Part shown: positions 1 to 13,224 of the stretch, in pieces
How the letters are laid out: each line of letters opens with the position of its first letter
How positions within the stretch are numbered: the first letter of the stretch is position 1
UHGV virus genome: UHGV-0142834
Length of the DNA stretch: 13,224 nucleotides
DNA from: a virus
Strand: one strand, 5' to 3'
The notes under the pieces: model-generated
Told to the model about the DNA's origin: nothing
Database searches by the model: none
The model's input: the letters and a program-made list of their open reading frames with translations, nothing else
Translations under genes and position numbers: made by a program

Positions 1-217
1 ACCATGAAACCCTTACCCATGGCTGTTCTCAGGTGGGGTGCGTGTAATCGTGAAAGAGGAAGGTAGGTTGTTTATCTGTGTCTGTCATTGTCTAGCATTG
101 TCCACTGTAGTTAATTAACTGTCTGTTATAACTCGAAAAACAACCCTTTTTTCACCTGAGTATGTCTACGAACGTCAAATATAGTTGTTTACTGTGCGCT
201 GTTGTCCATGTGATATT

Positions 218-261
218 GTGTACCAGATGTGTACCAAACCATTATTTCTGAGCGTACCAAA
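218..261. repeat. Three direct repeats of a GTACCA core (gtgtaccag / gtgtaccaaa / gcgtaccaaa) immediately upstream of the int start; possible arm-type integrase binding sites or int promoter/operator
   Basis: Read directly: repeats at about 218-226, 229-238, 252-261, ending 9 nt before the int ATG at 270. No Shine-Dalgarno sequence for int in this stretch. Confidence 0.3.
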
Positions 262-269
262 TATTATTT

Positions 270-1448
270 ATGGCTATAAGCGACACAAAACTGCGTACTA
301 TTTATGGTAAACCATATTCGGGCCCACAAGAAGTGGCTGATGCCGATGGCCTCAGCGTACGAATTTCACCGAAGGGGGTCATCCAGTTCCAGTACCGCTA
401 TCGCTGGCATGGCAAGCCTAATCGACTTGGGCTTGGTCGATACCCATCCCTGTCTTTGAAGGATGCCAGACAGATCACTGCTGACTTGCGAAAGCTCTAT
501 TTCTCAGGAACGGATCCACGCACCTATTTTGAAGAGAAGGTGGAGAACTCCATGACGGTCGCCCAGTGTCTCGACTACTGGTTCGACAACTACGTCTCTA
601 CAACTCTCAGAGAAAAGACCCAGGCACTTTACCGATCAACGGTTATGAAGCGCATGCATGACGCCTTTCCTAATCGTCCGGCATCTTCTATCACGGTTAA
701 GCAATGGGTTGACCTGCTTACCGAAGAAGAAAGAGATAATCCACGCCGAGCAAGGCAGGTGCTAAGTCAACTAAGATCAGCAATAAGTTGGTGCATGCGG
801 CGTCAGTTGATAGATAGTTGCGCAATTATGAGCATCCAACCAAGGGACTTCGGCTCCCGCGCTGAGGTAGGGGATCGGGTACTGTCGTATCACGAACTGG
901 CTAAGATTTGGCTTGCTATTGAAAGAAGCCGTGCGTCTACGTCAAATAAGCTACTTCATCAGATGCTTATGCTGTGGGGGGCGAGGCTCTCAGAGCTTAG
1001 GCTGGCAACAAAGACAGAATTTGACCTGCTGGACAACGTATGGACCGTACCGAAAGAGCATAGCAAGATGGGTAATGTTATCCGTCGTCCAATCTTCGAA
1101 CAAATTAAGCCTTTTCTCGAAAAGGCCATGACAACGTACAATGATGTTCTTTTCCCTGGAGAAGACATAAACAAACCGATCAGCATCGCTGCAGCCAACC
1201 GATTCGTAAATAGAATAAGGGGAGGGATGGATCTAGGTTACTGGCGAACACATGATTTCAGAAGAACGCTTGTTACACGTCTGTCCGAGATGAATGTCGA
1301 GCCTCATGTTACTGAGCGAATGCTCGGTCATGAACTTGGCGGGATAATGTCCGTGTACAATAAACACGACTGGATAGAGGCTCAGCGCAAAGCTTATGAG
1401 CTTCACGCTGATAAATTGTTCTGGCACATCAGGAGCATTTCTGGTTAA
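270..1448 (+). CDS. int: Tyrosine site-specific integrase, P4-type (N-terminal arm-binding-like domain plus C-terminal catalytic domain)
   Basis: 392 aa ORF with ATG start. N-terminus (GKPYS..DGLSVRISPKG..FQYRYRWHGK..LGLGRYPSLSLKDAR) resembles the P4/IntS-type integrase N-domain. C-terminus has tyrosine recombinase motifs (HDFRRT, LGHELGG..SVYNKHDW with the catalytic Tyr). Confidence 0.9.
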   Translation: MAISDTKLRTIYGKPYSGPQEVADADGLSVRISPKGVIQFQYRYRWHGKPNRLGLGRYPSLSLKDARQITADLRKLYFSGTDPRTYFEEKVENSMTVAQCLDYWFDNYVSTTLREKTQALYRSTVMKRMHDAFPNRPASSITVKQWVDLLTEEERDNPRRARQVLSQLRSAISWCMRRQLIDSCAIMSIQPRDFGSRAEVGDRVLSYHELAKIWLAIERSRASTSNKLLHQMLMLWGARLSELRLATKTEFDLLDNVWTVPKEHSKMGNVIRRPIFEQIKPFLEKAMTTYNDVLFPGEDINKPISIAAANRFVNRIRGGMDLGYWRTHDFRRTLVTRLSEMNVEPHVTERMLGHELGGIMSVYNKHDWIEAQRKAYELHADKLFWHIRSISG

Positions 1449-1620
1449 CGCCACCGTTAAGAATCCACCCTTCAACAGCTTCACGAAGGTATGATTTTGG
1501 GTGGGTTCTGACTGGCTTCGGAAATCCGTGCCGTTTGGTATAGTTCCAGATTGTCTGACGTGATGAAACACCGAGCTTGTTCATCACTTCTTTCTCAGGA
1601 ATCAGGCTGGTATCGGTCAT
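1429..1620 (-). CDS. xis: AlpA/Xis-like excisionase or small DNA-binding regulator
   Basis: 63 aa, ATG at 1620 with GGAG 9 nt upstream. The pattern LIPEKEVMNKLGVS..TIWNYTKRHGFPKPV..EAVEGWI matches the AlpA/phage excisionase HTH signature (..FPKPV....W...EVE.W). Its 3' end overlaps the int 3' end convergently by 20 bp. Confidence 0.7.
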   Translation of the reverse strand: MTDTSLIPEKEVMNKLGVSSRQTIWNYTKRHGFPKPVRTHPKSYLREAVEGWILNGGVNQKCS

Positions 1621-1720
1621 CTTAATTCTCCAGGCAAAAAGAAACCGCCATATAGCGGCTCTATCAGATATGTACAGGCCTCATCGAGTGTGAGGCGGTG
1701 TGATTTCTTTATTTCCACTC

Positions 1721-1936
1721 TTAATGTTTGTCAGTGAATGGTTTCTCCATCTCCATTAATGCCTTATTCATCTCCTTTCGTAACTCTATAGCCATCCTGA
1801 CGGCTTCAACCTGAGCAGGATGTCGGTTAATTGCTGGAGAATATCGTCGGGAGCGAAGGATTGAGAAAACAAAGATAATGCAAGCAACTATCTGAATTGC
1901 ATTGCATGTTATTGATACAATGTGAATTGCAGCCAT
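1721..1936 (-). CDS. Hypothetical small membrane protein (N-terminal hydrophobic helix)
   Basis: 71 aa ORF, ATG at 1936 preceded by a G-rich stretch. N-terminal segment IVSITCNAIQIVACIIFVFSIL is hydrophobic. Same strand as the rest of the early-left operon. Confidence 0.4.
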   Translation of the reverse strand: MAAIHIVSITCNAIQIVACIIFVFSILRSRRYSPAINRHPAQVEAVRMAIELRKEMNKALMEMEKPFTDKH

Positions 1937-1959
1937 CTACTACCCCCAAAAAACCTCCA

Positions 1960-2127
1960 TCAGGCGGCTGGGTGTTCTTTCAGTTCTTCAATTCGAATAT
2001 TGGTTACGTCTGCATGTGCTATCTGCGCCCATAGCATCCAGTGGTCATAGCAGTCGTTGATGTTCTCTGCTTCGATAACTCTGTTGAATGGTTCTCCATT
2101 CCATTCACCTGTGACTCGGAAGTGCAT
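1960..2127 (-). CDS. Hypothetical small phage protein (55 aa), not on the supplied ORF track
   Basis: Hand-translated: MHFRVTGEWNGEPFNRVIEAENINDCYDHWMLWAQIAHADVTNIRIEELKEHPAA. ATG at 2127..2125 preceded by GGAG with a 7-nt spacer. Lies between the two flanking minus-strand genes without overlap. Confidence 0.45.
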   Translation of the reverse strand: MHFRVTGEWNGEPFNRVIEAENINDCYDHWMLWAQIAHADVTNIRIEELKEHPAA

Positions 2128-2199
2128 TTATCATCTCCATAAAACAAAACTCGCCGTAGCGAGTTCAGATAAAAGAAATCCCCGCGAGTGCGAGGATTG

Positions 2200-2484
2200 T
2201 TATTCATTGCCGATATTCACCTTTATCGCGTACACCTTTACCGGTTTATCGCCGAAGTGAGGATGTGTGATTGTCTTGATTTCATATCCGTCATACGGGA
2301 CGTCAATTCTGCGGCTGGAATCGTCGCGCTTCGGATATCCCTTTGTGATAATCAGGCGGTCATACTCCCGGAACATAATTCGCTTATTCCAGTAGTCATT
2401 ACACAGGCGATACTCTTCCGTTTTCTCTCCGCGAATCATGGCATCGAAGTATTCACCTTTGACGGCAAGTTGCAGGTTAGCCAC
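2200..2484 (-). CDS. Hypothetical protein, possibly ASCH/PUA-like (DUF3850-like) fold
   Basis: 94 aa ORF with a GTG start at 2484..2482 preceded by AGGAGG with a 7-nt spacer. The N-terminal pattern (LAVKGEYFDAMIRGEKTEEYR) resembles ASCH/DUF3850 proteins; this assignment is from memory and weak. Confidence 0.55.
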   Translation of the reverse strand: MANLQLAVKGEYFDAMIRGEKTEEYRLCNDYWNKRIMFREYDRLIITKGYPKRDDSSRRIDVPYDGYEIKTITHPHFGDKPVKVYAIKVNIGNE

Positions 2485-3031
2485 GGTTAACCTCCTGAGG
2501 CGGTTCTGGTAGATGCATCCAGTGGGTTACTCCGTCAATTGGTTCATCGTCGTCGTACTCCAATGCGGCTATATAGAACCCGTCACGACGAGAATAAGAA
2601 ATCCCGGACATTACAATGCCATCCGAAACAACAATAATGTCACCCGTTTCTTCCGGCATTCGCTCACTACAGCTTATCCAACCACCCGGAGTTACCGGAG
2701 AGTTGCCCGATAGTGCATTCTGCTCCAGTGATGCTTTCACAAACCACGCAGCCTGAACTATTACGCCATGAATCCAGCGCAAATCGGCATCACGATTTTC
2801 TTTTTTCATTTTTTCGCCACTTAAAGCCTTGCTTACGTGACTTTTTACCAGATTTTCGTGTAATTCTTTTGCTTCTTCAATTGTGAAACCACCAGGCAAA
2901 TTTGGCGCTTCTGCTTCCAGCGATGCCAGAGCAATTTCATAAGCCCGACGCTCAATATTGTCTCGGACGTCCAGGCTGCCTATACGCTCTCTGATTTCTT
3001 TAATCAGTTCTTTGTCGGTTAAAGTGGTCAT
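2477..3031 (-). CDS. Phage protein with C-terminal DUF551-like domain (Ea22-family type)
   Basis: 184 aa, ATG at 3031. C-terminus GGWISCSERMPEE..DGFYIAALEYDD..VTHWMHLPEPP matches the DUF551 signature common in lambdoid early-left genes. Confidence 0.7.
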   Translation of the reverse strand: MTTLTDKELIKEIRERIGSLDVRDNIERRAYEIALASLEAEAPNLPGGFTIEEAKELHENLVKSHVSKALSGEKMKKENRDADLRWIHGVIVQAAWFVKASLEQNALSGNSPVTPGGWISCSERMPEETGDIIVVSDGIVMSGISYSRRDGFYIAALEYDDDEPIDGVTHWMHLPEPPQEVNRG

Positions 3032-3041
3032 AAATTATGCC

Positions 3042-3278
3042 TCAGTTGTATCCGATTGGATTAACCGCAACAATAACGCCATCCGCGAACAAATCTTTAA
3101 TGAGGTGTTCGCTCGGCTCGCCTTTTTCGTACTCTTCAATAAGGTAAGTGTCTCCATCCTCATTGATATAAACTGGAAGAATGGAACCGTTGATGAAGTA
3201 GGTTCCGTTGTTATCGAGGATTTTTGCCTCGGCGATTTGTTTTTTGGTAAAACGATCTTCTTTTTTCAAAGTTGCCAT
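3042..3278 (-). CDS. Hypothetical phage protein (78 aa)
   Basis: Start moved to the internal ATG (MATLKKEDRF...) at 3278..3276, which is preceded by AAGGAG with about a 7-nt spacer. The longer track ORF (from 3350) would overlap the upstream ORF in another frame. Confidence 0.55.
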   Translation of the reverse strand: MATLKKEDRFTKKQIAEAKILDNNGTYFINGSILPVYINEDGDTYLIEEYEKGEPSEHLIKDLFADGVIVAVNPIGYN

Positions 3279-3279
3279 A

Positions 3280-3468
3280 TCACTCTCCTTTAGTGCGCAA
3301 ATGGTTTTTCCAGCGGTTTTGCGCCGCGCTGGGCTTTTTGCAAAAACCACAATCCATCATCCCGTAATATTTCATCAACCCCATCCGTCGGTTGCTGAGT
3401 CTCACCCACTGCCAGACGCCAGGAGCGTTTCTACGAACTAACAGAATCTTTGCTTTACGGTTTTTCAT
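3280..3468 (-). CDS. Hypothetical small basic protein (62 aa)
   Basis: ATG at 3468 preceded by AGGAGAG with an 8-nt spacer. Its TGA stop (3280..3282) lies 1 nt upstream of the next gene's ATG (3278). No recognisable motif. Confidence 0.35.
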   Translation of the reverse strand: MKNRKAKILLVRRNAPGVWQWVRLSNRRMGLMKYYGMMDCGFCKKPSAAQNRWKNHLRTKGE

Positions 3469-3640
3469 CGCTTTGCTCTCCTGCGTCTCTTTGCTGCTCG
3501 TCGTGCCGCTGCAATACCGGTATGGCGGCGCTTTGGTGCCGGGATGATGTTGTCAGCCATCAGGACATGTGGCTTTGCAATTAGCGCAGAAGCCCAAAAA
3601 CGAGTCGGGTACGGTAACAAGTCGATACATGCCACACGCA

Positions 3641-4129
3641 TTACTCACCTCCTTTGATGCGAATGCCTGTTGCAATGCTGTTTATGATGCTGTCAGTGCA
3701 TGGGGTAGAAAGCTGGGCATCTCCAGCAATTTTCATGACCTCAACATCTGCATATCGAATACCGAGGTGTATCAGACCGGCTATGCCTGACTTAAGCCGA
3801 GCATTTTCCATAAATAGAACTTTTGCCCGCTGTTTTTCTGCTTCAAGCTCAACACGCAGCTTCCCTACCGTTAGCGCAATTTCCTCGTTTTCCTGGTCGC
3901 GGCGTTTGATGTATTGCTGGTTTCTTTCCCGTTCATCCAGCAGTGCCAGCACGGTTTCTGGTCCGGTCAGAAATTTGAAGGCGTTGAGCGCATCAATATC
4001 CACACCGTAATCTTTAAGTTCCTGTTCACTTAACAAGTCATCATCAGCTGGCAACATTAACAGGCGTTCCATTGCTGGAATTGCACGTTCCGCCACCTCA
4101 CGCAGTGCCTGGTAATTAATTTCGCTCAC
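3641..4129 (-). CDS. Ead/Ea22-like coiled-coil phage protein (tentative)
   Basis: 162 aa ORF, GTG start at 4129..4127 preceded by AAAGGAGG with a 7-nt spacer. The GTG overlaps the upstream gene's TGA (GTGA coupling). N-terminus [11 protein letters not shown].. and the coiled-coil middle recall Ea22-like proteins; family call is from memory only. Confidence 0.6.
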   Translation of the reverse strand: MSEINYQALREVAERAIPAMERLLMLPADDDLLSEQELKDYGVDIDALNAFKFLTGPETVLALLDERERNQQYIKRRDQENEEIALTVGKLRVELEAEKQRAKVLFMENARLKSGIAGLIHLGIRYADVEVMKIAGDAQLSTPCTDSIINSIATGIRIKGGE

Positions 4130-4557
4130 TGGTTGCCTCCTTTGCGAAGCTGGGCAGCAAAGTCACGGATAGTGTCATCAAGGTCTGGGCACAACAGATG
4201 GTCAGCAAACATCTCTACCACCTGCGCCCGTACTTCAGCCAGGAAAGCATCGGTGGCTGGGGTTTCAGTAACATCATCTTCCCATTCGCCAAACTCCTCA
4301 CGACAAAAGTCATTAAATTCCTTCTCAGATTGCTTAAGCGAGGTATTTTCTGCAGCCATCTTCGCGCATTTAGCCTCAAGGTTATCAATCGTGATTCCAG
4401 CAGAACGACACTCCCGCAACGCCGTTTCCAGTTTTGATTCAAGCTCACCGAACTTACGCACCAGATATTCAGCGTTTGTTTCGTTAACCTTTAAATCTCG
4501 TGGGATGCATTTACCTTTCAGAAATCCATCCATCCCAATTAGTGACATTTGTTTCAT
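4126..4557 (-). CDS. Hypothetical acidic coiled-coil phage protein (143 aa from the ATG at 4557)
   Basis: The track ORF starts with GTG at 4575. The ATG at 4557..4555 overlaps the TGA of the upstream 54-aa ORF (ATGA coupling) and has GGAG/GGGAAG upstream. Start codon choice is uncertain. Confidence 0.6.
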
Positions 4558-4718
4558 TTCTTCCCACTCCGCCACATCGCATTCAGATATTTGTTTTGAT
4601 TCACTGACGGAAAAGAATTTCTCTTAAGTAATTCCTCTCTCGATGGCATTGGCTTTACGCGCTGGCGAATAATCATTTCTGCCGGAAGAATGCCGGGATT
4701 GTATGCAAGTCCTCTCAT
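4554..4718 (-). CDS. Hypothetical small protein (54 aa), not on the supplied ORF track
   Basis: Hand-translated: [57 protein letters not shown] at 4718..4716 preceded by AGAGGA with an 8-nt spacer. Its stop overlaps the downstream ATG (ATGA). Confidence 0.4.
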
Positions 4719-4734
4719 GGTAAATTCCTCTTTG

Positions 4735-5049
4735 TTAATTTATTCGTATGCCTGCTCTTTCTTCATCGAGTTTTTTTAGCTTGTATCGCATAGCTCTTAC
4801 TGAATAAATTGAGCGGCAGGTTGCAATTGCTATTTCTTCTGCGGAGAACTTACCGAAAAGTGATACTTCGGCTCTTGTCCATCGTCTTCCACGAAGTCGG
4901 CTAACAATGTCAGCTCCAATCCTTGTTGCTTTCGCCATTACTGCTTTTTCAGTCCTTTCCAGTTTTTCAGCGATAACTTCAACTGGCATTGTCGCCGCCA
5001 CTTCGCGCAAGAAATCGACTTCCCATTTCTCCCATGGAGTCTTTTTCAT
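4735..5049 (-). CDS. Small putative DNA-binding protein with two tandem GcrA/Myb-like HTH-like repeats
   Basis: 104 aa, ATG at 5049. Internal duplication visible by eye: [40 protein letters not shown] versus [35 protein letters not shown]. The RBS is weak. Confidence 0.55.
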
Positions 5050-5060
5050 AGGCGATACCG

Positions 5061-5543
5061 TTATTTGATAAGAAGTGAAGGTTTCCCAACCTTGAGTTGA
5101 GCGCCTGGGATATTTATTCCTGCTTTTAGTTGGTGCTTGATTGCCAACTTGTCGGCTTTAATTGTCGTTTCAAACTCAACGTATTCAGGAGGAAGGGCGC
5201 TTGAGTCGATGATTTCTACAGTTTCTGACGGTTTGCGGATTGTTACCTGGTGAATACCTGCTCTAATCTTTTTCTTGCCAACCATTTCAAGCGATGACGC
5301 TATATATGATTTGATGCTGTCAATCTTATTTTGAATTACTGCGGCTCGCTCATTCAGTGACTTTGCCTCTTCCTTGAGGCGTTCAGCATAACCAGATTCA
5401 TTTTTAATAATGGAAAGAAGTTGCTCTATTTTATCGATAAATTCTCCTTCCATGCCTTCTATTGTGTCAGCAATCATCTCTGGCTCTAAATCTGAATCCA
5501 TCAATTTTGCGTATTCATTGGCAATTTCATACAGTTTGCTCAC
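5061..5543 (-). CDS. Siphovirus Gp157-family protein, a recombination-module accessory protein
   Basis: Track ORF begins at a TTG placed directly after GGAGG, which is implausible. The GTG at 5543..5541 has GGAGG at a 6-nt spacer, giving a 160-aa product. N-terminal LYEIANEYAKLMDSD.. and C-terminal ..PPEY...IPGAQLKVGKPSLLIK match my recollection of the Gp157 family pattern; it sits directly downstream of recT. Confidence 0.6.
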   Translation of the reverse strand: MSKLYEIANEYAKLMDSDLEPEMIADTIEGMEGEFIDKIEQLLSIIKNESGYAERLKEEAKSLNERAAVIQNKIDSIKSYIASSLEMVGKKKIRAGIHQVTIRKPSETVEIIDSSALPPEYVEFETTIKADKLAIKHQLKAGINIPGAQLKVGKPSLLIK

Positions 5544-6429
5544 TGGCAACCTCCAGTTTCGCTTTGCATTCTGCGTAAATGGCTTGTACGTTCTGCTGCA
5601 ATTTCATTCCAGATGTCAGGCGATATGCTTCTGCAAAATATCGCTTCAAATCATCCATGTTTTCTGCCTGAGCCATTTCATCACAAAGAAGTTGTGCTTT
5701 TTCCATAATTTCCTGCTGGCGTTTCCGTTCATCTTCGCGGATATCTTCCTCTGATTTGTGCGGCATAACTGGTTCCTGATGCATACCTTCATCTTCGTTA
5801 AGCAGGTGAATGGCATTATCCAGTCGCTGGGCTTTAGGCCAGTATTTGCTGGCGCGTTTAACTATTGTTTTACGCGCCATCTCTTCCCAGAATGTCTTCC
5901 ACGGTCCATTCTTTGCCTTGCTCGTTGCTTCCACAGCTTTAATTTCTGCCAGACTCATTTCTTCAGTGAGGTAGTCACCATCTGCTGTTTTAACCGTACA
6001 ATAACCACCAACAATAGAGCCTCGCTCACCAAATGCGTTGTATTTGTGGGTTGGTGCTGAATCAAGGCCGTTTGATTCATAGGTGTCGTTTGAGTACACC
6101 AGTTTGCATTGCCCCCACTTAATTGATCCTGTCGACTGTGCAAGGTGAAGTAATCCCATATAGCTGATATCAAGGCAAACCATGCCGTCGCGCGGAACTA
6201 GATAAGCAAGTTTGCTGGCCGGGTTTAAGGTGATGCCGATCGCCGCAACATTGATGATGGCGTTCTGTGCGCTGGTTGGATTTGCCAGTGCCGTTTTAGC
6301 CAGGTAATCGTTTTTCTGGAAATACTGAATTGCAAACTGGCTTTCCTTAGCCCATGTCACCGTCTGTTCAGTCAATGCTCCGCAGAATAACTGCTCCTGC
6401 TGTTTAACGAATTCAACGATATTGCTCAT
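5527..6429 (-). CDS. recT: RecT-family single-strand annealing recombinase
   Basis: 300 aa, ATG at 6429 with GGAG at an 8-nt spacer. The motif NGPWKTFWEEMARKTIVKRASKYWP closely parallels Rac RecT NGPWVTHWEEMAKKTAIRRLFKYLP. The ATG overlaps the upstream gene's TGA (ATGA). Confidence 0.85.
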   Translation of the reverse strand: MSNIVEFVKQQEQLFCGALTEQTVTWAKESQFAIQYFQKNDYLAKTALANPTSAQNAIINVAAIGITLNPASKLAYLVPRDGMVCLDISYMGLLHLAQSTGSIKWGQCKLVYSNDTYESNGLDSAPTHKYNAFGERGSIVGGYCTVKTADGDYLTEEMSLAEIKAVEATSKAKNGPWKTFWEEMARKTIVKRASKYWPKAQRLDNAIHLLNEDEGMHQEPVMPHKSEEDIREDERKRQQEIMEKAQLLCDEMAQAENMDDLKRYFAEAYRLTSGMKLQQNVQAIYAECKAKLEVASEQTV

Positions 6430-6737
6430 GCTGCTTCTCCAAAAATGTGTCTGCGCTTGAATATTGCGAAGGCATATTCAGCCTTAACTCTTTCGGTTAT
6501 TGCATCCCAGAACCATTCAGCGGCTTTTTCCTGATAGTTACAGTCATCATCTTCCAGCCAGTCGATAGCGTCCTTAGTGTGTTCATCTGGTTTATATGAG
6601 CGAAGCATTTCGCTTATTGGGTCGCAACGTTTGCAGAGGCGATCAACTTCACTGTTGATTCGTTCGTAATCATCATCGGTAAAACTTGCGATGATTTGCG
6701 ATATTTCACGCTTATCATTCAGAGTCAGAATCATCAT
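6426..6737 (-). CDS. Hypothetical acidic protein in the gam position (possible host-nuclease inhibitor analogue)
   Basis: 103 aa, ATG at 6737 (or 6734) preceded by AGGAG with a 5-nt spacer. Rich in Asp/Glu and Trp (DDDYER, DWLEDDDCNYQEKAAEWFWD). Translationally coupled to recT. No similarity to lambda Gam noted by eye. Confidence 0.6.
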   Translation of the reverse strand: MMILTLNDKREISQIIASFTDDDYERINSEVDRLCKRCDPISEMLRSYKPDEHTKDAIDWLEDDDCNYQEKAAEWFWDAITERVKAEYAFAIFKRRHIFGEAA

Positions 6738-6822
6738 CTTTCTCCTGTTCTTTGTGCTGATTGAGCATTTTGTTCATCTGACGAATGAATTCTTCGTCTG
6801 ACCAGTTATCTGTAAAACTCAT
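6715..6822 (-). CDS. Small ORF (35 aa) in the kil position, not on the supplied ORF track
   Basis: Hand-translated: MSFTDNWSDEEFIRQMNKMLNQHKEQEKDDDSDSE. Its ATG (6822..6820) overlaps the TGA of the CIII-like gene (ATGA), mirroring the lambda cIII-kil overlap. Its 3' end overlaps the start of the 103-aa gene in another frame. Confidence 0.35.
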   Translation of the reverse strand: MSFTDNWSDEEFIRQMNKMLNQHKEQEKDDDSDSE

Positions 6823-6989
6823 GGACGGACTTGTTGTTTCAAAATATCCCAAAGCTTTTCGAGCAAACTTTTCATTCTTGGTTGTTTAAAGTCTGCTCCG
6901 GTTAAAATATTTTTTCGTGAATGCTGTACCGATAAAATCGGGTTGAAAGGGCGAACCGATGCCGCCCCTGCAATAGCGAACTGTTGCAT
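6819..6989 (-). CDS. CIII-like protein (candidate FtsH inhibitor, 56 aa)
   Basis: Start placed at the ATG 6989..6987 with AAGGAG at a 6-nt spacer; the track ORF starts further up at a TTG. N-terminus MQQFAIAG resembles lambda CIII MQYAIAG, and the C-terminal SLLEKLWDILKQ resembles the CIII amphipathic helix. Comparison is from memory. Confidence 0.45.
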   Translation of the reverse strand: MQQFAIAGAASVRPFNPILSVQHSRKNILTGADFKQPRMKSLLEKLWDILKQQVRP

Positions 6990-7050
6990 AGGATGCTCCT
7001 TCTGTTTGATTGCATAACGAAAACGCCTCGAGTGAAGCGTTATTGGTATG

Positions 7051-7079
7051 CATATAAAAAGGCCCTCACACTGGAGGGC
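7051..7079 (-). terminator. Intrinsic terminator for leftward transcription (tL-like), between the accessory cassette and the cIII-like gene
   Basis: Minus-strand hairpin GCCCTC-cagtgt-GAGGGC (7062..7079 on +) followed on the minus strand by CTTTTTATAT. The stem is only 6 bp. Confidence 0.45.
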
Positions 7080-7183
7080 AAAGAAGATTTCCAATAATCA
7101 GAACAAGTCGGCTCCTGTTTAGTTACGAGCGACATTGCTCCGTGTATTCACTCGTTGGAATGAATACACAGTGCTTACTCGTA

Positions 7184-7654
7184 CTAATAAAATACCCAAT
7201 TTTCTGTTTCTTGGTTGTGCCCAAAGTTATATTCAATATCTGGTGTTGATGTATCAATATTCTTCATCCCATCAACAAGAGTTGATACAACAGCCAAATC
7301 TTGTTTGATTCTCATTAAATGGTATTTCTTCCGGCGCAATAAACTCTCAATGGCAAGTTTCTTCGTTGGGAATGCAAAAGATCTTTCTGCATTTTTTGCT
7401 ACTTTCTTAATTGCATATCTATTTCTCCTTTGTTTCCATTCCTGTAACCACTGATTTGGTGCTGGTTTAAAATTAACAATCCAATGCGCAGGAACCAACC
7501 ATGCATAATGCTCTGTCTGATGAAAAGCTATATATTGAAGTGCGAATATTTTTATCCCATCTTCTTCAACTGTCGCTTGGAATCTCCAGAAAACAGGCAT
7601 TCCATCATGTTCAGTTTCTGATTCAGGAAAAGGTACGCTCCATGATTTTGTCAT
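7184..7654 (-). CDS. Hypothetical protein (156 aa), accessory cassette gene 2
   Basis: ATG at 7654 preceded by GAGGTG with about a 5-nt spacer. Trp-rich with a basic C-terminal half; no motif I recognise. The local sequence is AT-rich. Confidence 0.65.
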   Translation of the reverse strand: MTKSWSVPFPESETEHDGMPVFWRFQATVEEDGIKIFALQYIAFHQTEHYAWLVPAHWIVNFKPAPNQWLQEWKQRRNRYAIKKVAKNAERSFAFPTKKLAIESLLRRKKYHLMRIKQDLAVVSTLVDGMKNIDTSTPDIEYNFGHNQETENWVFY

Positions 7655-7717
7655 ATCTCACCTCAAATAATTCAGTGCAGTGTTTATTCTGTTGTTAGTG
7701 CCAAAAATAAAGGCCGA

Positions 7718-8341
7718 CTATGCGGCCTCGGAAGGAAGTCCAATCATCTTATTCAAATCTTCTACCCGTAAAGCAGGAAGTGCTGTACTTGCTTTATCTG
7801 CTTCTTTTGGTAGCAATTCTTTGCTTTCAGGCCAAACTTCAATAAGTCGCTTAACTGTTGTGACTGAGTTCAAAGCACCCCATACATTTGATTCGATATC
7901 CTTTTTCAAGGCTTCAAGGTTTTGTTGCAATGCGCAGATTTCATCAAACCTTTTTGTTATTTCGTGTTCTGCGTCAAACATGCACTTATCTTTGGTTGGA
8001 GTAGGGAGAAATATATCTTCGCCATTGCCGTCTTTCCCATATGAATGCCATCCAACCCTTCTGCCAGATACAGTCAGATAAATTGAAGTAGAACGAAAAT
8101 CGTATGAGTAAAATGAACATCCCATCTTTTCAAGTTCTTCACTTATAGCTACCAACTTGGATGATAACTGATCCACTTCCTCAGTTTTCTTTTTACCGCC
8201 AAACGCAATAACTCTGGCGTCAAGTGCAAGCTGGTTCTTTAACTTTGTTACTTCTTCAAGTTCAGTGAAAACCCCAGACTTAATTAAAGCGTTACGAGCG
8301 ATTTCCTCTTTCATTCTCGTAGTTAAGCGGATTGATGACAT
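7718..8341 (-). CDS. Hypothetical protein (207 aa), accessory cassette gene 1
   Basis: Start placed at the ATG 8341..8339 (MSSIRLTTRMKEE..) preceded by GAGAGG with a 7-nt spacer; the track's longer ORF would overlap the end of N. Coiled-coil-like N-terminal half; no motif I recognise. Confidence 0.65.
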   Translation of the reverse strand: MSSIRLTTRMKEEIARNALIKSGVFTELEEVTKLKNQLALDARVIAFGGKKKTEEVDQLSSKLVAISEELEKMGCSFYSYDFRSTSIYLTVSGRRVGWHSYGKDGNGEDIFLPTPTKDKCMFDAEHEITKRFDEICALQQNLEALKKDIESNVWGALNSVTTVKRLIEVWPESKELLPKEADKASTALPALRVEDLNKMIGLPSEAA

Positions 8342-8352
8342 ATTAATTCCTC

Positions 8353-8679
8353 TCAAATAAGTGGTTTGCTGCCTAATTTCATTTTCTGGCGACCAACACA
8401 AGTCACACCCATTTCACTGCGTGGCTTGCTGTACCATGTGCGCTGATTCTTGCGCTCAATACGTTGCAGGTTGCTTTCAATCTGTTCGTGGTATTCAGCC
8501 AGCACCGTAAGGTCTATCGGATTCAGTGCGCTTTCTACTCGTGATTTCGGTTTGCGATTCAGCGAGAGAATAGGGCGGTTAACTGGTTTTGCGCTTACCC
8601 CAACCAACAGGGGATTTGCTGCTTTCCATTGAGCCTGTTTCTCTGCGCGACGTTCGCGGCGGCGTGTTTGTGCATCCAT
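8353..8679 (-). CDS. N: Antitermination protein N (lambda N-like)
   Basis: Start at the ATG 8679..8677 with AGGAG at a 7-nt spacer. MDAQTRRRERRAEKQAQWKAANPLLVGVSAKPVNRPILSLNRKPKSRVESALNPIDLTVLAEYH.. matches the lambda N arginine-rich motif and most of the protein as I recall it; the C-terminus diverges. Confidence 0.9.
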   Translation of the reverse strand: MDAQTRRRERRAEKQAQWKAANPLLVGVSAKPVNRPILSLNRKPKSRVESALNPIDLTVLAEYHEQIESNLQRIERKNQRTWYSKPRSEMGVTCVGRQKMKLGSKPLI

Positions 8680-8851
8680 CTGGATTCTCCTGTCAGTTAG
8701 CTTTGGTGGTGTGGTAGGTGGGAGACCCATTTCGACCTGCTTCGGCCGACTTCAATTCGGCAATAGTTCCGCAGGCCTCGCCGCTTTACGTGCGACATAT
8801 TCCCATCCATGAACCCTTCACCACACCCCAAAGCCTTCTGCTTTGAATGCT

Positions 8852-8882
8852 GCCCTTCTTCAGGGCTTAATTTTTAAGAGCG
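8852..8882 (-). promoter_or_regulatory. nutL: nutL site (boxA CGCTCTTAA and boxB GCCCTGAAGAAGGGC on the minus strand)
   Basis: Plus strand reads gcccttcttcagggc (8852..8866) and ttaagagcg (8874..8882), the reverse complements of lambda nutL boxB and boxA. Located between pL and N. Confidence 0.85.
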
Positions 8883-8922
8883 TCACCTTCATGGTGGTCA
8901 GTGCGTCCTGCTGATGGCTTAA

Positions 8923-8963
8923 AATATACCTACAGGTAAAACCCATGTCTATACCTGTAGGTA
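8923..8963 (-). promoter_or_regulatory. pL-like promoter with two overlapping dyad operators (OL)
   Basis: On the minus strand: -35 TAGACA (8946..8951), 17-bp spacer, -10 TATATT (8923..8928). Dyad operators TACCTACAGGTA (8927..8938) and TACCTGTAGGTA (8952..8963) overlap the -10 and -35. A third, split dyad TTACCTG-N10-CAGGTAA lies at 8984..9007. Confidence 0.5.
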
Positions 8964-9020
8964 AATAAAATTGATGTGAGAGTTTACCTGCTTGAATTTT
9001 CAGGTAATTAATTTTTTGGA

Positions 9021-9049
9021 TTGATATAAAAAAGCCCGCTTTGCGGGCT
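9021..9049 (-). terminator. Intrinsic terminator ending the cI-membrane protein transcript
   Basis: GC hairpin AGCCCGC-ttt-GCGGGCT (9033..9049) followed on the minus strand by TTTTTTTATAT. It sits 12 nt downstream of the membrane-protein stop at 9061. Confidence 0.7.
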
Positions 9050-9060
9050 GAAAGGAGATG

Positions 9061-9357
9061 TCAGAAGCTATTTGGATTGCTTGGCCATTGCGGCAATTTT
9101 GATTCTACTGGGGTGTGTTTGGGTTTGAGTCCGTTTAAGTAGTCAAGGCGCTCAATGGCGCATTTATACATAGCAATCTGCTCTGATGACATGTCGTCGT
9201 ATGACATGCCTTTGAACTTTTTAATTATCGATTCTGCCTCATGTATAAGATTCTTCTTCCTCATGAGTTCAGCTGTATGCTTAGAGCTTACAGGAGATAA
9301 CTTTGCCCATATGAAGCAGATGATTACAACAGCGACTACTATGCCGGGTATAAACAT
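9061..9357 (-). CDS. Small single-pass membrane protein downstream of cI (rexB/sie slot); candidate superinfection-exclusion or defense protein
   Basis: ATG at 9357 gives a 98-aa product starting MFIPGIVVAVVIICFIWAKL (TM helix) followed by a charged soluble tail. An alternative TTG at 9375 overlaps the cI stop. Co-transcribed with cI and followed by a strong terminator. Confidence 0.6.
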   Translation of the reverse strand: MFIPGIVVAVVIICFIWAKLSPVSSKHTAELMRKKNLIHEAESIIKKFKGMSYDDMSSEQIAMYKCAIERLDYLNGLKPKHTPVESKLPQWPSNPNSF

Positions 9358-9371
9358 TTGCTGCTTTATCC

Positions 9372-10058
9372 TCAAACTTTTGGCAGATCGTCCTGGTCTA
9401 CGTACCTGGTGTGTTTCACAATAGCTGAAACAAAATGCATTTTATCAACTTCTTCAACAGGAAGAGTGATTGGGCGGTGATCACTGTTTATGCTACTAAA
9501 CTGATAATCACCGTCTCTTGTTTTGTTCATGATCTTTATCATGTTGTGACCGTCTTTGGTCCTTACAAAGACTTCATCACCTGGATGTACTGGCGTATTT
9601 GGTTCAATAACAACATATTCTCCTGACTGAATCCTTGGCCACATGCTGTCACCCTTAACCTTCAGACCGTAAGCATCTTTATCGCCGCTGTAGATGCTTA
9701 ACCAACCGGATCTGAATTCAATCATATCCACTGAGCCATCAACTCCCAAAACGGCTTCACCAATTACCGGAACAAAACCCGCACGAACGTTACCCGCAAA
9801 CTCAAGATGGTCCGTAGCTCCAGCTTTACCATCTGCAAGCATGTCCATCCATCCGCGTGGGAGATTAAAAGATTTTTCAATTAGTTCCATCATATCGTCA
9901 GCAATGCGTTTTTTTCCGCTTTTTCCTTCCGGATACAGCATTCTGGAAACGTATGATGGTTCCCTTTCTATTCGACGAGCCAACTCTGAGGCCTTTCCAT
10001 TACAGAATCGGTCTCTTATCTCTATCAGCCTTAGTCGTCTTTGTTCGTATTTATCCAT
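9372..10058 (-). CDS. cI: CI-type prophage repressor (N-terminal HTH, C-terminal LexA-like S24 peptidase domain)
   Basis: 228 aa, ATG at 10058. HTH region NGKASELARRIEREPSYVSRML. C-terminal KVKGDSMWPRIQSGEYVVIEP..GDEVFVRTKDGHNMIKIM contains the S24 Ser/Lys dyad context. Divergent from cro with operators between them. Confidence 0.9.
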   Translation of the reverse strand: MDKYEQRRLRLIEIRDRFCNGKASELARRIEREPSYVSRMLYPEGKSGKKRIADDMMELIEKSFNLPRGWMDMLADGKAGATDHLEFAGNVRAGFVPVIGEAVLGVDGSVDMIEFRSGWLSIYSGDKDAYGLKVKGDSMWPRIQSGEYVVIEPNTPVHPGDEVFVRTKDGHNMIKIMNKTRDGDYQFSSINSDHRPITLPVEEVDKMHFVSAIVKHTRYVDQDDLPKV

Positions 10059-10064
10059 GATTTA

Positions 10065-10134
10065 ATTCTATCTTTGATTACCTGCCGGTAAATAACCTAT
10101 GGGTATTGATTTGCTTTTTACCTACAGGTAAACT
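10065..10134. promoter_or_regulatory. OR region: divergent pRM/pR promoters with dyad operators
   Basis: Operators TTACCTGCCGGTAA (10078..10091) and TACCTACAGGTA (10119..10130), with a weaker AACCTATGGGTA between them. Candidate pR: -35 TTGATT (10106..10111), 17-bp spacer, -10 TAAACT (10129..10134). Candidate pRM -10 TAGAAT on the minus strand (10065..10070), only about 7 nt from the cI ATG with no Shine-Dalgarno sequence, implying a leaderless cI mRNA. Confidence 0.5.
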
Positions 10135-10166
10135 CATCTTATTCAACAACGGGAAGGAGATAGCAA

Positions 10167-10397
10167 ATGGAAGAACTCCGCTTGTATCTGAACTCCCTTT
10201 CACTGGAAGAGCAGAGAGAATTTGCCACCAAGTGCGGAACTTCTATCGGCTATTTGAGGAAAGCACTTAGCCGTAATCATGAATTGGGCGCAGCACTTTG
10301 TGTTCTGATTGAGAAGTTCAGCAATGGTGAAGTGACTCGCAAAGACCTTCATCCGGTTGATTGGGAAAGCATCTGGCCTGAATTAATGGCCGCTTAA
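10167..10397 (+). CDS. cro: Cro-like HTH transcriptional regulator
   Basis: 76 aa, ATG at 10167 with AGGAG at a 7-nt spacer. HTH-like segment EFATKCGTSIGYLRKALS. It is the first rightward gene, divergent from cI. Confidence 0.7.
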   Translation: MEELRLYLNSLSLEEQREFATKCGTSIGYLRKALSRNHELGAALCVLIEKFSNGEVTRKDLHPVDWESIWPELMAA

Positions 10398-10405
10398 GTT
10401 ATTAA

Positions 10406-10437
10406 CGCTCTTACACATCCCCGCCCTGAAAAAGGGC
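10406..10437 (+). promoter_or_regulatory. nutR: nutR site (boxA CGCTCTTAC, boxB GCCCTGAAAAAGGGC)
   Basis: cgctcttac at 10406..10414 and gccctgaaaaagggc at 10423..10437, matching lambda nutR as I recall it. Located between cro and cII. Confidence 0.85.
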
Positions 10438-10513
10438 ATTACCAGAAACAAATCTCTATGGTTTTGCGTTTCTTTGCGAAGCCAACTCTATCTAATCATT
10501 AAGGAAATTATCT

Positions 10514-10795
10514 ATGGGTACTATTGCAACTAAAAGCAAGAAAGCGGCTCGCATCGAGTCAGCCTTGCTGAACAAACTGGCACTGATGGGGCAGAAGACA
10601 TTCGCTCGAGCAATGGGGGTTCCTGAATATCAGGTAAGCCGATGGAAGAATGGTTTCTTCTCGCAGGTAAGCATGATGCTGGCTGTTCTGGAATACGGAA
10701 TCGAAGACGATGAAATGGCTGAGCTGACTAAGCGGCTTGCCAATTACCTGACAAAAGAAAAAGCCCCGAAGAACGGCGAATTCTTCGAGGCCTGA
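10514..10795 (+). CDS. cII: CII transcriptional activator (lambda CII-like)
   Basis: 93 aa. RIESALLNKLALMGQKTFARAMGVPEYQVSRWKNGFFSQVSMMLAVLEYGIEDDEMAELTKRLANYL parallels lambda CII RIESALLNKIAMLGTEKTAEAVGVDKSQISRWKRDWIPKFSMLLAVLEWGVVDDDMARLARQVAAIL. Confidence 0.85.
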   Translation: MGTIATKSKKAARIESALLNKLALMGQKTFARAMGVPEYQVSRWKNGFFSQVSMMLAVLEYGIEDDEMAELTKRLANYLTKEKAPKNGEFFEA

Positions 10796-10820
10796 TGTAG
10801 AAAGACTGGATCAATCCACA
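10751..10820 (-). ncRNA. OOP-like antisense RNA candidate (pO-like promoter, terminator inside the cII 3' end)
   Basis: Minus-strand hairpin GCCTCGAAG-aattcgccgtt-CTTCGGGGC (10763..10791 on +, one mismatch) followed by TTTTTCTTTT (10751..10762). A candidate extended -10 TGtCATAAT on the minus strand at about 10827..10835 places the start near 10820. The geometry matches lambda oop; the 5' end is an estimate. Confidence 0.4.
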
Positions 10821-10829
10821 GGAGTAATT

Positions 10830-10991
10830 ATGACAAAACGTCGTAAGAAATACCAGGAAAAAGAAGAGATTCGACACCCTGATTCACCTGAGGGATTAGT
10901 GGTAGCCGCAGCAAATAACAGGGCGTTCGCAGAGCGCCTTGTTGGTGTTTACAGACTAGCCAAAGCAGGAGTGAAACATGGGCGTCGTTAA
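10830..10991 (+). CDS. Possible small basic ORF (53 aa) between cII and O
   Basis: Hand-translated: [57 protein letters not shown] at a 6-nt spacer before the ATG. Overlaps the O start by 14 nt and the proposed pO -10, so it may be non-coding. Confidence 0.25.
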   Translation: MTKRRKKYQEKEEIRHPDSPEGLVVAAANNRAFAERLVGVYRLAKAGVKHGRR

Positions 10992-11799
10992 GTTAGCTGA
11001 TTACAGGCCTCAACTGGAGGTCGTGGAGCATCGCGTGGCAGATACCGAAGATGGTTTCATGCGCGTTGCTAACGAGATTACTGACAGTCTGCTGATGGCT
11101 GATTTAACCGTCCGGCAGTTGAAGGTGATGCTCGCTATCATGCGCAAGACATACGGATTCAATAAGCCGATGGATCGACTCACAAACACGCAGATAGCAG
11201 CCATGACAGGTATTCATCACACTCATGTTTGCGCTGCCAAGCGCCAGCTTATCGAGCGTAAATTCCTCATTGCTGATGGCGTGAAAATCGGAGTGAACAA
11301 GGTGGTTTCTCAGTGGATTAGCCAGGACAGCTTAACATTAGCTAAAACAGCTAATAAAACATTAGCCAAGTCGGCTAATGGGTATAAGCCAAGTCAGCTA
11401 AACACAAAAGACAATATACAAAAGACAATAAATACAAATACCCCCTTACCCCCTAACGGGGGTGGCGATGGGCAGGTTAAACCTGAACGTCGCAAGGCAG
11501 AACGAATCGACTACGAATCCTTCCTGAACGCCTACAACACCGAAGTCGGTGACAGACTGCCACACGCTGTTGCGGTCAACGAGAAACGCAAACGCCGCCT
11601 GAAGAAAATCATCCCGCAACTGAAAACGCCAAACGTGGACGGTTTCAGAGCGTATGTCAGGGCGTTTGTGCATCAGGCCAAGCCGTTTTACTTCGGAGAC
11701 AACGACACGGGCTGGACAGCTGATTTTGATTACCTGCTGAGGGAAGATTCGTTAACGGGAGTACGGGAAGGGAAGTTTGCAGACAGGGGGATTGCATGA
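10978..11799 (+). CDS. O: Replication initiation protein, lambda O-like N-terminal domain
   Basis: 273 aa, ATG at 10978 with AGGAG at a 7-nt spacer. [53 protein letters not shown] parallels lambda O N-domain ..ADLTKRQFKVLLAILRKTYGWNKPMDRITDSQLSEIT. Contains internal iterons. Confidence 0.85.
11318..11445. repeat. Candidate replication origin: four 17-18 bp iterons with internal dyad symmetry followed by an A-rich tract, inside the O gene
   Basis: ttagccaggacagcttaa (11318..11335), ttagctaaaacagctaa (11338..11354), ttagccaagtcggctaa (11362..11378), taagccaagtcagctaa (11385..11401), then acacaaaagacaatatacaaaagacaataaatacaaata. Same layout as ori-lambda within O. Confidence 0.6.
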
Positions 11800-13172
11800 A
11801 ACAGGATATCGAAGCGAGCGTTATCGGTGGCCTGCTGATTGGTGGATTAACACCAACTGCCAGTGACGTTCTGGCAACGCTTGAGCCGGAAGCGTTTTCA
11901 ATTCCGCTCTACCGGAAAGCCTTCGAGGTTATCCGCAAGCAGGCGCGAAACAGAAATTTAATCGACGCGCTGATGGTTGCCGAGGCGTGCGGAGAGGAGC
12001 ATTTCACGTCAATCCTGATGACCAGCAAAAACTGCCCGAGTTCCGCAAACCTGAAGGGATATGCCGGAATGGTCGCGGATAACTATCACCGCCGTCTGGT
12101 GCTGGAAATCATGGATGAAATGCGTGAACCAATTCAGAGCGGAACCATCGACGCATCGAGTCAGGCGATGGATGAACTTGTAAAGCGTCTTTCAGCCATC
12201 AGAAAGCCCCGTGACGAGGTTAAACCTGTACGGTTAGGGGAAATCATAACTGACTACACTGACATGCTTGACAGGCGTCTGAGGAACGGAGAAGAGTCAG
12301 ATACCCTGAAGACCGGAATCGAAGAACTTGATGCTATCACCGGAGGGATGAACGCGGAAGACCTGGTGATAATAGCTGCTCGTCCTGGTATGGGGAAAAC
12401 CGAACTGGCGCTGAAGATTGCCGAAGGCGTTGCAAGCCGTGTTATTCCTGGTTCTGACGTCCGGCGCGGAGTGTTGATTTTCTCGATGGAAATGAGCGCA
12501 TTGCAGATTGCAGAGCGAAGCATTGCCAACGCCGGGAGGATGTCGGTTAGCGTGCTACGAAATCCTGCATCGATGGATGACGAAGGCTGGGCGCGCGTTG
12601 CTAACGGCATGAATCAGCTTGCGGATTTGGATGTATGGGTAGTCGATGCATCGCGGTTATCGGTCGAAGAAATACGCTCAATCGCAGAACGGCACAAACA
12701 GGAAAATCCAAACCTGTCACTCATCATGGCGGATTATCTTGGCCTGATTGAGAAGCCGAAAGCAGACCGCAACGACCTCGCAATTGCTCACATCTCAGGA
12801 AGCCTTAAGGCGATGGCGAAAGACCTGAAAACGCCTGTTATCTCCCTAAGTCAGCTTTCGCGCGATGTTGAGAAGCGACCAAACAAACGCCCGACAAACG
12901 CAGATTTGCGTGATTCAGGAAGCATTGAACAGGACGCAGACTCAATCATCATGCTCTATAGGGAAGCGGTATATGACGAGAACAGTAGCGCCGCGCCATT
13001 TGCTGAAATCATCGTGACGAAAAACCGTTTTGGCTCGCTTGGTACGGTTTACCAGCGGTTCTGCAACGGACACTTTGTTGCATGTGACCAGGATGAAGCC
13101 AGACAGATTTGCACAGCATCAAATGCACCCGCTGCACGTGGCAGGCGATATGCACAAGGGGCTGACGTATGA
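11796..13172 (+). CDS. Replicative DNA helicase, DnaB family (phage-encoded)
   Basis: 458 aa. The ATG overlaps the O stop (ATGA). Walker A context [18 protein letters not shown]. Downstream DnaB-like motifs ([38 protein letters not shown]). Confidence 0.9.
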
Positions 13173-13224
13173 GGTAGCCTGAGTTTAACGGACACTCCTT
13201 CCTGAAATAGAATGGCATCAGAAG

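Follow-up and report, generated by a model that had tools for sequence, protein, structure and literature searches.

The convergent int–xis overlap of a widespread lambdoid phage cassette: layout, conservation and possible antisense transcription

Integration and excision modules already described

In phage lambda, xis and int run in one direction and overlap head to tail, attP lies downstream of int, int has the cII-dependent promoter pI, and the sib element is located beyond attP. A different organization, with an inverted int and a xis gene proposed to be driven from pL, has been published for phi24B (vB_EcoP_24B; HM208303), one of the Stx2 phages (published in 2010; Fogg et al. 2011, PMC3064807). 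By qPCR and 5'-RACE, phi24B int was found to be transcribed in uninduced lysogens from its own promoter, independently of CI. The phi24B Xis is an experimentally validated excisionase: excision in a plasmid assay depended on it and, together with Int, both expressed from heterologous promoters, it resolved attL/attR substrates (PMC3064807). This paper makes no mention of gene overlap or antisense effects; in the HM208303 record, int (236..1405, + strand) and xis (1389..1571, − strand) overlap by 17 bp.

Two other systems deserve comparison. In the IntS-TorI modules of KplE1, HK620 and Sf6, the int promoter adjoins or overlaps att, on the side of the prophage end, and int is transcriptionally uncoupled from the gene of its AlpA/TorI-like directionality factor (Panis et al. 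2010, PMC2951348). In the Staphylococcus aureus phage 80alpha, the ith/tha non-contiguous operon lies next to int and antisense transcription measurably regulates the lysogeny module (PMC11087260). There, a small gene carrying the annotation xis is read in the antisense direction relative to genes of the lysogeny module, as could happen in the locus studied here, but the proteins are unrelated, the 80alpha 'xis' does not encode an excisionase, and it acts on a defence gene rather than on int.

The cassette and its two genes

The window (the whole stretch of DNA analysed, 13,224 nucleotides) contains the following features around int and xis:

44..55, + strand: attP core GTAATCGTGAAA, of the 2851/Sf101 type and sbcB-specific, a unique exact match in the window
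217..225 and 228..236, + strand: two direct repeats TGTGTACCA with 11-bp spacing, found by repeat search just upstream of the int ATG
254..262, + strand: repeat GTACCAAAT, found by repeat search just upstream of the int ATG
270..1448, + strand: int, a P4-like tyrosine integrase of 392 aa, assigned by Pfam, PHROG and identity to phi24B
1429..1448, both strands: int–xis overlap, from the sequence and a junction comparison of 50 loci
1429..1620, − strand: xis, encoding a candidate directionality factor of winged-helix type (63 aa, AlpA/HTH_17-like), assigned by homology to phi24B Xis and by PHROG 66

The Int protein scored above the cut-offs of the Pfam domains Arm-DNA-bind_3 (64.8 bits, 8e-18) and Phage_integrase (61.5 bits, 1e-16), matched the integrase family PHROG 1 (2.6e-74) and shared 57% of its residues with the phi24B-type Int in an alignment of 391 aa (E 3e-178), which places it in the same integrase family. 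The attP core agreed with the attP/attL core reported for Sf101 and phage 2851 at 12 of its 13 bp (PMC4159516), and homology with prophage records and E. coli chromosomes breaks at position 44, beside sbcB. As in phi24B, attP is upstream of int, int points into the phage and is inverted compared with lambda, and xis is oriented with pL. The repeats at 217..262 are putative arm-type Int sites that would overlap the int promoter or leader, by analogy with the autoregulation of KplE1 intS (PMC2951348). The attP arms also include repeats at 79–129. We detected no consensus promoter for int passing the scan in positions 1–270, and the promoter considered below was placed by eye and by analogy. The upstream region could not be aligned with the 5'-RACE-mapped region of phi24B, as the attP and promoter sequences shared no usable similarity.

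A sequence-only reading of the window had proposed that int and a xis-like gene converge and overlap by 20 bp at their 3' ends, and that the latter closes the leftward operon. Both proposals agree with the ORF list and the sequence. The int gene ends with a TAA at 1446–1448, whereas xis starts with an ATG at 1620–1618, preceded by a GGAG Shine-Dalgarno motif at 1631–1628, and ends with a TGA read from 1431 to 1429, giving a tail-to-tail overlap of 20 bp with both stop codons counted. The complement of the xis stop lies within the Int codons H-I-R and the int TAA lies within the Xis codons V-N (GTTAAC). As to gene order, all plausible genes from the N-like gene (8353..8730) to xis are on the − strand. 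The overlap is no artefact of a chance ORF, since it recurs in diverged relatives.

The whole cassette, from position ~3 to 1697, was roughly 98–99% identical in DNA sequence to the module of phages 2851, 1717, HK140, HK544, mEp234 and Sf101 over attP, int, xis and the terminator upstream of xis. The two annotated copies that we examined, HK140 and APC_JM3.2, have an identical 20-bp overlap. Between the window and the module of these phages there are only point changes, such as Int tail SISG versus SISD, and a variant of the terminator loop, whereas the flanking early-left genes are mosaic. The cassette was found beside sbcB in 528–583 of 5426 complete E. coli genomes (~10%). The window thus probably carries the integration/excision cassette of a '2851 type' lambdoid phage with an sbcB attB and an Int/Xis pair of the phi24B family, a placement that we assess jointly with the transcriptional scheme presented below. 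Compared with phi24B, the attachment specificity differs (sbcB in the window), the tails of both proteins are off by one codon (17-bp overlap instead of 20 bp, in one and the same phase), and Xis has been validated experimentally in phi24B but is assigned by homology in the 2851 type.

Membership in the KplE1/HK620/Sf6 module could be rejected, in spite of the probably shared uncoupling of int from an AlpA/TorI-like factor gene and of the comparable position of the putative int promoter. In Sf6, int (16781–17938, −), attP (18099–18114) and the TorI-like gene (18188–18388, −) are co-directional, integration splits the two genes to opposite prophage ends and they do not overlap; in the window, xis and int are neighbours, with attP to one side of the pair. 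In the phage records searched, tBLASTn with the window Xis gave weaker matches beside tRNA-Arg integrases in vB_EcoS-716R3 (46% identity) and Klebsiella phage 1 LV-2017 (44%), and neither Sf6 nor HK620 was among the matches listed. A lambda-type xis-int operon with sib was also rejected: the window genes are convergent, attP is upstream of int, no cII-dependent pI or conserved sib analogue is present, and the only strong hairpin after xis is lineage-specific (see below). The earlier claim that the layout departs from the co-directional xis-int genes and sib of lambda therefore stands, but not as a novelty, since that of phi24B had been published (PMC3064807). The convergent, overlapping int–xis pair is nothing unusual: this layout belongs to a widespread phage cassette and has been described before.

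The small protein had been read as Xis-like, and the comparison with phi24B upholds it as an excisionase candidate. Over 58 aa, 47% of its residues were identical to those of the validated phi24B Xis (E 4e-19), whose sequence we confirmed from HM208303 and whose residues F31, P32, V35 and L36 agree with the published ones (PMC3064807). This level of similarity places it in the same family of small Xis proteins. It also matched PHROG 66, 'excisionase and transcriptional regulator' (1.9e-8). Its Pfam scores were below the gathering thresholds for both Phage_AlpA (PF05930; 17.8 versus 21 bits) and HTH_17 (PF12728; 16.8 versus 27 bits), making it a distant relative of these families and not a formal member. 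At E<0.01, 10 of 31 members of the Xis family matched Phage_AlpA and 18 matched HTH_17, and the family profile matched PDB 8c3t, an AlpA-family protein (E 5.7e-5). This weak Pfam similarity, together with the annotation of the best PDB relative merely as 'AlpA family phage regulatory protein' and the staphylococcal precedent of a gene annotated xis that proved to be no excisionase (PMC11087260), might suggest that the protein controls the transcription of int or of other genes, as an AlpA-like regulator or an antiterminator, instead of being a directionality factor. We consider this very unlikely in view of the 47% identity to a protein that was active with Int from heterologous promoters, of the co-divergence of Xis with Int across the family (r = 0.73) and of the physical interlock of xis with int in that family. 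The homology thus favours a genuine excisionase candidate.

Conservation of the overlap across relatives

A tail-to-tail overlap of 17–23 bp is present in the records of Cronobacter, Klebsiella, Salmonella, Proteus and Hafnia phages, as well as in phi24B. Among homologous loci with a detectable Xis homologue, counted with one genome per species, 49 of 58 have overlapping genes, and the overlap lengths (11, 14, 17, 20 or 23 bp) are all 2 mod 3, i.e., in a single phase. The junction comparison of 50 loci revealed that each stop codon is embedded in a conserved motif of the partner protein, H-[IV]-[KR] in Int and GG[VI]N in Xis, and that the overlapped codons between these motifs encode poorly conserved tails of both proteins. 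The window cassette has this phase and these interlocked stops. We observed the interlocked overlap across Enterobacterales, Orbales and some Vibrionaceae. Judging from these comparisons, the overlap is an old and deeply conserved trait of the family, fixed in phase and locked into conserved motifs of both proteins. Its age, phase lock and motif interlock constitute one descriptive point that has possibly not been described before.

Descent and the interlocked stop codons suffice to account for this conservation, without requiring any regulatory role. The overlap might be of no regulatory consequence, a frozen genome compaction that merely keeps cognate Int and Xis linked during mosaic exchange, as would fit the poorly conserved tails bounded by motifs that happen to hold the stop of the partner, the single phase in all lineages, the mosaic joints, which flank the cassette immediately past the terminator hairpin, and the existence of variants carrying 0.8–1.5 kb of cargo between int and xis. 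However, the very high retention of the overlap (49/58) is also compatible with selection, and some physical interference is to be expected when an antiterminated polymerase moves convergently over a common 3' end. We regard this interpretation as a serious possibility that falls a little short of being probable.

Transcription across the int–xis junction

The elements that may control transcription in and out of the junction are the following:

stem-loop 1661..1642 and U tract 1641..1632, − strand: rho-independent terminator directly upstream of the xis GGAG, from the terminator scan
2147..2198, − strand: two more leftward terminator-like hairpins, upstream in the operon, from the terminator scan
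1382..1411, − strand: 13-bp hairpin in the leftward (xis-sense) RNA, within the int coding sequence, 18 nt after the xis stop
1673..1715, + strand: rightward hairpin (1678–1696) with a U-rich tail, −12.7 kcal/mol, z −2.2, which may mark where the int transcript ends, past xis
8353..8730, − strand: N-like antiterminator gene (PHROG 271, 4e-27)
8882–8874, − strand: nutL boxA CGCTCTTAA, read from the sequence
8866–8852, − strand: nutL boxB GCCCTGAAGAAGGGC, read from the sequence
8923..8951, − strand: pL candidate TAGACA-17-TATATT, 10 of 12 matches in the promoter scan, flanked by operator-like repeats
9372..10058, − strand: CI-like repressor gene (PHROG 4 and related families)

The boxA and boxB at 8852..8882 presumably form a lambda-type nutL. 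With nutL downstream of the pL candidate and an N-like gene, the window appears to possess the parts of a lambda-type N/nut system. In lambda, Xis is supplied from pL via N antitermination through several terminators. The terminator directly upstream of xis has a fold energy of −11.6 kcal/mol, and the region between pL and xis contains at least six more sites resembling leftward terminators. The depositors of HK140 annotated a rho-independent terminator at the matching place, directly upstream of the xis homologue, and the loop/stem variant found in HK140 and APC_JM3.2 keeps the hairpin. We also found terminator-like hairpins upstream of xis in the Xenorhabdus, Providencia and Orbus loci and in phi24B, where the hairpin likewise lies between the preceding gene and xis and has a tail just short of the U-tract rule of the scan. 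A family-wide terminator at this place was rejected, since it is present in the 2851 type but absent from most other relatives.

Beyond xis, the scan of the leftward strand revealed no canonical intrinsic terminator near the junction that would separate xis from the body of int; the next candidate (1127–1108) is weak (−8.2 kcal/mol, z −1.1). A terminator blocking leftward read-through into int would have contradicted the sequence-only reading. What we found instead is a hairpin at 1382..1411, the strongest local − strand structure inside int. The 54-nt codon-aligned segment that contains it (1371..1424) folds at −19.3 kcal/mol and thereby surpasses 99.8% of its synonymous recodings. The hairpin has two G.U pairs that exist only on the − strand, and it is followed (after 1411–1382) by GCCUCUAU, with 3 U in 8 and no U tract. 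In 48 non-redundant relatives, the same segment exhibited no family-wide folding (median percentile 0.51, t-test p = 0.24, same as the control). We thus rejected this hairpin as a conserved sib-like or terminator element and retained it as lineage-specific. In this lineage, it could limit or process leftward transcripts and so reduce the transcript overlap.

For int-sense transcripts, no terminator-like site was detected from the int stop up to the start of xis, either in the window or in most relatives. The rightward hairpin further on, at 1678–1696, is absent from HK140 and APC_JM3.2 and has a different tail in L011; with such sites rare in relatives, it was rejected as a conserved int terminator beyond xis.

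Taken together, these features would be best accounted for by uncoupled transcription, a probable scheme for the 2851-type cassette as a whole. Pointing away from attP, int would be read from its own CI-independent promoter in the 200 bp proximal to attP/attL, so that Int would always be available at a low, probably autoregulated level. The xis gene would be the terminal gene of the pL operon, behind a rho-independent terminator, and would be expressed only upon N-modified read-through from pL, Xis appearing only after induction or early in infection. Given the terminators between pL and xis, both xis expression and the transcript antisense to int should depend on N antitermination. With int and xis expressed separately, directionality would be set by transcription itself, while the overlap would keep the cognate Int/Xis pair inseparable.

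The overlap also leaves no room for a terminator between the two genes, so that convergent transcripts must overlap: N-antiterminated leftward transcription would run antisense through int, and int transcripts would run antisense across xis. In the absence of a canonical terminator between xis and int, any transcript expressing xis must continue antisense into int. The proposal that leftward transcription enters int antisense is thus sustained past xis, but with the reservation that a terminator precedes xis and N antitermination is needed to reach it. Mechanistically, the two transcription units are likely to interfere with each other to some extent, and antisense damping of int, geometrically unavoidable to some degree, is plausible as a regulatory idea. 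The converse effect, of int transcripts on xis, is equally allowed by the geometry. Since excision requires Int, it is not obvious what the phage would gain from damping int at induction.

Whether selection has made use of this geometry is a separate question. The overlap could be a selected device by which pL/N transcription makes Xis while lowering Int by collision, promoter occlusion or degradation of duplex RNA, replacing the sib/pI control of lambda. Such a device would be served by the lack of a canonical terminator between xis and int and by nutL and the N-like gene, which would make the leftward polymerase resistant to terminators; it would agree with the retention of the overlap in 49 of the 58 loci, and antisense transcription is known to be functional in the lysogeny module of 80alpha (PMC11087260). 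However, Int itself is needed for excision, descent with interlocked stops already accounts for the conservation, relatives with cargo between the two genes persist, the family exhibits no RNA structure signal beside the junction, and we found no antisense or convergent int–xis regulation of this module in the literature searched. On balance, we consider a selected device of this kind unlikely.

The opposite direction of control appears slightly less probable still. Constitutive int transcription, antisense across all of xis, might suppress leaky Xis in lysogens and stabilize the prophage. In phi24B, int is indeed transcribed in uninduced lysogens, no reliable int terminator occurs before ~1700 in the window, and the presence of leftward terminators ahead of xis suggests a need to prevent leakage. 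Yet int is expected to have a weak promoter, the terminator upstream of xis may already suffice, and the rightward hairpin at 1678–1696 is not conserved. Both directions could also be combined in a two-way antisense toggle that maintains the overlap, with int transcription silencing stray xis in the lysogen and, after induction, N-antiterminated transcription from pL making Xis and shutting off new Int, in place of pI and sib. We hold this toggle to be improbable as well.

The cassette occurs in many Shiga-toxin phages, in serotype-converting Shigella phages and in about a tenth of complete E. coli genomes. Owing to this wide carriage, the timing of its integration and excision bears on prophage stability and on the spread of toxin phages. 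If the overlap did act as an antisense switch, it would represent a simple and widespread alternative to the sib/pI control of lambda.

Gene content and identity of the cassette

The integrase gene (int) and the small excisionase-like gene (xis) face each other with their 3' ends, and the ORF list and the sequence place 1429..1448 (20 bp) within both, so that the convergent overlap proposed by the sequence-only reading is borne out. Its description of xis as the last gene of the leftward operon also proved right as anatomy, since every plausible gene from an N-like gene to xis lies on the - strand; rightward cro/cII/replication-like ORFs and a CI-like repressor lie right of the N-like gene.

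Features of the window
270..1448, + strand: int, 392 aa, stop codon TAA at 1446-1448
1411..1382, leftward RNA: 13-bp hairpin, beginning 18 nt past the xis stop
1429..1620, - strand: xis, 63 aa, ATG 1620-1618, GGAG 1631-1628, TGA read 1431 to 1429
1661..1632, leftward: intrinsic terminator, stem-loop 1661..1642 and U tract 1641..1632, ending 1 base before the xis Shine-Dalgarno sequence
8353..8730, - strand: N-like gene
8882..8852: nutL, boxA CGCTCTTAA and boxB GCCCTGAAGAAGGGC
8951..8923, leftward: pL-like promoter
9372..10058: CI-like repressor

Int carries the Pfam domains Arm-DNA-bind_3 and Phage_integrase and matches PHROG 1. The xis product matches PHROG 66 ('excisionase and transcriptional regulator'), its Pfam matches to Phage_AlpA and HTH_17 both being sub-threshold. 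A tBLASTn search of phage records retrieved relatives of this protein at 42-67% identity; in most of these the match overlapped both an integrase feature and a small HTH/'Xis' one. The biggest group is the phi24B type of Stx2 phages. The window protein shows 47% identity to phi24B Xis (E 4e-19), and the window Int 57% to phi24B-type Int. Resolution of attL/attR plasmids in phi24B needs Xis together with Int (Fogg et al., PMC3064807). A profile of 31 family members matched the AlpA-family protein PDB 8c3t (E 5.7e-5); of the individual members, 18 matched HTH_17, 10 Phage_AlpA and 4 Phage_Cox. The assignment of the window's 2851-type small protein as an excisionase, already suspected in the sequence-only reading, is therefore well supported by homology.

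Phages 2851, 1717, HK140, HK544, mEp234, Sf101 and APC_JM3.2 carry an integration module that shares 98-99% identity with the region 3..~1697; this region is the already annotated 2851/HK140/Sf101 module, and the 20-bp overlap is likewise annotated in HK140 and APC_JM3.2. Of 5426 complete E. coli genomes, 528-583 contain the module, the homology there beginning at 44, adjoining sbcB. At 44-55 lies a single occurrence of GTAATCGTGAAA, which agrees at 12 of 13 bp with the attP/attL core published for Sf101 and phage 2851, both of which integrate in sbcB (PMC4159516). Between this core and the int ATG there are direct repeats, TGTCTGTCAT / TGTCTGTTAT (79-88, 120-129) and two copies of TGTGTACCA with 11-bp spacing (217-236) plus GTACCAAAT (254-262). 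These repeats overlap the int leader and are candidates for arm-type sites of Int, for Xis binding sites, or for both.

Transcription signals around xis

The terminator immediately upstream of xis is typical in form, belongs to the conserved module and leaves no room for a promoter between itself and xis. In HK140, too, the depositors annotated a rho-independent terminator at this place, just ahead of the small gene. A variant differing by 3 nt, present in HK140 and APC_JM3.2, preserves the stem and even strengthens it. Between pL and xis, six or more further leftward sites resembling terminators were counted, those listed being 7729, 7079, 7041, 2198 and 2166, plus 1661. Together with nutL, whose boxA and boxB agree exactly with those of lambda nutL, and the N-like gene, these terminators lead to the straightforward inference that xis would be delayed-early and N-dependent, as in lambda. 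In phi24B (locus L092), the interval separating the preceding gene from xis likewise holds a hairpin rich in G+C, AACCGCC-TTCG-GGCGGTT, and behind it a U-rich tail (1590-1632, - strand), echoing this arrangement.

The mosaic joints of the cassette (~1661, ~1697) fall directly after the leftward terminator hairpin in HK140 and APC_JM3.2, and inside the next hairpin in L011 and HK544, so that the terminator marks the module boundary. A 71-aa ORF at 1721-1936 (- strand; PHROG 15342, function unknown) with a hydrophobic N-terminal half looks moron-like, since it has no counterpart at the matching position of HK140 and is flanked by leftward terminators (2198-2147 and 1661-1642). The pL region (8923-9000) contains a repeated operator-like motif, TTTACCT(A/G)(C/T)AGGTA. 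Very stable local structures occur at ~7117-7190 (about -24 kcal/mol, - strand, near 7129) and at ~11431-11500 (about -30 kcal/mol, + strand, near 11443); the latter sits within a replication-initiator-like ORF (10978-11799) and may be an origin-type repeat region.

The sequence-only reading had leftward transcription running on into int. A terminator blocking this read-through was looked for, and the scan found none of canonical form downstream of xis on the leftward strand; the terminator described above stands upstream of xis and so gates xis and the antisense transcript alike. What follows xis is the 1411..1382 hairpin, and the bases behind it, GCCUCUAU, do not make up a U tract. Its pairing is complete only in leftward RNA, since two G.U pairs turn into C.A mismatches in int-sense RNA. 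No other - strand structure inside int is as strong, and the 54-nt codon-aligned segment around it, 1371..1424 (-19.3 kcal/mol), beats 99.8% of synonymous int recodings. A synonymous change in other module copies cuts the hairpin to 12 bp. When 48 non-redundant relatives were compared, the stretch that follows the xis stop showed no excess structure over synonymous recodings (median percentile 0.51, mean z -0.21, p = 0.24), nor did it differ from a control segment; hairpins at this place occur in a few lineages, some with U-rich tails. The hairpin is therefore a feature of its lineage, neither a conserved insulator nor a sib analogue; it could act as a 3' stabiliser, as a pause site or as a weak terminator. 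In the rightward direction, the window has no terminator-like site from the int stop to the xis start. A candidate with a U-rich tail comes first at 1678..1696; it is missing or altered in other module copies, and such sites are rare among relatives.

The int-xis overlap across the family

We scanned the family with an Int alignment, keeping one genome per species, which yielded 80 loci (Int identity 42-99%). A Xis homologue was found on the opposite strand within 1.6 kb downstream in 58 of them. In 49 of these 58, int and xis overlap by 11, 14, 17, 20 or 23 bp, always 2 mod 3 and thus in one relative phase throughout; two have out-of-phase overlaps (4 and 54 bp), and seven are gapped, two shortly (2 and 25 bp) and five by about 0.8-1.5 kb, implying an insertion. 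Phage records gave the same picture: 17 bp in phi24B (GenBank HM208303; int 236..1405 on the + strand, xis 1389..1571 on the - strand), in phages of the phi24B type and in Hafnia yong2, 20 bp in Cronobacter ENT39118, a Klebsiella phage and Salmonella SEN34, and 23 bp in a Proteus phage.

The two stops are interlocked with conserved protein motifs. Read as its complement (TCA/TTA), the xis stop sits within the codons of the Int motif H-[IV]-[KR], and the int stop (TAA/TGA) within those of the Xis motif GG[VI]N (e.g., GTTAAC or GTTGAC). Overlaps differ in length through 3-bp indels in the variable tails that separate the motifs. Int and Xis identities to the window proteins co-vary (r = 0.73). 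This constant phase and interlocking make the overlap an old inherited trait of the cassette in Enterobacterales, Orbales and some Vibrionaceae, not one specific to the window.

The overlap is nonetheless dispensable, as relatives with a gene between int and xis indicate (two phages and several genomic loci). In vB_EcoS-716R3 and Klebsiella phage 1 LV-2017 the separating gene is ~0.9 kb long; in these two loci (L009, 2784-3644; L010, 2803-3645) it is unannotated, lies on the int strand and encodes 280-286 aa with no confident Pfam match. Spacing of 0.8-1.5 kb was also seen in L015, L055, L067, L077, L081 and L087, and the junction may be an occasional site of cargo insertion. Four loci have odd contig labels (L032, Chryseobacterium sp.; L039, Martelella alba; L055, Pararhizobium MAG; L077, Psychrobacter sp.). 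Their cassettes are Enterobacterales-like, with 47-61% Int identity to the window, and the labels may reflect contamination or mislabelling, not true host range.

Regulatory logic and antisense transcription

The closest known system is the Int/Xis module of phi24B, which belongs to this family and agrees with the cassette in geometry and in overlap phase. Its int has the opposite orientation to that of lambda and is expressed in the lysogen independently of CI, and its xis was proposed to be under pL control; overlap or antisense effects are not mentioned in that paper (PMC3064807). The phi24B logic is the best-supported model for the window. Int would be made from its own att-proximal promoter whatever the CI state, and Xis only upon pL firing with N-enabled read-through, the presence or absence of Xis setting the direction of recombination. 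The repeats at 217-262 look like arm-type sites over the int leader and would fit negative autoregulation of int, as described for att-overlapping int promoters (PMC2951348).

With their 3' ends interlocked, int and xis cannot be transcribed without overlap of their transcripts: an N-modified leftward polymerase would cross int antisense, and int transcripts would cross xis antisense. The antisense damping of int put forward in the sequence-only reading is mechanically plausible from this layout; any adaptive value is not obvious, Int being required for excision. The mirror effect, silencing of xis by int transcription, is equally plausible, and conservation of the overlap is explicable without antisense damping. 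The observation behind that proposal is confirmed and its interpretation partly supported.

Other systems resemble the cassette in part. The KplE1/HK620/Sf6 module shares an att-proximal int promoter and int uncoupled from the directionality factor, but in Sf6 the gene for the TorI-like protein is co-directional with attP and int, and membership of the window cassette in that group was rejected on this co-directionality across attP. Lambda differs in orientation and attP position, the window cassette being without pI/sib. Staphylococcus aureus phage 80alpha has an antisense architecture of demonstrated function beside int (PMC11087260), although its genes are unrelated to int and xis of the window. 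We found no report, in the literature searched, of antisense control or a conserved interlock in this int-xis module. The convergent arrangement itself is already known; what is possibly undescribed, at the descriptive level, is that the overlap is ancient, phase-locked and interlocked with conserved motifs of both proteins.

Follow-up and report, generated by a model that had tools for sequence, protein, structure and literature searches.

The stretch of DNA that we analysed (the window), 13,224 nucleotides of the virus genome UHGV-0142834, matches lambdoid phages and prophages at 95-98% identity and shares its gene order with the annotated relatives. Its sequence identifies it as a mosaic lambdoid prophage that combines HK140, mEpX1 and HK544 types. 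An earlier, sequence-only reading had proposed a chain of translationally coupled small genes for this region, and a chain of closely adjoining genes, all in one direction, is indeed present: from cIII (6989) to 2200, 14 minus-strand genes are packed head to tail, with spacings of -23 to +16 nt at the 13 joints (junction table). The features are as follows.

7062-7079, minus strand: Rho-independent terminator-like hairpin upstream of the cIII-like gene, GCCCTC-cagtgt-GAGGGC then CTTTTTAT (consensus scan)
6990-7041, minus strand: cIII leader, with the hairpin AACGCTTCACTCGAGGCGTT (from the scan) and Shine-Dalgarno AAGGAG
6819-6989, minus strand: 56-aa CIII-like protein (PHROG 550, E = 1.3e-21)
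6819-6822, minus strand: ATGA overlap, cIII-like/orf35
6715-6822, minus strand: orf35, helical acidic 35-aa micro-protein in the P22 arf position (phrog_17766, 5e-16; phrog_2123)
6426-6737, minus strand: orf103, 103-aa acidic protein (phrog_3486 full length, 5.7e-59; PGAP: hypothetical protein)
6426-6429, minus strand: ATGA overlap, orf103/RecT
5527-6429, minus strand: RecT-family single-strand annealing protein (Pfam RecT, 2.5e-33; relatives' annotation agrees)
5061-5543, minus strand: Siphovirus Gp157/Mu Gam-like protein, GTG start (Pfam Sipho_Gp157, 1.6e-37)
4735-5049, minus strand: 104-aa protein (phrog_11492, phrog_323; identical to WP_000753555.1 in JX2)
4554-4718, minus strand: 54-aa DUF2737 protein (Pfam PF10930, 2.6e-31)
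4554-4557, minus strand: ATGA overlap, DUF2737/EaE-like
4126-4557, minus strand: 143-aa EaE/HK97 gp37-like protein, ATGA start overlap (79% identical to HK544 gp28, from residue 1)
4126-4129, minus strand: GTGA overlap, EaE-like/Ea22
3641-4129, minus strand: 162-aa Ead/Ea22-like protein, GTGA start overlap (Pfam Ead_Ea22, 9.1e-32)
3465-3641, minus strand: orf58, 58-aa basic protein, TAATG start overlap (phrog_13831 full length, 1.2e-40)
3465-3468, minus strand: ATGA overlap, orf58/orf62
3280-3468, minus strand: orf62, 62-aa basic protein, ATGA start overlap (phrog_1380 full length, 1e-40)
3042-3278, minus strand: 78-aa protein (phrog_8930, 9.7e-52; exact sequence in public databases)
2477-3031, minus strand: 184-aa DUF551 protein (Pfam DUF551, 2.3e-14)
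2200-2484, minus strand: 94-aa protein, GTG start, 8-nt overlap (90% identical to WP_169063415.1, "ASCH domain-containing protein" by PGAP)
2147-2198, minus strand: two tandem terminator-like hairpins in the interval between the 94-aa gene and Orf55 (consensus scan)
1960-2127, minus strand: 55-aa protein, orthologue of phage lambda Orf55 (lambdap35; phrog_676 full length, 2.7e-39)
11796-11799, plus strand: ATGA stop/start overlap between the genes of an O-like replication initiator (10978..11799) and a DnaB-like helicase (11796..13172); HK544 annotates the same overlap

All the stop/start overlaps on which the earlier reading relied were found where it had placed them, including the one given as possible (3465-3468) and the one on the plus strand. 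Five of the 13 joints are -4 overlaps (ATGA or GTGA); the other tight joints are the TAATG at 3641 (-1), -8 at 2477-2484, -17 at 5527-5543 (RecT and the Gp157/Mu Gam-like gene) and -23 at 6715-6737 (orf35 and orf103), and the remaining ones measure +1, +10, +11 and +16. We counted the [AG]TGA sites on the minus strand between 1900 and 7100 that are flanked on each side by an ORF of 30 codons or more. There are seven, the five claimed sites plus two that are out of frame and spurious; dinucleotide shuffles gave a mean of 1.74, with seven or more in 1 of 500 shuffles. Since the count is only modestly above the shuffles, the overlaps alone are weak evidence, and the main support for the short genes comes instead from their conservation in relatives. 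Termination-reinitiation has been shown to couple translation at overlaps of the -4 and -1 classes (PMC6728339, PMC10666635), and from the geometry it is reasonable to infer coupling at these joints. The proposed coupled chain is plausible for the five -4 overlaps and the -1 joint but does not extend to the 55-aa gene, which is uncoupled: it follows a 72-nt gap with two terminator-like hairpins and has its own Shine-Dalgarno sequence.

The four short ORFs said to be missing from a length-filtered list (55, 54, 35 and 56 aa), as a cut-off at 60 aa would entail, are open frames with ATG starts and TGA stops. They are coding, as judged from the comparison with relatives, in which frame and start are kept and changes concentrate at third codon positions. 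The comparison of synonymous and nonsynonymous variation proposed earlier gave pN/pS values, descriptive rather than formal tests as they derive from close, non-independent relatives, of 0.02 for the cIII-like gene (15 DNA variants), 0.036 for Orf55 (37 DNA variants), 0.065 for the DUF2737 gene (50 DNA variants) and 0.23 for orf35; purifying selection acts on all four. The values for orf62 and orf58 are 0.18 and 0.39, and those in other sense-strand frames 0.7-6.5.

Two of the four have known counterparts. The DUF2737 protein is 96% identical to HK544 gp29 and 75% to P22 orf56, and it is the same protein as P22 orf56 and HK97 gp38. Orf55, whose variable sites fall 3/2/18 by codon position and which is called by PGAP in SCU-124, has 96% identity to lambda NP_597778.1 over all 55 residues. 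As in lambda, it lies at the operon end and adjoins the excisionase gene, but here a 71-aa ORF stands between Orf55 and an AlpA-type xis. For lambda Orf55, a fold like that of T7 Gp2 and an action at RNA polymerase come only from modelling (PMC8614690), and the gene was left out of a CRISPRi screen (PMC10695390).

Among the longer genes of the chain, the Gp157/Mu Gam-like one is annotated in mEpX1 as "Mu Gam-like end protection", and the HK140-type Rec module has been described as SAP-4 plus MuGam (PMC12315714). The 4-nt start overlap of the EaE-like gene is the same in the HK544 annotation, and the junction is conserved in relatives. The alignment of the Ead/Ea22-like protein with lambda Ea22 begins at residue 1, and a strong Shine-Dalgarno (AAGGAGG) precedes its gene. 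Of 80 relatives, 79 retain the ATGA of orf62, with one of two different genes upstream of it, and the 78-aa gene starts 1 nt past the orf62 stop. The 94-aa protein had no match in Pfam at E <= 0.001. All biochemical functions that we assign to the products of the chain are putative.

The 56-aa protein at the head of the chain had been called CIII-like, an assignment that is borne out by its locus, leader and N-terminal motif and not by the Pfam CIII models, both of which it fails. The leader is nearly identical to that of lambda cIII. At the homologous position of the hairpin upstream (7062-7079) a terminator is annotated in mEpX1, and relatives carry a different hairpin at this spot. A 91-aa, TTG-started version of the ORF was excluded by in-frame stops in the relatives' leader, and in strain JX2 PGAP calls the same 171-nt CDS. 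Two classes of CIII have been described, lambda and HK022 (Kobiler et al. 2007, PMC1838920; Pfam PF02061 and PF08134). Because it occupies the cIII locus behind the lambda leader, yet fails both models (no match even at E <= 10), the 56-aa protein would represent a third CIII sequence class. Like the canonical proteins, it is small, belongs to PHROG 550 and has the N-terminal M-x-x-A-I-A-G and a C-terminal amphipathic helix; it differs from them also in that orf35, and not kil, follows directly.

It could be argued that another small protein has replaced most of cIII at this locus and is not a functional CIII, that is, an FtsH inhibitor. Besides the Pfam result, BLASTP did not match the protein with the CIII of lambda, HK544 or P22, hhalign aligned it with canonical CIII only over residues 1-21 (34% probability), and in the MAFFT alignment its centre matches residues 14-37 of lambda CIII, which are essential, only through an interrupting 12-residue insertion. 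These data give that alternative some weight, but we consider it unlikely, given that the gene sits at the same locus with the leader and start context of lambda cIII itself, that MQxFAIAG at the N-terminus and (L/W)DIL-Q--P at the C-terminus are shared, that the protein matches PHROG 550, and that it is almost invariant. Further, the helix predicted at residues 37-54 is confident and amphipathic (hydrophobic moment 0.62, compared with 0.72-0.83 in canonical CIIIs), and a Phage_CII protein, which would need protection, is encoded in the same window. The most likely role of the 56-aa protein is thus that of a lysogeny factor which protects CII by inhibiting FtsH.

The next gene, orf35, is annotated as Kapi1_014, an identical 35-aa protein; RefSeq records skip it. 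The 139 database proteins that match its family profile include one, P0137, named "accessory recombination function protein". Its N-terminal core MSFTDNWSDEEFI recurs in Kapi1_014 and in the phrog_2123 proteins HK97 gp42.1, HK022 p38, Sf6 gp30 and HK544 gp34, as does its ATGA junction with the gene before it, but the phrog_2123 forms have 52-56 aa, an unrelated tail and a position upstream of Erf modules. We sought an experimental basis for the label "recombinase" of phrog_2123 and found none. Like P22 Arf, orf35 is a small acidic peptide (pI 4.3) with the [F/W]SDEEFI motif, encoded between kil/cIII and the gene of a single-strand annealing protein; unlike it, orf35 is paired with RecT and not Erf, belongs to other PHROGs (17766, 2123) and has no match to the Arf HMMs (Pfam PF17585, phrog_2445). 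A tentative link to Arf is suggested by the position, by a motif match at 6 of 12 positions, and by an hhalign probability of 53% over a similarity limited to ~21 residues.

Could orf35 be no gene at all, but a conserved non-coding linker at a boundary of mosaic modules, or a mere ribosome relay from cIII/kil to the recombination module whose peptide has no function? No Shine-Dalgarno for it was found in the window, PGAP makes no call in JX2 or SCU-124, its stop lies inside the next gene, and in SPN9CC an ORF in a different frame is annotated over the long form. Conservation is limited to the first ~28 codons, the tail depending on the frame that the downstream module happens to offer, and homologues measure 35, 51-60 or 52-56 aa according to the tail. 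Such an explanation is nevertheless improbable: the frame is intact in 80 of 80 IMG/VR relatives (22 DNA variants), including alleles differing at 30% or more of nucleotides, its pN/pS contrasts with 0.52-11 in the five other frames, and variable sites fall 10/4/21 by codon position (chi-square p = 0.002). Moreover, its ATG is kept exactly on the upstream stop behind three unrelated genes (Kil, a long CIII and an unrelated 55-aa gene), divergent alleles retain W7, D9, F12, I13, R14 and M16, and the core is predicted to be helical (residues 9-29; pLDDT 88). We therefore retain orf35 as a gene, and the most likely role of its product is to assist the RecT/Gp157 recombination module.

A candidate Kil had also been suggested among the small ORFs. 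Neither these nor the rest of the window matched Pfam Lambda_Kil, DUF5444 or PHROGs 2055, 3924, 2461 and 2394, in searches where lambda, HK97-type and P22 Kil, as positive controls, all matched; a tblastn search of the entire window with three Kil types gave only noise (best E = 0.046, inside the DUF551 gene). SCU-124, Kapi1 and HK544 carry kil in the space that separates cIII from their orf35 homologue; in the window nothing separates the cIII-like gene from orf35, and therefore the kil slot is empty. A Kil-type host-takeover factor that blocks cell division is thus very improbable among the small proteins, even though small early-left lambdoid proteins include Kil (PMC3961180), several of those here are strongly charged (pI 11-12 for DUF2737, orf58 and orf62, 4.3 for orf35), and small proteins of unassigned function may have toxic activity.

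Taken together, the region is very probably the delayed-early leftward (pL) operon of a lambdoid prophage, with the four short frames as genuine genes. In lambda, this operon runs N - ... - cIII - kil - gam - bet - exo - exo-xis region - xis. The window keeps the order N, terminator, cIII, recombination module, ea/exo-xis accessory genes, Orf55 and xis, as well as the close spacing of genes whose stops and starts overlap, and it has a lambda-type N (92% identical) next to the lambda cIII leader and Orf55. It departs from lambda in the absence of kil, in the replacement of Gam/Bet/Exo by RecT plus Gp157/MuGam-like (HK140 type), in its P22/HK97-like accessory genes (DUF2737, EaE-like, Ea22, DUF551), and in having int on the opposite strand and an AlpA-type excisionase.

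Transcription would begin at the pL-like promoter that our scan placed near 8923-8951, cross the lambda-type N gene and have to read through the terminator-like hairpins at 7729-7710, 7079-7062 and 2198-2147, presumably by N antitermination, as in this phage family. The ATGA, GTGA and TAATG overlaps could then allow ribosomes that end one cistron to start again on the following one, and Orf55 would be translated from its own ribosome-binding site. The cIII-locus protein would inhibit FtsH and protect CII, and the single-helix acidic peptide in the arf slot would assist the RecT/Gp157 module. The short frames are real but ordinary genes, all already in public databases, and each of the four is covered by a known entry: lambda Orf55, DUF2737, PHROG 550 and Kapi1_014.

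With the whole window as query, megablast matched 673 phage records at 90-98% identity, HK544, HK140, Kapi1 and many Stx-converting phages among them. Pieces of the 1900-7700 stretch occur in 4164 of 5426 complete E. coli genomes; since they occur piecewise, with at most 74% of the stretch in any one place, this is a typical lambdoid mosaic. The gene map, based on annotated relatives and family scans, is given below, and an Rfam scan of the whole window returned no family at its gathering score.

Gene map of the window.
270..1448, plus: int
After int, plus: cro, then a Phage_CII protein (10514..10795), an O-like initiator and a DnaB-like helicase
Upstream part, minus: cI, lambda-type N (92% identity with lambda N), Nmad5 protein, 156-aa ORF
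Early-left region, minus, in order: cIII-like (56 aa, 6819..6989), orf35 (35 aa, 6715..6822), orf103 (103 aa, 6426..6737), RecT, Gp157, orf104 (104 aa), DUF2737 (54 aa, 4554..4718), EaE-like, Ea22, orf58 (3465..3641), orf62 (3280..3468), orf78 (78 aa), DUF551, 94-aa ASCH-like, Orf55 (55 aa, 1960..2127), 71-aa ORF, AlpA-type excisionase

The architecture of the region shows no departure from that of known lambdoid phages. Several genes around it can be described in passing. The gene for the Nmad5 (nucleotide modification associated domain 5) protein (7718..8341, minus; Pfam 2.4e-70) comes directly after that for lambda-type N and is followed by a terminator-like hairpin (7729..7710). The 156-aa ORF (7184..7654, minus), flanked by the Nmad5 gene and the terminator that precedes cIII, has no match in Pfam, and its PGAP homologues are named 'hypothetical protein'. 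Immediately downstream of cI, at the position of lambda rex, lies an ORF of about 98 aa (9061..9375, minus) with a hydrophobic N-terminus and no Pfam match, after which comes a strong terminator-like hairpin (9049..9033). At the other end, int and the AlpA-type excisionase gene (1429..1620, minus) are convergent and overlap by 20 nt (1429..1448), as they do in HK544. The 71-aa ORF between this excisionase and Orf55 (1721..1936, minus) has a strongly hydrophobic N-terminus, matches phrog_15342 over its full length and is absent from the corresponding position in SCU-124.

The sequence-only reading had proposed that four ORFs of fewer than 60 codons are genuine members of this gene chain, and reading-frame conservation across related prophages bears this out. 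For each ORF, up to 80 related loci were taken from IMG/VR, and substitutions in the annotated frame were compared with those in the other frames. These relatives are close and not independent, which makes the pN/pS ratios descriptive; even so, the values for the short ORFs (0.02-0.23 in the annotated frame) all point in one direction.

Reading-frame conservation of the four short ORFs (minus strand; pN/pS descriptive).
Orf55, 1960..2127: 37 distinct DNA variants; pN/pS 0.036, other frames 2.6-3.9; variable sites by codon position 3/2/18
DUF2737, 4554..4718: 50 distinct DNA variants; pN/pS 0.065, other frames 1.6-3.9; variable sites by codon position 5/10/22
cIII-like, 6819..6989: 15 distinct DNA variants; pN/pS 0.02, other frames 0.13-6.1; variable sites by codon position 1/1/9
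orf35, 6715..6822: 22 distinct DNA variants; pN/pS 0.23, other frames 0.52-11; variable sites by codon position 10/4/21 (chi-square p = 0.002)

The overlap at 3465-3468, previously listed as possible, gains support in the same way: orf62 has a pN/pS of 0.18, and 79 of 80 loci retain its ATGA, which follows either of two different upstream genes; orf58 gave 0.39. Many relatives (loci L251-L330, compared over window positions 3280..3641) carry a different 58-aa ORF upstream of orf62, which begins with MKNRKAK as orf62 does and reads KRKPTASQNRRKK against KKPSAAQNRWKN in orf62; it looks like a tandem paralogue. Public collections contain the exact protein sequence of every small ORF, always under the name 'hypothetical protein', 'DUF2737 family protein' or 'prophage protein', and NCBIfam gave no meaningful match for any of them.

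Between the start of the cIII-like gene at 6989 and the end of the 94-aa gene at 2200, 14 genes meet at 13 joints. Five of these are -4 overlaps (ATGA or GTGA) and the rest are -1, -8, -17, -23, +1, +10, +11 and +16; one further -4 overlap lies on the plus strand. Every overlap and ORF end listed from sequence alone was recovered at exactly its position. GGAG-type Shine-Dalgarno sequences are found 5-12 nt upstream of most starts, and none precedes orf35 in the window. We compared [AG]TGA sites having ORFs of at least 30 codons on both sides (minus strand, 1900-7100) with dinucleotide-preserving shuffles, and observed 7 such sites against a shuffled mean of 1.74; a count of 7 or more arose in one shuffle out of 500. 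Of the seven observed, two belong to spurious, out-of-frame ORFs. The overlaps are thus enriched, yet no single short ORF is proven by its overlap alone; with about 1.7 sites expected by chance and two spurious ones among the real, we rejected ATGA overlaps by themselves as proof of an ORF. Co-directional pairs in the region do show the -4 and -1 overlaps by which translationally coupled pairs are recognised, and these are kept in relatives. In other systems, coupling has been demonstrated experimentally for these classes of overlap (PMC6728339, PMC10666635). The best-supported picture is the standard lambdoid one, in which transcription would start at a pL-like promoter (TAGACA-17-TATATT, 8951-8923), N-dependent readthrough would be needed at the hairpins at 7729-7710, 7079-7062 and 2198-2147, and the packed cistrons would be translated partly via termination-reinitiation at the -4 and -1 overlaps.

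Two of the short ORFs belong to known families. The 55-aa ORF is the orthologue of lambda Orf55 (lambdap35), with 96% identity over 55/55 residues; it covers positions 1-55 of 55 in phrog_676 and lies at the xis end of the operon. Lambda Orf55 is the last gene of the exo-xis region. A T7 Gp2-like fold and a role at RNA polymerase have been proposed for Orf55 by modelling only (PMC8614690), and a genome-wide CRISPRi screen left it out (PMC10695390). Its inclusion among the translationally coupled genes does not hold here, given the 72-nt spacer with two terminator-like hairpins that precedes it and its own Shine-Dalgarno sequence. Residues 1-52 of the 54-aa ORF match positions 1-52 of the 53 in the DUF2737 profile (PF10930, 2.6e-31), with a score of 107.7 bits where the gathering cutoff is 25, so that it counts as a full-length member of this family. 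HK544 gp29, described as HK97 gp38-like, shares 96% identity with it, and P22 orf56 shares 75%. A literature search on DUF2737 returned one incidental mention and no functional account.

The 56-aa protein required more weighing. Its gene occupies the cIII locus of the pL operon. A terminator and a cIII leader precede it, and the 50 nt upstream of it are nearly identical to the lambda cIII leader, hairpin included. The start context AAGGAGCA..ATGCAA (AAGGAG-N-ATGCAA) is common to both genes, and this lambda-like leader and context place the start at the ATG at 6989, which PGAP and the lambda leader alignment both favour. A 91-aa version with a TTG start (6819..7094, as annotated in mEpX1) was discarded: it spans the terminator hairpin, in relatives the added stretch holds in-frame stops or gives way to unrelated sequence, and the extension has a pN/pS of 0.83. 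The protein matches PHROG 550 (E = 1.3e-21, residues 1-56), which also holds canonical CIIIs, and shares with lambda CIII an N-terminal MQxFAIAG (M..AIAG) motif and a C-terminal (L/W)DIL-Q--P motif. An amphipathic helix is confidently predicted at residues 37-54; it aligns with the lambda CIII helix (residues 14-37) only if a 12-residue insertion is allowed. Against this, neither Pfam model (PF02061 Lambda_CIII, PF08134 cIII) matched at E <= 10, under conditions in which the CIIIs of lambda (1.5e-30), HK544 (4e-15) and HK97 type (2e-30) did; BLASTP against canonical CIIIs gave no match, and hhalign against CIII aligned residues 1-21 only, at 34% probability. Each Pfam model represents one of the two CIII classes distinguished by Kobiler et al. 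(PMC1838920). With PHROG 550, the motifs and the predicted helix on one side and the failure of both Pfam models and BLASTP and the weak hhalign result on the other, we treat the protein as a putative, uncharacterised third class of CIII sequence. Inhibition of FtsH is probably retained, as the window also encodes a Phage_CII protein (10514..10795).

Some variation around this gene can be noted separately. The protein is identical in 28 of 29 intact copies, the exception being codon 54 (6828..6830), which is Val in the window and Gly in all 28 other intact copies (G54V), the sole non-synonymous change in the set. Comparison of 7042..7094 with relatives places a mosaic joint at the exact boundary of terminator and cIII leader: the lambda-like leader does not vary, and the terminator hairpin upstream of it is either GCCCTC/GAGGGC, as in the window, or of the GCCGCC..GCGGC type, as in lambda and Kapi1.

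A host-takeover function of the Kil type, suggested earlier for the small early-left proteins, found no support at sequence level. None of 10 small ORFs matched the Kil models (Pfam PF06301, PF17519; PHROGs 2055, 3924, 2461, 2394), which do detect the lambda, HK97-type and P22 Kil proteins used as positive controls, and tblastn of Kil against the whole window gave noise only. In SCU-124, Kapi1 and HK544, kil lies between cIII and an orf35 homologue; in the window and the other 29 loci with this long type of CIII, cIII directly adjoins orf35, so that orf35 and not kil is the gene immediately downstream of cIII. A new toxic peptide, unrelated to Kil, could still be present among the charged small proteins. 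Of the original interpretation, the genes themselves are upheld by their conservation, the CIII-like identity holds in part, with locus, leader, motifs and PHROG 550 in its favour and both Pfam models against it, and the Kil-like identity is unsupported.

The 35-aa ORF matches phrog_17766 and the N-terminus of phrog_2123, and is annotated as Kapi1_014 in phage Kapi1. Its exact sequence is carried by at least 1000 public contigs, and two RefSeq (PGAP) genomes that we inspected contain an identical orf35 left unannotated. The frame is open in 80/80 loci, alleles as divergent as MSIADAWTDDAFIRLMQDML included. A 45-aa version with a TTG start (6715..6852) was rejected, the sequence upstream of the ATG being wholly different among three genomic contexts. 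Searching with the family alignment (E <= 0.01) retrieved 139 database proteins with a conserved core of about 28 residues, MS[FI][TA]D.W[ST]D[ED].FIR.M...L.Q.KEQE, for which a single helix is predicted at residues 9-29 (pLDDT up to 88); the acidic tail after it is predicted to be disordered. The sequence after the core is set by the downstream module: the forms are of 35 aa where orf103/RecT follow, 51-60 aa in Salmonella and Citrobacter, and 52-56 aa where Erf follows (HK97 gp42.1, HK022 p38, HK544 gp34). The overlap of its start with the upstream stop is always ATGA, behind kil and long cIII as well as behind an unrelated 55-aa gene.

Two neighbouring observations can be added. In the Salmonella phage SPN9CC (L250, 2317..2600), an annotated 62-aa 'recombinase' (SPN9CC_0013) overlaps, in another frame, an unannotated 60-aa orf35 homologue, which is joined by ATGA to the same long cIII; possibly one of these frames was called in error, and possibly both are translated. 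The acidic orf103 product (6426..6737, minus; phrog_3486, no Pfam or NCBIfam match), whose gene overlaps orf35 by 23 nt and has an ATGA joint to RecT, may act, so far unrecognised, as a partner in the RecT/MuGam-like recombination module. That module is of the HK140 type, which pairs a SAP-4 RecT with a MuGam-like protein (PMC12315714).

A possible functional parallel is P22 Arf, a dispensable recombination helper of unknown molecular function (PMC12315714). P22 has the order kil-arf-erf and the window cIII-orf35-orf103-RecT, which puts orf35 in the arf slot between kil/cIII and the strand-annealing gene, and both proteins contain a [F/W]SDEEFI motif. Pairwise BLASTP aligned 6/12 residues (E = 0.005), hhalign of the orf35 family profile against Arf gave 53% probability over 21 columns, and one database entry of the family is named 'accessory recombination function protein'. 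With the Arf models themselves, orf35 gave no PF17585 match at E <= 10 and none to phrog_2445, to which P22 Arf as a control matched at 1.9e-35 and 5.2e-32, respectively. Together these similarities are at most suggestive of homology, and we do not assign orf35 to the Arf family; our best functional guess is an Arf-like accessory of the RecT/Gp157 module. More speculatively, and with low confidence, the family might be a widespread, largely unannotated micro-protein with a helical core and interchangeable tails, ATGA-fused to any upstream gene, that either serves strand-annealing recombinases of different kinds (RecT here, Erf in HK97-like phages) as a portable Arf-like accessory or makes expression of the recombination module depend on translation of the lysogeny and host-takeover genes.

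The finding matters for annotation quality and little beyond: a 60-aa ORF filter conceals four genuine genes within 5 kb of a common E. coli prophage. The loose ends are a systematically under-annotated 35-aa ORF family and an uncharacterised third CIII class. Both are minor leads, the first as an Arf-position micro-protein alongside both RecT- and Erf-type recombination modules, the second as a CIII sequence class occurring without kil, and, barring an unexpected activity in experiments, neither would alter the view of lambdoid phages.

Follow-up and report, generated by a model that had tools for sequence, protein, structure and literature searches.

The window, a stretch of 13,224 nucleotides from the UHGV virus genome UHGV-0142834, quite probably carries an HK140/mEpX1-like Rec module in which RecT is accompanied by a Mu-Gam-like Gp157 protein and by no exonuclease, that is, a module of the type "strand-annealing protein plus anti-RecBCD, no nuclease". 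As such it is an ordinary Rec module of lambdoid prophages, already catalogued and not novel. The cassette runs leftward in the order p103, recT, gp157, p104 and DUF2737, and sits between cIII and the ea22 region. Its genes are closely packed, with an ATGA overlap between p103 and recT, an overlap of 17 nt between recT and gp157, and a gap of 11 nt between gp157 and p104. The features discussed below are as follows.

4554-4718, minus strand: DUF2737 protein of 54 aa, the final conserved cassette gene (PF10930, E=2.6e-31; HK140 gp37, 96% identical)
4735-5049, minus strand: p104, basic protein with two HTH repeats (phrog_323, E=2.8e-20; HK140 gp39, 99% identical)
5061-5543, minus strand: gp157, Sipho_Gp157 family, putative Mu Gam-like DNA-end-binding protein, 160 aa (PF05565, phrog_253)
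5527-6429, minus strand: recT, single-strand annealing protein, 300 aa (PF03837, TIGR00616, phrog_148; HK140 gp41, 87% identical)
5530-5784, minus strand: RecT tail "CTD-A", aa 216-300, in Gp157-linked modules only (tblastn distribution and position)
5785-6429, minus strand: RecT annealing core, aa 1-215 (conserved to G215 in all six RecTs aligned)
6426-6737, minus strand: p103, acidic protein of 103 aa (phrog_3486; ATGA overlap with recT; position of lambda Gam/GamL in related modules)
6819-6989, minus strand: cIII-like gene marking the upstream edge of the module, listed for context (HK140, 93% identical in this segment, has its gp43 annotated as cIII)
7184-7654, minus strand: p156, ORF of 156 aa, variable cargo outside the Rec module, context only (phrog_1636)
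7718-8341, minus strand: Nmad5-domain protein, 227 aa, variable cargo outside the Rec module, context only (PF18757, E=3.4e-70)

The initial annotation had placed a RecT gene and a Gp157-family gene side by side on the minus strand, and both identifications hold. Judged by its sequence, the first product is a RecT family annealase, with annealing of ssDNA as its putative activity: PF03837 scores 115.7 bits where 24 are required (E=2.5e-33) and aligns over positions 5-186 of its 198, the NCBIfam model TIGR00616 is exceeded with 76.8 bits against 52.65, and phrog_148 of the PHROGs collection matches at E=7.7e-92. The protein shares its family (PF03837, TIGR00616) with the annealase of the Rac prophage RecET system, but it is not a Rac-type RecT, since PRK09846, the equivalog model for Rac RecT, demands 296 bits and gives it 90.9, and RecE has no counterpart in the window. 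In an alignment of six RecTs, which takes in the Exo-linked proteins of ArgO145 and Vibrio phage ValSw3-3, whole-protein identity to the window RecT ranges from 59 to 91%, and in a full-length tblastn search the span of about residues 1-215/230 is matched in Stx phages at 68-79% identity.

As far as such a gene is recognisable from sequence, it is confirmed that the recombination module has no exonuclease gene of its own. The initial annotation had seen no exonuclease partner for RecT and had proposed HMM searches for YqaJ, RecE and PD-(D/E)xK domains in the neighbouring ORFs; in these, neither the three families nor any other nuclease family matched at E<=0.1 among all ORFs between 1429 and 9375 on both strands in four HMM libraries (Pfam, PHROGs, NCBIfam and PADLOC). 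Likewise, the Exo proteins of lambda, ArgO145 and ValSw3-3 found nothing below E=1 in the six frames of the window (tblastn). The negative result is meaningful because Pfam YqaJ readily detects the Exos beside related RecTs, scoring 3.8e-28 and 7.2e-22 on those adjoining RecTs 59-67% identical to the window protein. The 5'-3' exonuclease gene of a two-component recombinase of the lambda Red or RecET type was thus not found in the module, and proteins of the lambda Exo type were absent from all of 80 close loci, a sample of near-identical cassettes, as well as from all of 20 species-level loci. No SSB domain was detected by the HMM libraries in any ORF of the window. Chi sites number 0 in the window against 0.29 expected and are thus uninformative.

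Two ways out had been offered by the initial annotation, namely that the module relies on host nucleases or that one of the uncharacterised neighbours supplies the activity, and the evidence favours the former. A novel exonuclease partner encoded by Nmad5, p156, p103, p149 or another neighbour would be in keeping with the several ORFs that have no assigned function, and Nmad5 is predicted to act as an enzyme or in connection with nucleotide modification and proved toxic on cloning (PMC11846954). It is nevertheless very improbable, given that no nuclease signature was found in the neighbours with the four HMM libraries or among PDB sequences, and that the only neighbours of sufficient size, Nmad5 and p156, occur in just 10 and 15 of the 80 close loci, respectively, and are missing from the HK140, mEpX1, Gally, Enterobacter and Serratia versions. 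The Nmad5 protein has no match in PDB sequences or PADLOC, and p156 none in Pfam, NCBIfam, PADLOC or PDB sequences. The conserved neighbours, on the other hand, are the acidic 103-aa protein, the HTH protein and the 54-aa peptide; in related modules the small, acidic p103 is swapped for Gam or GamL, which are nuclease inhibitors and not nucleases. The small and acidic character ascribed earlier to the upstream neighbours is borne out by pI values of 4.64 for p103 and 4.21 for p45 (6715-6852). The latter ORF, for which an identity as Arf or Kil was considered and found unsupported, is probably spurious, because it runs into p103 as well as cIII and HK140 has no annotation for it. The cIII-like gene itself has no Pfam match; its N-terminus, MQQFAIAG, we take to resemble that of lambda cIII.

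The cassette is widespread, being present in 302 of 5,426 complete E. coli genomes and, at about 93-95% nucleotide identity, in the named phages HK140, mEpX1, Kapi1, Gally and Dewey, and it persists across genera at 54-80% identity. This distribution also bears on the proposal that the module is a decayed, non-functional remnant of a RecT-Exo pair from which the exonuclease was deleted. Exo genes of the lambda type do accompany the same RecT core elsewhere among phages, yet the cassette is complete and shows translational coupling, is maintained in the deposited genomes of named phages, in E. coli and across genera as just described, retains no Exo pseudogene in six-frame tblastn, and has a RecT tail that is a different conserved domain and not a truncated one, so that decay can hardly be considered a serious contender. 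The expectation of the initial annotation, an exonuclease as the usual companion of RecT, holds less well for lambdoid phages, where the nuclease is absent from 84 of 246 Rec modules according to Zheng et al. 2025 (PMC12315714). The same survey lists the HK140/mEpX1 Rec module as a strand-annealing protein (SAP) of sequence type 4 plus MuGam, with HK140 named as having strand-annealing protein and MuGam and no nuclease. It further defines a P22 functional type (anti-RecBCD present, SSB absent, nuclease absent, SAP present), with which the window agrees in its SAP, its contiguous MuGam-type gene in the middle of the pL operon, and its lack of nuclease and SSB genes.

HK140 is the closest known system. 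It has the same gene order, protein identities of 98% (p103), 87% (recT), 96% (gp157), 99% (p104) and 96% (DUF2737), and an integrase that is 99% identical, and neither phage has a nuclease or an SSB. recT is hence the most diverged gene of the block, and the difference between the two lies only in the flanking cargo, with Nmad5 and p156 between N and cIII in the window and ral and sieB in HK140. The arf-erf-abc1-abc2 module of P22 resembles the window in combining an annealase with an anti-RecBCD function, in having no phage exonuclease and, presumably, in depending on host enzymes, and p104 falls into the same PHROG as P22 Abc1. However, the annealase is Erf in P22 and RecT here, and the anti-RecBCD function belongs to Abc2 in P22 and to a Mu Gam-like candidate in the window; no Abc2 or Arf homologue was found. 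Lambda Red (gam-bet-exo) and ArgO145 (gamL-recT-exo-ssb) lie at the same place as the window module, following cIII/kil in the pL operon, and have the same three slots for a small acidic protein, an annealase and a partner gene. The RecT of ArgO145 aligns with the window protein over residues 1-230 at 68% identity in tblastn (59% for the whole protein). In contrast to these systems, the window has gp157 in the third slot, where they carry a YqaJ/lambda-Exo nuclease; its RecT does not end in an Exo-binding domain of the Bet type, and its first slot is taken by p103, for which no homology to Gam or GamL could be detected.

The basic protein p104 is present in 79 of the 80 close loci and the DUF2737 protein in 73. 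The profile phrog_323 is also matched by P22 Abc1 (1.3e-23) and Mu gp9 (5.2e-29), but the regions covered by p104 and Abc1 overlap only partly (145-269 vs 93-190). BLASTP aligns p104 with Mu gp9 at E=5e-5 and gives no alignment with P22 Abc1. The label "Anti-RecBCD protein 1, similar to P22 Abc1" in the Gally record is therefore not upheld, the distant link consisting of the shared PHROG only. Genes of the p104 type adjoining gp157 are not conserved beyond cassettes of the E. coli/Citrobacter type, and p104 is therefore not a core partner.

The Gp157 protein was correctly placed by the initial annotation next to RecT, but it is not an anonymous partner, and its relationship to Mu Gam had been missed. 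The listed ORF extends from 5061 to 5549 with a TTG start at 5549; the true start is probably the GTG at 5543, because a GGAGG at 5554-5550 sits 6 nt ahead of it and the homologues have 160 aa. Membership in the Sipho_Gp157 family is established by PF05565, matched over the full profile (positions 1-162 of 162, E=1.7e-37, 129.4 bits against 28.6) and matched as well by all 143 diverse relatives collected, and phrog_253, "Mu Gam-like end protection", matches at E=9.4e-54. Comparison of profiles identifies Gp157 as a remote homologue of Mu Gam, a host-nuclease inhibitor and Ku-like DNA-end binder that is non-catalytic. The profile built from the 143 sequences aligned in hhalign with a Mu Gam alignment over 114 colinear columns (probability 84.8%, E=6.6e-6), and 18 of the 143 representatives match PF07352 (Phage_Mu_Gam), at best with E=5.3e-6. 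The window Gp157 has no direct match to PF07352 at E<=0.1, and its BLASTP comparison with Mu Gam is not significant (E=0.6). Within the approximately 114 columns, the motifs GKxK...R-x-PS and K-x-AI...G-x-x-K-x-G are common to both, the proteins are of similar size (160 and 174 aa), and a gene for a phrog_323 HTH protein adjoins Gam in Mu and gp157 in the window. The two differ in Pfam family (PF07352 vs PF05565) and in PHROG (phrog_491 vs phrog_253), and Mu Gam has no linkage to an annealase, whereas Gp157 is annealase-linked.

The position of gp157 directly downstream of recT, where ArgO145 and ValSw3-3 have a lambda-Exo-type gene, together with the co-variation of Gp157 and the RecT tail, which mirrors that of Exo and the Bet tail, would suit a Gp157 that is itself the missing resection enzyme, a nuclease of new fold. 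This is highly unlikely in view of the 143 family members, among which the near-invariant residues are L6, K40, Y82, P120, K134, G144 and G149, with no conserved Asp, Glu or His able to bind a catalytic metal. The homology to the non-catalytic Mu Gam argues in the same direction, as does the AF2 model (pLDDT 95.6), in which a long coiled-coil-type helix is followed by a small C-terminal domain. An earlier model from a shallow alignment had reached pLDDT 69, and a Foldseek search with that model was uninformative. Some homologue records carry the label "resistance protein", and on the lines of the description of Sfi21 orf157, Gp157 could be a phage-exclusion protein unrelated to recombination that merely lies beside recT. 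We regard this as improbable, since Gp157 is systematically adjacent to four unrelated or distant annealase types, RecT, Erf, Sak and Sak4, in phages of Gram-negative and Gram-positive hosts, a partnering also supported by PMC8093625, and since gp157 overlaps the recT stop codon, co-varies with the RecT tail and has profile-level homology to Mu Gam. The family exceeds 12,000 clusters at 50% identity; most of its distant representatives lie on short contigs, and their gene contexts added little. The literature yielded no experimental study of this subfamily. Binding of DNA ends and protection from RecBCD are accordingly to be read as putative functions, extrapolated from Mu Gam over a remote relationship. 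Genuine lambda Gam or GamL occurs alongside Gp157 in about half of the species-level modules, and it is therefore unlikely that Gp157 is a mere RecBCD inhibitor; its real role may differ from RecBCD inhibition.

The C-terminal residues of RecT, about 85 in number, co-vary one-to-one with Gp157, while the Exo-linked relatives have a tail of the lambda Bet type. CTD-A is present in 24 phage records by tblastn, the same 24 that hold the closest Gp157 homologues (at least 54% identity), and of the 19 species-level loci that could be evaluated, 18 have it immediately ahead of gp157; Pantoea phage PdC23 has it joined to an Erf core. The tail of the Exo-linked ArgO145 RecT, in turn, is 53% identical to the C-terminal domain of lambda Bet, and the ArgO145 Exo is 87% identical to lambda Exo. 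A complex of the Bet C-terminal domain with Exo has been documented (PMC6393309). Homology of CTD-A to this domain was considered and is not supported, as neither BLASTP nor hhalign detected any similarity, and the window RecT thus has no partner-binding C-terminal domain of the Bet type by these two methods. The co-variation, seen at the level of sequence, may be a new side finding, although it could also stem from mere physical linkage of adjacent DNA.

A second side observation concerns p103, which in the slot ahead of recT is mutually exclusive with lambda Gam and GamL. At species level this slot is filled by p103 in 7 loci, by Gam in 4 and by GamL in 5, never by two together; among the 80 close loci p103 is present in 77, the other three consisting of two with lambda-type Gam and one that is truncated. 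Its relatives form about 120 clusters, restricted to Enterobacterales and none of them functionally named. p103 has no Pfam match, and its profile retrieved only designed repeat proteins from PDB sequences. Homology to Abc2, Arf, lambda Gam or GamL was sought by BLASTP and hhalign, with nothing significant. Here, too, the alternation may be new, as judged from gene content.

The packed block p103, recT, gp157, p104 and DUF2737 is probably transcribed leftward from pL. It can be envisaged that dimers of Gp157 would sit on the termini of linear phage DNA and keep RecBCD and other exonucleases away from them, by analogy with Mu Gam. RecT would then anneal ssDNA made by host enzymes, for instance through resection of the RecQ/RecJ type, or exposed at replication forks, which would render the module host-dependent for strand resection. 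The module-specific tail may tether RecT to Gp157, in parallel to the binding of lambda Exo by the Bet C-terminal domain, such that Gp157 would take the "Exo slot" in a triad resembling gam-bet-exo and p103 would fill the "Gam slot"; the tethering and the role of p103 we infer from co-variation and position. If Gp157 blocks all exonucleases at the ends, the source of ssDNA for RecT is left unexplained. A more far-reaching reading, put forward only tentatively and doubtful at present, holds that the module is a three-part, nuclease-free machine parallel to gam-bet-exo, with p103 as a third, so far unrecognised functional analogue beside Gam and GamL because of the exclusive alternation upstream of recT, the RecT tail as a dedicated Gp157 adaptor because it travels with Gp157 even onto an Erf core, and Gp157, as a Ku/Mu-Gam-like end binder in the "Exo slot", loading RecT at DNA ends in place of an exonuclease. 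Were this true, Gp157 would be an annealase-loading, end-binding factor and not just an inhibitor of RecBCD.

Taken as stated, the finding is of little consequence, in that a common and catalogued nuclease-less module of E. coli lambdoid prophages has been re-identified. It does serve as a reminder that phage annealases often act without an exonuclease of their own, which is of relevance to the mining of RecT proteins for recombineering: a RecT from a nuclease-less module may need Gp157 or p103 as partners, or a particular host background. The co-variation of the RecT tail with Gp157 and the alternation of p103 with Gam and GamL would provide testable handles on the delivery of annealases to DNA ends and on the function of the Gp157 family.

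The 13.2-kb window derives from an E. coli-type lambdoid prophage and comprises its integration, early-left and immunity region. Its pL operon lies on the minus strand and runs, in the order of transcription, from N through the genes for an Nmad5-domain protein, p156, a cIII-like protein, p103, RecT, Gp157, p104 and DUF2737 to Ead/Ea22, DUF551 and small unknowns. Unnamed proteins are designated by their length in amino acids, and L numbers denote comparison loci.

Features of the window

270-1448, plus: integrase
1429-1620, minus: AlpA-type excisionase
4735-5049, minus: p104, 104-aa HTH protein, phrog_323 (compare L009:5482-5781, L004:26970-27254)
5061-5549, minus: gp157 ORF, Sipho_Gp157 match over the whole length (E = 1.7e-37)
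5527-6429, minus: recT, PF03837 (E = 2.5e-33), TIGR00616 above cut-off
5530-5784, minus: CTD-A, the RecT tail, aa 216-300 (compare L177:4001-4951, L179:2515-3147, L180:2326-3246)
6426-6737, minus: p103, 103 aa, acidic (pI 4.64), directly upstream of recT
6715-6852, minus: p45, 45-aa acidic ORF that overlaps p103 (start) and the cIII-like gene (end), without annotation in HK140
7184-7654, minus: p156, 156 aa, basic, phrog_1636 (E = 2.7e-112)
7718-8341, minus: Nmad5-domain protein between N and cIII, PF18757 (E = 3.4e-70)
8353-8679, minus: N, pL operon
9061-9375, minus: 104-aa ORF by the repressor, phrog_10450
9372-10058, minus: cI-like S24 repressor
right of the repressor, plus: cro, cII, O-like replication protein, DnaB-like helicase

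The matches to PF03837, TIGR00616 and Sipho_Gp157 place recT and gp157 where the initial annotation had put them. The true start of gp157 is probably the GTG at 5543, six bases past a GGAGG, and the homologues have 160 aa; the recT stop codon falls 17 nt beyond the gp157 start. An ATGA overlap joins p103 and recT, the gap between gp157 and p104 amounts to 11 nt, and the module's genes have the tight packing of coupled translation. Although p45 partly matches phrog_17766, it is probably a spurious ORF. With its TTG start at 8401, the ORF listed for the Nmad5-domain protein overlaps N, and the Pfam match points to the ATG at 8341 as the real start. The 104-aa ORF at 9061-9375 (minus strand), directly downstream of the cI-like repressor gene and overlapping it, contains a hydrophobic stretch (IPGIVVAVVIICFIWAKL) in its N-terminal part and is placed much like rex or sie-type exclusion genes that are transcribed together with cI.

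The region 4715-7174 shares ≈ 93% DNA identity with phage HK140, and similar DNA matches were obtained with mEpX1, Kapi1, Gally, Dewey and Louie. At the protein level, identity to HK140 is 98% for gp42/p103, 87% for gp41/RecT, 96% for gp40/Gp157, 99% for gp39/p104 and 96% for gp37/DUF2737, and the two integrases share 99% identity. Among 5,426 complete E. coli genomes, 302 carry the four-gene block, under the PGAP labels 'RecT family recombinase' and 'siphovirus Gp157 family protein'. In a survey of lambdoid Rec modules, a nuclease gene was absent from 84 of 246, and HK140 was named as a case of a strand-annealing protein that acts with MuGam and no nuclease (Zheng et al. 2025, PMC12315714). 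Taken together, these data recover a module type already catalogued, in which an annealase goes with an anti-RecBCD function but with no nuclease and no SSB, the functional class typified by P22. Three short contigs of actinobacterial assemblies, titled Actinomycetes, Micromonospora and Streptomyces (L185, L189, L194), carry an enterobacterial-type p103-recT-gp157 arrangement with a RecT core ≈ 89% identical to that of the window; these are most likely contaminants rather than genuine actinobacterial prophages.

The initial annotation had described the module as lacking a recognisable exonuclease, and the HMM check that it proposed upheld this. All ORFs within 1429-9375, including antisense ORFs of at least 100 aa, were scanned against Pfam, and plausible genes also against PHROGs, NCBIfam and PADLOC; no match to YqaJ, RecE, PD-(D/E)xK or any nuclease family was found at E ≤ 0.1. 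A tblastn search in all six frames, with lambda Exo plus two relatives as queries, gave nothing below E = 1, and hence no exonuclease pseudogene remnant. This negative result is meaningful because the YqaJ model detects the exonucleases adjoining the RecTs of phages ArgO145 and ValSw3-3 (3.8e-28 and 7.2e-22), which are 59-67% identical to the RecT of the window.

Two sources of nuclease activity had been put forward, the host or one of the unknown neighbours, and the second loses ground in a comparison of 80 viral contigs with near-identical gp157 (L010-L089). These retain recT (79/80), p103 (77/80), p104 (79/80) and DUF2737 (73/80), none encodes lambda Exo, and Nmad5 and p156 occur in 10 and 15 of them. 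HK140, mEpX1 and Gally also lack both genes, as do the Enterobacter and Serratia versions of the module; Nmad5 and p156 are variable cargo and not partners. Database searches revealed no nuclease signature in either protein, and p156 matched nothing in Pfam, NCBIfam, PADLOC or PDB sequences. Published work connects an nmad5 gene with sensing by the Tmn defence system (PMC11846954). Reliance on host nucleases is thus left as the most likely of the two alternatives.

In an alignment of six RecTs, the sequences share a core as far as residue 215, beyond which the tails diverge. The RecT of ArgO145, flanked by a GamL gene and an exonuclease with 87% identity to lambda Exo, ends in a tail with 53% identity to the lambda Bet C-terminal domain (E = 1.6e-26), to which CTD-A is unrelated. 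By tblastn, CTD-A was found in 24 phage records (Escherichia, Klebsiella, Pantoea, Aeromonas and Pseudomonas phages), exactly the 24 with the closest Gp157 homologues (54-98% identity). CTD-A and gp157 always share one module, being adjacent or split only by an inserted HNH gene (Louie, PdC23). In Pantoea phage PdC23, where the HNH gene sits ahead of gp157, an annealase core like that of P22 Erf (59% identity) ends in ≈ 46 residues that share 59% identity with CTD-A. In 20 representative species-level genomes, 19 loci could be evaluated; in 18 of these gp157 directly follows the gene for a CTD-A RecT, and none of the 20 genomes encodes a lambda-Exo-type protein within 7 kb. The one evaluable locus without an annealase adjoining gp157, from Pseudenterobacter timonensis (L192, 6103-7483), has an IS3-family element directly upstream of gp157, in the place of recT. 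By these distributions, the RecT tail tracks its downstream partner. The lambda Bet C-terminal domain binds lambda Exo and SSB (PMC6393309) and is required for recombination in vivo (PMC5052646); by analogy, CTD-A may dock RecT to Gp157, a role like that of the Bet tail towards Exo. Alternatively, CTD-A might bind host SSB, or its co-variation with Gp157 might reflect the mere physical linkage of adjacent DNA.

The Gp157 of the window did not match Pfam Phage_Mu_Gam, and its BLASTP similarity to Mu Gam was insignificant. The family is of great size: an exhaustive profile search gave 12,673 representative clusters at E ≤ 1e-3. An hhalign comparison of 143 diverse members against 54 Mu Gam homologues gave a probability of 84.8% (E = 6.6e-6) over 114 colinear columns, with 18 of the 143 matching PF07352 individually. 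Homology to Mu Gam is thus supported at the profile level. MuGam-type proteins bind DNA ends and thereby block RecBCD (PMC12315714), an activity that might be extrapolated to Gp157. In the 143-sequence alignment, L6, K40, Y82, P120, K134, G144 and G149 are near-invariant and no acidic residue or histidine is conserved, which argues against a metal-dependent nuclease. Around half of the diverged modules have a genuine Gam or GamL beside Gp157, which suggests a role for Gp157 beyond RecBCD inhibition.

The slot upstream of recT holds p103 alone in 77 of the 80 close loci and lambda-type Gam alone in two, the remaining locus being truncated; in the species-level loci (L182-L201) it holds p103 (seven), lambda-type Gam (four) or GamL (five), never two at once. 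Pfam has no domain for the p103 family (≈ 120 clusters, Enterobacterales only), none of the sources searched gives it a functional name, and hhalign gave no significant similarity to Gam, GamL, Abc2 or Arf. The protein is acidic, like GamL (pI 4.6), and from its slot position it may be an unrecognised analogue of Gam-type inhibitors. In Serratia symbiotica (L006-L008, 3705-5108), an unrelated 117-aa ORF takes the place of p103, preceded by a 305-aa ORF; neither matches Pfam, and the former also lacks a PHROG match.

Downstream, p104 shares phrog_323 ('transcriptional regulator, D5-like') with P22 Abc1, an HTH protein with a counter-defence phenotype (bioRxiv 10.1101/2023.04.06.535777), and with Mu gp9. 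BLASTP similarity of p104 is weak to Mu gp9 (E = 5e-5) and absent to Abc1. The gp9 gene lies directly upstream of gam in Mu, as do its homologues in all 50 Mu-type loci with detectable gp9, and the locations of these genes suggest a recurrent linkage of the phrog_323 HTH family with end-protection or anti-RecBCD genes. Since p104-type genes were not found beside gp157 in HK639, PdC23 and several other genera, p104 is accessory to the E. coli-type cassette and not part of a core. The p104 homologue in the Gally record (L002, OV696608.1, 4036-4350) is labelled 'Anti-RecBCD protein 1, similar to P22 Abc1', which, with no BLASTP-level similarity to Abc1, goes past the evidence.

In the proposed mechanism, RecT would most likely anneal ssDNA generated or exposed by the host, through RecQ/RecJ-type resection or at replication-fork gaps, while Gp157 would sit on the ends of linear phage DNA and shield them. 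The data show the identity of the genes, the lack of a nuclease, the conserved cassette and the profile-level homology to Mu Gam, whereas end binding, the ssDNA source, tail docking and any part played by p103 are inferred. The observation holds, but it concerns an ordinary module that has been described before; only two of its parts might be new, the way in which the RecT tail co-varies with Gp157 and the alternation of p103, Gam and GamL.

Follow-up and report, generated by a model that had tools for sequence, protein, structure and literature searches.

A sequence-divergent protein with a predicted Gam fold in the gam position of Enterobacterales phages

The gene directly upstream of recT in the virus genome UHGV-0142834 encodes a small acidic protein of the family phrog_3486. 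This family is probably a third, sequence-divergent and previously unrecognised type of Gam-fold protein, and we predict that it inhibits RecBCD. We put the probability that the protein is a Gam-fold relative at about 0.8; by analogy with Gam, inhibition of RecBCD is somewhat better than an even bet. Our analyses show the predicted fold, the genomic slot, the coupling to the following gene, the conserved acidity, and a weak similarity to the C-terminal half of Gam. That the protein forms a dimer and binds RecBCD, and what its biological effect is, we infer by analogy.

The window (the whole stretch of 13,224 nucleotides that was analysed) covers the immunity and early-left region of a lambdoid prophage. 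Its relevant features are:

270..1448, plus strand: integrase
5061..5549, minus strand: Sipho_Gp157 gene ('Mu Gam-like end protection'), overlapping the 3' end of recT by 23 nt
5527..6429, minus strand: recT, single-strand annealing protein (Pfam PF03837, E 2.5e-33; 57% identical to phi80 Rec)
6426..6440, minus strand: coupling junction, with GGAG at 6440-6437 within the last codons (G-E-A-A) of the phrog_3486 gene
6426..6737, minus strand: phrog_3486 gene, a 103-aa ATG ORF for an acidic protein, predicted to be all-helical with the lambda-Gam fold
6433..6995, minus strand: mosaic cassette (cIII, the 35-aa ORF, and the phrog_3486 gene) without DNA similarity to phage Dewey
6715..6822, minus strand: 35-aa ORF (ATG at 6822; phrog_17766) between cIII and the phrog_3486 gene, overlapping the start of the latter
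6742..6746, minus strand: putative Shine-Dalgarno AGGAG of the phrog_3486 gene, 4 nt from its first ATG and 7 nt from its second, as read from the sequence
6819..6989, minus strand: cIII, 56 aa (phrog_550, E 1.3e-21), its TGA overlapping the start codon of the 35-aa ORF
7184..7654, minus strand: phrog_1636 gene, after the Nmad5-domain gene
7718..8401, minus strand: Nmad5-domain gene (E 3e-70), directly after N in the PL operon
8353..8730, minus strand: N
9061..9375, minus strand: 104-aa ORF (phrog_10450) with a hydrophobic N-terminal stretch, overlapping the cI stop by 4 nt
9372..10058, minus strand: cI (Peptidase_S24)

A sequence-only reading of this DNA had described an acidic ORF of 103 aa whose TGA overlaps the recT ATG, and we recover exactly this arrangement, on the minus strand: the ATG of recT lies at 6429-6427 and the TGA at 6428-6426, forming an ATGA overlap in a junction that reads ...GGAGAAGCAGCATGAGC.... 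Translation probably begins at the second ATG (6734), which would make the protein 102 aa long, because the RefSeq annotation of the gene spans 309 nt, the relatives align from that methionine, and AGGAG lies 7 nt away. The protein has 24 acidic (D+E) and 15 basic (K+R) residues, a pI of 4.64, and a net charge of -9. The same reading had called it Trp-rich, which is an overstatement: there are three Trp (2.9%), and the range of 0 to 4 in the family (median 2) indicates that this is no family trait. We also considered zinc binding through C35-x-x-C38 and rejected it, since the cysteines are not conserved across the family.

The protein matches phrog_3486 over almost its entire length (E 5.7e-59, residues 2-103 on profile positions 1-102 of 102), its only match in PHROGs; Pfam, NCBIfam, and PADLOC gave none at threshold, and a sequence search of the PDB gave none that was significant. 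We searched 1.84 billion cluster representatives exhaustively with an HMM and obtained only 54 clusters (50% identity), whose members are nearly all stand-alone proteins of about 100 aa. Known carriers are the phages HK140, mEpX1, Kapi1, Gally, Louie, and SEN22, together with Cronobacter ENT47670, Erwinia Midgardsormr38, and Pantoea PA-1; the family is a small group from phages and prophages of Enterobacterales. It occurs in 268 of 5,426 complete Escherichia coli genomes (about 5%) and in 236 IMG/VR contigs, where a search with a closer alignment returned only relatives at 97-100% identity. Judged by these full-length relatives, the ORF is a genuine gene rather than a chance reading frame. All annotated copies that we examined are labelled "hypothetical protein", and full-text searches of the literature with phrog_3486 and related combinations of terms found no paper that mentions the family. 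Its acidity is conserved (pI 4.4-5.5, net charge -4 to -14), and so are residues along its whole length, in members with as little as 24% identity. The best conserved part is the N-terminal half (D8, E11, I12, I15, I16, D23, E25, I27, V31). Conserved acidic positions fall at columns 8, 11, 21, 23, 25, 30, 32, 65, 70, 78, and 87.

The assignment of the gene to the gam position, already made from the sequence, is confirmed by gene order: the succession N ... cIII, small ORF, phrog_3486 gene, recT parallels the cIII-kil-gam-bet-exo of lambda. The same placement, in the early-left operon after cIII/kil and just ahead of the gene for an annealing protein or nuclease, recurs in at least 12 diverse loci. 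Phage Dewey has a RecT 86% identical to that of the window, a Mu-Gam-like gene, the same helix-turn-helix gene, and a canonical gam (phrog_259) directly upstream of recT. The two DNAs are 90% identical over 6432-4334 and 98% identical to the right of 6996; in place of the intervening cassette 6433..6995, Dewey carries cIII-kil-hyp-gam. Homology restarts 3 nt upstream of the recT ATG. Two further phages, phi80 and TL-2011c, share the RecT type of the window, and in both GamL (phrog_1050) takes the slot. Canonical gam, GamL, and the phrog_3486 gene are thus three alternative genes for one position, and two of them encode known RecBCD inhibitors.

From cIII to the Gp157 gene (5061..6989, minus strand), successive genes overlap: the TGA of cIII with the ATG of the 35-aa ORF (ATGA, 6822-6819), this ORF with the phrog_3486 gene, the latter with recT, and recT with Gp157. 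On this evidence from the sequence the five genes appear translationally linked. A scan of 4900-7300 for promoters and terminators gave nothing above the expectation from shuffled sequences, which is consistent with a single operon. Beyond the Gp157 gene, the minus strand carries the helix-turn-helix gene, Ead/Ea22-like genes, and others. The C-terminus of the family ends in a conserved E-[AV]-A, for which we discarded a role as a functional tail: the Shine-Dalgarno (GGAG/GAGG) and start codon of the downstream gene are embedded there, which is a simpler explanation. The Shine-Dalgarno in the E-[AV]-A codons and the stop/start overlap were found in 9 of 9 diverse loci and in 79 of 80 IMG/VR loci.

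Other genes of this region deserve mention in their own right. The 35-aa ORF has a very acidic tail (…KDDDSDSE). We considered it as a conserved partner of the phrog_3486 gene and rejected this, because its counterparts in other phages are not homologous to it: they belong to a different small ORF family (motif A..M.REA…KWA.A). The domain name Nmad5 stands for 'nucleotide modification associated domain 5', and its gene, listed from a TTG start, overlaps the 3' end of N. The 104-aa ORF at 9061..9375, which has no match in PADLOC, lies where lysogen-expressed genes of the rexAB type are found and could serve in superinfection exclusion or defence.

A search with the predicted structure singled out Gam. 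With an alignment of 37 diverse members, all five AlphaFold2 models reached a pLDDT of 90-91 and placed helices at 6-17, 21-35, 40-47, 54-64, and 66-102. With only five close relatives, one model of five was confident (77, 49, 46, 46, 46), and a Foldseek search of the PDB with this model found nothing. The predicted structure is all-helical and colinear with the crystal structure of GamS, and Gam was the single top match among 48,164 chains. No similarity of sequence or fold was seen to anti-restriction mimics of the Ocr/ArdA type. A Foldseek search of BFVD gave no informative match. Its weak match to A0A3G3BYC6, a 104-aa protein of Edwardsiella phage Edno5 (TM 0.46, E 4), may represent a further, more distant member of the family; a 2025 survey lists Edno5 with the same RecT type and without an anti-RecBCD gene (PMC12315714).

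There is also a sequence signal: DDDCNYQEKAAE aligns with DDDVEFQERMAE of lambda Gam, even if the Pfam HMM remains silent, and the earlier statement that no similarity to lambda Gam can be seen does not fully hold. Profile alignment of the family with lambda Gam (hhalign) pairs DDDCNYQEKAAEWF with DDDVEFQERMAEHI, and with the Gam alignment it places residues 53-80 on GamS 57-84 (P 0.0024). None of 200 column-shuffled Gam alignments reached the observed score of 20.7 (mean 11.2, sd 2.1). When the family HMM was run on 95 real Gam sequences, the median score was 12.8 bits and 65 sequences had 12 bits or more, a level reached by 0 of 1,900 composition-matched shuffles (maximum for reversed sequences: 4.4); as these Gam sequences are closely related, they effectively amount to one strong observation and not 95. 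In the reciprocal search, 7 of the 37 family members scored at least 7 bits with a Gam HMM, against 6 of 1,850 shuffles, and the best scorer was the member most distant from the window protein (P0071). Of 1,787 six-frame ORFs, the two ranked highest by the Gam HMM were the phrog_3486 ORFs. The HMM similarity stays below threshold, at 8-14 bits with the custom Gam HMM and 10-16 bits when the search is reversed, and PF06064 matched neither the window protein (E ≤ 0.1) nor any of the 37 members (E ≤ 10).

The signal is confined to the C-terminal half of the family. The motif MNAY..DR.E..W, common to the N-termini of Gam and GamL, is absent, and the N-terminus is instead predicted to form two helices (6-17 and 21-35) separated by a 3-residue break. 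We found no significant similarity to the GamL profile (hhalign P 0.16, no enrichment over shuffles with a GamL HMM, no match to PF28165). The inhibitor guess of the sequence-only reading, which proposed a non-homologous RecBCD or restriction inhibitor, is supported, as a prediction, by fold, slot, and weak homology, and the qualifier non-homologous is probably wrong.

How would such a protein act? It would be made early from the PL operon, translationally coupled to the following recombinase gene. By analogy with Gam, it would be a dimeric mimic of a DNA end that occupies the DNA-binding site of the host RecBCD; this occupancy would keep linear phage DNA and the intermediates generated by RecT from being degraded. 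In the Gam dimer, an acidic surface mimics duplex DNA and the long N-terminal helix plugs the RecB channel for 3'-ssDNA (PMC5218532). The phrog_3486 protein resembles Gam (GamS; PF06064; PDB 2UUZ, 5MBV) in net charge and conserved acidic columns at the level of the sequence, and in size (family median 102 aa and -9, against 98 aa and -10 for GamS and 93 aa and -7 for GamL). It differs from Gam in several respects. The Pfam HMM of the latter does not detect it, its N-terminal 45 residues or so are unrelated to those of Gam, with two predicted helices and not a single long one for the RecB channel, its stop codon runs into the following start, where lambda leaves 5 nt between gam and bet, and it usually co-occurs with a Mu-Gam-like gene. 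GamL (phi80/Lula; PF28165; 'host nuclease inhibitor GamL' at NCBI), which has the same slot upstream of the same RecT type, provides the precedent for a Gam-fold inhibitor of very different sequence. What GamL has in common with Gam is the N-terminal MNAY..DRIE..W helix; for the phrog_3486 family it is the C-terminal half.

Other small phage proteins neutralise RecBCD or restriction enzymes, including P22 Abc2, T7 gp5.9, Ocr, and ArdA, of which gp5.9, Ocr, and ArdA are acidic DNA mimics. Mu Gam/Sipho_Gp157 (phrog_253) represents another anti-RecBCD strategy and is reported to bind DNA ends and not RecBCD. The Gp157 gene downstream of recT, which had escaped the sequence-only reading, is a second candidate DNA-end protector of the module; it differs from the phrog_3486 gene in size (about 160 aa) and in lying downstream, not upstream, of recT. 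Since this gene adjoins the 3' end of recT and the module has no exonuclease gene, the module may carry two putative countermeasures against RecBCD or for DNA ends.

The genes that follow the family vary between phages. At every locus examined, the recombination module begins directly after the phrog_3486 gene, whose stop overlaps the start of the first module gene by 1 or 4 nt. The window, HK140, and Kapi1 have RecT and Gp157 downstream, and Pantoea PA-1 matches this layout: its first gene carries no annotation beyond 'putative recombination protein', and a Mu Gam-like gene comes second. RecT is followed by a YqaJ exonuclease in ENT47670, Midgardsormr38, and two other loci (L007, L013). The phrog_3486 gene is followed by a RecE-like DUF3799 nuclease in SEN22 and L012, and by a phrog_2489 exonuclease with Gp157 in L008-L010. 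Among the IMG/VR loci, RecT with the ATGA overlap follows in 79 of 80, and Gp157 comes next in 76. Eight carrier loci, two complete phage genomes among them, contain no homologue of Gam or GamL. We set aside Chi counts as evidence: ENT47670 and PA-1 have 0 Chi sites, but the expectation by chance is only about 1.4. Two loci are peculiar. In L008, Gp157 is paired with an exonuclease-like protein and no annealing protein is recognisable. In SEN22 (L003, 4309..5699), a homologue 94% identical to the window protein precedes the DUF3799 nuclease and a 189-aa phrog_11517 protein; the latter has no Pfam match, and the locus has no recognisable annealing protein.

These features bear on the alternative that a Gam-fold protein is not aimed at RecBCD but at another end-processing enzyme or defence, for example SbcCD, and that Gp157 is the anti-RecBCD factor. 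The N-terminal half is unlike Gam and GamL in exactly the part that in Gam enters the RecB channel, so that the mode of binding or the target could differ. Gp157 accompanies the family in most carriers, as in the 76 IMG/VR loci above. SbcCD or a defence complex is also reportedly affected by lambda Gam, and the portions of the literature considered here link Gam to Kiwa and to P2 Old. Yet Dewey pairs a canonical gam with the same Gp157 gene, so that co-occurrence does not imply different targets and is no argument against a Gam role; modules with RecT and YqaJ or with the RecE-like nuclease carry the family without Gp157; and positive evidence for any other target is absent. We therefore regard this alternative as unlikely. 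Comparably doubtful is a modular derivative of Gam, in which the C-terminal half of Gam (the dimer and duplex-mimic part) would be joined to a new, highly conserved acidic N-terminal module and redirected from the RecB channel, forming with Gp157 a two-layer counter-defence. Such a derivative could be directed at a different end-processing nuclease or at a defence complex against phages.

Less probable still is an accessory factor that assists the recombinase or nuclease of the phage, as a mediator or chaperone in the manner of P22 Arf or T4 UvsY. P22 Arf, too, is encoded by a small gene immediately 5' of an annealing-protein gene in a lambdoid recombination module, and the tight coupling at every locus and the near one-to-one linkage with RecT in E. 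coli (265 genomes with the phrog_3486 gene and 266 with RecT, at 80% coverage or more) speak for this reading. However, Arf is reportedly much smaller and shows no detectable similarity to our protein, the matches to UvsY are insignificant (E above 4) while the best structural match is Gam, and the downstream partners (RecT, the DUF3799 nuclease, the phrog_2489 exonuclease) are non-homologous, which argues against a partner-specific, Arf-like role. The comparison of window positions 5527..6737 with the E. coli genomes and the 80 IMG/VR loci (L020-L099) points in the same direction. Among E. coli carriers, the phrog_3486 gene is 96.5-100% identical in DNA, whereas the neighbouring recT exists in two alleles that share about 86% identity; relative to the recT of the window, these have about 86% and 97-99% identity in DNA and 84-88% and 95-100% in protein. 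A near-constant gene next to two recT alleles implies that recombination has broken the sequence at the gene junction or close to it, and a head gene that stays constant while its partners vary favours a host-directed over a partner-specific function. Finally, it is scarcely credible that the ORF has no function of its own and merely delivers ribosomes to recT, its resemblance to Gam being a coincidence among helical bundles, given the conservation along its whole length, the need for the 37-sequence alignment to obtain a confident model, the shuffle controls, and a top structural match that is also the protein expected from the genomic position.

A 2025 survey of 325 lambdoid phages recognises Gam, GamL, Abc2, and MuGam as the anti-RecBCD types of lambdoid modules (Zheng et al. 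2025, PMC12315714). In the part of the survey considered here, HK140 is scored as having an annealing protein and MuGam only, SEN22-type phages are scored without inhibitor and with 0/0 Chi sites, and the phrog_3486 gene goes unmentioned (PMC12315714). If the family is a fifth sequence type of inhibitor, the SEN22-type and HK140-type module classes would need to be re-scored, and so would phages with RecT and an exonuclease such as ENT47670 and Midgardsormr38. RecBCD inhibitors determine which route a phage depends on, its own recombinase or the Chi-dependent recombination of the host. Guard-type defences are triggered by them as well, and recombineering makes use of them. If our prediction is true, about 5% of complete E. 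coli genomes harbour an unannotated RecBCD inhibitor, and the divergent N-terminus of the family would serve as a natural experiment in the engagement of RecBCD by Gam-fold proteins.

Follow-up and report, generated by a model that had tools for sequence, protein, structure and literature searches.

The CIII protein of phage lambda is an inhibitor of FtsH and stabilises CII, and the Kil protein of lambda and HK97 is a ZipA-dependent inhibitor of FtsZ. The literature recognises two classes of CIII, the lambda class and the HK022 class, and residues 14-37 of lambda CIII form an amphipathic helix of approximately 24 residues, which activity requires and which suffices for it (PMC1838920). The lambda class, including P22 C3 and the 933W protein, is represented in Pfam by PF02061 (Lambda_CIII), and the HK022/HK97 class by PF08134 (cIII). 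The activity of Kil (PF06301) requires a helix-turn-helix core together with a basic C-terminal RSK/RSSK motif (PMC11762379). In P22, the corresponding genes are arranged in the order c3-kil-arf-erf. The arf product, an accessory recombination function (PF17585), is characterised by genetics only: recombination is helped by it but can proceed in its absence, and its mechanism is unexplained (PMC12315714); its genetic phenotype was observed in P22 (PMC12315714, citing Poteete 1991). HK97 gp42/gp42.1 and HK022 gp42.1 (phrog_2123 and phrog_17766) are small proteins annotated as hypothetical or, loosely, as 'recombinase'.

A pair of small overlapping ORFs in the PL operon of a lambdoid phage or prophage is compared here with these systems. 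The pair probably consists of a divergent cIII and the small gene with which the recombination module begins, which is Arf-like and not kil. The ORFs themselves, their synteny, their mosaic junctions and their similarities at the profile level are directly seen, and we infer FtsH inhibition by ORF56, the 56-codon ORF, a recombination-accessory role for ORF35, the 35-codon ORF, and translational coupling.

Gene order and mosaic junctions

The window, i.e. the whole stretch of 13,224 nt that was analysed, represents the early-left (PL operon) region, and its positions 6300-7300 are 98-99% identical to phages vB_EcoP-611R6, E212, HK140 and mEpX1. It encodes an N-like antiterminator (8353-8730), a CI-like repressor (9372-10058) and a CII-like activator (10514-10795; phrog_191, E=2e-35), and genes for an integrase, a Rec module, Cro, an O-like initiator and a DnaB-like helicase are recognised as well. 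ORF56, also called cIII-56 (6989..6819, minus strand, stop included), comprises 56 codons from the ATG at 6989 to the TGA at 6821-6819; its product, MQQFAIAGAASVRPFNPILSVQHSRKNILTGADFKQPRMKSLLEKLWDILKQQVRP, begins with MQQFAIAG and ends with SLLEKLWDILKQQVRP. ORF35 (6822..6715, minus strand) comprises 35 codons from the ATG at 6822 to the TGA at 6717-6715 and specifies the acidic peptide MSFTDNWSDEEFIRQMNKMLNQHKEQEKDDDSDSE. The stop codon of ORF56 and the start codon of ORF35 share the 4-nt sequence ATGA (6822-6819, minus strand), as read directly from the DNA. ORF35 overlaps by 20-23 nt with the start of the next gene, ORF103 (6426..6737, minus strand), whose AGGAG (6746-6742) and ATG sit within the part of ORF35 that encodes the acidic tail. 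The function of ORF103 is unassigned: it belongs to phrog_3486 (E=6e-59), Pfam and NCBIfam scans returned nothing useful and a PDB sequence search was empty. It is followed by recT (6429-5527, minus strand; PF03837, E=2.5e-33) and a Sipho_Gp157 gene, giving the order cIII-ORF35-ORF103-recT-gp157.

Two overlapping ORFs of 56 and 35 aa had been proposed here in an earlier note made from the DNA alone, and their coordinates and sequences proved to be correct. Both ORFs are more than chance. Of 5426 complete E. coli genomes, 124 contain the intact 275-nt pair, with both ORFs called by PGAP as hypothetical proteins, and 1101 contain parts of it. cIII-56 is widespread: approximately 20% of these genomes carry it at least partly. 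In the RefSeq records of HK140 and mEpX1 the 56-aa gene is already labelled CIII, as is the HK542 protein, which differs by 1 aa.

The leader upstream of ORF56 (7022..7079, minus strand) contains, according to a terminator scan, a terminator-like hairpin (7079-7062) with a T-run and a second hairpin (7041-7022), and its predicted fold has a z-score of -2.7. The AAGGAG Shine-Dalgarno sequence (6996..7001, minus strand) lies 6 nt ahead of the ATG. In the DNA alignment, both hairpins and the AAGGAG differ little from those of the HK97 cIII leader, and the HK97 record annotates a putative terminator at this position. AAGGAG is retained in the leaders of HK97, Kapi1, HK542 and SPN9CC, and the leader is common to cIII-56 cassettes and to cassettes consisting of HK97-type cIII and kil. 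Searching Rfam with the region (E<=10) and with the whole window retrieved no family, including the lambda cIII thermosensor. ORF56 would be translated from this strong AAGGAG site behind a conserved structured leader.

The DNA alignment resolves the locus into three parts: the conserved cIII leader; a variable cassette, which is either HK97-type cIII plus kil or cIII-56 alone; and a segment that starts at the exact ORF35 ATG, where 50 nt are shared before the sequence tracks the downstream recombination module. This 50-nt junction (6773..6822, minus strand; ORF35 codons 1-16) is identical in the window, Kapi1 and HK97, and shows 2-6 differences in HK542 and SPN9CC, with differing, non-homologous flanks. 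RNA structure was rejected as the reason for this conservation, because the predicted fold of the 50 nt is not unusual (z=-0.9). In the window, cIII-56 alone would take the place of HK97-type cIII plus kil, flanked by two conserved junction sequences; HK97-type cIII is always accompanied by an overlapping kil, whereas cIII-56 stands alone. Judged by its sequence, the locus has an ordinary lambdoid mosaic architecture, and a textbook-clean one, with junctions exactly at gene starts and at the ribosome-binding site.

The overlap of the two ORFs had been taken to reproduce the lambda cIII-kil overlap, a claim that does not survive comparison, as the lambda overlap spans 32 nt and that of HK97 16 nt, vs 4 nt here. 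Four nucleotides is instead the geometry of the junction between kil and the next gene in HK97, HK022 and Kapi1. The ATGA junction is used after kil in these three phages and also after cIII-56 homologues (loci L012-L015). It may couple translation of ORF35 to that of the upstream gene, which is kil in most phages and cIII-56 in the window.

The slot of ORF35 and its relation to Arf

In Kapi1, the order of genes is cIII, kil, exactly the same 35-aa ORF, a 102-aa ORF and recT. HK97 and HK022 carry cIII, kil, a gene of 56-83 aa with the identical start MSFTDNWSDEEFIRQM, and erf. The Kil proteins of all three phages match PF06301 (E=1.7e-20). HK542, SEN22 and SPN9CC resemble the window in that the small gene directly follows cIII-56, and kil is missing. 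When 80-nt junction queries were used, kil was found upstream of the ORF35-type start in 57 phage records and cIII-56 in 35. Since the family is located 3' of bona fide Kil, and since P22 has the order c3-kil-arf-erf, the slot of ORF35 corresponds to that of P22 arf and not to the kil position assigned to it in the earlier note. The same slot, after c3/kil and at the head of the recombination module, is occupied at loci L005-L007 and L009-L015; ORF35 thus lies where an Arf is expected. The window contains no recognisable kil, as tblastn with the Kil types of lambda, HK97 and P22 gave noise only. As far as sequence can tell, the phage is without kil, and ORF35 is part of the recombination module.

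Comparison with PHROGs places ORF35 with phrog_17766 (E=5e-16) and phrog_2123 (E=3.5e-10), followed by the Arf family phrog_2445 (E=0.06). HK97 gp42/gp42.1 and HK022 gp42.1 are direct members of the ORF35 family, sharing the first 16 codons and the ATGA-coupled start identically; they differ in their tails after residue 16, which are longer (56-83 aa), and in being followed by erf instead of ORF103 and recT. The family, which was searched from an alignment as the single 35-aa sequence is too short for a word-indexed protein search, comprises >130 clusters, and the exact 35-aa protein is present on at least 1000 contigs. Its conserved positions are D5, W7, D9, F12, I13 and M16.

In a BLASTP comparison with P22 Arf (MQHEFSDEEFIALIS...), ORF35 aligns WSDEEFI with FSDEEFI (E=0.005). 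Alignment of the two families by hhalign gave a probability of 84% (P=7.6e-6) over 22 N-terminal columns, and none of 300 column-shuffle controls reached this score; the profiles include the sequences of the divergent loci and of Buttiauxella described below. The same ORF35 profile yields P=0.69 against Kil. ORF35 and P22 Arf have in common that they are small acidic peptides heading the recombination module 3' of c3/kil, with an N-terminal helix of the pattern (F/W)(S/D)(D/E)(E/D).FI..(L/M). ORF35 has a pI of 4.3, a net charge of -7 and the tail DDDSDSE, and the pI of Arf is 4.05, vs 9.6-11 for Kil proteins. AF2 predicts a single helix in ORF35, spanning residues 9-31. The likeness does not extend to the conserved C-terminal half of Arf (QINLAAER...W.EFAGYYS), which has no counterpart in the ORF35 alignment, where ORF35 ends in its acidic tail; furthermore, ORF35 precedes ORF103 and RecT and does not abut erf. 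ORF35 and five relatives gave no match to the Arf model PF17585 at E<=10, a search in which P22 Arf scored 121 bits and the Buttiauxella Arf 41 bits. Scanning ORF35 against NCBIfam likewise yielded no useful match.

The Buttiauxella prophage carries a cIII-56 homologue, a 67-aa ORF, a Pfam-recognised Arf (41 bits) that begins with MSAAELWDEKAFTELMLDM, and erf. The sequence of this Arf is intermediate between the ORF35 group and the Arf group. The 67-aa ORF was also considered as a P22-type Kil and rejected, as comparison with P22 Kil revealed no similarity. Divergent ORF35 homologues of 31-34 aa are found at loci L013-L015, where they are ATGA-coupled to a cIII-56 homologue and overlap the next gene by 4 nt. 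One of them, MNTPVKDWSDDAFIRLMKDLLKPEKKEQEKQQ, is followed by a 97-aa ORF and recT, another, MNIPVKDWSDDALIRLMKDL..., by a Rad52-like gene, and a third, MSQQSPRDMTDEQFARLMKDL..., by a 102-aa ORF and an exonuclease gene. ORF103 homologues come after the small peptide at the relatives' loci L009, L013 and L015; in the window, it is ORF103 that separates ORF35 from recT.

These comparisons point to ORF35 as the small gene that opens the recombination module, with an N-terminal helix, D-W-S-D-E-x-F-I-R-x-M, that would share ancestry with the N-terminal half of P22 Arf, and with a putative recombination-accessory role. Its acidic tail would be set by the downstream module and would carry the ribosome-binding site and the start codon of ORF103.

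A second reading, possible though unlikely, assigns no protein function to ORF35. It would be a short linker that hands ribosomes to the next gene, and the 50 nt would persist as a recombination junction between the cassette and the Rec module. Such a role fits their 100% identity between non-homologous flanks in the window, Kapi1 and HK97. It also fits the C-terminal tails of the family, which vary freely and are unrelated to each other (35, 56, 60 and 83 aa), with frameshift variants being tolerated, such as the frameshift by which HK97 and HK022 differ. Among close relatives, non-synonymous changes in ORF35 are as common as or commoner than synonymous ones. The pN/pS ratio of approximately 0.4-1 was obtained over only 15 alignable codons and is underpowered, so that constraint at the protein level is neither demonstrated nor refuted by it. 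ORF35 is left unannotated in the HK140 RefSeq record. Because of its free tails, the frameshift, the pN/pS ratio, the lack of a Shine-Dalgarno sequence of its own and the ORF103 ribosome-binding site and start inside it, a coupling ORF stays a serious rival. What speaks against it is the persistence of a 31-34-aa ORF at 49-71% nucleotide identity, with the pattern W/M-x-D-x-x-F-x-R-L-M-K-D-L and 4-nt overlaps at both ends. Moreover, the conserved ORF35 positions coincide with invariant positions of Arf, a protein that in P22 has a genetic phenotype (PMC12315714, citing Poteete 1991).

ORF56 and the known CIII classes

The CIII-like nature of ORF56, which the earlier note had suggested from its first residues, is borne out by several lines of evidence. 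In PHROGs, ORF56 matches the CIII family phrog_550 with E=1.3e-21. When an alignment of 16 family members was compared with lambda and P22 CIII by hhalign, the match ran from end to end with a probability of 87.8% (P=3.3e-6) and needed two 6-residue insertions. An alignment of 29 members, which takes in distant ones from an exhaustive HMM search, matched over 14 columns at the N-terminus with a probability of 94.9% (P=4e-8). None of 300 column-shuffle controls scored at or above the observed value. For calibration, comparing the lambda class of CIII with the HK022 class in this way yields no better than P=0.004. At the profile level, ORF56 shares with CIII the conserved, spaced N-terminal residues including two glycines. 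Operon context agrees with this assignment, because ORF56 lies behind its leader between N (8353-8730) and recT (5527-6429) in a phage that also encodes CII.

At 90% identity the family falls into 47 clusters, and at 50% it has 37 representatives, with this reading frame conserved. Neither of the Pfam CIII models, PF02061 and PF08134, matches ORF56 at E<=10, in a scan in which lambda and P22 CIII were assigned to PF02061 and HK97 CIII to PF08134 with E-values of 1e-26 to 1e-30. Only three of the 29 aligned members show any similarity to PF02061, and it stays below threshold (best E 0.003). ORF56 matches no NCBIfam model, and a cIII-56 family HMM run against 1.84 billion representatives recovered its own family only, with no bridge to canonical CIII. 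Taken together, the sequence comparisons support ORF56 as a distant but credible CIII homologue, which would constitute a third CIII sequence class.

ORF56 resembles lambda CIII in its N-terminal motif M-Q-x-A-I-A-G...G, in its C-terminal ending (K/R)L.DIL(K/N)Q..(V/R)P, in its size (56 vs 54 aa) and in its place in the PL operon, 3' of a terminator and of a structured leader that provides a strong ribosome-binding site, in a phage with a CII gene. The ending is clearer still in the family members P0212 and P0040 (...FLNQPGDP and ...FLCQPGQP; compare ...ILNQPGVP in lambda). In the direct pairwise alignment with lambda CIII that had been suggested, QFAIAG does align, but the match is weak (BLASTP E=0.025) and includes nothing else. 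ORF56 further differs from lambda CIII by the missing Pfam match, by the two 6-residue insertions, one of which falls in the equivalent of residues 14-37, by a family-specific central motif, FNPILSVQHSRKNILTGADF, and by the absence of a kil gene overlapping its 3' end. With the HK022/HK97 class it shares a nearly identical 5' leader DNA, the same ribosome-binding site, the same slot and the N-terminus (MMHFQLAGSGVMSAFYP vs MQQFAIAGAASVRPFNP; BLASTP E=0.002), whereas the rest is unrelated in pairwise comparison and the hhalign probability is 22%.

By homology and context, ORF56 would shield CII (10514-10795) against FtsH, a protease of the host, and thereby favour lysogeny. The insertion GADFKQ, followed by a proline, falls inside the region aligned to the essential helix of lambda CIII, and AF2 predicts only short helices in ORF56, at residues 17-22 and 42-51 (mean pLDDT 72). 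The family also has a strongly conserved central block of its own, F(N/D)PI.S(V/I)QHSR.NILTGADF, to which nothing corresponds in the CIII of lambda or of HK022. Because of the helix interrupted in the alignment, the short AF2 helices and this family-specific motif, FtsH inhibition by ORF56 is stated here as probable from homology and not as observed.

The same features also feed a rather doubtful alternative, in which ORF56 is of CIII ancestry but has a different or additional activity and does not act, or not only, as a competitive FtsH inhibitor by means of an amphipathic helix. Its C-terminal helix is predicted to have only about 10 residues, it falls outside both Pfam CIII families, and the cIII-56 cassette is swapped as a unit against cIII plus kil; from this replacement of the whole cassette, a role other than, or beyond, competitive inhibition of FtsH could be argued. 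ORF56 nevertheless retains the N- and C-terminal signatures of CIII, its leader and its operon position, and the window also encodes the CII partner. Between cIII-56 and arf of Buttiauxella lies a further gene of 67 aa, which indicates that the kil slot is not as a rule taken over by cIII-56. No observation speaks positively for another activity of ORF56. A divergent CIII thus remains the preferred reading of ORF56.

Kil and the biology of the pair

That ORF35 might be a non-homologous functional substitute of Kil, i.e. the FtsZ or cell-division inhibitor for which the earlier note had made it a candidate, is very improbable: its small size and a start that overlaps the stop of the directly preceding cIII in the window are all that it has in common with lambda/HK97 Kil, and Kil proteins can indeed be unrelated in sequence, as those of P22 and lambda are, but its homologues coexist with true Kil and sit 3' of it in the 57 phage records, its charge is opposite, it is predicted as a single helix and lacks both the helix-turn-helix core and the RSK motif of the basic Kil proteins (PMC11762379), Pfam, BLASTP and hhalign find no Kil in it, and it resembles Arf instead. 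The note's own remark that ORF35 has no visible similarity to lambda Kil stands, with pairwise BLASTP yielding no alignment. A hidden Kil was also sought in the alternative-frame 55-aa ORF at 6886-7053 ('DFIG') and rejected, since Kil tblastn gave noise only and since in protein databases this frame occurs only as single-member clusters, which read as frameshift hybrids of cIII-56. A false lead is removed, as the locus very probably holds no hidden Kil analogue.

With the pair read as a divergent CIII and an Arf-like first gene of the recombination module, a combined proposal can be made, although it is tentative and not the likely outcome: cIII-56 would be a functional third CIII class with a split helix, and the WSDEEFIRxM helix of approximately 25 residues would be the active part of Arf. 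If cIII-56 functions with a split helix, inhibition of FtsH would depend on something shorter than the 24-residue helix or on other features. The cIII-56 class is missed by both Pfam models and stands outside the two-class scheme of the literature. Peptides of the ORF35 type are usually named 'hypothetical', mislabelled 'recombinase' or left unannotated, and their link to the N-terminus of Arf would provide a testable handle on Arf. If true, the WSDEEFIRxM helix, which is found in ORF35, HK97 gp42.1 and Arf, would be a portable acidic adaptor for unrelated annealing proteins, such as RecT, Erf and Rad52-like proteins.

The cIII leader and the overlapping frame

The leader of cIII (window 6960-7095, minus strand) folds significantly better than its shuffled counterparts (z=-2.7) and contains a terminator hairpin (7079-7062, minus strand) as well as a second hairpin (7041-7022, minus strand). 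In the predicted fold, the AAGGAG ribosome-binding site pairs with an upstream CUUCU, an arrangement that recalls the structure-controlled translation of cIII in lambda. An Rfam search of the leader found no match. The leader is common to both cassette types, i.e., HK97-type cIII with kil, and cIII-56, the 56-aa divergent CIII homologue, alone. A 55-aa alternative-frame ORF (window 6886-7053, minus strand) overlaps cIII-56 and is probably not a gene; single-member database clusters, P0043 and P0044 among them, look like cIII-56 fused by a frameshift to this alternative frame.

Neighbouring genes of the early-left operon

Just upstream, a 156-aa ORF (window 7184-7654, minus strand; phrog_1636, E=3e-112) adjoins the cIII terminator and leader, and shares both length and slot with HK97 gp45. 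The PL operon also contains, with N on one side and cIII on the other, a gene for a protein with the nucleotide-modification-associated domain 5 (Nmad5; window 7718-8401, minus strand; PF18757, E=3e-70). An Nmad5 protein is also present in Kapi1. The integrase gene (window 270-1448, plus strand) is convergent with the genes of the early-left operon, which occupy the other strand.

ORF103 (window 6426-6737, minus strand; phrog_3486) encodes an acidic protein with a pI of 4.6, for which sequence searches of Pfam, NCBIfam and the PDB returned no matches. Peptides of the ORF35 type, named after the 35-aa acidic peptide of the window, are always followed by ORF103, both in RecT modules (the window and the distant locus L013) and in exonuclease-first modules (SEN22 and the distant locus L015). 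ORF103 is a conserved gene of the Rec module.

Small-protein annotation and the kil slot

HK97 encodes an 83-aa 'recombinase' (L005 1501-1752) with a counterpart in HK022 (L006 1501-1750), where the gp42.1 and gp42 CDSs, when joined by a frameshift, correspond to the HK97 CDS. The RefSeq name 'recombinase' for these small proteins looks like an annotation artefact, as does 'CIII anti-termination' for CIII.

In a Buttiauxella brennerae prophage (L012; LXER01000017.1), the cIII-56 homologue is followed by a 67-aa ORF (L012 3168-3371) and then by a genuine Pfam Arf. A Pfam scan of the 67-aa ORF gave zero matches, and BLASTP found no similarity to P22 Kil. Its position between the cIII-56 homologue and Arf is the true kil slot, and this uncharacterised ORF is a better candidate for a kil-position gene than ORF35 of the window.

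Follow-up and report, generated by a model that had tools for sequence, protein, structure and literature searches.

The two genes at positions 7184-8341 of the window (the whole stretch of 13,224 nucleotides that was analysed, UHGV virus genome UHGV-0142834) are best read as early accessory genes that form two mosaic modules of one gene each, independent of one another, within the hypervariable stretch between N and cIII in the pL (early-left) operon of a lambdoid prophage. We assign this reading as a whole a probability of about one half. The anatomy of the block and the independence of its genes, here called A and B, are very likely as described. The block does not represent a new system of two genes, which corrects an earlier reading of this DNA, and both proteins are already catalogued, with near or full identity to proteins of phages 933W, H-19B, HK542 and mEp235.

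Organisation of the locus

An earlier note on this DNA had described two co-directional minus-strand genes encoding 207 and 156 amino acids. The corresponding ORFs were found exactly there (8341..7718 and 7654..7184), between a lambda-type N gene and cIII. The elements of the locus are as follows.

8923..8951, minus strand: pL-like sigma-70 promoter, TAGACA-17-TATATT (10 of 12 matches in a consensus scan; a candidate by consensus match only)
8852..8866, minus strand: nutL boxB hairpin, GCCCTGAAGAAGGGC
8353..8682, minus strand: N, lambda-type antiterminator, 109 aa, beginning MDAQTRRRERR (Pfam N36, E 1.6e-26; PHROG 271)
7718..8341, minus strand: gene A, 207-aa Nmad5-family protein (PF18757, PHROG 1965)
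7184..7654, minus strand: gene B, 156 aa, identical to L0079 of 933W (PHROG 1636)
6819..6989, minus strand: cIII, conserved backbone gene that comes next and ends the variable slot (PHROG 550 CIII, E 4.9e-21)

The candidate pL-like promoter lies about 50 nt upstream of the nutL boxB and would drive N, A and B. The boxB is presumably identical in sequence to that of lambda nutL, and the region 8378-8916 aligns with lambda 35062-35583 at 85.6% identity. The distance from the stop codon of N to the start of gene A is 11 nt. The ribosome-binding sites are good and read as the note had given them, GAGAGG 7 nt before the ATG of gene A and GAGGTG 4 nt before the ATG of gene B; cIII has AAGGAG ahead of its ATG at 6989. 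Judging from full-length homologues of each, down to 33-55% identity and with the motifs conserved, A and B are real genes.

Both genes are compositionally foreign. The GC content is 39.9% in gene A, 36.1% in gene B and 38.2% in the block, versus 50.2% in N and 45.6% in the window, and GC in third codon positions is 34% and 28% in A and B, versus 47% in N. A sliding-window analysis, proposed in the note, places the block among the lowest regions: an equally low GC content is observed in 7 of 1207 segments of 1158 bp, with the minimum at 7191. The hand counts given there (32-38% against 52%) had the right direction and slightly exaggerated the difference.

Cassette boundaries and co-occurrence of the two genes

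The breakpoints of blastn alignments divide the block into two cassettes.

About 7671..8351: cassette carrying gene A
About 7175..7672: cassette carrying gene B

In Huey, 933W and Dewey the A cassette is missing and 7670 is joined directly to 8352; the sequence TTATTTGAG, the end of N, is common to both its junctions. HK542, mEp235 and lambda lack the B cassette, 7174 being joined directly to 7673; the right end of this cassette coincides with the 'boundary sequence 4' annotated in the HK542 record EF120458. Since these mosaic breakpoints are clean, we consider A and B to be two separate single-gene cassettes, not one unit. The A cassette replaces exactly the sieB-orf28-ral segment of lambda (superinfection exclusion and restriction alleviation), in the same slot and with the same flanking junctions. 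The assignment of the block to the ral/sieB slot in the earlier note was thus correct for gene A, and the N-to-cIII interval is indeed hypervariable.

Gene A stands alone directly after N in HK542, HK244 and mEp235, and gene B stands alone in the same place in 933W, H-19B, BP-4795, Huey and Dewey. The window differs from the first three phages in that gene B has been inserted behind gene A, protein A being the same. In 933W and H-19B the L0079-type gene directly follows N, whereas here it is separated from N by the A cassette.

The note had treated the genes as one cassette, and an alternative to our reading is that they form a single defence or anti-defence module, acquired together and working together. 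Indeed, they are adjacent and co-directional, both have low GC content, and the same A-B junction is found in 48 of 5,426 complete E. coli genomes. However, A is present in 209 and B in 593 of these genomes, so that the adjacent pair accounts for 23% of the A carriers and 8% of the B carriers; some of the listed carriers are O25:H4 or ST131 by strain name, and the 48 genomes may partly share ancestry. Of 50,697 phage records, 77 contain A and 80 contain B, and the A-B junction was never observed: the adjacent pair is found in 0 of the 157 phage records having either gene. Moreover, each gene occurs alone after N in viable, well-studied phages, the cassettes have separate boundaries, and a terminator-like junction element lies between them.

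Of 28 loci scanned with HMMs, only the window, an E. coli genome picked for its A-B arrangement, and Vibrio phage PvVp04 have both genes. In the latter (vB_Vp_PvVp04_M) distant homologues of A and B lie two genes apart in one early operon, which favours a common module. However, in all but one locus the divergent homologues of A or B do not have the other gene nearby, and in Pectobacterium and Brenneria homologues of B adjoin xis/int, far from any homologue of A. The note had taken the lack of co-occurrence in other genomes as evidence against its reading, and the two genes are not constant partners. A joint module is thus highly improbable, and the two-gene cassette has to be abandoned.

Hairpins and expected expression

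Three hairpins bear on transcription of the block.

7710..7729, minus strand: terminator-like hairpin GAGGCCG-CATAGT-CGGCCTT followed by TATTTTT (dG -11 kcal/mol, z -1.25)
7140..7171, minus strand: perfect 14-bp hairpin without a U tract (dG -23.5 kcal/mol, z -5.96)
7052..7079, minus strand: intrinsic-terminator-like hairpin GCCCTC-CAGTGT-GAGGGC followed by CTTTTTATAT (dG -10.7 kcal/mol, z -2.06)

The hairpin and the terminator downstream of the block, at 7171..7140 and 7079..7062 (the stem-loop of the hairpin with the U tract), had been listed in the note and are present; the third structure, between the genes, had been missed. A further hairpin is located at 7041..7022. The hairpin that separates the two genes overlaps gene A at its stop codon and is a part of a 49-bp junction (7673-7721) that lies 3' of ral in lambda (34040-34087) and is also free-standing in Dewey and in many E. 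coli genomes. The hairpin at 7140..7171 belongs to the conserved backbone, not to the B cassette, and the region 7052-7174 is 97.6% identical to the ea10-ral intergenic region of lambda (33923-34045). Overall, the conservation between lambda and the window is 92-98% for the 49 bp that follow ral and for the hairpins between ea10 and ral.

No terminator was found between N and gene A and the gap is short, and therefore A should be made together with N. Gene B sits between two terminator-like hairpins and thus is probably a delayed-early, N-dependent gene. However, the hairpin separating it from A folds no better than shuffled sequence, and so the N-dependence of B, predicted from these structures, is uncertain. 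The note had deduced N-dependence of the entire block from the terminator downstream of it. This inverts the logic, as a downstream terminator does not make the preceding gene dependent on N, and only gene B lies behind a terminator-like hairpin.

One possibility is that A and/or B are expressed from the prophage as superinfection-exclusion or abortive-infection genes, analogous to lambda sieB. Gene A is exactly at the sieB-ral position, the composition is that of a foreign 'moron', and A has a terminator-like hairpin of its own. Besides, a preprint (bioRxiv 10.64898/2026.07.10.737580) presents the lambdoid early-left region as a modular hotspot of conflict between host and phage. On the other hand, both genes are on the pL strand. 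Of the promoter and terminator that an autonomous moron expressed in the lysogen would have, terminator-like hairpins are found 3' of both A and B, but no promoter-like site was observed on the coding strand in 7184-8351 by a crude consensus scan, which leaves room for a weak internal promoter. Lambda sieB has its own promoter and, unlike A and B, lies on the opposite strand. No PADLOC match was observed for either gene, and the PHROG and Pfam scans revealed no similarity of A or B to Ral or SieB, the only PHROG families returned being 1965 and 1636. Finally, homologues of A consistently come first among the early genes, including in Dhillonvirus, Yuavirus and Vibrio phages, which are apparently virulent, and this conserved position argues for a function in the lytic cycle. 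We consider an exclusion role very unlikely. The antisense ORF 7680-8081 (HK542c101) was considered as a sieB-like lysogen gene and rejected, as no PHROG family matched it and its position is not preserved among the divergent homologues.

Gene A is a member of the Nmad5 family

The note had recognised no motif in either protein. However, gene A matches the Pfam family Nmad5 (PF18757) over its full length (E 2.4e-70; positions 1-206 of the 206 in the profile), scoring 237.2 bits where the curated gathering cut-off is 27, and PHROG 1965 with E 2.5e-82; PF18757 is present in all 120 homologues found. The RefSeq name is 'Nmad5 family putative nucleotide modification protein'. The closest relatives are the Nmad5 proteins mEp235_037 (96.6% identity), HK542c102/HK542_033 and HK244 orf01, all 96-97% identical to A; in all of these phages the gene, like gene A, is located right after N or Nun. 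Nmad5 is carried by about 4% of the complete E. coli genomes and is spread over many phage groups. No PADLOC-DB v2 defence family and no NCBIfam family matched gene A. The family was originally described by Iyer et al. (NAR, 2013). A literature search found no biochemical study of Nmad5, and the OLD-sentinel preprint, which uses HK542, makes no statement on gene A.

The predicted structure of A (AF2 model, pLDDT 84.8) is helical: a coiled-coil of three helices is combined with a small beta sheet and a long helix. Neither an enzyme-like fold nor a pattern of catalytic residues was observed in it, and the invariant residues of A contain no conserved constellation of His, Cys or Asp. A structure search in BFVD retrieved only other Nmad5 or unnamed phage proteins, and sequence searches against solved structures yielded nothing below E 0.1 for A and B. 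Judging from these structural matches and from its invariant residues, A is probably not an enzyme.

Two surface motifs are invariant, RLT..I..NA..K.G in the N-terminal part and T-x-K-[KR]-L-I-x-x-W-P-E followed by L-N-x-x-x-G-x-P in the C-terminal part. Residues T162, L166, W170, P171, E172, L196, N197, G201 and P203 are the same in 10 sequences, including EP23p07 and ORF056 of phage M6, and the conserved C-terminal core is common to the distant members from M6, Dhillonvirus and Vibrio phages. In particular, Nmad5 of Dhillonvirus (SM_S22 CDS0006, EP23p07), a determinant of sensitivity to the Tmn defence, has the C-terminal half in common with A (32% identity over 100 residues, E 3e-12). Unlike gene A, the Dhillonvirus gene lies among head genes beside RusA, in a virulent phage, and the protein has large insertions in the middle region.

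As reported in the Tmn paper, substitution of K296 by Glu in Nmad5 of Dhillonvirus SM_S22 leads to escape from Tmn, whereas deletion of nmad5 does not; the wild-type gene could not be cloned due to apparent toxicity. K296 aligns to R165 of A, inside TxK[KR]LIxxWPE. The location of the escape residue on an invariant motif singles out K164/R165 of A for mutation to Glu. A kinship of A or B with the anti-Tmn ORF35 of SM_S22 was also considered and is not supported: among the six-frame ORFs of this phage, the HMM of A matched only CDS0006 (Nmad5), and the HMM of B matched nothing at E < 0.01.

Genomic context and possible role of gene A

Homologues of A with 41-57% identity are the first called genes after the repressor in prophages of Klebsiella, Serratia and Providencia, with no N-like ORF in the gap between the repressor and the A homologue. 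In Salmonella, Vibrio and metagenomic phages, other homologues lie in regions of early, replication or recombination genes.

The names given by Pfam and RefSeq suggest that A is an accessory of DNA or nucleotide base modification, for instance targeting or scaffolding the enzymes on phage DNA and in this way protecting it from restriction. In the M6-like Pseudomonas phages Nmad5 does lie in a thymidine-hypermodification cassette, beside aGPT-Pplase1 and a nucleotide kinase, and the homology of ORF056 of M6/SN1 to A is detectable over residues 121-207 (29% identity); ORF056 is likewise an early-region gene and lies near the DNA polymerase gene. However, the enzymes flanking ORF056 (aGPT-Pplase, kinase, rSAM, PLP enzyme, hydroxymethylase) are missing from the lambdoid and enterobacterial contexts. 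No modification enzymes were observed near A in the window, nor in the ±6-kb contexts of its homologues from Klebsiella, Serratia, Providencia, Salmonella, Vibrio and metagenomic phages, with the exception of two Klebsiella loci, where genes for DndB and a Dam-like methylase lie at a distance of about 5 kb. Among the contexts examined, the association of Nmad5 with modification enzymes is present only in M6. The name thus reflects guilt by association in a different phage group sharing the C-terminal half only, the usual neighbours everywhere are early replication genes, and the search for a catalytic fold in A found none. Further, it is Nmad2, not Nmad5, that occurs in the NMAD-containing defence system which DefensePredictor validated. 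A role of A in modification is therefore quite unlikely.

Another possibility is that A is not a host-interaction protein, but an accessory of replication or recombination, such as a loader, a scaffold or a factor binding DNA ends. Its homologues have as neighbours a DUF2800 PD-(D/E)XK nuclease, an Enc34-type ssDNA-binding protein and PolA, and elsewhere a replication initiator, RusA, or thymidylate synthase and DNA polymerase; in the window, a RecT-like gene is located downstream. On the other hand, such regions gather early genes whatever their function, a DNA-binding fold was not detected in A, and the gene is facultative among otherwise very similar lambdoid phages. In 48 records of Stx2a phages it is disrupted by an IS3-family element, so it is dispensable at least for prophage maintenance, and this is more in line with an accessory gene than with a core function in replication. 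We regard a replication role as unlikely.

Tentatively, we prefer to consider A and B early binding proteins of the lytic cycle, neither prophage defence genes nor modification enzymes, and such roles are possible. Gene A, an allelic replacement of the lambda sieB-orf28-ral segment, would be expressed immediately once pL fires upon infection or induction. Early in the lytic cycle its product may bind a partner of host or phage origin, with a role in counter-defence, in host take-over or as an accessory of replication; its conserved surface would be the one to which Tmn responds in Dhillonvirus. Gene B is unrelated to A and was inserted separately at a known recombination junction.

A bolder version of this proposal, which we consider doubtful, is that Nmad5 is misnamed and represents a widespread, non-enzymatic, immediate-early effector binding a host target, for counter-defence or for taking over the host. 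The motif TxK[KR]LIxxWPE might then be monitored by membrane NTPase defences of the Tmn type; Nmad5 would be the lambdoid alternative to sieB/ral, and L0079 a second, independent effector. If Nmad5 is indeed a sensed early effector and not a modification factor, the annotation of the family would need revision throughout RefSeq. The window and its relatives comprise natural phages with A only, B only, and both genes, and thus provide tractable systems in E. coli K-12.

Two further observations concern these readings. In lambda the slot houses sieB, an exclusion gene expressed in the lysogen, which speaks against an early lytic role. The family name and the M6-like hypermodification cassette point to DNA modification, against a non-modification role.

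Gene B

Gene B encodes a basic (pI 9.1), Trp-rich protein of 156 aa. As with gene A, it turned out to be a known protein: it is 100% identical to L0079 of 933W and to the proteins of BP-4795, Min27 and others, and 99.4% identical to that of H-19B. It matches PHROG 1636 over positions 1-156 of 156 (E 2.7e-112). No Pfam, NCBIfam or PADLOC family was assigned to it, the sole match in PADLOC-DB v2 being Cas1 at chance level (E 0.018), and a literature search found no paper mentioning L0079 together with 933W. The AF2 model is poor (pLDDT 60). That gene B encodes a nucleic-acid binder is a guess.

An exhaustive profile search with B produced 87 clusters, nearly all of them standalone proteins of about 130-165 aa; the remaining matches are fragments and two long proteins with weak partial similarity. 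No informative Pfam domain or fusion was observed in the 10 homologues scanned. About 11% of the complete E. coli genomes carry L0079, as do most of the Stx phages sampled.

Position of the block in the early operon

The window represents a lambdoid prophage's early region. The block under study lies in the leftward operon, with N on one side and cIII on the other. N is a lambda-type antiterminator (Pfam N36, E 1.6e-26), and it is preceded by a boxB hairpin whose sequence, GCCCTGAAGAAGGGC, is that of lambda nutL boxB.

270-1448, integrase gene
leftward early operon (-), RecT-like and Gam-like recombination genes
6989-6819 (-), cIII
7041-7022 (-), further hairpin
7079-7062 (-), terminator-like hairpin with a U tract
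7171-7140 (-), 14-bp perfect hairpin without a U tract, dG -23.5 kcal/mol, z -5.96
7654-7184 (-), gene B, 156 aa
7729-7710 (-), terminator-like hairpin with a TATTTTT tail, overlapping the stop codon of A and separating A from B
8341-7718 (-), gene A, 207 aa
8682-8353 (-), N
8866-8852 (-), boxB hairpin
8951-8923 (-), pL-like promoter match
9372-10058, cI-like repressor, in the switch region with cro
rightward genes, O-like replication gene and DnaB-like helicase gene

The earlier note, made from the sequence alone, described two AT-rich genes with good ribosome-binding sites, bounded downstream by a hairpin and a terminator. All of these features were found. The GC content is 39.9% in A and 36.1% in B, compared with 50.2% in N and 45.6% in the window; at third codon positions it is 34% and 28%, compared with 47% in N. 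A sliding-window count makes the block essentially the 1158-bp stretch of lowest GC in the window. Many full-length homologues with conserved motifs show that both genes are real coding genes. An antisense ORF of 133 aa lies inside A (7680-8081, plus strand), and the HK542 immunity-region record annotates a gene there, HK542c101. It is probably spurious, as it belongs to no PHROG family and its position is not kept in divergent Nmad5 loci.

The hairpin directly 3' of B (7140-7171) is 97.6% conserved with the ea10-ral intergenic region of lambda, and could be an RNA-processing or rho-related site instead of an intrinsic terminator. The hairpin between A and B had been overlooked; its fold energy is unremarkable (z -1.25).

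Boundaries of the two cassettes

Breakpoints were determined by alignment to six related loci and are clean throughout. In phages HK542 and mEp235, A is present and position 7174 is joined straight to 7673, the B cassette (~7175-7672) being absent. In Huey, 933W and Dewey, B is present and 7670 is joined straight to 8352, the A cassette (~7671-8351) being absent. The last codons of N, TTATTTGAG, are common to both junctions and recur upstream of B. Two window segments, 7052-7174 and 7673-7721, have counterparts that are contiguous in lambda: the first matches lambda 33923-34045, the ea10-ral intergenic region, at 97.6%, and the second matches 34040-34087, directly past the stop codon of ral. 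Thus A exactly takes the place of lambda sieB-orf28-ral, and B has been inserted at a junction left intact in lambda, HK542 and mEp235. This insertion junction coincides with "boundary sequence 4", annotated in the immunity-region record of HK542 at its left end. A stretch of 41-56 bp around the 7729-7710 hairpin also occurs free-standing, for example past B in Dewey and in numerous E. coli genomes. The alignments point to two separate cassettes, not one, and we put the probability of this anatomy and of the independence of A and B at about 0.85.

HK542 matches the stretch comprising A and N at 98%, N and its upstream region (8378-8916) are lambda-like at 85.6%, and positions 8701-8800, just upstream of N, are 97% identical to 933W. 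These segments show that there are more mosaic joints near the start of N, at most a few hundred bases from it.

Co-occurrence of A and B

Among 50,697 phage records, A was found in 77 and B in 80, and the A-B junction in none. Among 5,426 complete E. coli genomes the corresponding numbers are 209, 593 and 48. Several carriers of A, B and N among the matches listed are O25:H4 or ST131 by strain name, and so some of the 48 may share ancestry. When HMMs of both families were scanned across all 28 fetched loci, A and B occurred together in three: the window, one E. coli genome that had been picked for this arrangement, and Vibrio phage vB_Vp_PvVp04_M. This phage alone was found to have both a distant A homologue (36% identity) and a distant B homologue (28% identity), and it carries them in a single early operon. 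They lie at 1583-2215 and 3213-3662 (minus strand), in the opposite order and separated by two genes, and a replication initiator gene follows shortly downstream. The B homologues of Pectobacterium and Brenneria (57-63% identity) are at the far end of the early operon, adjoining xis/int, with no A homologue within 6 kb.

The earlier note had proposed one two-gene defence or anti-defence module, to be given up if the pair did not co-occur elsewhere. This is what was found, and a joint module of A and B is highly improbable. Having them side by side is just another mosaic arrangement, found in ~1% of the complete E. coli genomes.

Gene A and the Nmad5 family

Over its full length A belongs to Pfam Nmad5 (PF18757; 237 bits, E 2.4e-70), and its PHROG is 1965 (unknown function); RefSeq names it "Nmad5 family putative nucleotide modification protein". 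The closest relatives, mEp235_037 and HK542_033, are 96-97% identical. The AF2 model is confident (pLDDT 84.8). In it, residues 8-72 form three long helices, 86-121 a small beta sheet and 127-158 another long helix; short helices come next, then a disordered linker at 184-191 and, at the C-terminus, a conserved segment. A Foldseek search against viral models retrieved only Nmad5 or unnamed phage proteins of ~200 aa.

By sequence, A belongs in Nmad5, but it lacks the contextual feature behind the family name. No modification enzymes are encoded near A within the window, and the invariant residues of the family, mainly structural or basic and acidic surface positions, form no catalytic-looking constellation. 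M6-like Pseudomonas phages provide the only context in which an Nmad5 homologue lies inside a thymidine-hypermodification cassette, and there the alignment with A is limited to the C-terminal 85 residues. Elsewhere the surroundings of the homologues lack modification enzymes, except that genes for DndB and a Dam-like methylase lie at a distance of ~5 kb in two of the Klebsiella loci. That A is a true modification factor is accordingly improbable.

In Klebsiella, Serratia and Providencia prophages the first gene called beyond the repressor, and on its strand, is the A homologue (41-57% identity), and the ~400-bp gap between them contains no N-like ORF. Hence the homologue (~5600-6000 of the loci) takes the position of N in lambda. 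Still more divergent homologues are found in early regions, next to genes for replication or recombination; a replication or recombination accessory is an unlikely reading of A, if somewhat less so than a modification factor. In 48 records of Stx2a-converting phages, A is split after approximately codon 34 by a 1.3-kb IS3-family element with HTH_Tnp_1 and rve ORFs (LC616032.1, 1874-3182, corresponding to window ~8235-8238); the matches on its two sides share 4 bases. Hence these prophages do not need A.

Experiments on the family were found for Dhillonvirus phages alone. Escape from the defence system Tmn was mapped to one amino acid exchange in Nmad5 (K296E in SM_S22, K216E in SM_A8), and deletion of nmad5 gives no escape; wild-type nmad5 could not be cloned, apparently because of toxicity (PMC11846954). 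In the protein alignment, K296 of SM_S22 corresponds to R165 of A, within the invariant motif T-x-K-[KR]-L-I-x-x-W-P-E. A later preprint reports that Tmn recognises RIIB of phage T2, which shows that an early phage protein can trigger Tmn. The SM_S22 nmad5 CDS (PP627283.1, 5005-6009, minus strand) is annotated as 334 aa, and the family-conserved N-terminus MRLTKDIKNQ starts at Met81. The "N-terminal truncation" of the SM_A8 protein (PMC11846954) probably stems from a mis-called start in SM_S22, which would account for K296 versus K216.

Gene B

B matches L0079 of 933W, and its counterparts in numerous further Stx phages, with 100% identity; for the H-19B gene the identity is 99.4%. By sequence, B is a member of the L0079 family. 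It belongs to PHROG 1636 (unknown function) and to no Pfam, NCBIfam or PADLOC family. The protein is basic (pI 9.1), with seven tryptophans, five of them invariant, a basic helix LLRRKKYHLMRIKQD and a conserved C-terminal motif FGHNxETExW. An exhaustive profile search of 1.8 billion representatives yielded no more than 87 clusters; almost all of them are standalone proteins of 130-165 aa, the remainder being fragments and two long proteins with weak partial matches. None of the 10 scanned contains an informative domain.

Expression and possible mode of action

A starts 11 nt past the N stop codon with no terminator between, and so should be transcribed with N once pL is derepressed; antitermination would be unneeded. 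B lies past a terminator-like hairpin, before the conserved cluster of hairpins and terminators, and is therefore more likely to be N-dependent. A consensus scan finds nothing promoter-like on the coding strand of the block, and thus neither gene is expected to be expressed in the lysogen. Lysogen-expressed exclusion is likewise improbable, slightly more so than a modification role for A.

Both genes may instead encode lytic-cycle accessory proteins, not prophage-encoded defences. A would act by binding, not catalysis, via its conserved N-terminal and C-terminal motifs: it is promoter-proximal across genera, toxicity has been reported, and in Dhillonvirus a point change, not deletion, alters the outcome with Tmn. 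This functional assignment is tentative, at somewhat less than even odds; the role of A might be counter-defence, host take-over or replication accessory.

Relation to known systems and a neighbouring candidate

A and B are unrelated to Ral, SieB, anti-Tmn or any PADLOC model. The NMAD domain of a recently validated E. coli defence system is Nmad2, unlike that of A. The block is no new kind of element, as the hypervariable slot is known and both genes are catalogued; both proteins are very common in phages, one being present in most Stx phages sampled.

Next to the cI-like repressor, whose stop codon marks its start, lies a 104-aa ORF (9061-9375, minus strand; PHROG 10450, unknown function). 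The N-terminus of its product includes a hydrophobic stretch, FIPGIVVAVVIICFIW, and a strong terminator (9049-9033) comes after the ORF. Since the ORF occupies the rexAB position, it would share the repressor's transcript in the lysogen, and is a better candidate for prophage-encoded exclusion or defence than A or B.

Follow-up and report, generated by a model that had tools for sequence, protein, structure and literature searches.

Which immunity specificity is carried by a phage whose antitermination system is that of lambda and whose operators are not, and has this specificity been seen before? Herein we analysed UHGV virus genome UHGV-0142834, a stretch of 13,224 nucleotides (hereafter the window), in which an initial annotation made from the sequence alone had proposed that a different immunity was recombined onto a lambda-like antitermination system. 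The region under study runs from the first base of the nutL boxB (8852) to the last base of the nutR boxB (10437). It is very probably the lysis/lysogeny immunity region of a lambdoid prophage, in which the cassette of phage mEp043 lies between lambda-type N/nutL and nutR (Table 1).

Table 1 Features of the immunity region and its flanks, with positions given in the window.
Feature	Position	Strand	Description
N	8353-8679	minus	108 aa, lambda type
N leader	8680-8848	minus	Long basal stem conserved, apical segment variable (alignment, blastn gaps, RNA folds)
nutL	8849-8882	minus	boxA 8875-8882, boxB 8852-8866
pL	8915-8951	minus	-35 TAGACA (8946-8951), -10 TATATT (8923-8928), +1 at 8915
OL1	8925-8940		Dyad TATACCTACAGGTAAA; centre -17.5 from pL +1
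OL2	8950-8965		Dyad TATACCTGTAGGTAAA; centre -42.5 from pL +1
Split dyad	8984-9007		TTACCT-12 nt-AGGTAA; 10 bp longer than a canonical site; possible OL3 analogue
Intrinsic terminator of cI operon	9033-9049	minus	7-bp GC-rich stem, then T run
Accessory ORF	9061-9357	minus	98 aa from ATG, 104 aa from upstream TTG; 3' of cI, rexAB position
cI	9372-10058	minus	228 aa; XRE-type HTH N-terminal domain and 933W-like S24 autoprotease C-terminal domain
pRM	10065-10092	minus	-35 TTTACC, 16-nt spacer, -10 TAGAAT; predicted +1 at A of cI ATG (10058)
OR3	10077-10092		Dyad ATTACCTGCCGGTAAA; centre -26.5 from pRM +1; overlaps pRM -35 and spacer
OR2	10092-10107		Weak dyad ATAACCTATGGGTATT; centre -41.5 from pRM +1; abuts pR -35
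pR	10106-10134	plus	-35 TTGATT, 17-nt spacer, -10 TAAACT; +1 about 10141
OR1	10117-10132		Perfect dyad TTTACCTACAGGTAAA; overlaps pR spacer and -10
cro	10167-10397	plus	76 aa; canonical AAGGAG Shine-Dalgarno upstream
nutR	10406-10437	plus	boxA 10406-10413, boxB 10423-10437
cII	10514-10795	plus	Pfam Phage_CII, E=7.6e-30
TTGC-N6-TTGC site (pRE -35 region)	10526-10539	minus	Within cII; same site annotated in mEp043

Lambda-type antitermination elements flank a non-lambda cassette

The order of elements in the locus, N-nutL-pL/OL-accessory-cI-OR-cro-nutR-cII, is the same as in lambda, and both N and the nut boxes proved as lambda-like as the initial annotation had proposed. The N protein (Pfam N36, E=1.5e-26) is identical to lambda N at 98 of 108 residues (91%), with residues 1-64, including the arginine-rich boxB-binding motif, fully identical. 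Each nut site pairs boxA (CGCTCTTA) with a boxB hairpin (GCCCTGAARAAGGGC); one site is located 3' of pL and the other 3' of cro. The 34-nt lambda nutL (CGCTCTTAAAAATTAAGCCCTGAAGAAGGGCAGC) is present base for base on the minus strand, and in nutR both boxes are lambda's while the spacer carries two differences. RNA folds of the N leader recovered the same basal stem in the window and in lambda (z = -3.0 and -3.7), and the apical segment (about 8725-8815) is related neither to lambda nor to mEp043, as judged from alignment and blastn gaps. No Rfam family reached its gathering threshold anywhere in the window.

Identity to lambda takes in the 5' end of the lambda pL transcript (exact match at 8874-8915) and stops at 8916, the base immediately upstream of the pL start. 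DNA shared with the heteroimmune phages Sf101 and vB_EcoP-683R2 ends at 8922-8925 and resumes at 10389. The cassette extends from about 8917/8926 to 10388 and comprises OL/pL, the accessory ORF, cI, OR and cro; with CI and Cro unlike those of lambda and boundaries at 8916-8925 and 10389, the proposed joining of a non-lambda immunity to lambda-type antitermination holds. The exchange principle is that of imm434-type mosaics, in which specificity alone differs: in the imm434 substitution in lambda the left boundary lies at pL/OL and the right boundary at the end of cro, with N and the nut sites in common.

The CI and Cro proteins

CI has only the S24 protease core in common with lambda CI, and its N-terminal domain is without significant similarity to lambda's. 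In the C-terminal domain (Pfam Peptidase_S24, E=1.4e-17), Ser138 of a GDSM motif aligns with lambda Ser149, Lys175 is the putative catalytic lysine on the strength of its motif, and Ala-Gly 88-89 or 93-94, or Leu-Gly 104-105, may be the site of RecA-dependent cleavage. The closest characterised relative of this S24 domain is the CI of 933W/phi24B (49% identity over residues 11/20-221), whose N-terminal domain is of another type. For the N-terminal domain here, Pfam reported no HTH family, and a phmmer search of CI against PDB sequences returned chance-level matches only, so a fold search was needed. In the AlphaFold model (pLDDT 90.6) the helix-turn-helix occupies residues 23-29/34-40, with PSYVSRM as the recognition helix (34-40), and the best Foldseek match in the PDB is Rep of Salmonella phage SPC32H (PDB 5d50, chain I; TM 0.81, rmsd 1.3 A over 72 columns, 25-27% identity), followed by C.Esp1396I and XRE proteins. 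SPC32H Rep is antirepressor-controlled and has no S24 domain, its relation to CI being confined to the N-terminal domain; a search of the accessible literature gave nothing usable on its operator. Cro falls into PHROG 35 (transcriptional repressor, E=7.5e-16), and no similarity between it and lambda Cro was detected.

Comparative statements below refer to a phylogenetic footprint of 160 loci that represent 25 distinct lineages of the CI N-terminal domain (61-100% identity), 20 of which are phage-type. The N-terminus MDKYE is conserved, which fixes the start codon of cI.

Operators and promoters

OL contains two and OR three 16-bp dyads of TTTACCT-NN-AGGTAAA type, five in all. With up to 2 mismatches allowed, their 14-mer core (TTACCTNNAGGTAA) gave 4 matches against 0.37 expected, a count reached in 0 of 200 shuffles, and all of these matches are confined to two intergenic (promoter) regions. 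The annotated 17-bp operators of lambda (TATCACCGCCAGTGGTA type) are unrelated in sequence to these even dyads, as had been suspected; operators, CI N-terminal domain and Cro, all unlike lambda's, set the locus apart from imm-lambda. In phage 933W, too, OR has three sites and OL two canonical ones, but the 933W operators are 15-bp odd dyads (GAAC/GTAC type) at other spacings (PMC3317979), and since both sequence and length differ they were ruled out as a model for the dyads described here. The locus thus falls outside 933W immunity, which is defined by 15-bp operators and a 933W-type N-terminal domain (S41/K42/K46 recognition helix); similarity to 933W is mainly C-terminal.

OL1 and OL2 overlap the -10 and -35 elements of pL, an arrangement that is kept in other lineages with the dyad pair 25 bp apart. 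The pL promoter scores 10/12 in the promoter scan, its +1 was placed by identity to the lambda pL transcript start, and the mEp043 record carries a putative PL annotated at the same place. The divergent cI and cro genes are parted by a tripartite operator, OR1-OR3 (10077-10132), which overlaps both pR and pRM and is kept in 20 lineages. pRM scores 9/12 and pR only 8/12, just under the scan threshold; the complement of the pR -35 (TCAA) is kept across lineages. Relative to the start sites, the centres of OL1, OL2, OR1 and OR2 agree with those of lambda within about 1 bp. Lambda OR3 is centred at -19, whereas OR3 here lies further from the pRM start and abuts OR2, the two having one boundary base in common and lying 15 bp apart from centre to centre. 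Because OR2 is weak (2 of 10 core positions mismatched) and has this base in common with OR3, simultaneous occupancy of the two is uncertain, and therefore so is a lambda-like logic of activation from OR2 and repression from OR3.

The initial annotation had counted two to three dyads in OL and three in OR; two canonical OL dyads and all three OR dyads stand, and what had been taken as a possible third dyad in OL proved to be split, not canonical. Positions 8984-8999 and 8993-9008 were each considered as a canonical OL3 and rejected because each holds a single good half-site. The half-sites of the split dyad are perfect, and since exactly 10 bp are added between them they share a helical face. 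Its offset from OL2, 33 bp, is the same in the window, L047, L059, L056 and L067, that is, in five unique loci with four divergent repressor lineages and unlike flanks. This conservation suggests that the split dyad might be a true third OL operator that serves OL-OR looping, with CI bound in trans or in an extended geometry, and it is in keeping with the nearest structural relative of the CI N-terminal domain, SPC32H Rep, which reportedly pairs the N-terminal domains of different dimers. Against such a role, the split dyad is missing from L021, L061 and L062, lineages that retain OL1/OL2, and in 933W, to which CI is related by its C-terminal domain, OL has no more than two sites and the loop reportedly plays no part at pRM. 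We consider a genuine third operator possible, if on the unlikely side.

A wider reading would take the split dyad together with the abutting OR2/OR3 as signs of a CI binding mode different from lambda's, in which the N-terminal domains of different dimers could act in trans for OL-OR looping or for pRM shut-off. Taken together with the separate idea that the TTACC-N4-GGTAA module of N-terminal domain, Cro and operators is an uncharacterised specificity, this reading appears doubtful to us.

A probable leaderless cI transcript

On the minus strand cI begins TAGAAT-TAAATC-ATG, with 6 nt between the -10 hexamer and the ATG, such that the A of the ATG is the 7th base, and with no Shine-Dalgarno word before the ATG. 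The same spacing is found in lambda (TAGATT-TAACGT-ATG), whose pRM is the textbook leaderless case. The leaderless appearance noted at the outset is strengthened by the comparative data: a -10 hexamer precedes the cI ATG in 19 of the 20 lineages (at 6 nt in 11, at 7 nt in 8) although the intervening bases vary, and no usable Shine-Dalgarno is present. The conserved distance is in part a reflection of the shared ancestry of the compared loci. A leaderless cI mRNA from pRM is supported, and the leaderless start seems to be conserved across the module of N-terminal domain, Cro and operators.

Alternatively, the transcript might start further upstream, or translation might proceed mainly from a longer pRE transcript, in which case TAGAAT would be incidental. 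The -35 of pRM is indeed weak (TTTACC, 16-nt spacer), and the TTGC-N6-TTGC cII site indicates that a pRE-type leadered transcript also exists. An incidental TAGAAT is nonetheless difficult to reconcile with the persistence of a -10-like hexamer 6-7 nt from the ATG in nearly every lineage, the lack of a usable Shine-Dalgarno, the spacing identical to lambda pRM, and a lambda-like placement of OR2 (-41.5) from the proposed start, and we judge this alternative unlikely.

Operator specificity follows the CI N-terminal domain

In all 20 phage-type lineages, Paraburkholderia xenovorans among them, three dyads are spaced 25/15 bp apart (three lineages show 24/15). The conserved part of these dyads is the half-sites TACC(C/T) and (A/G)GGTA; their central 2 nt and flanks are free. 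The same N-terminal domain keeps the dyad when joined to at least five different C-terminal domains, some of which are short domains without the S24 catalytic motif, whereas relatives with the same C-terminal and another N-terminal domain have different dyads (TTATCA-N3-TGATAA; 933W-type GTAC/GAAC). This comparison of sequences gives unusually clean evidence that specificity tracks the N-terminal domain and belongs to a portable module made up of N-terminal domain, Cro and operators.

Since Cro stands alongside the dyads throughout the phage-type loci (homologues lie beside the CI N-terminal domain in 19 of the 20 lineages), the dyads might instead serve chiefly Cro, or some other factor of host or phage, with CI recognising something else. 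Sequence data alone leave CI and Cro sites inseparable, since the helix of Cro (IGYLRKA) is similar to the recognition helix of CI (SYVSRML). However, a two-dyad class of five lineages combines the CI-type N-terminal domain with dyads and no Cro-like gene, and the dyads follow that domain over five types of C-terminal domain, which makes it very improbable that CI recognises something else. To our knowledge, CI and Cro use common operators in every lambdoid switch studied, so a role of the dyads as Cro sites is not really exclusive of recognition by CI. In L056, for which the automatic Cro search took a wrong ORF, the upstream sequence has an MEKL-type start like that of L057.

Proposed operation of the switch

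We propose that CI dimers would bind the 16-bp dyads through the XRE-type helix-turn-helix, with residues 34-40 as recognition helix, and that pL and pR would be blocked once OL1/OL2 and OR1/OR2 are filled, the two sites of either pair lying 25 bp apart. Lambda CI activates pRM from -42, and CI bound to the weak OR2, whose centre is at -41.5 relative to the pRM start, would be in a position to do the same here. Lying over the pRM -35, OR3 would let CI repress its own synthesis, or let Cro shut pRM off. The pRM transcript would begin with the A of the cI AUG, or one nucleotide ahead of it, and would thus be leaderless. The 933W-like S24 domain suggests that CI may be cleaved via the SOS response (RecA), and upon derepression N would act on the boxB hairpins of nutL and nutR, just outside the cassette, so that both early operons would be antiterminated. 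Cooperative binding by CI is not to be assumed, since the repressor of 933W, the closest by C-terminal domain, reportedly binds non-cooperatively (PMC3317979).

The cassette is that of mEp043

Over 8816-10839 the window is 98.8% identical in DNA to mEp043 (JQ182734 / NC_019706 / PV340537), and the N gene is 98.7% identical. OL1, OR1, OR2, OR3, pL, pR and pRM are the same in both, and CI and Cro are 100% identical (0 amino-acid differences). Among the 25 substitutions, one falls on the free central base of OL2 and is the sole operator difference; in the nutL boxA, the window retains lambda's C where mEp043 has T. The N-leader apical segment of mEp043 is unrelated, and its left-arm genes and replication module differ. 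Phage mEp043 was isolated and given its own immunity group in 1999 (PMC9836094, PMC3442831), separate from that of lambda (PMC3442831), and its sequence was deposited in 2012. Alignment with known lambdoid groups, which the initial annotation had recommended, returned operators of neither lambda nor 933W type, with all half-sites identical to those of mEp043. Because CI, Cro and every operator half-site are identical, the cassette is, as far as sequence can tell, an already known one and an ordinary mosaic, not a new specificity, and the caveat that the locus might be only mosaic applies (about 99% identity to mEp043 over the cassette). A previously unseen specificity, an idea that draws on operators resembling neither lambda's nor 933W's, on a CI N-terminal domain without a Pfam family and on a literature search that found no paper describing these operators, is refuted at the sequence level by these identities to a long-established group and by the genomes listed below, and has next to no probability left.

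Of 5,426 complete E. coli genomes, 52 carry at least 80% of the cassette. For the whole window, no complete E. coli genome record reached at least 80% coverage (best 76%), and E. coli MB19 matches only over 8352-11008. The discovery value is accordingly small, this being textbook modular exchange in lambdoid phages with a cassette already deposited as mEp043. The practical gain is a sequence-level definition of mEp043-type operators, for which the searchable literature yielded no published characterisation, binding, footprint or 5'-end data, together with a promoter/operator map and exact cassette boundaries. With these, about 1% of complete E. coli genomes, as well as many prophages of other genera, could be annotated, and homo- and hetero-immunity could be predicted.

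Within the cassette, lambda rexAB is replaced by the 98-aa accessory ORF, in addition to the difference at OL, which here combines two canonical sites with the split dyad. The ORF matches PHROG 10450 (unknown function, E=3.7e-54). PGAP did not annotate it in E. coli MB19, and it is annotated in mEp043, where its product differs from that of the window by 4 amino-acid changes.

Immunity cassette and its lambda-type surroundings

In order from nutL boxB to nutR boxB (8852-10437), both sequence reading and ORF listing gave the canonical lambdoid arrangement, tabulated below. When the window was aligned with lambda (NC_001416), the N coding DNA was almost identical, 98 of the 108 N residues were lambda's (residues 1-64 without exception), and every base agreed between the start of the pL transcript and the end of nutL, the 5' end of the lambda pL transcript being matched at 8874-8915. 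In nutR both boxes agree with lambda too, and the spacer has two differences. The cognate N-boxB pair is therefore that of lambda, and the resemblance of N, boxA and boxB noted in the initial annotation was confirmed. Its proposal of a different immunity cassette on lambda-like antitermination was also supported, as non-lambda operators lie between lambda-type N/nutL and nutR; a heteroimmune cassette with shared N/nut is textbook lambdoid mosaicism.

Features of the immunity region and its flanks (operator centres are relative to the +1 of the promoter named, lambda values in brackets)
Feature	Position	Strand	Details
N	8353-8679	minus	Pfam N36, E=1.5e-26
nutL	8849-8882	minus	34 nt, identical to lambda
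OL1 dyad	8925-8940		TATACCTACAGGTAAA; pL -17.5 (-17)
OL2 dyad	8950-8965		TATACCTGTAGGTAAA; pL -42.5 (-41)
pL			TAGACA-17-TATATT; 10/12
cI-operon terminator	9033-9049		intrinsic, called by scan
Small ORF	9061-9357	minus	between pL/OL and repressor
Repressor CI	9372-10058	minus	228 aa; Peptidase_S24 in C-terminal half, Pfam E=1.4e-17
pRM			TTTACC-16-TAGAAT; 9/12
OR3 dyad	10077-10092		ATTACCTGCCGGTAAA; pRM -26.5 (-19)
OR2 dyad	10092-10107		ATAACCTATGGGTATT; weak; pRM -41.5 (-42)
pR	10106-10134		TTGATT-17-TAAACT; 8/12
OR1 dyad	10117-10132		TTTACCTACAGGTAAA; pRM -66.5 (-66)
cro	10167-10397	plus	followed by nutR
nutR boxA	10406-10413	plus	same as lambda
nutR boxB	10423-10437	plus	same as lambda
cII	10514-10795	plus	Pfam Phage_CII

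Megablast of a 2.6-kb query against ~50,700 phage genomes retrieved coliphage mEp043 (98.9% identity, 92% of the query covered), from which the window differs by 25 substitutions over an ungapped 8816-10839; the CI and Cro proteins are the same, and within the operators only OL2 differs, at its free central base. An exact copy of the cassette (100% identity) is present in the E. coli MB19 chromosome, and 52 of 5,426 complete E. coli genomes contain 80% or more of it; among deposited phages the DNA-binding domain recurs at ≥99% identity only in three mEp043 records. By these comparisons the cassette is already known: mEp043, deposited in 2012, has the same one, and it is common in E. coli prophages. 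The caveat of the initial annotation, that an immunity region identical to that of a well-characterised phage would be only mosaic, therefore applies. The mEp043 phage belongs to the collection of Kameyama et al. 1999, picked to represent distinct immunity groups, and is stated to be in a group apart from lambda's (PMC9836094; PMC3442831). Our literature search found no paper describing its operators. The first base of nutL boxA (8882) in the window is lambda's C in CGCTCTTA whereas mEp043 has T, and the window nutL is thus nearer to lambda than that of mEp043.

The heteroimmune phages Sf101 and vB_EcoP-683R2, which share the flanks, match up to 8925 and 8922, respectively, and both resume from 10389, while identity to lambda stops at 8916 (pL position -1). 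Because identity is lost and regained at these points, the exchanged unit spans ~8917/8926-10388, beginning at the pL promoter and ending 9 nt short of the cro stop, with nutL and nutR both just outside; such an extent is that of a classical immunity substitution. Other lineages with this immunity type retain ~13 nt at the start of the pL transcript (ATCAGCAGGACGC) and diverge downstream of them; recombination at short conserved junctions would fit.

Operator dyads and promoter geometry

The 14-mer TTACCTNNAGGTAA, allowing up to two mismatches, matched four times in 13.2 kb against 0.37 expected, a number reached in 0 of 200 shuffles, and every match fell within the two promoter regions. These TTACCT-type dyads are unrelated to the annotated lambda operators (17 bp), as had been claimed, and are not of the 933W/phi24B type either, which comprises 15-bp sites of different sequence (PMC3317979). 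The three dyads expected at OR were located, whereas of the two to three suggested at OL only OL1 and OL2 are canonical. A canonical third OL operator was rejected, since the site at 8984-9007 reads TTACCT-12 nt-AGGTAA, with perfect half-sites 12 nt apart rather than 2, the extra spacing being one helical turn. This split dyad lies between OL2 and the cI-operon terminator, and keeps a constant distance of 33 bp from OL2 in five unique loci, which stand for four divergent repressor lineages (window/L047, L059, L056 and L067) with differing flanks; it is absent from the L021, L061 and L062 loci.

The consensus scan called pL and pRM independently of the dyads, with pR slightly under its threshold. 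Using lambda start sites that we took to be 35582 (pL), 37940 (pRM) and 38023 (pR), in agreement with the lambda sequence, OR3 is the only site whose geometry differs from lambda's: it abuts OR2 (15 bp between centres) and overlaps the pRM -35 and spacer. Of residual interest here are the uncharacterised operator code, the conserved OR2/OR3 abutment and the conserved split dyad. Further right, a TTGC-N6-TTGC on the minus strand just within cII (10526-10539) corresponds to the cII site (pRE) annotated in mEp043, and a second on the plus strand in the nutR-cII spacer (10464-10477) aligns with a similar lambda sequence.

DNA-binding domain of CI

Among characterised repressors, those of 933W/phi24B come closest to CI (49% identity, chiefly in the C-terminal domain). 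A genome scan picked up relatives in other genera, of which those with another N-terminal domain have TTATCA-N3-TGATAA dyads (Erwinia, Pantoea) or 933W-like sites (Photorhabdus, Pectobacterium), and one from Paraburkholderia xenovorans that shares the N-terminal domain of CI (64% identity) has three TTACCT-type dyads at 24 and 15 bp spacing. A two-sequence alignment of this domain gathered 160 further loci, with 75 unique upstream sequences and N-terminal domains that fall into 25 distinct lineages (61-100% identity). Of these lineages, twenty are of the phage type and have three dyads spaced 25/15 bp (24/15 in three of them). Conservation covers the half-sites, TACC[C/T] and [A/G]GGTA, as well as the complement of the pR -35, and the two central bases and flanks of the dyad vary. 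Automatic ORF-finding placed a Cro homologue (identity at 33-76 of 76 residues) with the module in 19 of the 20, a wrong ORF being picked in the twentieth (L056).

At least five C-terminal modules occur behind this one N-terminal domain (a 933W-like S24 domain, an S24 domain of a second type, a lambda-CI-like one, further S24 types, and a short tail of 60 aa, helical-looking from sequence, in proteins of 135-139 aa), with dyads kept in all (short and alternative examples at loci L120, L066, L185, L071 and L021; proteins P0005-P0023). As the dyads track the N-terminal domain and not the C-terminal module, DNA specificity is predicted to reside in the former, and, with lambda-CI-like, other S24 and short C-termini on the same domain, the window CI is itself a domain chimera. 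The portable module of N-terminal domain, Cro and operators is a residual point of interest.

The AlphaFold model of this domain (30 homologues; pLDDT 90.6) has helices at 3-18, 23-29, 34-40 and 54-63, and its top PDB match is the Salmonella phage SPC32H Rep N-terminal domain (5d50; TM 0.81), after which come C.Esp1396I and further HTH proteins of the XRE type. Across the family, the recognition helix (PSYVSRM) and the LYPEGK behind it vary little or not at all. All of these results fit a switch built like lambda's but using another recognition code, for which we infer binding, cooperativity, activation of pRM, cleavage dependent on RecA and the 5' end of the cI mRNA. Caution on lambda details is warranted because the 933W repressor is reportedly non-cooperative (PMC3317979), OR2 is weak and OR2 and OR3 abut.

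Most database proteins with the CI-type DNA-binding domain are only 131-140 aa long, without the S24 catalytic motif and with a short, by sequence helical-looking tail at the C-terminus, and presumably need an antirepressor or another induction route. A separate two-dyad class, comprising 233-aa S24 proteins that share this N-terminal domain (L147, L122, L177, L139, L169, L163 and others), has dyads 40 bp apart around a TTGCTATATTT element, lacks a Cro-like divergent gene, is often on very long (chromosomal) contigs and in most cases has TAGAAT-type hexamers ~7 nt from the ATG; it has the look of an autoregulated setting that is non-phage or degenerate.

Probable leaderless cI transcript

Upstream of cI the minus strand reads TAGAAT-TAAATC-ATG, with the same 6-nt spacing as lambda's TAGATT-TAACGT-ATG, in keeping with the leaderless appearance noted initially. 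A -10-like hexamer precedes the ATG in 19 of the 20 lineages (at 6 nt in 11, 7 nt in 8), with varying bases in between, and the start codon is fixed by the conserved MDKYE N-terminus. Shine-Dalgarno-like words occur in two lineages only, both overlapping the -10, whereas cro has a canonical AAGGAG. Leaderlessness of the pRM transcript thus has good comparative support, which is not proof.

Neighbouring genes and the N leader

Directly downstream of cI, where lambda has rexAB, the minus-strand small ORF encodes 98 aa (104 from an upstream TTG, to 9375) with a hydrophobic N-terminus (PHROG 10450, unknown function, E=3.7e-54). The mEp043 record annotates this ORF, and the two versions differ at four amino acids, against none in CI and Cro; PGAP makes no call in E. 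coli MB19. The minus-strand ORF that comes directly after N in the pL operon (7718-8401) carries nucleotide modification associated domain 5 (Nmad5, E=3.4e-70), unusual cargo for a position that in lambda is occupied by ral/sieB-type genes. The window further includes a tyrosine integrase at the left end (270-1448, plus), a RecT-family recombinase with a Gp157-like protein (5527-6429) and a replication module (10978-13172) with an O-like initiator and a DnaB-type helicase, not the lambda P loader. Its left arm differs from mEp043 and the MB19 prophage, and no complete E. coli genome searched covered at least 80% of the whole window.

Within the N leader (8680-8848), a part at ~8725-8815 is unrelated to lambda and to mEp043 and lies inside a single-piece match to phage CL707 (98.3% identity). 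Window and lambda leaders fold on the same conserved long basal stem, in which GGCUUUGGGGUGUG pairs with CACACCACCAAAGCU, the unrelated DNA forming the apical part (z = -3.0 and -3.7, respectively); a conserved stem that serves processing or translation control and has an exchangeable apex would fit this predicted fold.

Follow-up and report, generated by a model that had tools for sequence, protein, structure and literature searches.

In phage lambda the slot behind the repressor gene cI is occupied by rexA and rexB, of which RexB is a multi-pass protein that acts together with RexA. The SieA proteins of P22-like phages are 162-164 aa long, with three predicted transmembrane (TM) helices, the motif FxRYPxEAxxFNK and highly divergent alleles, and sieA is carried by only 22 of 66 such phages (Leavitt et al., PMC10883804). 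HK97 gp15, a small moron protein of the inner membrane, excludes other phages at the stage of genome entry (Cumby et al. 2012, summarised in PMC3594210).

The gene considered here lies directly behind cI in a lambdoid prophage, and members of its family occur at two sites, both of them used by phages for genes expressed from the prophage. One subfamily is found directly after cI and the other in the sieA position of P22-like prophages. The window (the whole stretch of DNA that was analysed, 13.2 kb) is the early region of the prophage, and its features are as follows.

270-1448, plus strand: int
minus strand of the window: recombination and accessory genes
8353-8730, minus strand: lambda-type N (N36, E = 2e-26)
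8923-9007: OL/PL region, with TACC-N4-GGTA operators at 8927-8938 and 8952-8963
8951-8923, minus strand: PL-like promoter, overlapping OL
8984-9007: conserved inverted repeat TTACCTG-N10-CAGGTAA in the OL/PL region
9027-9049, minus strand: intrinsic terminator, AGCCCGC-AAA-GCGGGCT followed by T6 (hairpin 9049-9033)
9061-9357, minus strand: gene for a predicted single-pass membrane protein of 98 aa, the mEp043_049 homologue (stop 9061-9063, ATG 9357-9355)
9298-9354, minus strand: predicted N-terminal TM helix, codons 2-20 (FIPGIVVAVVIICFIWAKL), from hydropathy and within AlphaFold2 helix 5-47
9369-9373, minus strand: GAGGA, a Shine-Dalgarno-like motif 11 nt upstream of the ATG
9373-9375, minus strand: alternative in-frame TTG start (104 aa), overlapping the cI stop as TTGA
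9372-10058, minus strand: cI repressor, S24/LexA-type, 228 aa (Peptidase_S24, E = 1.4e-17)
10065-10130: OR region, with TACC-N4-GGTA operators at 10079-10090, 10094-10105 and 10119-10130
10092-10065, minus strand: PRM-like promoter, overlapping OR
10167-10397, plus strand: cro, divergent from cI, at the right-hand edge of the immunity module
10514-10795, plus strand: cII
after cII: a replication-initiator gene, then a DnaB-type helicase gene

The immunity module (8850-10200) has 98.7% nucleotide identity to that of phage mEp043, and the cI proteins of the two are 100% identical; as a whole the module is absent from every sequenced phage other than mEp043. The best match to the window among complete E. 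coli genomes covers 76% of it, and the most closely related prophage, that of E. coli MSB1_9D, belongs to an HK97-like siphovirus and carries a YebO/gp15-like gene. The operator pattern TACC-N4-GGTA occurs eight times in the window against 1.9 expected, a count reached in none of 200 shuffles. Operators lie on both sides of the pair formed by cI and the open reading frame (ORF) behind it, which places the ORF inside the immunity region, between OR and OL. The initial annotation had put it immediately downstream of cI on the same strand, and this was borne out, the ATG lying 14 nt past the cI stop. An Rfam scan of 8300-10600 returned sub-threshold chance matches only, so no known sRNA is present there. 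A small RNA, svsR, has been reported at the cI 3' end in prophage NC-SV (PMC12803456). No link between svsR and this module was made, as NC101 is absent from the 52 genomes that carry the module and the accessible part of PMC12803456 gives no sequence.

A protein of roughly 98-104 aa encoded at 9061-9375 had been proposed. The gene stands, but the longer form probably does not. The longest reading of the ORF (9061-9375, minus strand) starts at TTG and gives 104 aa, this TTG is kept in all close alleles, and the 104-aa form is the one annotated in PV340537. The ATG at 9357 is favoured for several reasons. On the 104-aa form, the 98 positions of the phrog_10450 profile correspond to residues 7-104; the GenBank record of mEp043 annotates the 98-aa form; at the equivalent position M/V-[YFW]-[IL]-[PS] forms the start of all the distant full-length homologues checked; locus L034 has an in-frame stop two codons before the start of its homologue; and GAGGA precedes the ATG. 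The same GAGGA is found before the homologue start in locus L035, and the mEp043 allele has GTG in place of ATG. From this comparison ATG 9357 is the likely start, and TTG 9375 is probably not the main one.

The strong intrinsic terminator that had been noticed after the ORF held up on closer analysis. It has a 7-bp stem with six G-C pairs, a 3-nt loop and a run of T6, and its folding energy of -12.6 kcal/mol has a z-score of -2.9 against shuffled sequences. It would end a transcript of cI and the ORF before OL/PL. Between the cI stop (9372) and this terminator (9049) the ORF is the only conserved one, and there is no terminator between cI and the ORF. The gene is the last in a leftward unit of the immunity region made up of cI, the ORF and the terminator. 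No promoter of its own was detected for the ORF in the window, and it appears to use PRM/PRE. At locus L043, where the homologue is found in the second position, a perfect TATAAT and a GGGAGGA Shine-Dalgarno sequence precede it; the consensus scan called no promoter there.

The case for a real gene is comparative. A phmmer search of 1.84 billion representative proteins gave 11 matches. Seven of them, at lengths of 97-150 aa and 33-43% identity, share the architecture of the query, and an eighth is a 55-aa fragment (E from 6e-18 to 2e-6); the other three are larger proteins (350-1309 aa) that match short stretches of the query. The ORF is intact in all 34 copies of a 400-nt region (33 fetched loci and the window). 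Among these close alleles 10 synonymous and 7 non-synonymous sites vary within it, and pN/pS for the most divergent close pair is 0.11 for the ORF against 0.09 for cI. The gene is under purifying selection, to a degree comparable with cI among close alleles. A non-functional ORF, arisen by chance or decaying in the spacer between cI and the terminator, would account for its absence from the PGAP annotation of 50 of 52 RefSeq genomes, and in one antisense frame, in phase with the ORF, the count of synonymous and non-synonymous changes among close alleles is equally good. The choice between the two frames is made by the distant homologues, which break the antisense ORF and keep the sense one: the antisense ORF (9155-9424) is broken in both L034 and L035, and the sense ORF is intact in both. 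At 28-43% identity, and despite synonymous saturation, homologues still have the same length, TM helix and motifs, and the AlphaFold2 model is a confident one. These conservation data contradict the view that there is no gene here, which we hold to be very improbable indeed. Judged by its conservation, 9061-9357 on the minus strand is a coding gene and not a chance ORF.

The ORF product gives a full-length match to phrog_10450 (E = 4.6e-54) and is 95.9% identical to mEp043_049 (JQ182734, AFM76460.1). These are the same gene with allelic differences only, in a family that has no functional annotation and is described as 'hypothetical'. A profile search collected ~26 protein clusters in two subfamilies; those with a name come from E. 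coli, E. fergusonii or Salmonella, all Enterobacteriaceae, and all are 'hypothetical'. None of the 26 clusters has a Pfam domain. For the ORF itself Pfam and NCBIfam gave sub-threshold matches only (in the Pfam-A scan at E<=1, just Chromo_MIT1), PADLOC gave none, and the family profile matched no PDB sequence at E<=10. The homology searches that had been called for matched phrog_10450 and the 26 clusters and were negative in Pfam, NCBIfam, PADLOC and the PDB. The cI-linked allele is present in 52 of 5426 complete E. coli genomes, always on the chromosome and always beside an S24 repressor, and PGAP annotates it in two of these 52; the allele of the second subfamily, of the type found in phage N7, is present in 57 of the 5426. 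Each subfamily allele searched is thus found in ~1% of complete E. coli genomes, and the cI-linked form is almost never annotated in RefSeq. The literature searched held no functional study, phenotype, expression or localisation data for any member of the family.

The two genomic homes are distinct. Outside the close alleles, the cI-linked position is seen at L034 and L035, whose homologues (P0006 and P0007) are both 42% identical to the window protein in pairwise alignment and begin 3-4 nt past the cI stop. The cI proteins of these two loci are 84-85% identical to that of the window and have the same operator type. The slot between cI and N has other contents elsewhere. In mEp506, which has a related cI lineage (~50% identity), it holds genes annotated as HicA toxin, HicB antitoxin and HicC, and in 933W-type phages it holds other ORFs; since these contents differ, the slot is a hotspot for cargo genes.

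In the second home, represented by phage N7 and loci L038, L041, L042 and L043, the homologue adjoins ejection gene 16 and is convergent with it, lying between genes 16 and 9. This is the place occupied in P22 by sieA, which is likewise convergent with gene 16 and lies in immI, whereas the window copy lies in immC. No type-A SieA is present in the P22-like loci that bear the homologue. The gene mnt encodes a lysogeny-maintenance repressor, and the homologue of the second subfamily is often downstream of it, directly so in L042. One further homologue (P0009, locus L036) lies beside gp7-like and truncated injection-protein genes and next to T6SS genes; this locus looks like a prophage remnant.

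The cI-linked copies allow the rate of change to be compared within one module. Between L034 or L035 and the window, synonymous change has reached saturation throughout the module (pS 0.63-0.86 across its genes), and the ORF is still directly behind cI, so the linkage is ancient. Over the same distance dN is 0.48-0.61 for the ORF, 0.09-0.10 for cI and 0.07-0.10 for cro. The protein is therefore evolving ~5-6 times faster than the cI or Cro of its own module. At the nucleotide level the ORF retains 43-67% identity, whereas most of cI and the OL core retain roughly 70-90%. Fast protein divergence is the expectation for a gene that meets other phages. The locus offers a concrete case of a cargo gene whose association with one repressor lineage has outlasted synonymous saturation, while the protein it encodes changed several times faster than the repressor.

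A single N-terminal TM helix had been read from the sequence by eye, and hydropathy analysis agrees. Kyte-Doolittle values in 19-residue windows peak at 2.53 for residues 2-20 of the 98-aa protein, and no second window exceeds 0.3, so a second hydrophobic segment was not found. In all 18 family members examined there is no K or R before the helix and there are 1-6 in the next 15 residues. By the positive-inside rule this points to an N-out/C-in orientation, which would place the conserved helical-hairpin domain of ~75 aa in the cytoplasm. The topology is predicted from hydropathy and the positive-inside rule, and carries the caveat that a start at the TTG would put R and K at the N-terminus. 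The AlphaFold2 model, built on an 11-sequence alignment (pLDDT 83), has two helices, a long one at 5-47 (TM segment and stalk) and another at 58-76, together with an extended tail; fold searches returned generic helical hairpins only. The invariant residues, K34, I38, E40, A41, M56, C66, A67, L71, W91 and P92, are all in the soluble domain, as are the near-invariant H27, Q60, R70, L74 and K78. The sequence of the TM helix is variable across the family, which, together with the position of the invariants, points to the helix as an anchor and to the hairpin domain as the seat of specificity.

What such a protein might do can be set out as a sequence of steps. In the lysogen the gene would be transcribed from PRM with cI, and during establishment from PRE; translation would start at its own GAGGA and ATG or be coupled to termination of cI. 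The protein would insert in the inner membrane N-out/C-in, tethering the conserved domain to the cytoplasmic face, and would there block a membrane-proximal early step of a superinfecting phage. The step would most likely be the formation or use of the DNA-entry conduit, where P22 SieA and HK97 gp15 are described as exerting such a block. The lysogen would thereby be protected from heteroimmune phages beyond the reach of cI immunity.

Co-transcription with cI, exclusion and defence are what we infer from the arrangement, as the initial annotation had done. The case for expression in the lysogen is now stronger, since ancient relatives keep their place 3-4 nt after cI and the second subfamily is found in the sieA slot, in many cases downstream of mnt. 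Residence in a cargo slot is informative about the timing of expression and not about function. The reading we prefer, tentatively and at slightly less than an even chance, is that the lysogen makes the protein as a factor of exclusion or defence, which would be anchored in the inner membrane and act by an entry-type block. It is consistent with the slot, the fast divergence, the topology and the precedent of gp15. Against it, the conserved domain is predicted to be cytoplasmic, with almost nothing in the periplasm, which makes it harder to see how the protein would block a periplasmic conduit directly. The most closely related prophage, moreover, has a YebO/gp15-like moron already.

Several other functions fit parts of the same evidence. 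Many small membrane-anchored proteins regulate membrane partners, and the product could be a factor in lysogenic conversion or host physiology outside defence, one that modulates a transporter, an FtsH-like protease or a stress sensor, or that tunes prophage maintenance or induction. Expression beside the maintenance repressors cI and mnt would suit a role in maintenance, and purifying selection comparable to that on cI among close alleles agrees with it. But evolution at 5-6 times the rate of cI and cro is unusual for a protein that docks on a conserved host partner, the family is confined to prophage cargo slots with all its named members in Enterobacteriaceae, the only locus that also has non-phage genes (L036) looks like a prophage remnant, and the second location is the classic exclusion slot of P22. 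A host role is on this balance unlikely. Rather less likely still is an abortive-infection effector, in which the cytoplasmic domain would sense a phage product and the TM helices would oligomerise and depolarise or permeabilise the membrane, so that one gene brought about a Rex-like death before phage release. The slot is that of lambda rexA/rexB, expression in the lysogen is presumed, and both a sensor-like cytoplasmic domain joined to a membrane helix and a rapidly diverging protein would be in keeping. Poor conservation of the TM helix, with every invariant outside it, nevertheless speaks for an anchor rather than a specific pore, and a lone helix that offers no polar or charged residues to line a pore does little to support a channel; a RexA-like partner is moreover lacking, and the scans showed no likeness to RexB or to any PADLOC model.

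The start codon bears on a further alternative, that the protein is secreted or faces the periplasm, with a cleavable signal peptide or an N-in anchor if the TTG is used, and that its domain acts on incoming tail or ejection proteins. In function this overlaps with the entry block. The TTG start gives MRIKQQ followed by a hydrophobic core, the sequence I-W-A|K resembles an AxA-type cleavage site when read by eye, and PV340537 annotates the 104-aa form. The homologues do not bear this out: they have no room for a charged n-region and do not conserve the AxA-like site, a hydrophobic stretch of 17-19 residues is more than a signal peptide usually has, and the charge distribution is the same in 18 of 18 members (0 K/R before the helix, 1-6 after it). 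The uncharged n-region, the long hydrophobic core and the unconserved site together make a cleavable signal peptide unlikely. The protein also has a single invariant Cys and no invariant disulphide partner for it. We give a periplasmic domain little credence.

The gene had been deposited as hypothetical (mEp043_049, phrog_10450), and cargo behind cI is a classical idea. What is new here is the definition of the family, its second home in the sieA slot, its lasting association with a single repressor lineage together with protein evolution 5-6 times as fast, and its systematic omission from RefSeq annotation. The preferred reading, exclusion at entry, can be carried further to a new single-gene family of exclusion or defence, in which a tethered cytoplasmic hairpin would replace rexAB in lambdoid phages and sieA in P22-like ones, block genome entry from the cytoplasmic face and diverge so as to track the entry proteins of competitors. 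This fuller proposal is speculative, possible but rather more doubtful than not. If the protein does exclude phages, it would explain what fills the sieA slot in some of the P22-like phages that do not have sieA, and it would be a compact one-gene addition to the short list of entry blockers, SieA, gp15, Imm and Cor, and its 98 aa and ten invariant residues would provide a simple handle on how phage DNA crosses the inner membrane. The gene is a well-defined candidate that is cheap to test rather than a surprise.

Set against RexB, the gene has the same surroundings: it is downstream of cI on the same strand, within the immunity region and with a terminator before OL, and its product would come from a PRM/PRE transcript and is predicted to be in the inner membrane. 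The protein itself is different, as the initial annotation had judged by eye and the comparisons confirm. It has one TM helix where RexB is multi-pass, no rexA-like partner lies between the cI stop and the terminator, and no similarity to RexB was found in Pfam, NCBIfam or PADLOC. Compared with a moron in the sense of Juhala and Hendrix, which has its own promoter and terminator, the ORF has the terminator, and a promoter of its own was not detected. Sequence and profile comparisons, made for SieA with the type-A protein of P22, exclude the protein as a homologue of RexB, of SieA or of HK97 gp15.

Comparison with gp15 and SieA brings out differences in sequence and likenesses in design. HK97 gp15 has 62 aa, and its gene, which comes from host yebO, belongs to the tail operon and has a promoter and a terminator of its own, whereas the mEp043_049 family has no known non-prophage relatives. 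The hhalign probability of homology to YebO/gp15 is 1.5% and the ORF has no YebO match in Pfam or NCBIfam; a YebO-family gene is recognised elsewhere in the related prophage. Both proteins are small prophage cargo, and in both a very short N-terminus leads into one N-terminal TM helix, while the C-terminal part is short and helical. Members of the SieA class are defined by three or four predicted TM helices and a length of about 160-200 aa, and P22 SieA has three in 164 aa, against one in 98 aa here. Between the family and P22 SieA (type A) the hhalign probability is 0.7%, and FxRYPxEAxxFNK is absent from the family alignment. The window copy is moreover in a different immunity region from sieA, and its closest related prophage is an HK97-like siphovirus. 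Even so, the second subfamily occupies the exact position of sieA, both proteins are prophage-borne and located in the inner membrane (by prediction for the present family), and in both families the alleles are highly divergent.

The gene for the small membrane protein that directly follows cI (9061-9357, minus strand) has been left without annotation by NCBI PGAP in 50 of the 52 complete RefSeq E. coli genomes that carry the conserved gene, and in MB19 and MSB1_9D, for example, the annotation has nothing between N and the gene for the S24 repressor. The likely start codon (9355-9357) is ATG in the window and GTG in the mEp043-type alleles (L001, L002, L020-L024 and L031). All alleles retain another possible start further upstream, a TTG in the same frame (9375) that shares the sequence TTGA with the stop codon of cI, and translation of the gene may be coupled to that of cI.

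Two further features of the window are:

7718-8401, minus strand: gene of the Nmad5 family (E=3e-70; Nmad5 stands for nucleotide modification associated domain 5; phrog_1965, function unannotated)
8984-9007: inverted repeat of 24 bp (TTACCTG-N10-CAGGTAA), with the terminator on one side and the pair of OL operators on the other

The Nmad5-family gene is directly downstream of N, within the PL operon. The inverted repeat contains operator half-sites, but its spacer is 10 nt; it is kept in the two anciently diverged modules, L034 and L035. It may be a third OL site with atypical spacing, or the site of another regulator.

A 2026 article (PMC12803456) describes svsR, a defence-associated sRNA at the 3' end of cI in prophage NC-SV of E. 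coli NC101. As NC101 is absent from the 52 complete E. coli genomes with the immunity module of the window, and an Rfam scan of 8300-10600 found no known sRNA (sub-threshold chance matches only), a link between svsR and this module is not established.

Related loci have the following features:

L003 (phage N7), 2769-4249, and L041, 1951-3233 (both P22-like): apparent mnt-led operon with the target-gene homologue last
[quoted passage not shown]
L045 (phage mEp506, PV340542.1), 3581-4711: cI-to-N slot filled by three genes, annotated as HicA toxin, HicB antitoxin and HicC

The apparent operons of N7 and L041 contain two more small ORFs, one with CxxC pairs and the other with one TM helix. Judged by gene order, these are not obligatory partners of the homologue, because in L042, also P22-like, the homologue comes directly after mnt. 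The prophage most closely related to the window, that of MSB1_9D, is an HK97-like siphovirus, and given its YebO-family moron, this one prophage may hold two small membrane cargo proteins.

The cI-to-N slot is a cargo hotspot. The genes with Hic annotations occupy it in mEp506, whose cI lineage is ~50% identical to that of the window, and in 933W-type Stx phages (L046) it contains yet different ORFs.

Follow-up and report, generated by a model that had tools for sequence, protein, structure and literature searches.

The 3′ end of cII and the spacer behind it very probably carry a lambdoid prophage's oop gene. Its allele is common to phages L, ST104, HK620 and BTP1, and its antisense mechanism is very probably that of the lambda type. 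The gene is encoded on the minus strand of a stretch of 13,224 nucleotides (UHGV virus genome UHGV-0142834), which is called the window throughout, and the coordinates of its parts and of the neighbouring genes are collected in Table 1. Judged from the sequence, the element appears to have every trait by which the lambdoid oop/pO/tO family is recognised, and the gene is real, already known and ordinary. The existence of the transcript has been shown by others on identical or near-identical sequence, in BTP1 and P22; for the window, the transcript is a prediction.

Table 1. Position of the oop element and of the surrounding genes in the window
Feature	Coordinates	Strand	Remarks
cI	9372-10058	minus	Peptidase_S24 repressor
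cro	10167-10397	rightward	upstream of cII
cII	10514-10795	plus	antisense target; Pfam Phage_CII, E = 7.6e-30
T-run of the terminator, TTTTTCTTTT	10762..10753	minus	read from the sequence
tO-type intrinsic terminator hairpin, AGGCCTCGAAGAATTCGCCGTTCTTCGGGGCTT	10793..10761	minus	5-nt loop; terminator scan and RNAfold
Predicted oop RNA, about 64-66 nt	10754..10819	minus	5′ end from the lambda alignment; 3′ end within the T-run
CTG-N10-CAG, LexA-box-like palindrome, CTGGATCAATCCACAG	10806-10821		lies across the transcription start; position as in lambda
pO extended -10, TGTCATAAT	10835..10827	minus	CATAAT 10832..10827; TG 10835..10834
Candidate -35, TGGTAT	10855..10850	minus	weak, 2/6 matches; 17-bp spacer; inferred
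53-aa ORF	10830-10991	plus	HK97 gp53 / ST104 orf27 type; phrog_1331
O-like protein	10978-11799		Phage_rep_O
DnaB-type helicase gene	11796-13172		

The window covers a lambdoid prophage of E. coli from the integrase to the replication genes, and chromosomal prophages in six complete E. coli genomes are 99-99.6% identical to it over 2.6 kb around oop. Since it contains cI, probable OR and OL operators, cro, nutR, a TTGC-N6-TTGC repeat, cII, an O-like gene with iterons and a DnaB-like gene, it forms a complete lysis-lysogeny and replication module in the style of lambda. The immunity region is flanked by operator-like TACCTnnAGGTA palindromes at 8927-8963 and 10079-10130, with two exact copies to its left and one exact and two degenerate copies between cI and cro; they probably serve this immunity type as OL and OR. 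Within 10407-10477, upstream of cII, the cro-cII spacer has a boxA-like CGCTCTTA and a GCCCTGAAAAAGGGC hairpin, the latter presumably a match to the boxB of lambda nutR. The TTGC-N6-TTGC at 10464-10477 has the pattern of the CII-binding repeat that is annotated in related phage records, and it marks a probable pRE. Inside the O-like gene, four 18-nt iterons that resemble ATTAGCCAAGTCGGCTAA, with a spacing of 20-24 bp (11317-11401), are followed by a tandem ACAAAAGACAATA(T/A) repeat in the region up to 11431. Together they form the presumed replication origin, at 11317-11431. A terminator-like match of the scan at 11380..11360 is actually one of the iteron palindromes.

Further to the left, a 104-aa ORF (9061-9375, minus strand) lies directly downstream of cI, in the position of lambda rex. 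It has no Pfam match, a strong intrinsic terminator, AGCCCGCAAAGCGGGCTTTTTTAT, comes after it at about 9050-9027 (the region as a whole being 9026-9375, minus strand), and it is probably an accessory gene expressed in lysogeny. The early-left region has, on the minus strand at 7718-8401, the gene for a 227-aa protein with a Pfam match to Nmad5 (nucleotide modification associated domain 5, E = 3.4e-70).

The likeness of the element to lambda oop is one of sequence as well as of layout. In the minus-strand alignment, the TTTGTCATAATtACTCCTGTgGATtGATCCAGT block is identical at 30 of 33 bases to the lambda sequence that runs from the -10 through the start site to the 15th transcribed base, the aligned stretches being TTTGTCATAATGACTCCTGTTGATAGATCCAGT in lambda and TTTGTCATAATTACTCCTGTGGATTGATCCAGT in the window. 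The lambda stretch TTTGTCATAATGACTCCTGTTGATAGATCCAGT is one that we take to be the pO -10 (CATAAT) followed by the oop 5′ end (GUUGAUAGAUCCAGU...). This assignment agrees with the published placement of the lambda pO- point mutation, a -10 mutation 2 bp ahead of the start codon of O (PMC3985674); the mutated position corresponds to 10827 in the window, the last T of CATAAT. The geometry of the lambda oop RNA, which the first-pass annotation of the window had recognised here, is thus upheld by direct homology, beyond mere resemblance.

The element shares with lambda an RNA that would start in the spacer after cII and end inside the cII 3′ end, a homologous -10, start region and first 15 nt, a promoter that overlaps the start codon of the next gene, an intrinsic terminator with G·U pairs, and a CTG-N10-CAG across the start site. 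It differs from lambda in the length of the RNA (about 65 nt predicted against 77 nt), in the overlap with cII (42 nt against 55 nt), in the -35 (TGGTAT against TTGAGT) and in the gene downstream, which is the 53-aa ORF instead of O. The terminator sequence is unrelated to that of lambda because the cII allele in the window is of the P22/L type, and a small 5+3-bp hairpin is found where lambda oop has a long 5′ stem-loop.

The promoter proper is the candidate extended -10 that had been read earlier as TGtCATAAT, and it is confirmed as TGTCATAAT. Both strands of the 13.2-kb window together contain no other TGNYATAAT, but chance alone would supply about one, and the motif by itself is not significant. 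Its evidential weight lies in its position, on the same strand as the terminator and about 70 nt upstream of it, and in its conservation. A generic sigma-70 scan did not call pO, since the scan requires at least 4/6 matches in the -35 and the -35 of pO is weak; pO was identified via homology to lambda instead. The -35 region holds a CCTGG (a Dcm-type CCWGG site, within 10850-10857), about 17-18 bp upstream of CATAAT. TGGnAn/CCTGG stands at a fixed distance upstream of three non-homologous genes, those of the gp53 type, the orf48 type and the 214-aa type, and the spacing of CCTGG is kept in phage ENT47670 despite indels. The conserved CCTGG may be a real -35 (TGGnAn) or another signal.

The 5′ end of the predicted RNA is placed at G10819 by alignment to the mapped start of lambda oop. 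In P22, however, the small-RNA reads set in 3 nt further downstream, so that the 5′ end may lie exactly at 10819 or else at 10816-10817. From G10819 to the T-run the RNA would measure about 64-66 nt, within the 60-70 nt that had been estimated in the first-pass annotation. The entire predicted RNA (10819..10753) folds at -27.2 kcal/mol (z = -4.86). It has perfect complementarity over about 66 nt to the pR transcript, namely to the cII-orf53 spacer and to the last 42 nt of cII, which make up 13 codons and the stop. The LexA-like palindrome across the start has 11/16 matches to the consensus, against 12/16 in lambda, and CTG-N10-CAG occurs eight times in the window, where 2.9 occurrences are expected. 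It lies across the oop start in 128 of the 133 instances collected from relatives (described below), lambda included. For lambda, PMC5869508 refers to a LexA site inside oop-pO, and by analogy the palindrome may be the equivalent of that site.

The terminator had been described as a 9-bp hairpin with one mismatch, followed by a T-run within the last codons of cII. Both parts are found on the minus strand, as AGGCCTCGAAGAATTCGCCGTTCTTCGGGGCTT and TTTTTCTTTT, but the hairpin was understated, since RNAfold gives 13-14 contiguous pairs, three of them G·U. In the terminator scan, it has 14 pairs, six of them G-C, and a loop of 5 nt. Because the cII stop codon is at 10793-10795, the hairpin and the T-run lie within the last 13 codons of cII plus the stop. 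As for the folding energy, the 44-nt hairpin reaches -20.0 kcal/mol, against -8.75 ± 2.56 kcal/mol for shuffled sequences (z = -4.39), and none of 200 shuffles is as good; the hairpin is stable.

Transcripts have been reported for two close relatives. In the Salmonella phage BTP1, OOP-BTP1 was annotated from RNA-seq by Owen et al., at the position of lambda OOP (PMC7067206). BTP1 is identical to the window from 10750 to 10816 and differs from it at 10817 and 10823, in the start region, while all but one base of the transcribed sequence match. In P22, a 63-nt oop RNA has been sequenced, GAUUGAUCCAGUCUUUCUACAUCAGGCCUCAAAACUGUUCCCGCAGUCUUGAGGCUUUUCUUU (PMC13397905, Table 2), and the same source credits P22 oop to Backhaus & Petri 1984. 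The first 30 nt of the sequenced P22 RNA equal 10816..10787 of the window. The 5′ half of P22 oop is therefore the same as in the window, whereas the hairpin allele is different, and the P22 hairpin, CCUCAAAACUG...CAGUCUUGAGG, has five compensatory pair changes relative to it. BTP1, L, ST104 and HK620 have a terminator hairpin identical to that of the window. The gene downstream is of the orf48 type in P22 and BTP1 and of the gp53 type in the window.

In the mechanism proposed for the window, the host sigma-70 RNA polymerase would start at the constitutive extended -10 promoter pO (TGTCATAAT), which overlaps the start codon of the downstream gene. It would transcribe leftward from about G10819 and stop at the terminator inside the cII end, giving a highly structured RNA of about 65 nt. 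This RNA would pair with the pR transcript along the spacer ahead of the 53-aa ORF and along the final 42 nt of cII. As in lambda, the duplex would then be cut by RNase III, the cII message would decay, and the lower level of CII would bias the decision towards lytic growth. Convergent transcription from pO may also damp the read-through from pR towards the origin in the O-like gene. The roles given here to RNase III and LexA, and the consequences for CII and for replication, are all expected by analogy with lambda, the only phage for which RNase III-dependent down-regulation of cII by OOP is known (Krinke & Wulff 1987, 1990, cited in PMC7067206, PMC5869508 and PMC2327240).

It is unlikely, even though several observations on lambda point that way, that the RNA is made with a main job other than that of a cII antisense, pO acting in cis to tune pR transcription into the origin, O-some assembly and replication. 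The lambda pO- mutation raises pR read-through and impairs replication of phage and plasmid, and the activity of pO, which lowers this read-through, is needed for efficient replication from the origin (PMC3985674). Such a role in replication could apply to the window, since some 500 bp separate pO from the four iterons that lie downstream of it in the O-like gene. Mutations in lambda oop did not restore CII after UV induction, and oop had little or no role in removing CII after SOS induction (PMC2327240), which makes the quantitative weight of the antisense route uncertain even in lambda. However, the terminator is always inside cII, in every allele, and a promoter that acts only in cis would not need to overlap cII. 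Moreover, OOP expressed from a plasmid suppresses CII activities (PMC5869508), and its overproduction favours lysis (PMC5869508; PMC12197685). The antisense role and the role of pO in cis are not mutually exclusive.

Across unrelated cII alleles and four unrelated downstream genes, hardly any change is seen in the 5′ third of the RNA (10796-10819) or in the pO core. Because they are near-invariant among lambdoid phages, it is conceivable that oop RNA pairs in trans with the transcripts of other members of the group, or else that the block is a portable recombination junction with its own regulation, but both ideas must be regarded as rather improbable extensions of what the sequences suggest. 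If the former were true, the RNA would pair with the cII-O spacer in the pR transcript of a heteroimmune co-resident or superinfecting phage, and there would be cross-talk between prophages. An equal alternative is that the block, with its LexA-like box, ribosome-binding site, ATG, -10 and CCTGG at the -35, is portable as a unit.

The antisense RNA gene proposed here can be followed through many relatives. An exact-pattern scan of IMG/VR with the pO core CATAATKACTCCYGTKGATWGATCCAGT gave at least 120 contigs; with lambda, HK97, a 933W-type phage, P22, L, ST104, HK620, HK140, ES18 and others, the collection comes to 133 instances. In all 133, a hairpin of -10 kcal/mol or lower with a T-run is found 64-80 nt downstream of the pO core. 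The predicted RNA is 64-65 nt long in the P22/L class, to which the window belongs (52 instances), and 77-80 nt long in the lambda/HK97/933W class (81 instances). The hairpin sequences are unrelated between cII alleles, yet they are always paired, by way of compensatory changes. In a manual pair table, which is not phylogeny-aware, 13 hairpin variants retain 8-14 pairs, with compensatory double changes; at stem position 7, for example, where the window has G-C, Atlantibacter has U-A and P22 has A-U. Every one of the 13 has one to three G·U pairs, which become C·A mismatches in the plus-strand RNA. The pairs were tabulated from the base of the stem in Python and not taken from a MAFFT alignment, since the hairpins of P22 and L differ from each other in arm and loop length and the alignment of the short-class RNAs is unsuitable, with a misaligned 3′ arm. 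A search of genome contigs with CII returned seven loci, and distant prophage-like loci found via the cII homologue, on Lonsdalea, Atlantibacter and Pantoea contigs, preserve this layout, with CATAAT, hairpin and T-run all in place. Closer to the window, the 87-nt interval 10750-10836 is 100% identical in HK446, HK544, HK542, mEpX2, mEp213, mEp043 and CP-1639, and 110 phage records cover at least 80% of it. By these comparisons, the window is to be placed in the short P22/L class, with the terminator allele of L, ST104, HK620 and BTP1.

The terminator pattern is the one that selection for a minus-strand terminator would predict, and it is not predicted by coding constraint alone. It is therefore very improbable that the block and the hairpin are by-products of the start signals downstream and of the coding of the CII C-terminus, with no functional RNA at all. 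Coding constraint accounts for neither the compensatory pairs, nor T-runs in 133/133 instances, nor G·U pairs confined to the minus strand, even though the hairpin does lie in coding sequence and the -35 is weak. Part of the conservation of the block is indeed explained by the AGGAG ribosome-binding site (10820-10824) and the ATG (10830) inside it, which serve four different downstream genes, but conserved sequence continues into the spacer for 15 nt beyond the ribosome-binding site, on its upstream side, and the RNA itself has been detected in BTP1 and P22. Least credible of all is a plus-strand role for the hairpin, as a rightward terminator or as an mRNA-stabilising 3′ stem-loop of the cro-cII transcript: the inverted repeat does fold on that strand too, but at -12.6 kcal/mol (z = -2.6) against -20.0 kcal/mol on the minus strand, three pairs turn into C·A mismatches, an A-run precedes the stem in the window sequence and no T-run follows it, and transcription from pR must go on into the replication genes. 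With a weaker fold and no T-run on the plus strand, a rightward terminator was rejected.

The oop RNA does not compete with the 53-aa ORF for the spacer, as the first-pass annotation had supposed. The transcribed part (10819..about 10754) ends 11 nt before the ATG at 10830, and the rivalry was rejected because the transcribed and coding parts do not overlap and the ORF is under purifying selection. The sole overlap is that of the promoter with the first codons of the ORF, as lambda pO overlaps O: the ATG is inside the pO -10, with AGGAG (10820-10824) ahead of it as ribosome-binding site. Over its whole length, the 53-aa protein is a match to phrog_1331 (E = 1.4e-37). Its gene shows 19 synonymous and seven mostly conservative non-synonymous codon differences from its homologue in Cronobacter phage ENT47670, a ratio that argues for purifying selection on the protein. 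It is annotated in ST104, HK97 and ES18. On this evidence the ORF is a real conserved gene that coexists with the RNA. Its final 14 nt (10978-10991) are shared with the start of the O-like gene, an arrangement that fits translational coupling.

The junction between the RNA and the downstream gene is a place where different genes have been joined. The ATTATG in the pO -10 starts four unrelated genes, which are lambda O, the 53-aa gene of the gp53 type, the 48-aa gene of the P22 orf48 type and the gene of a 214-aa protein, and over 133 loci the junction at 10820-10832 has a mosaic breakpoint within a few codons after the ATG. The 48-aa protein of the P22 orf48 type is labelled 'tail protein' in RefSeq records (mEp235, for example) and in phrog_1913; given the position of its gene in the replication region, this label looks like a propagated mis-annotation.

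In the phage and E. coli records whose feature tables were examined, no oop RNA gene is annotated at this site, and the record of phage L marks minus-strand terminators there without an RNA gene. A scan of Rfam at E ≤ 10 gave no family above its gathering score on the oop element; the two overlapping hits, ctRNA_p42d (19 bits, E = 5.3) and sX13 (18.4 bits), were at chance level. Since there is no oop family among the matches, Rfam 15 seemingly lacks an oop model, and the result says nothing against membership in the oop family. Being absent from the feature tables examined and matched by no Rfam family, the oop gene is routinely missed. Its recognition here teaches nothing further about how the choice between lysis and lysogeny is made and matters mainly for annotation, in that the spacer and the end of cII should not be misread as novel elements; the coexistence of the 53-aa ORF with the oop RNA is made plain as well.

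Follow-up and report, generated by a model that had tools for sequence, protein, structure and literature searches.

Iterons followed by an AT-rich tract inside the O gene are the textbook layout of a lambdoid replication origin, and the kind of element described here is thus already known. In lambda the P protein brings in host DnaB. The lambda origin, halfway along O, is made up of iterons and an AT-rich tract, on which the nucleoprotein complex termed the O-some is formed (PMC7466680). Lambda O itself follows a two-domain logic, with origin recognition in its N-terminal half and recruitment of the helicase system in its C-terminal half (PMC7466680). The annotated O-binding iterons of lambda start at 39034, 39054, 39078 and 39101, which gives a start-to-start spacing of 20/24/23 nt. 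The number of iterons is not the same in all phages of this kind; the Stx phages 933W and P27 have six iterons with the lambda sequence, together with a P loader (PMC7466680).

P22 gene 18 contains four repeats of about 20 bp which are unlike those of lambda (PMC8022706). A rep_origin is annotated within this gene (32840–32984 of BK000583), and its four repeats are again spaced 20/24/23; the annotation reads 'similar to phage lambda' and is thus not independent experimental proof.

The O gene and its neighbourhood

The locus considered here lies in UHGV virus genome UHGV-0142834. The whole stretch of DNA analysed, 13,224 nt, is referred to as the window, and positions are those of the window unless another record is named. 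Its replication genes are as follows.

10978–11799, plus strand: O gene, 273 aa, replication initiator of the HK97 gp54 type (Pfam Phage_rep_O), with the putative origin inside it
11032–11316, plus strand: predicted N-terminal winged-helix DNA-binding domain of O, aa 19–113 (Pfam match and AlphaFold2 model)
11796–13172, plus strand: DnaB-type replicative helicase gene of the P22 gene 12 / HK97 gp55 type (Pfam DnaB_C and DnaB N-domain)

The O reading frame is intact and matches Phage_rep_O (PF04492) at aa 19–113 (E 6e-33). The repeats begin at codon 114, directly past this domain, so that the array is found within the initiator gene just after the PF04492 N-domain, the position typical of origins of the ori-lambda kind. 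Homology with lambda O is confined to aa 17–149, that is, from the N-domain through the A-rich tract. The ORF downstream of O matches DnaB_C (E 9e-78) and the DnaB N-domain (E 4e-13) in Pfam, and its counterparts in HK97, Nil2 and phage 2851 are annotated as a DnaB analogue or replicative helicase; the protein is presumed to be the partner of the O C-terminal domain. Upstream of O are cII, a cro-like gene and an S24 repressor gene, and further left in the window lie N, an Nmad5-domain gene, RecT, Ea22-like genes and an integrase gene. Because of this gene content on both sides of O, the window is identified as the left arm, immunity and replication regions of a mosaic lambdoid prophage; any one phage record accounts for 46% of the window at most.

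The O gene is 98.7–99.3% identical in DNA sequence to those of HK97, HK446, mEp213, Nil2 and the Stx phages 1717 and 2851. Compared with AF069529 (HK97), identity is 98.7% over the O gene and 99.6% over region 11250–11500; the O protein differs from HK97 gp54 by one amino acid, and the four repeats are those of HK97 base for base. This near-identity of both O gene and repeats makes the locus one of the HK97 type, and the HK97 O (gp54) / P (gp55) region and its near-identical copies are the same element, with no substantive difference. The same O gene, with repeats, is present in phages deposited as complete genomes, including HK97, HK446 and mEp213 (~99%), and the origin segment occurs in 441 of 5,426 complete E. 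coli genomes (about 8%). The exact origin sequence of the window is also found in many Stx-converting and Salmonella phages. None of the three phage records inspected, those of HK97, Nil2 and phage 2851, carries an origin or repeat feature annotation, a gap that the coordinates given here could fill. No explicit description or test of an HK97-type origin or of TTAGC iterons was found in the searchable literature.

The repeat array

Four direct repeats of 17–18 nt each lie at 11317/8–11334, 11337/8–11354, 11361/2–11378 and 11384/5–11401, with a start-to-start spacing of 20, 24 and 23 nt. The consensus of the four 17-nt repeats (11318–11401) is TTAGCY-N5-RGCTAA.

11318–11334, no strand assigned: iteron 1, TTAGCCAGGACAGCTTA, imperfect dyad, first T at codon position 2
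11338–11354, no strand assigned: iteron 2, TTAGCTAAAACAGCTAA, good dyad, first T at codon position 1, codes LAKTAN
11362–11378, no strand assigned: iteron 3, TTAGCCAAGTCGGCTAA, perfect 6+6 dyad, first T at codon position 1, codes LAKSAN
11385–11401, no strand assigned: iteron 4, TAAGCCAAGTCAGCTAA, imperfect dyad, first T at codon position 3

When up to three mismatches are allowed, TTAGCCAAGTCAGCTAA has four matches in the 13,224 bases, all of them in the array, against 0.05 expected, and this count was reached in none of 200 shuffles. The degenerate pattern TWAGCYNNNNNRGCTWA returns the same four sites (0.29 expected in the window). A motif-blind search, which takes the highest-scoring combination of four 18-mers spaced 19–25 nt apart, scores the array at 86 out of 108, at 11317, while the maximum elsewhere is 58 (85 other window blocks and 300 shuffles of 11250–11500); by this search there is no second comparable repeat array in the 13.2-kb window.

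As single-stranded DNA, iterons 2 and 3 are predicted to form hairpins of 7–8 bp, with energies of -4.6 and -7.6 kcal/mol (z -4.2 and -7.1). Iterons 1 and 4 match the dyad at only 4 of 6 positions and fold no better than shuffled sequences. The original prediction, made from the window alone, had described four spaced repeats of 17–18 bp, each internally palindromic, embedded in the O coding sequence and followed by an A-rich tract. The four spaced repeats are recovered by the consensus, degenerate and motif-blind searches alike, and the reading frame that contains them is indeed O, as its Phage_rep_O match and its homology with lambda O attest. The palindromes stand for repeats 2 and 3, which are good dyads, and not for repeats 1 and 4. 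The array therefore answers to an ori-lambda-like origin, for which at least four dyad iterons of 18–19 bp, about two helical turns apart, are expected, with the dyads partial in two of its repeats.

Relatives were collected by N-domain alignment as 80 loci from public viral contigs, to which seven loci from annotated records were added (P22, lambda, HK97 and phages of Klebsiella, Cronobacter, Providencia and Yersinia). Of the 77 distinct related loci, 72 show the 20/24/23 spacing in the motif-blind search, and all of these 72 but lambda and P22, 70 in number, carry TTAGC...GCTAA repeats.

The A-rich tract

Two further elements lie to the right of the array.

11402–11440, no strand assigned: A-rich tract, presumed DNA-unwinding element, with low GC, AT-skew and a motif in common with lambda and P22
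11448–11463, no strand assigned: GC-rich inverted repeat ACCCCC-TAAC-GGGGGT, right of the A-rich tract, coding for a Pro/Gly linker

The A-rich tract is borne out by base composition: directly after repeat 4, at 11400–11439, GC is 20% and AT-skew is +0.69, so that the plus strand is the A-rich one. A 14-nt tandem, ACAAAAGACAATA(T/A), occupies 11404–11431 within it. The AT-rich region is placed immediately to the right of the last iteron, as expected for an origin of the ori-lambda kind, and over the first 40 nt past iteron 4 the A+T content is 78% in the window and 75% in lambda. An A-rich tract lies 3' of the iterons in every relative compared, and the motif with which it opens, ACACAAAAGA...CAAAAGA, is common to lambda, P22 and 17 of 18 diverged relatives. 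DNA similarity between the window and P22 is also concentrated here. It begins only at 11394; the aligned block from 11410 is 100% identical and the next, from 11440, is 90% identical, while the other 30-column blocks of the O gene range from 40 to 83%, mostly 50–70%. The sequence ACACAAAAGA...CAAAAGA may be a sequence-specific site in origins of all specificity types, where O binds single strands or the helicase enters, and not merely an AT-rich stretch.

A CCCCC...GGGGG element is present at the same position in most relatives and in P22. The hairpin that it would form in the window (11448–11463, -6.3 kcal/mol) does not stand out in stability from shuffled sequences (z -1.4), and the element is therefore given no function here.

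The predicted recognition segment and iteron specificity

The predicted DNA-binding domain contains a short segment that differs between phages with different iterons.

11212–11226, plus strand: codons for I79-H80-H81-T82-H83, located where the predicted recognition helix begins; these residues may determine iteron specificity

An AlphaFold2 model of the O N-domain, built from a 29-sequence alignment, has a mean pLDDT of 77, with values of 84–93 over aa 31–110. It places helices at residues 45–61, 70–77 and 81–93, followed by a beta-hairpin at 97–106, the arrangement of a winged-helix domain, and in it HHTH (residues 80–83) is predicted to lie where the third helix, which is the recognition helix, begins. 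A single-sequence AlphaFold2 model of the same domain reached a pLDDT of 40 and was discarded. A Foldseek comparison with the PDB returned only winged-helix DNA-binding proteins, and these weakly (best E 3e-3, TM 0.4–0.5), including the MarR, CRP and IclR families and the N-domain of DnaD; these generic matches support the fold class and nothing finer. A sequence search of the PDB with the O protein gave no match at E<=1, and a search with the N-domain profile gave one meaningless match (E 1.2); a solved structure of the O N-domain appears not to exist.

The segment is identical in all TTAGC-type O proteins, while P22 has TGMAPTKCSTAK and lambda TKLPVKRCNEAK in its place; the cores are IHHTH in the window, MAPTK in P22 and LPVKR in lambda. 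A distinct O–origin specificity had been suggested from the window alone, with covariation of iteron sequence and O N-domain as a check, and the sequence comparisons support the suggestion, in that the predicted recognition-helix segment differs to match the iterons and iteron type tracks the segment. In loci L077 and L078, which form one natural lineage, the core of the N-domain is 59–61% identical to that of P22 and 46–49% identical to that of the window, yet they carry KHHTH together with TTAGC...GCTAA iterons. Since these two loci are P22-like overall and still combine KHHTH with TTAGC, they are suggestive of an iteron type that follows the short recognition segment rather than overall similarity, as judged from one lineage with two representatives.

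It can be proposed tentatively, as an idea with somewhat less than an even chance of being right, that the four or five residues with which the recognition helix starts largely determine O–iteron specificity, with the pairings IHHTH/TTAGC, MAPTK/TTTACC and LPVKR/ATCCCTC, and that L077 and L078 represent a natural swap on a P22-like scaffold. If this segment does set specificity, origin specificity would be predictable from sequence and could be re-engineered.

Modularity of O and the number of iterons

The same N-domain and TTAGC iterons are found with two types of downstream gene. A DnaB-type helicase gene follows in most loci, and a loader of the lambda P type follows in Cronobacter phiES15 (L006) and in L086 (Phage_lambda_P, E 1e-62 and 1e-35). 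The C-terminal half of O changes together with the downstream partner gene, and in the window this half clusters with that of P22. The pairing of C-terminal half and partner gene matches the two-domain logic described for lambda O. Modularity also fits the behaviour of a lambda hybrid with P22 orf48-18-12, which escapes ori-lambda-directed inhibition and grows on dnaB-GrpD55, where rep-lambda phage gives essentially no burst at low multiplicity (PMC3349717).

Relatives with TTAGC-type iterons have 4, 5, 6 or 7 of them. Whatever the number, the two spacings next to the A-rich tract are constant at 24 and 23. Variation in iteron number within one specificity type parallels the six-iteron arrays of 933W and P27 (PMC7466680).

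DNA sites, coding repeats and other readings

The four repeats lie in three reading frames, and the peptides encoded by repeats 1–4 are ISQDSL, LAKTAN, LAKSAN and KPSQLN. Among relatives, positions 1–5 and 13–17 are conserved whatever their codon position, to 97–100% in repeats 2 and 3 and for the most part in repeats 1 and 4, with a low of 39%, and the centre of the repeat, positions 6–12, varies freely. Codon usage was compared in 18 non-redundant relatives with a median N-domain identity of 71%. Repeats 2 and 3 open with a Leu codon, and in these counts, which come from related sequences and are not independent, TTA fills this place in 35 of 36 cases, while its share in the rest of the same ORFs is 12%; the right half-site has an Ala codon, which is always GCT (36 of 36), a codon with a share of 31% elsewhere. 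Matched N-domain columns of the same sequences, the sole control for kinship, use a single codon in only 3 of 57 columns with a conserved residue, and the mean share of the majority codon is 0.61. Because the repeats occupy three frames, have invariant half-sites around variable centres and use frozen synonymous codons, it is concluded from these sequence comparisons that they are under selection at the level of DNA and not of protein, and are kept as DNA sites like the iterons of ori-lambda. From the frame and codon data it follows that the peptide repeat is a consequence of the DNA repeat and not its cause.

A coding-constrained duplication, which the original prediction had itself named as the reading that would count against an origin, would make the array a duplicated segment encoding a peptide linker (TLAKTAN / KTLAKSAN) between the O domains, with no function as DNA. 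Such a reading draws on the common frame of repeats 2 and 3, on the recurrence of similar peptides in relatives and on the nature of the region, a low-complexity linker between two domains. It is nevertheless scarcely credible: repeats 1 and 4 encode unrelated peptides in the other two frames, conservation tracks the DNA dyad and not codon structure, the half-site codons are frozen far above their background while single-codon columns are so few in the far better conserved N-domain, and the same geometry occurs in lambda and P22 with entirely different peptides. Frame, dyad conservation and codon usage thus lead to its rejection. DNA sites might also serve regulation, through O autoregulation or pausing, copy control, incompatibility by titration, or as the target or trigger of a defence system, with the origin itself elsewhere. 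Plasmid iterons do act in copy control too. Plasmid-borne ori-lambda iterons inhibit rep-lambda phages (PMC3349717), and palindromic ori-lambda iterons are reported to be both the binding site and the trigger of OLD, to which HK97 is sensitive (bioRxiv 10.64898/2026.07.10.737580). In every studied case, however, these are secondary uses of an origin and not alternatives to one. The conserved A-rich tract, a geometry and position identical to those of the proven lambda origin, and linkage to a gene for a helicase or loader all characterize an initiation site, and the window offers no other repeat array; regulatory sites with an origin elsewhere are thus very unlikely.

The similarity to P22 raises the further thought that the segment is mainly a recombination joint between modules, its A-rich island being a patch of homology and not an unwinding element. 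The rise in P22 identity from 11410, in a gene otherwise far less similar, would agree with this, as would the combination of one N-domain and iteron type with more than one kind of C-terminal half and downstream gene. A joint is, however, compatible with an origin and does not replace it; the motif that opens the tract is kept in lambda and with all C-domain types, which points to function and not to recent exchange, and the four iterons would be left unaccounted for. A segment that is mainly a joint is less probable again than purely regulatory sites, though it does not strain belief quite as far as the coding duplication. The regulatory and recombination readings each explain part of the observations, and neither covers the full lambda-like architecture. 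In all probability, the array and the A-rich tract form the origin at which an HK97-type lambdoid prophage starts theta replication, with the architecture of ori-lambda.

A model for initiation

By homology with lambda and P22, the origin would be bound by O, unwound, supplied with helicase and fired in the following way. The four TTAGCY-N5-RGCTAA iterons would be occupied by O dimers, whose N-terminal winged-helix domains would make the contact; the TTAGC half-sites are probably read by IHHTH, where the recognition helix starts. Covariation of iteron type with this predicted segment lends the binding indirect support. The resulting O-some would strain and open the adjacent A-rich tract, and the C-terminal domain of O would recruit the DnaB-type helicase that the phage itself encodes immediately downstream. 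Rightward early transcription from the immunity region would cross the origin, as in lambda.

What the analysis adds to the earlier reading of the window are the frozen synonymous codons, the association of IHHTH with TTAGC, including the swap lineage, and the conservation of the A-rich element across specificity types. TTAGC iterons together with IHHTH provide a simple rule by which prophages can be grouped by replication specificity or incompatibility, which is relevant to the biology of Stx phages. Palindromic iterons of phage origins have been reported as triggers of defence (OLD, Lamassu), and it is useful to know where they lie in HK97-type phages.

Comparison with known origins

The origins of theta plasmids (RepA, RepE, pi) resemble that of the window in that a winged-helix initiator acts on direct repeats beside an AT-rich unwinding element. 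Their iterons, however, lie outside the initiator gene, usually with DnaA boxes, whereas those of the window lie inside O. No sequence relationship to theta-plasmid initiators was detected, and the fold search gave generic winged-helix matches only.

In ori-lambda and in the window alike, four dyad repeats of 17–18 nt lie in a Phage_rep_O gene right after the N-domain, with an identical spacing of 20/24/23; the array starts at nt 349 of the gene in lambda and at nt 340 in the window, in the same reading-frame register. In lambda, too, the A-rich tract is to the right of the repeats, begins with ACACAAAAGA...CAAAAGA and is followed further right by an inverted repeat. The layout of ori-lambda, which had been claimed for the window, thus agrees in spacing, gene position, frame and A-rich motif, and so does the accompanying claim of a different repeat sequence, since the half-sites are ATCCCTC/GAGGGA in lambda and TTAGC/GCTAA in the window. 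The N-domain core of lambda O is 43% identical to that of the window, with a different recognition segment, and its C-terminal half is unrelated. The next gene encodes the P loader in lambda and a DnaB-type helicase in the window. In contrast to 933W and P27, with their six lambda-type iterons, the window combines four iterons of another sequence with a DnaB-type helicase.

The gene order of P22 (small ORF, O-like gene, the DnaB-type helicase gene 12) is that of the window, and window O is homologous to gp18 over its full length, with 51% identity over 259 aa, including the C-terminal half. From 11410 the A-rich tract is the same in both, and the CCCCC...GGGGG block differs only slightly, at the 90% identity given above. 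The window thus has the module of P22 genes 18 and 12, with a gp18-like C-terminal half and a phage DnaB-type helicase. It lacks the origin specificity of P22: the iterons of P22 are TTTACC...GGTAAA, as against TTAGC...GCTAA, and its N-domain core is only 40% identical to that of the window, with MAPTK in place of IHHTH. Because both iterons and N-domain differ, the window is to be seen as a different, non-P22 origin specificity joined to a P22-like helicase-recruiting half.

Conservation of the A-rich tract

The A-rich tract, the presumed unwinding element to the right of iteron 4 in the O gene, was compared over three stretches:

window 11401-11457
P22 (L004) 1508-1564
lambda (L009) about 820-860

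The sequence ACACAAAAGA, which lies immediately right of iteron 4, is common to lambda, P22 and 17 of the 18 diverged relatives with TTAGC-type iterons. Window and P22 share 100% identity in the aligned block that begins at 11410 and 90% in the block after it, as against 40-83% (mostly 50-70%) in the remaining blocks of the same gene. The tract is conserved at the level of sequence, beyond composition. Because it has been kept in sequence within an otherwise diverged gene, either a sequence-specific role or a patch of homology for recombination is suggested.

A further element lies just right of the tract:

window 11448-11463, GC-rich inverted repeat ACCCCC-TAAC-GGGGGT

The repeat, which encodes the Pro/Gly linker, is present also in P22 and most relatives, and lambda's own palindrome occupies the same position. 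Compared with shuffled sequence, its hairpin showed no gain in stability.

Variant O and helicase proteins

In Providencia phage PSTCR7lys (L007; O gene 1153-2325, O protein 390 aa), O carries an insertion of ~120 aa, placed after the A-rich-tract linker and ahead of the P22-like C-terminal domain. In relative L047 (gene downstream of O, from 2310; aa about 215 onward) the DnaB-type helicase has a P-loop, GARPKMGK, that is followed by AQPLNSRILLADGSW; the DnaB_C match ends at residue 222, and an intein appears to have been inserted at the Walker A site.

Other ORFs in the window

7718-8401, - strand, 227 aa, Nmad5 ORF (Pfam nucleotide modification associated domain 5, E 3e-70)
10830-10991, + strand, 53 aa, small ORF with a 14-nt overlap at the 5' end of O

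The Nmad5 ORF is directly downstream of the N gene (8353-8730, - strand), and the two ORFs as called overlap. The small ORF has no match in Pfam and is conserved beside the O/helicase replication module, in the position of HK97 gp53, Nil2 ORF53 and P22 orf48.

Origin specificity and iteron number among relatives

One lineage of relatives stands out, over these stretches:

L077 and L088, O-gene nt 350-514
L078-L085, O-gene nt 353-436

Its O N-domains are 59-61% identical to that of P22 and 46-49% to that of the window. Despite this P22-like N-domain, its members have KHHTH in the recognition segment (the start of the predicted recognition helix) together with TTAGC...GCTAA iterons. Origin specificity seems to have been swapped naturally in this lineage.

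Relatives have between 4 and 7 TTAGC-type iterons, with extra copies in:

L006 (Cronobacter phage phiES15), 5 sites
L044 and L045, 6 sites
L077 and L088, 7 sites

Additional copies are inserted upstream, while the final two spacings before the A-rich tract stay 24 and 23. A similar case is found in Stx phages, with lambda-type origins of six iterons.
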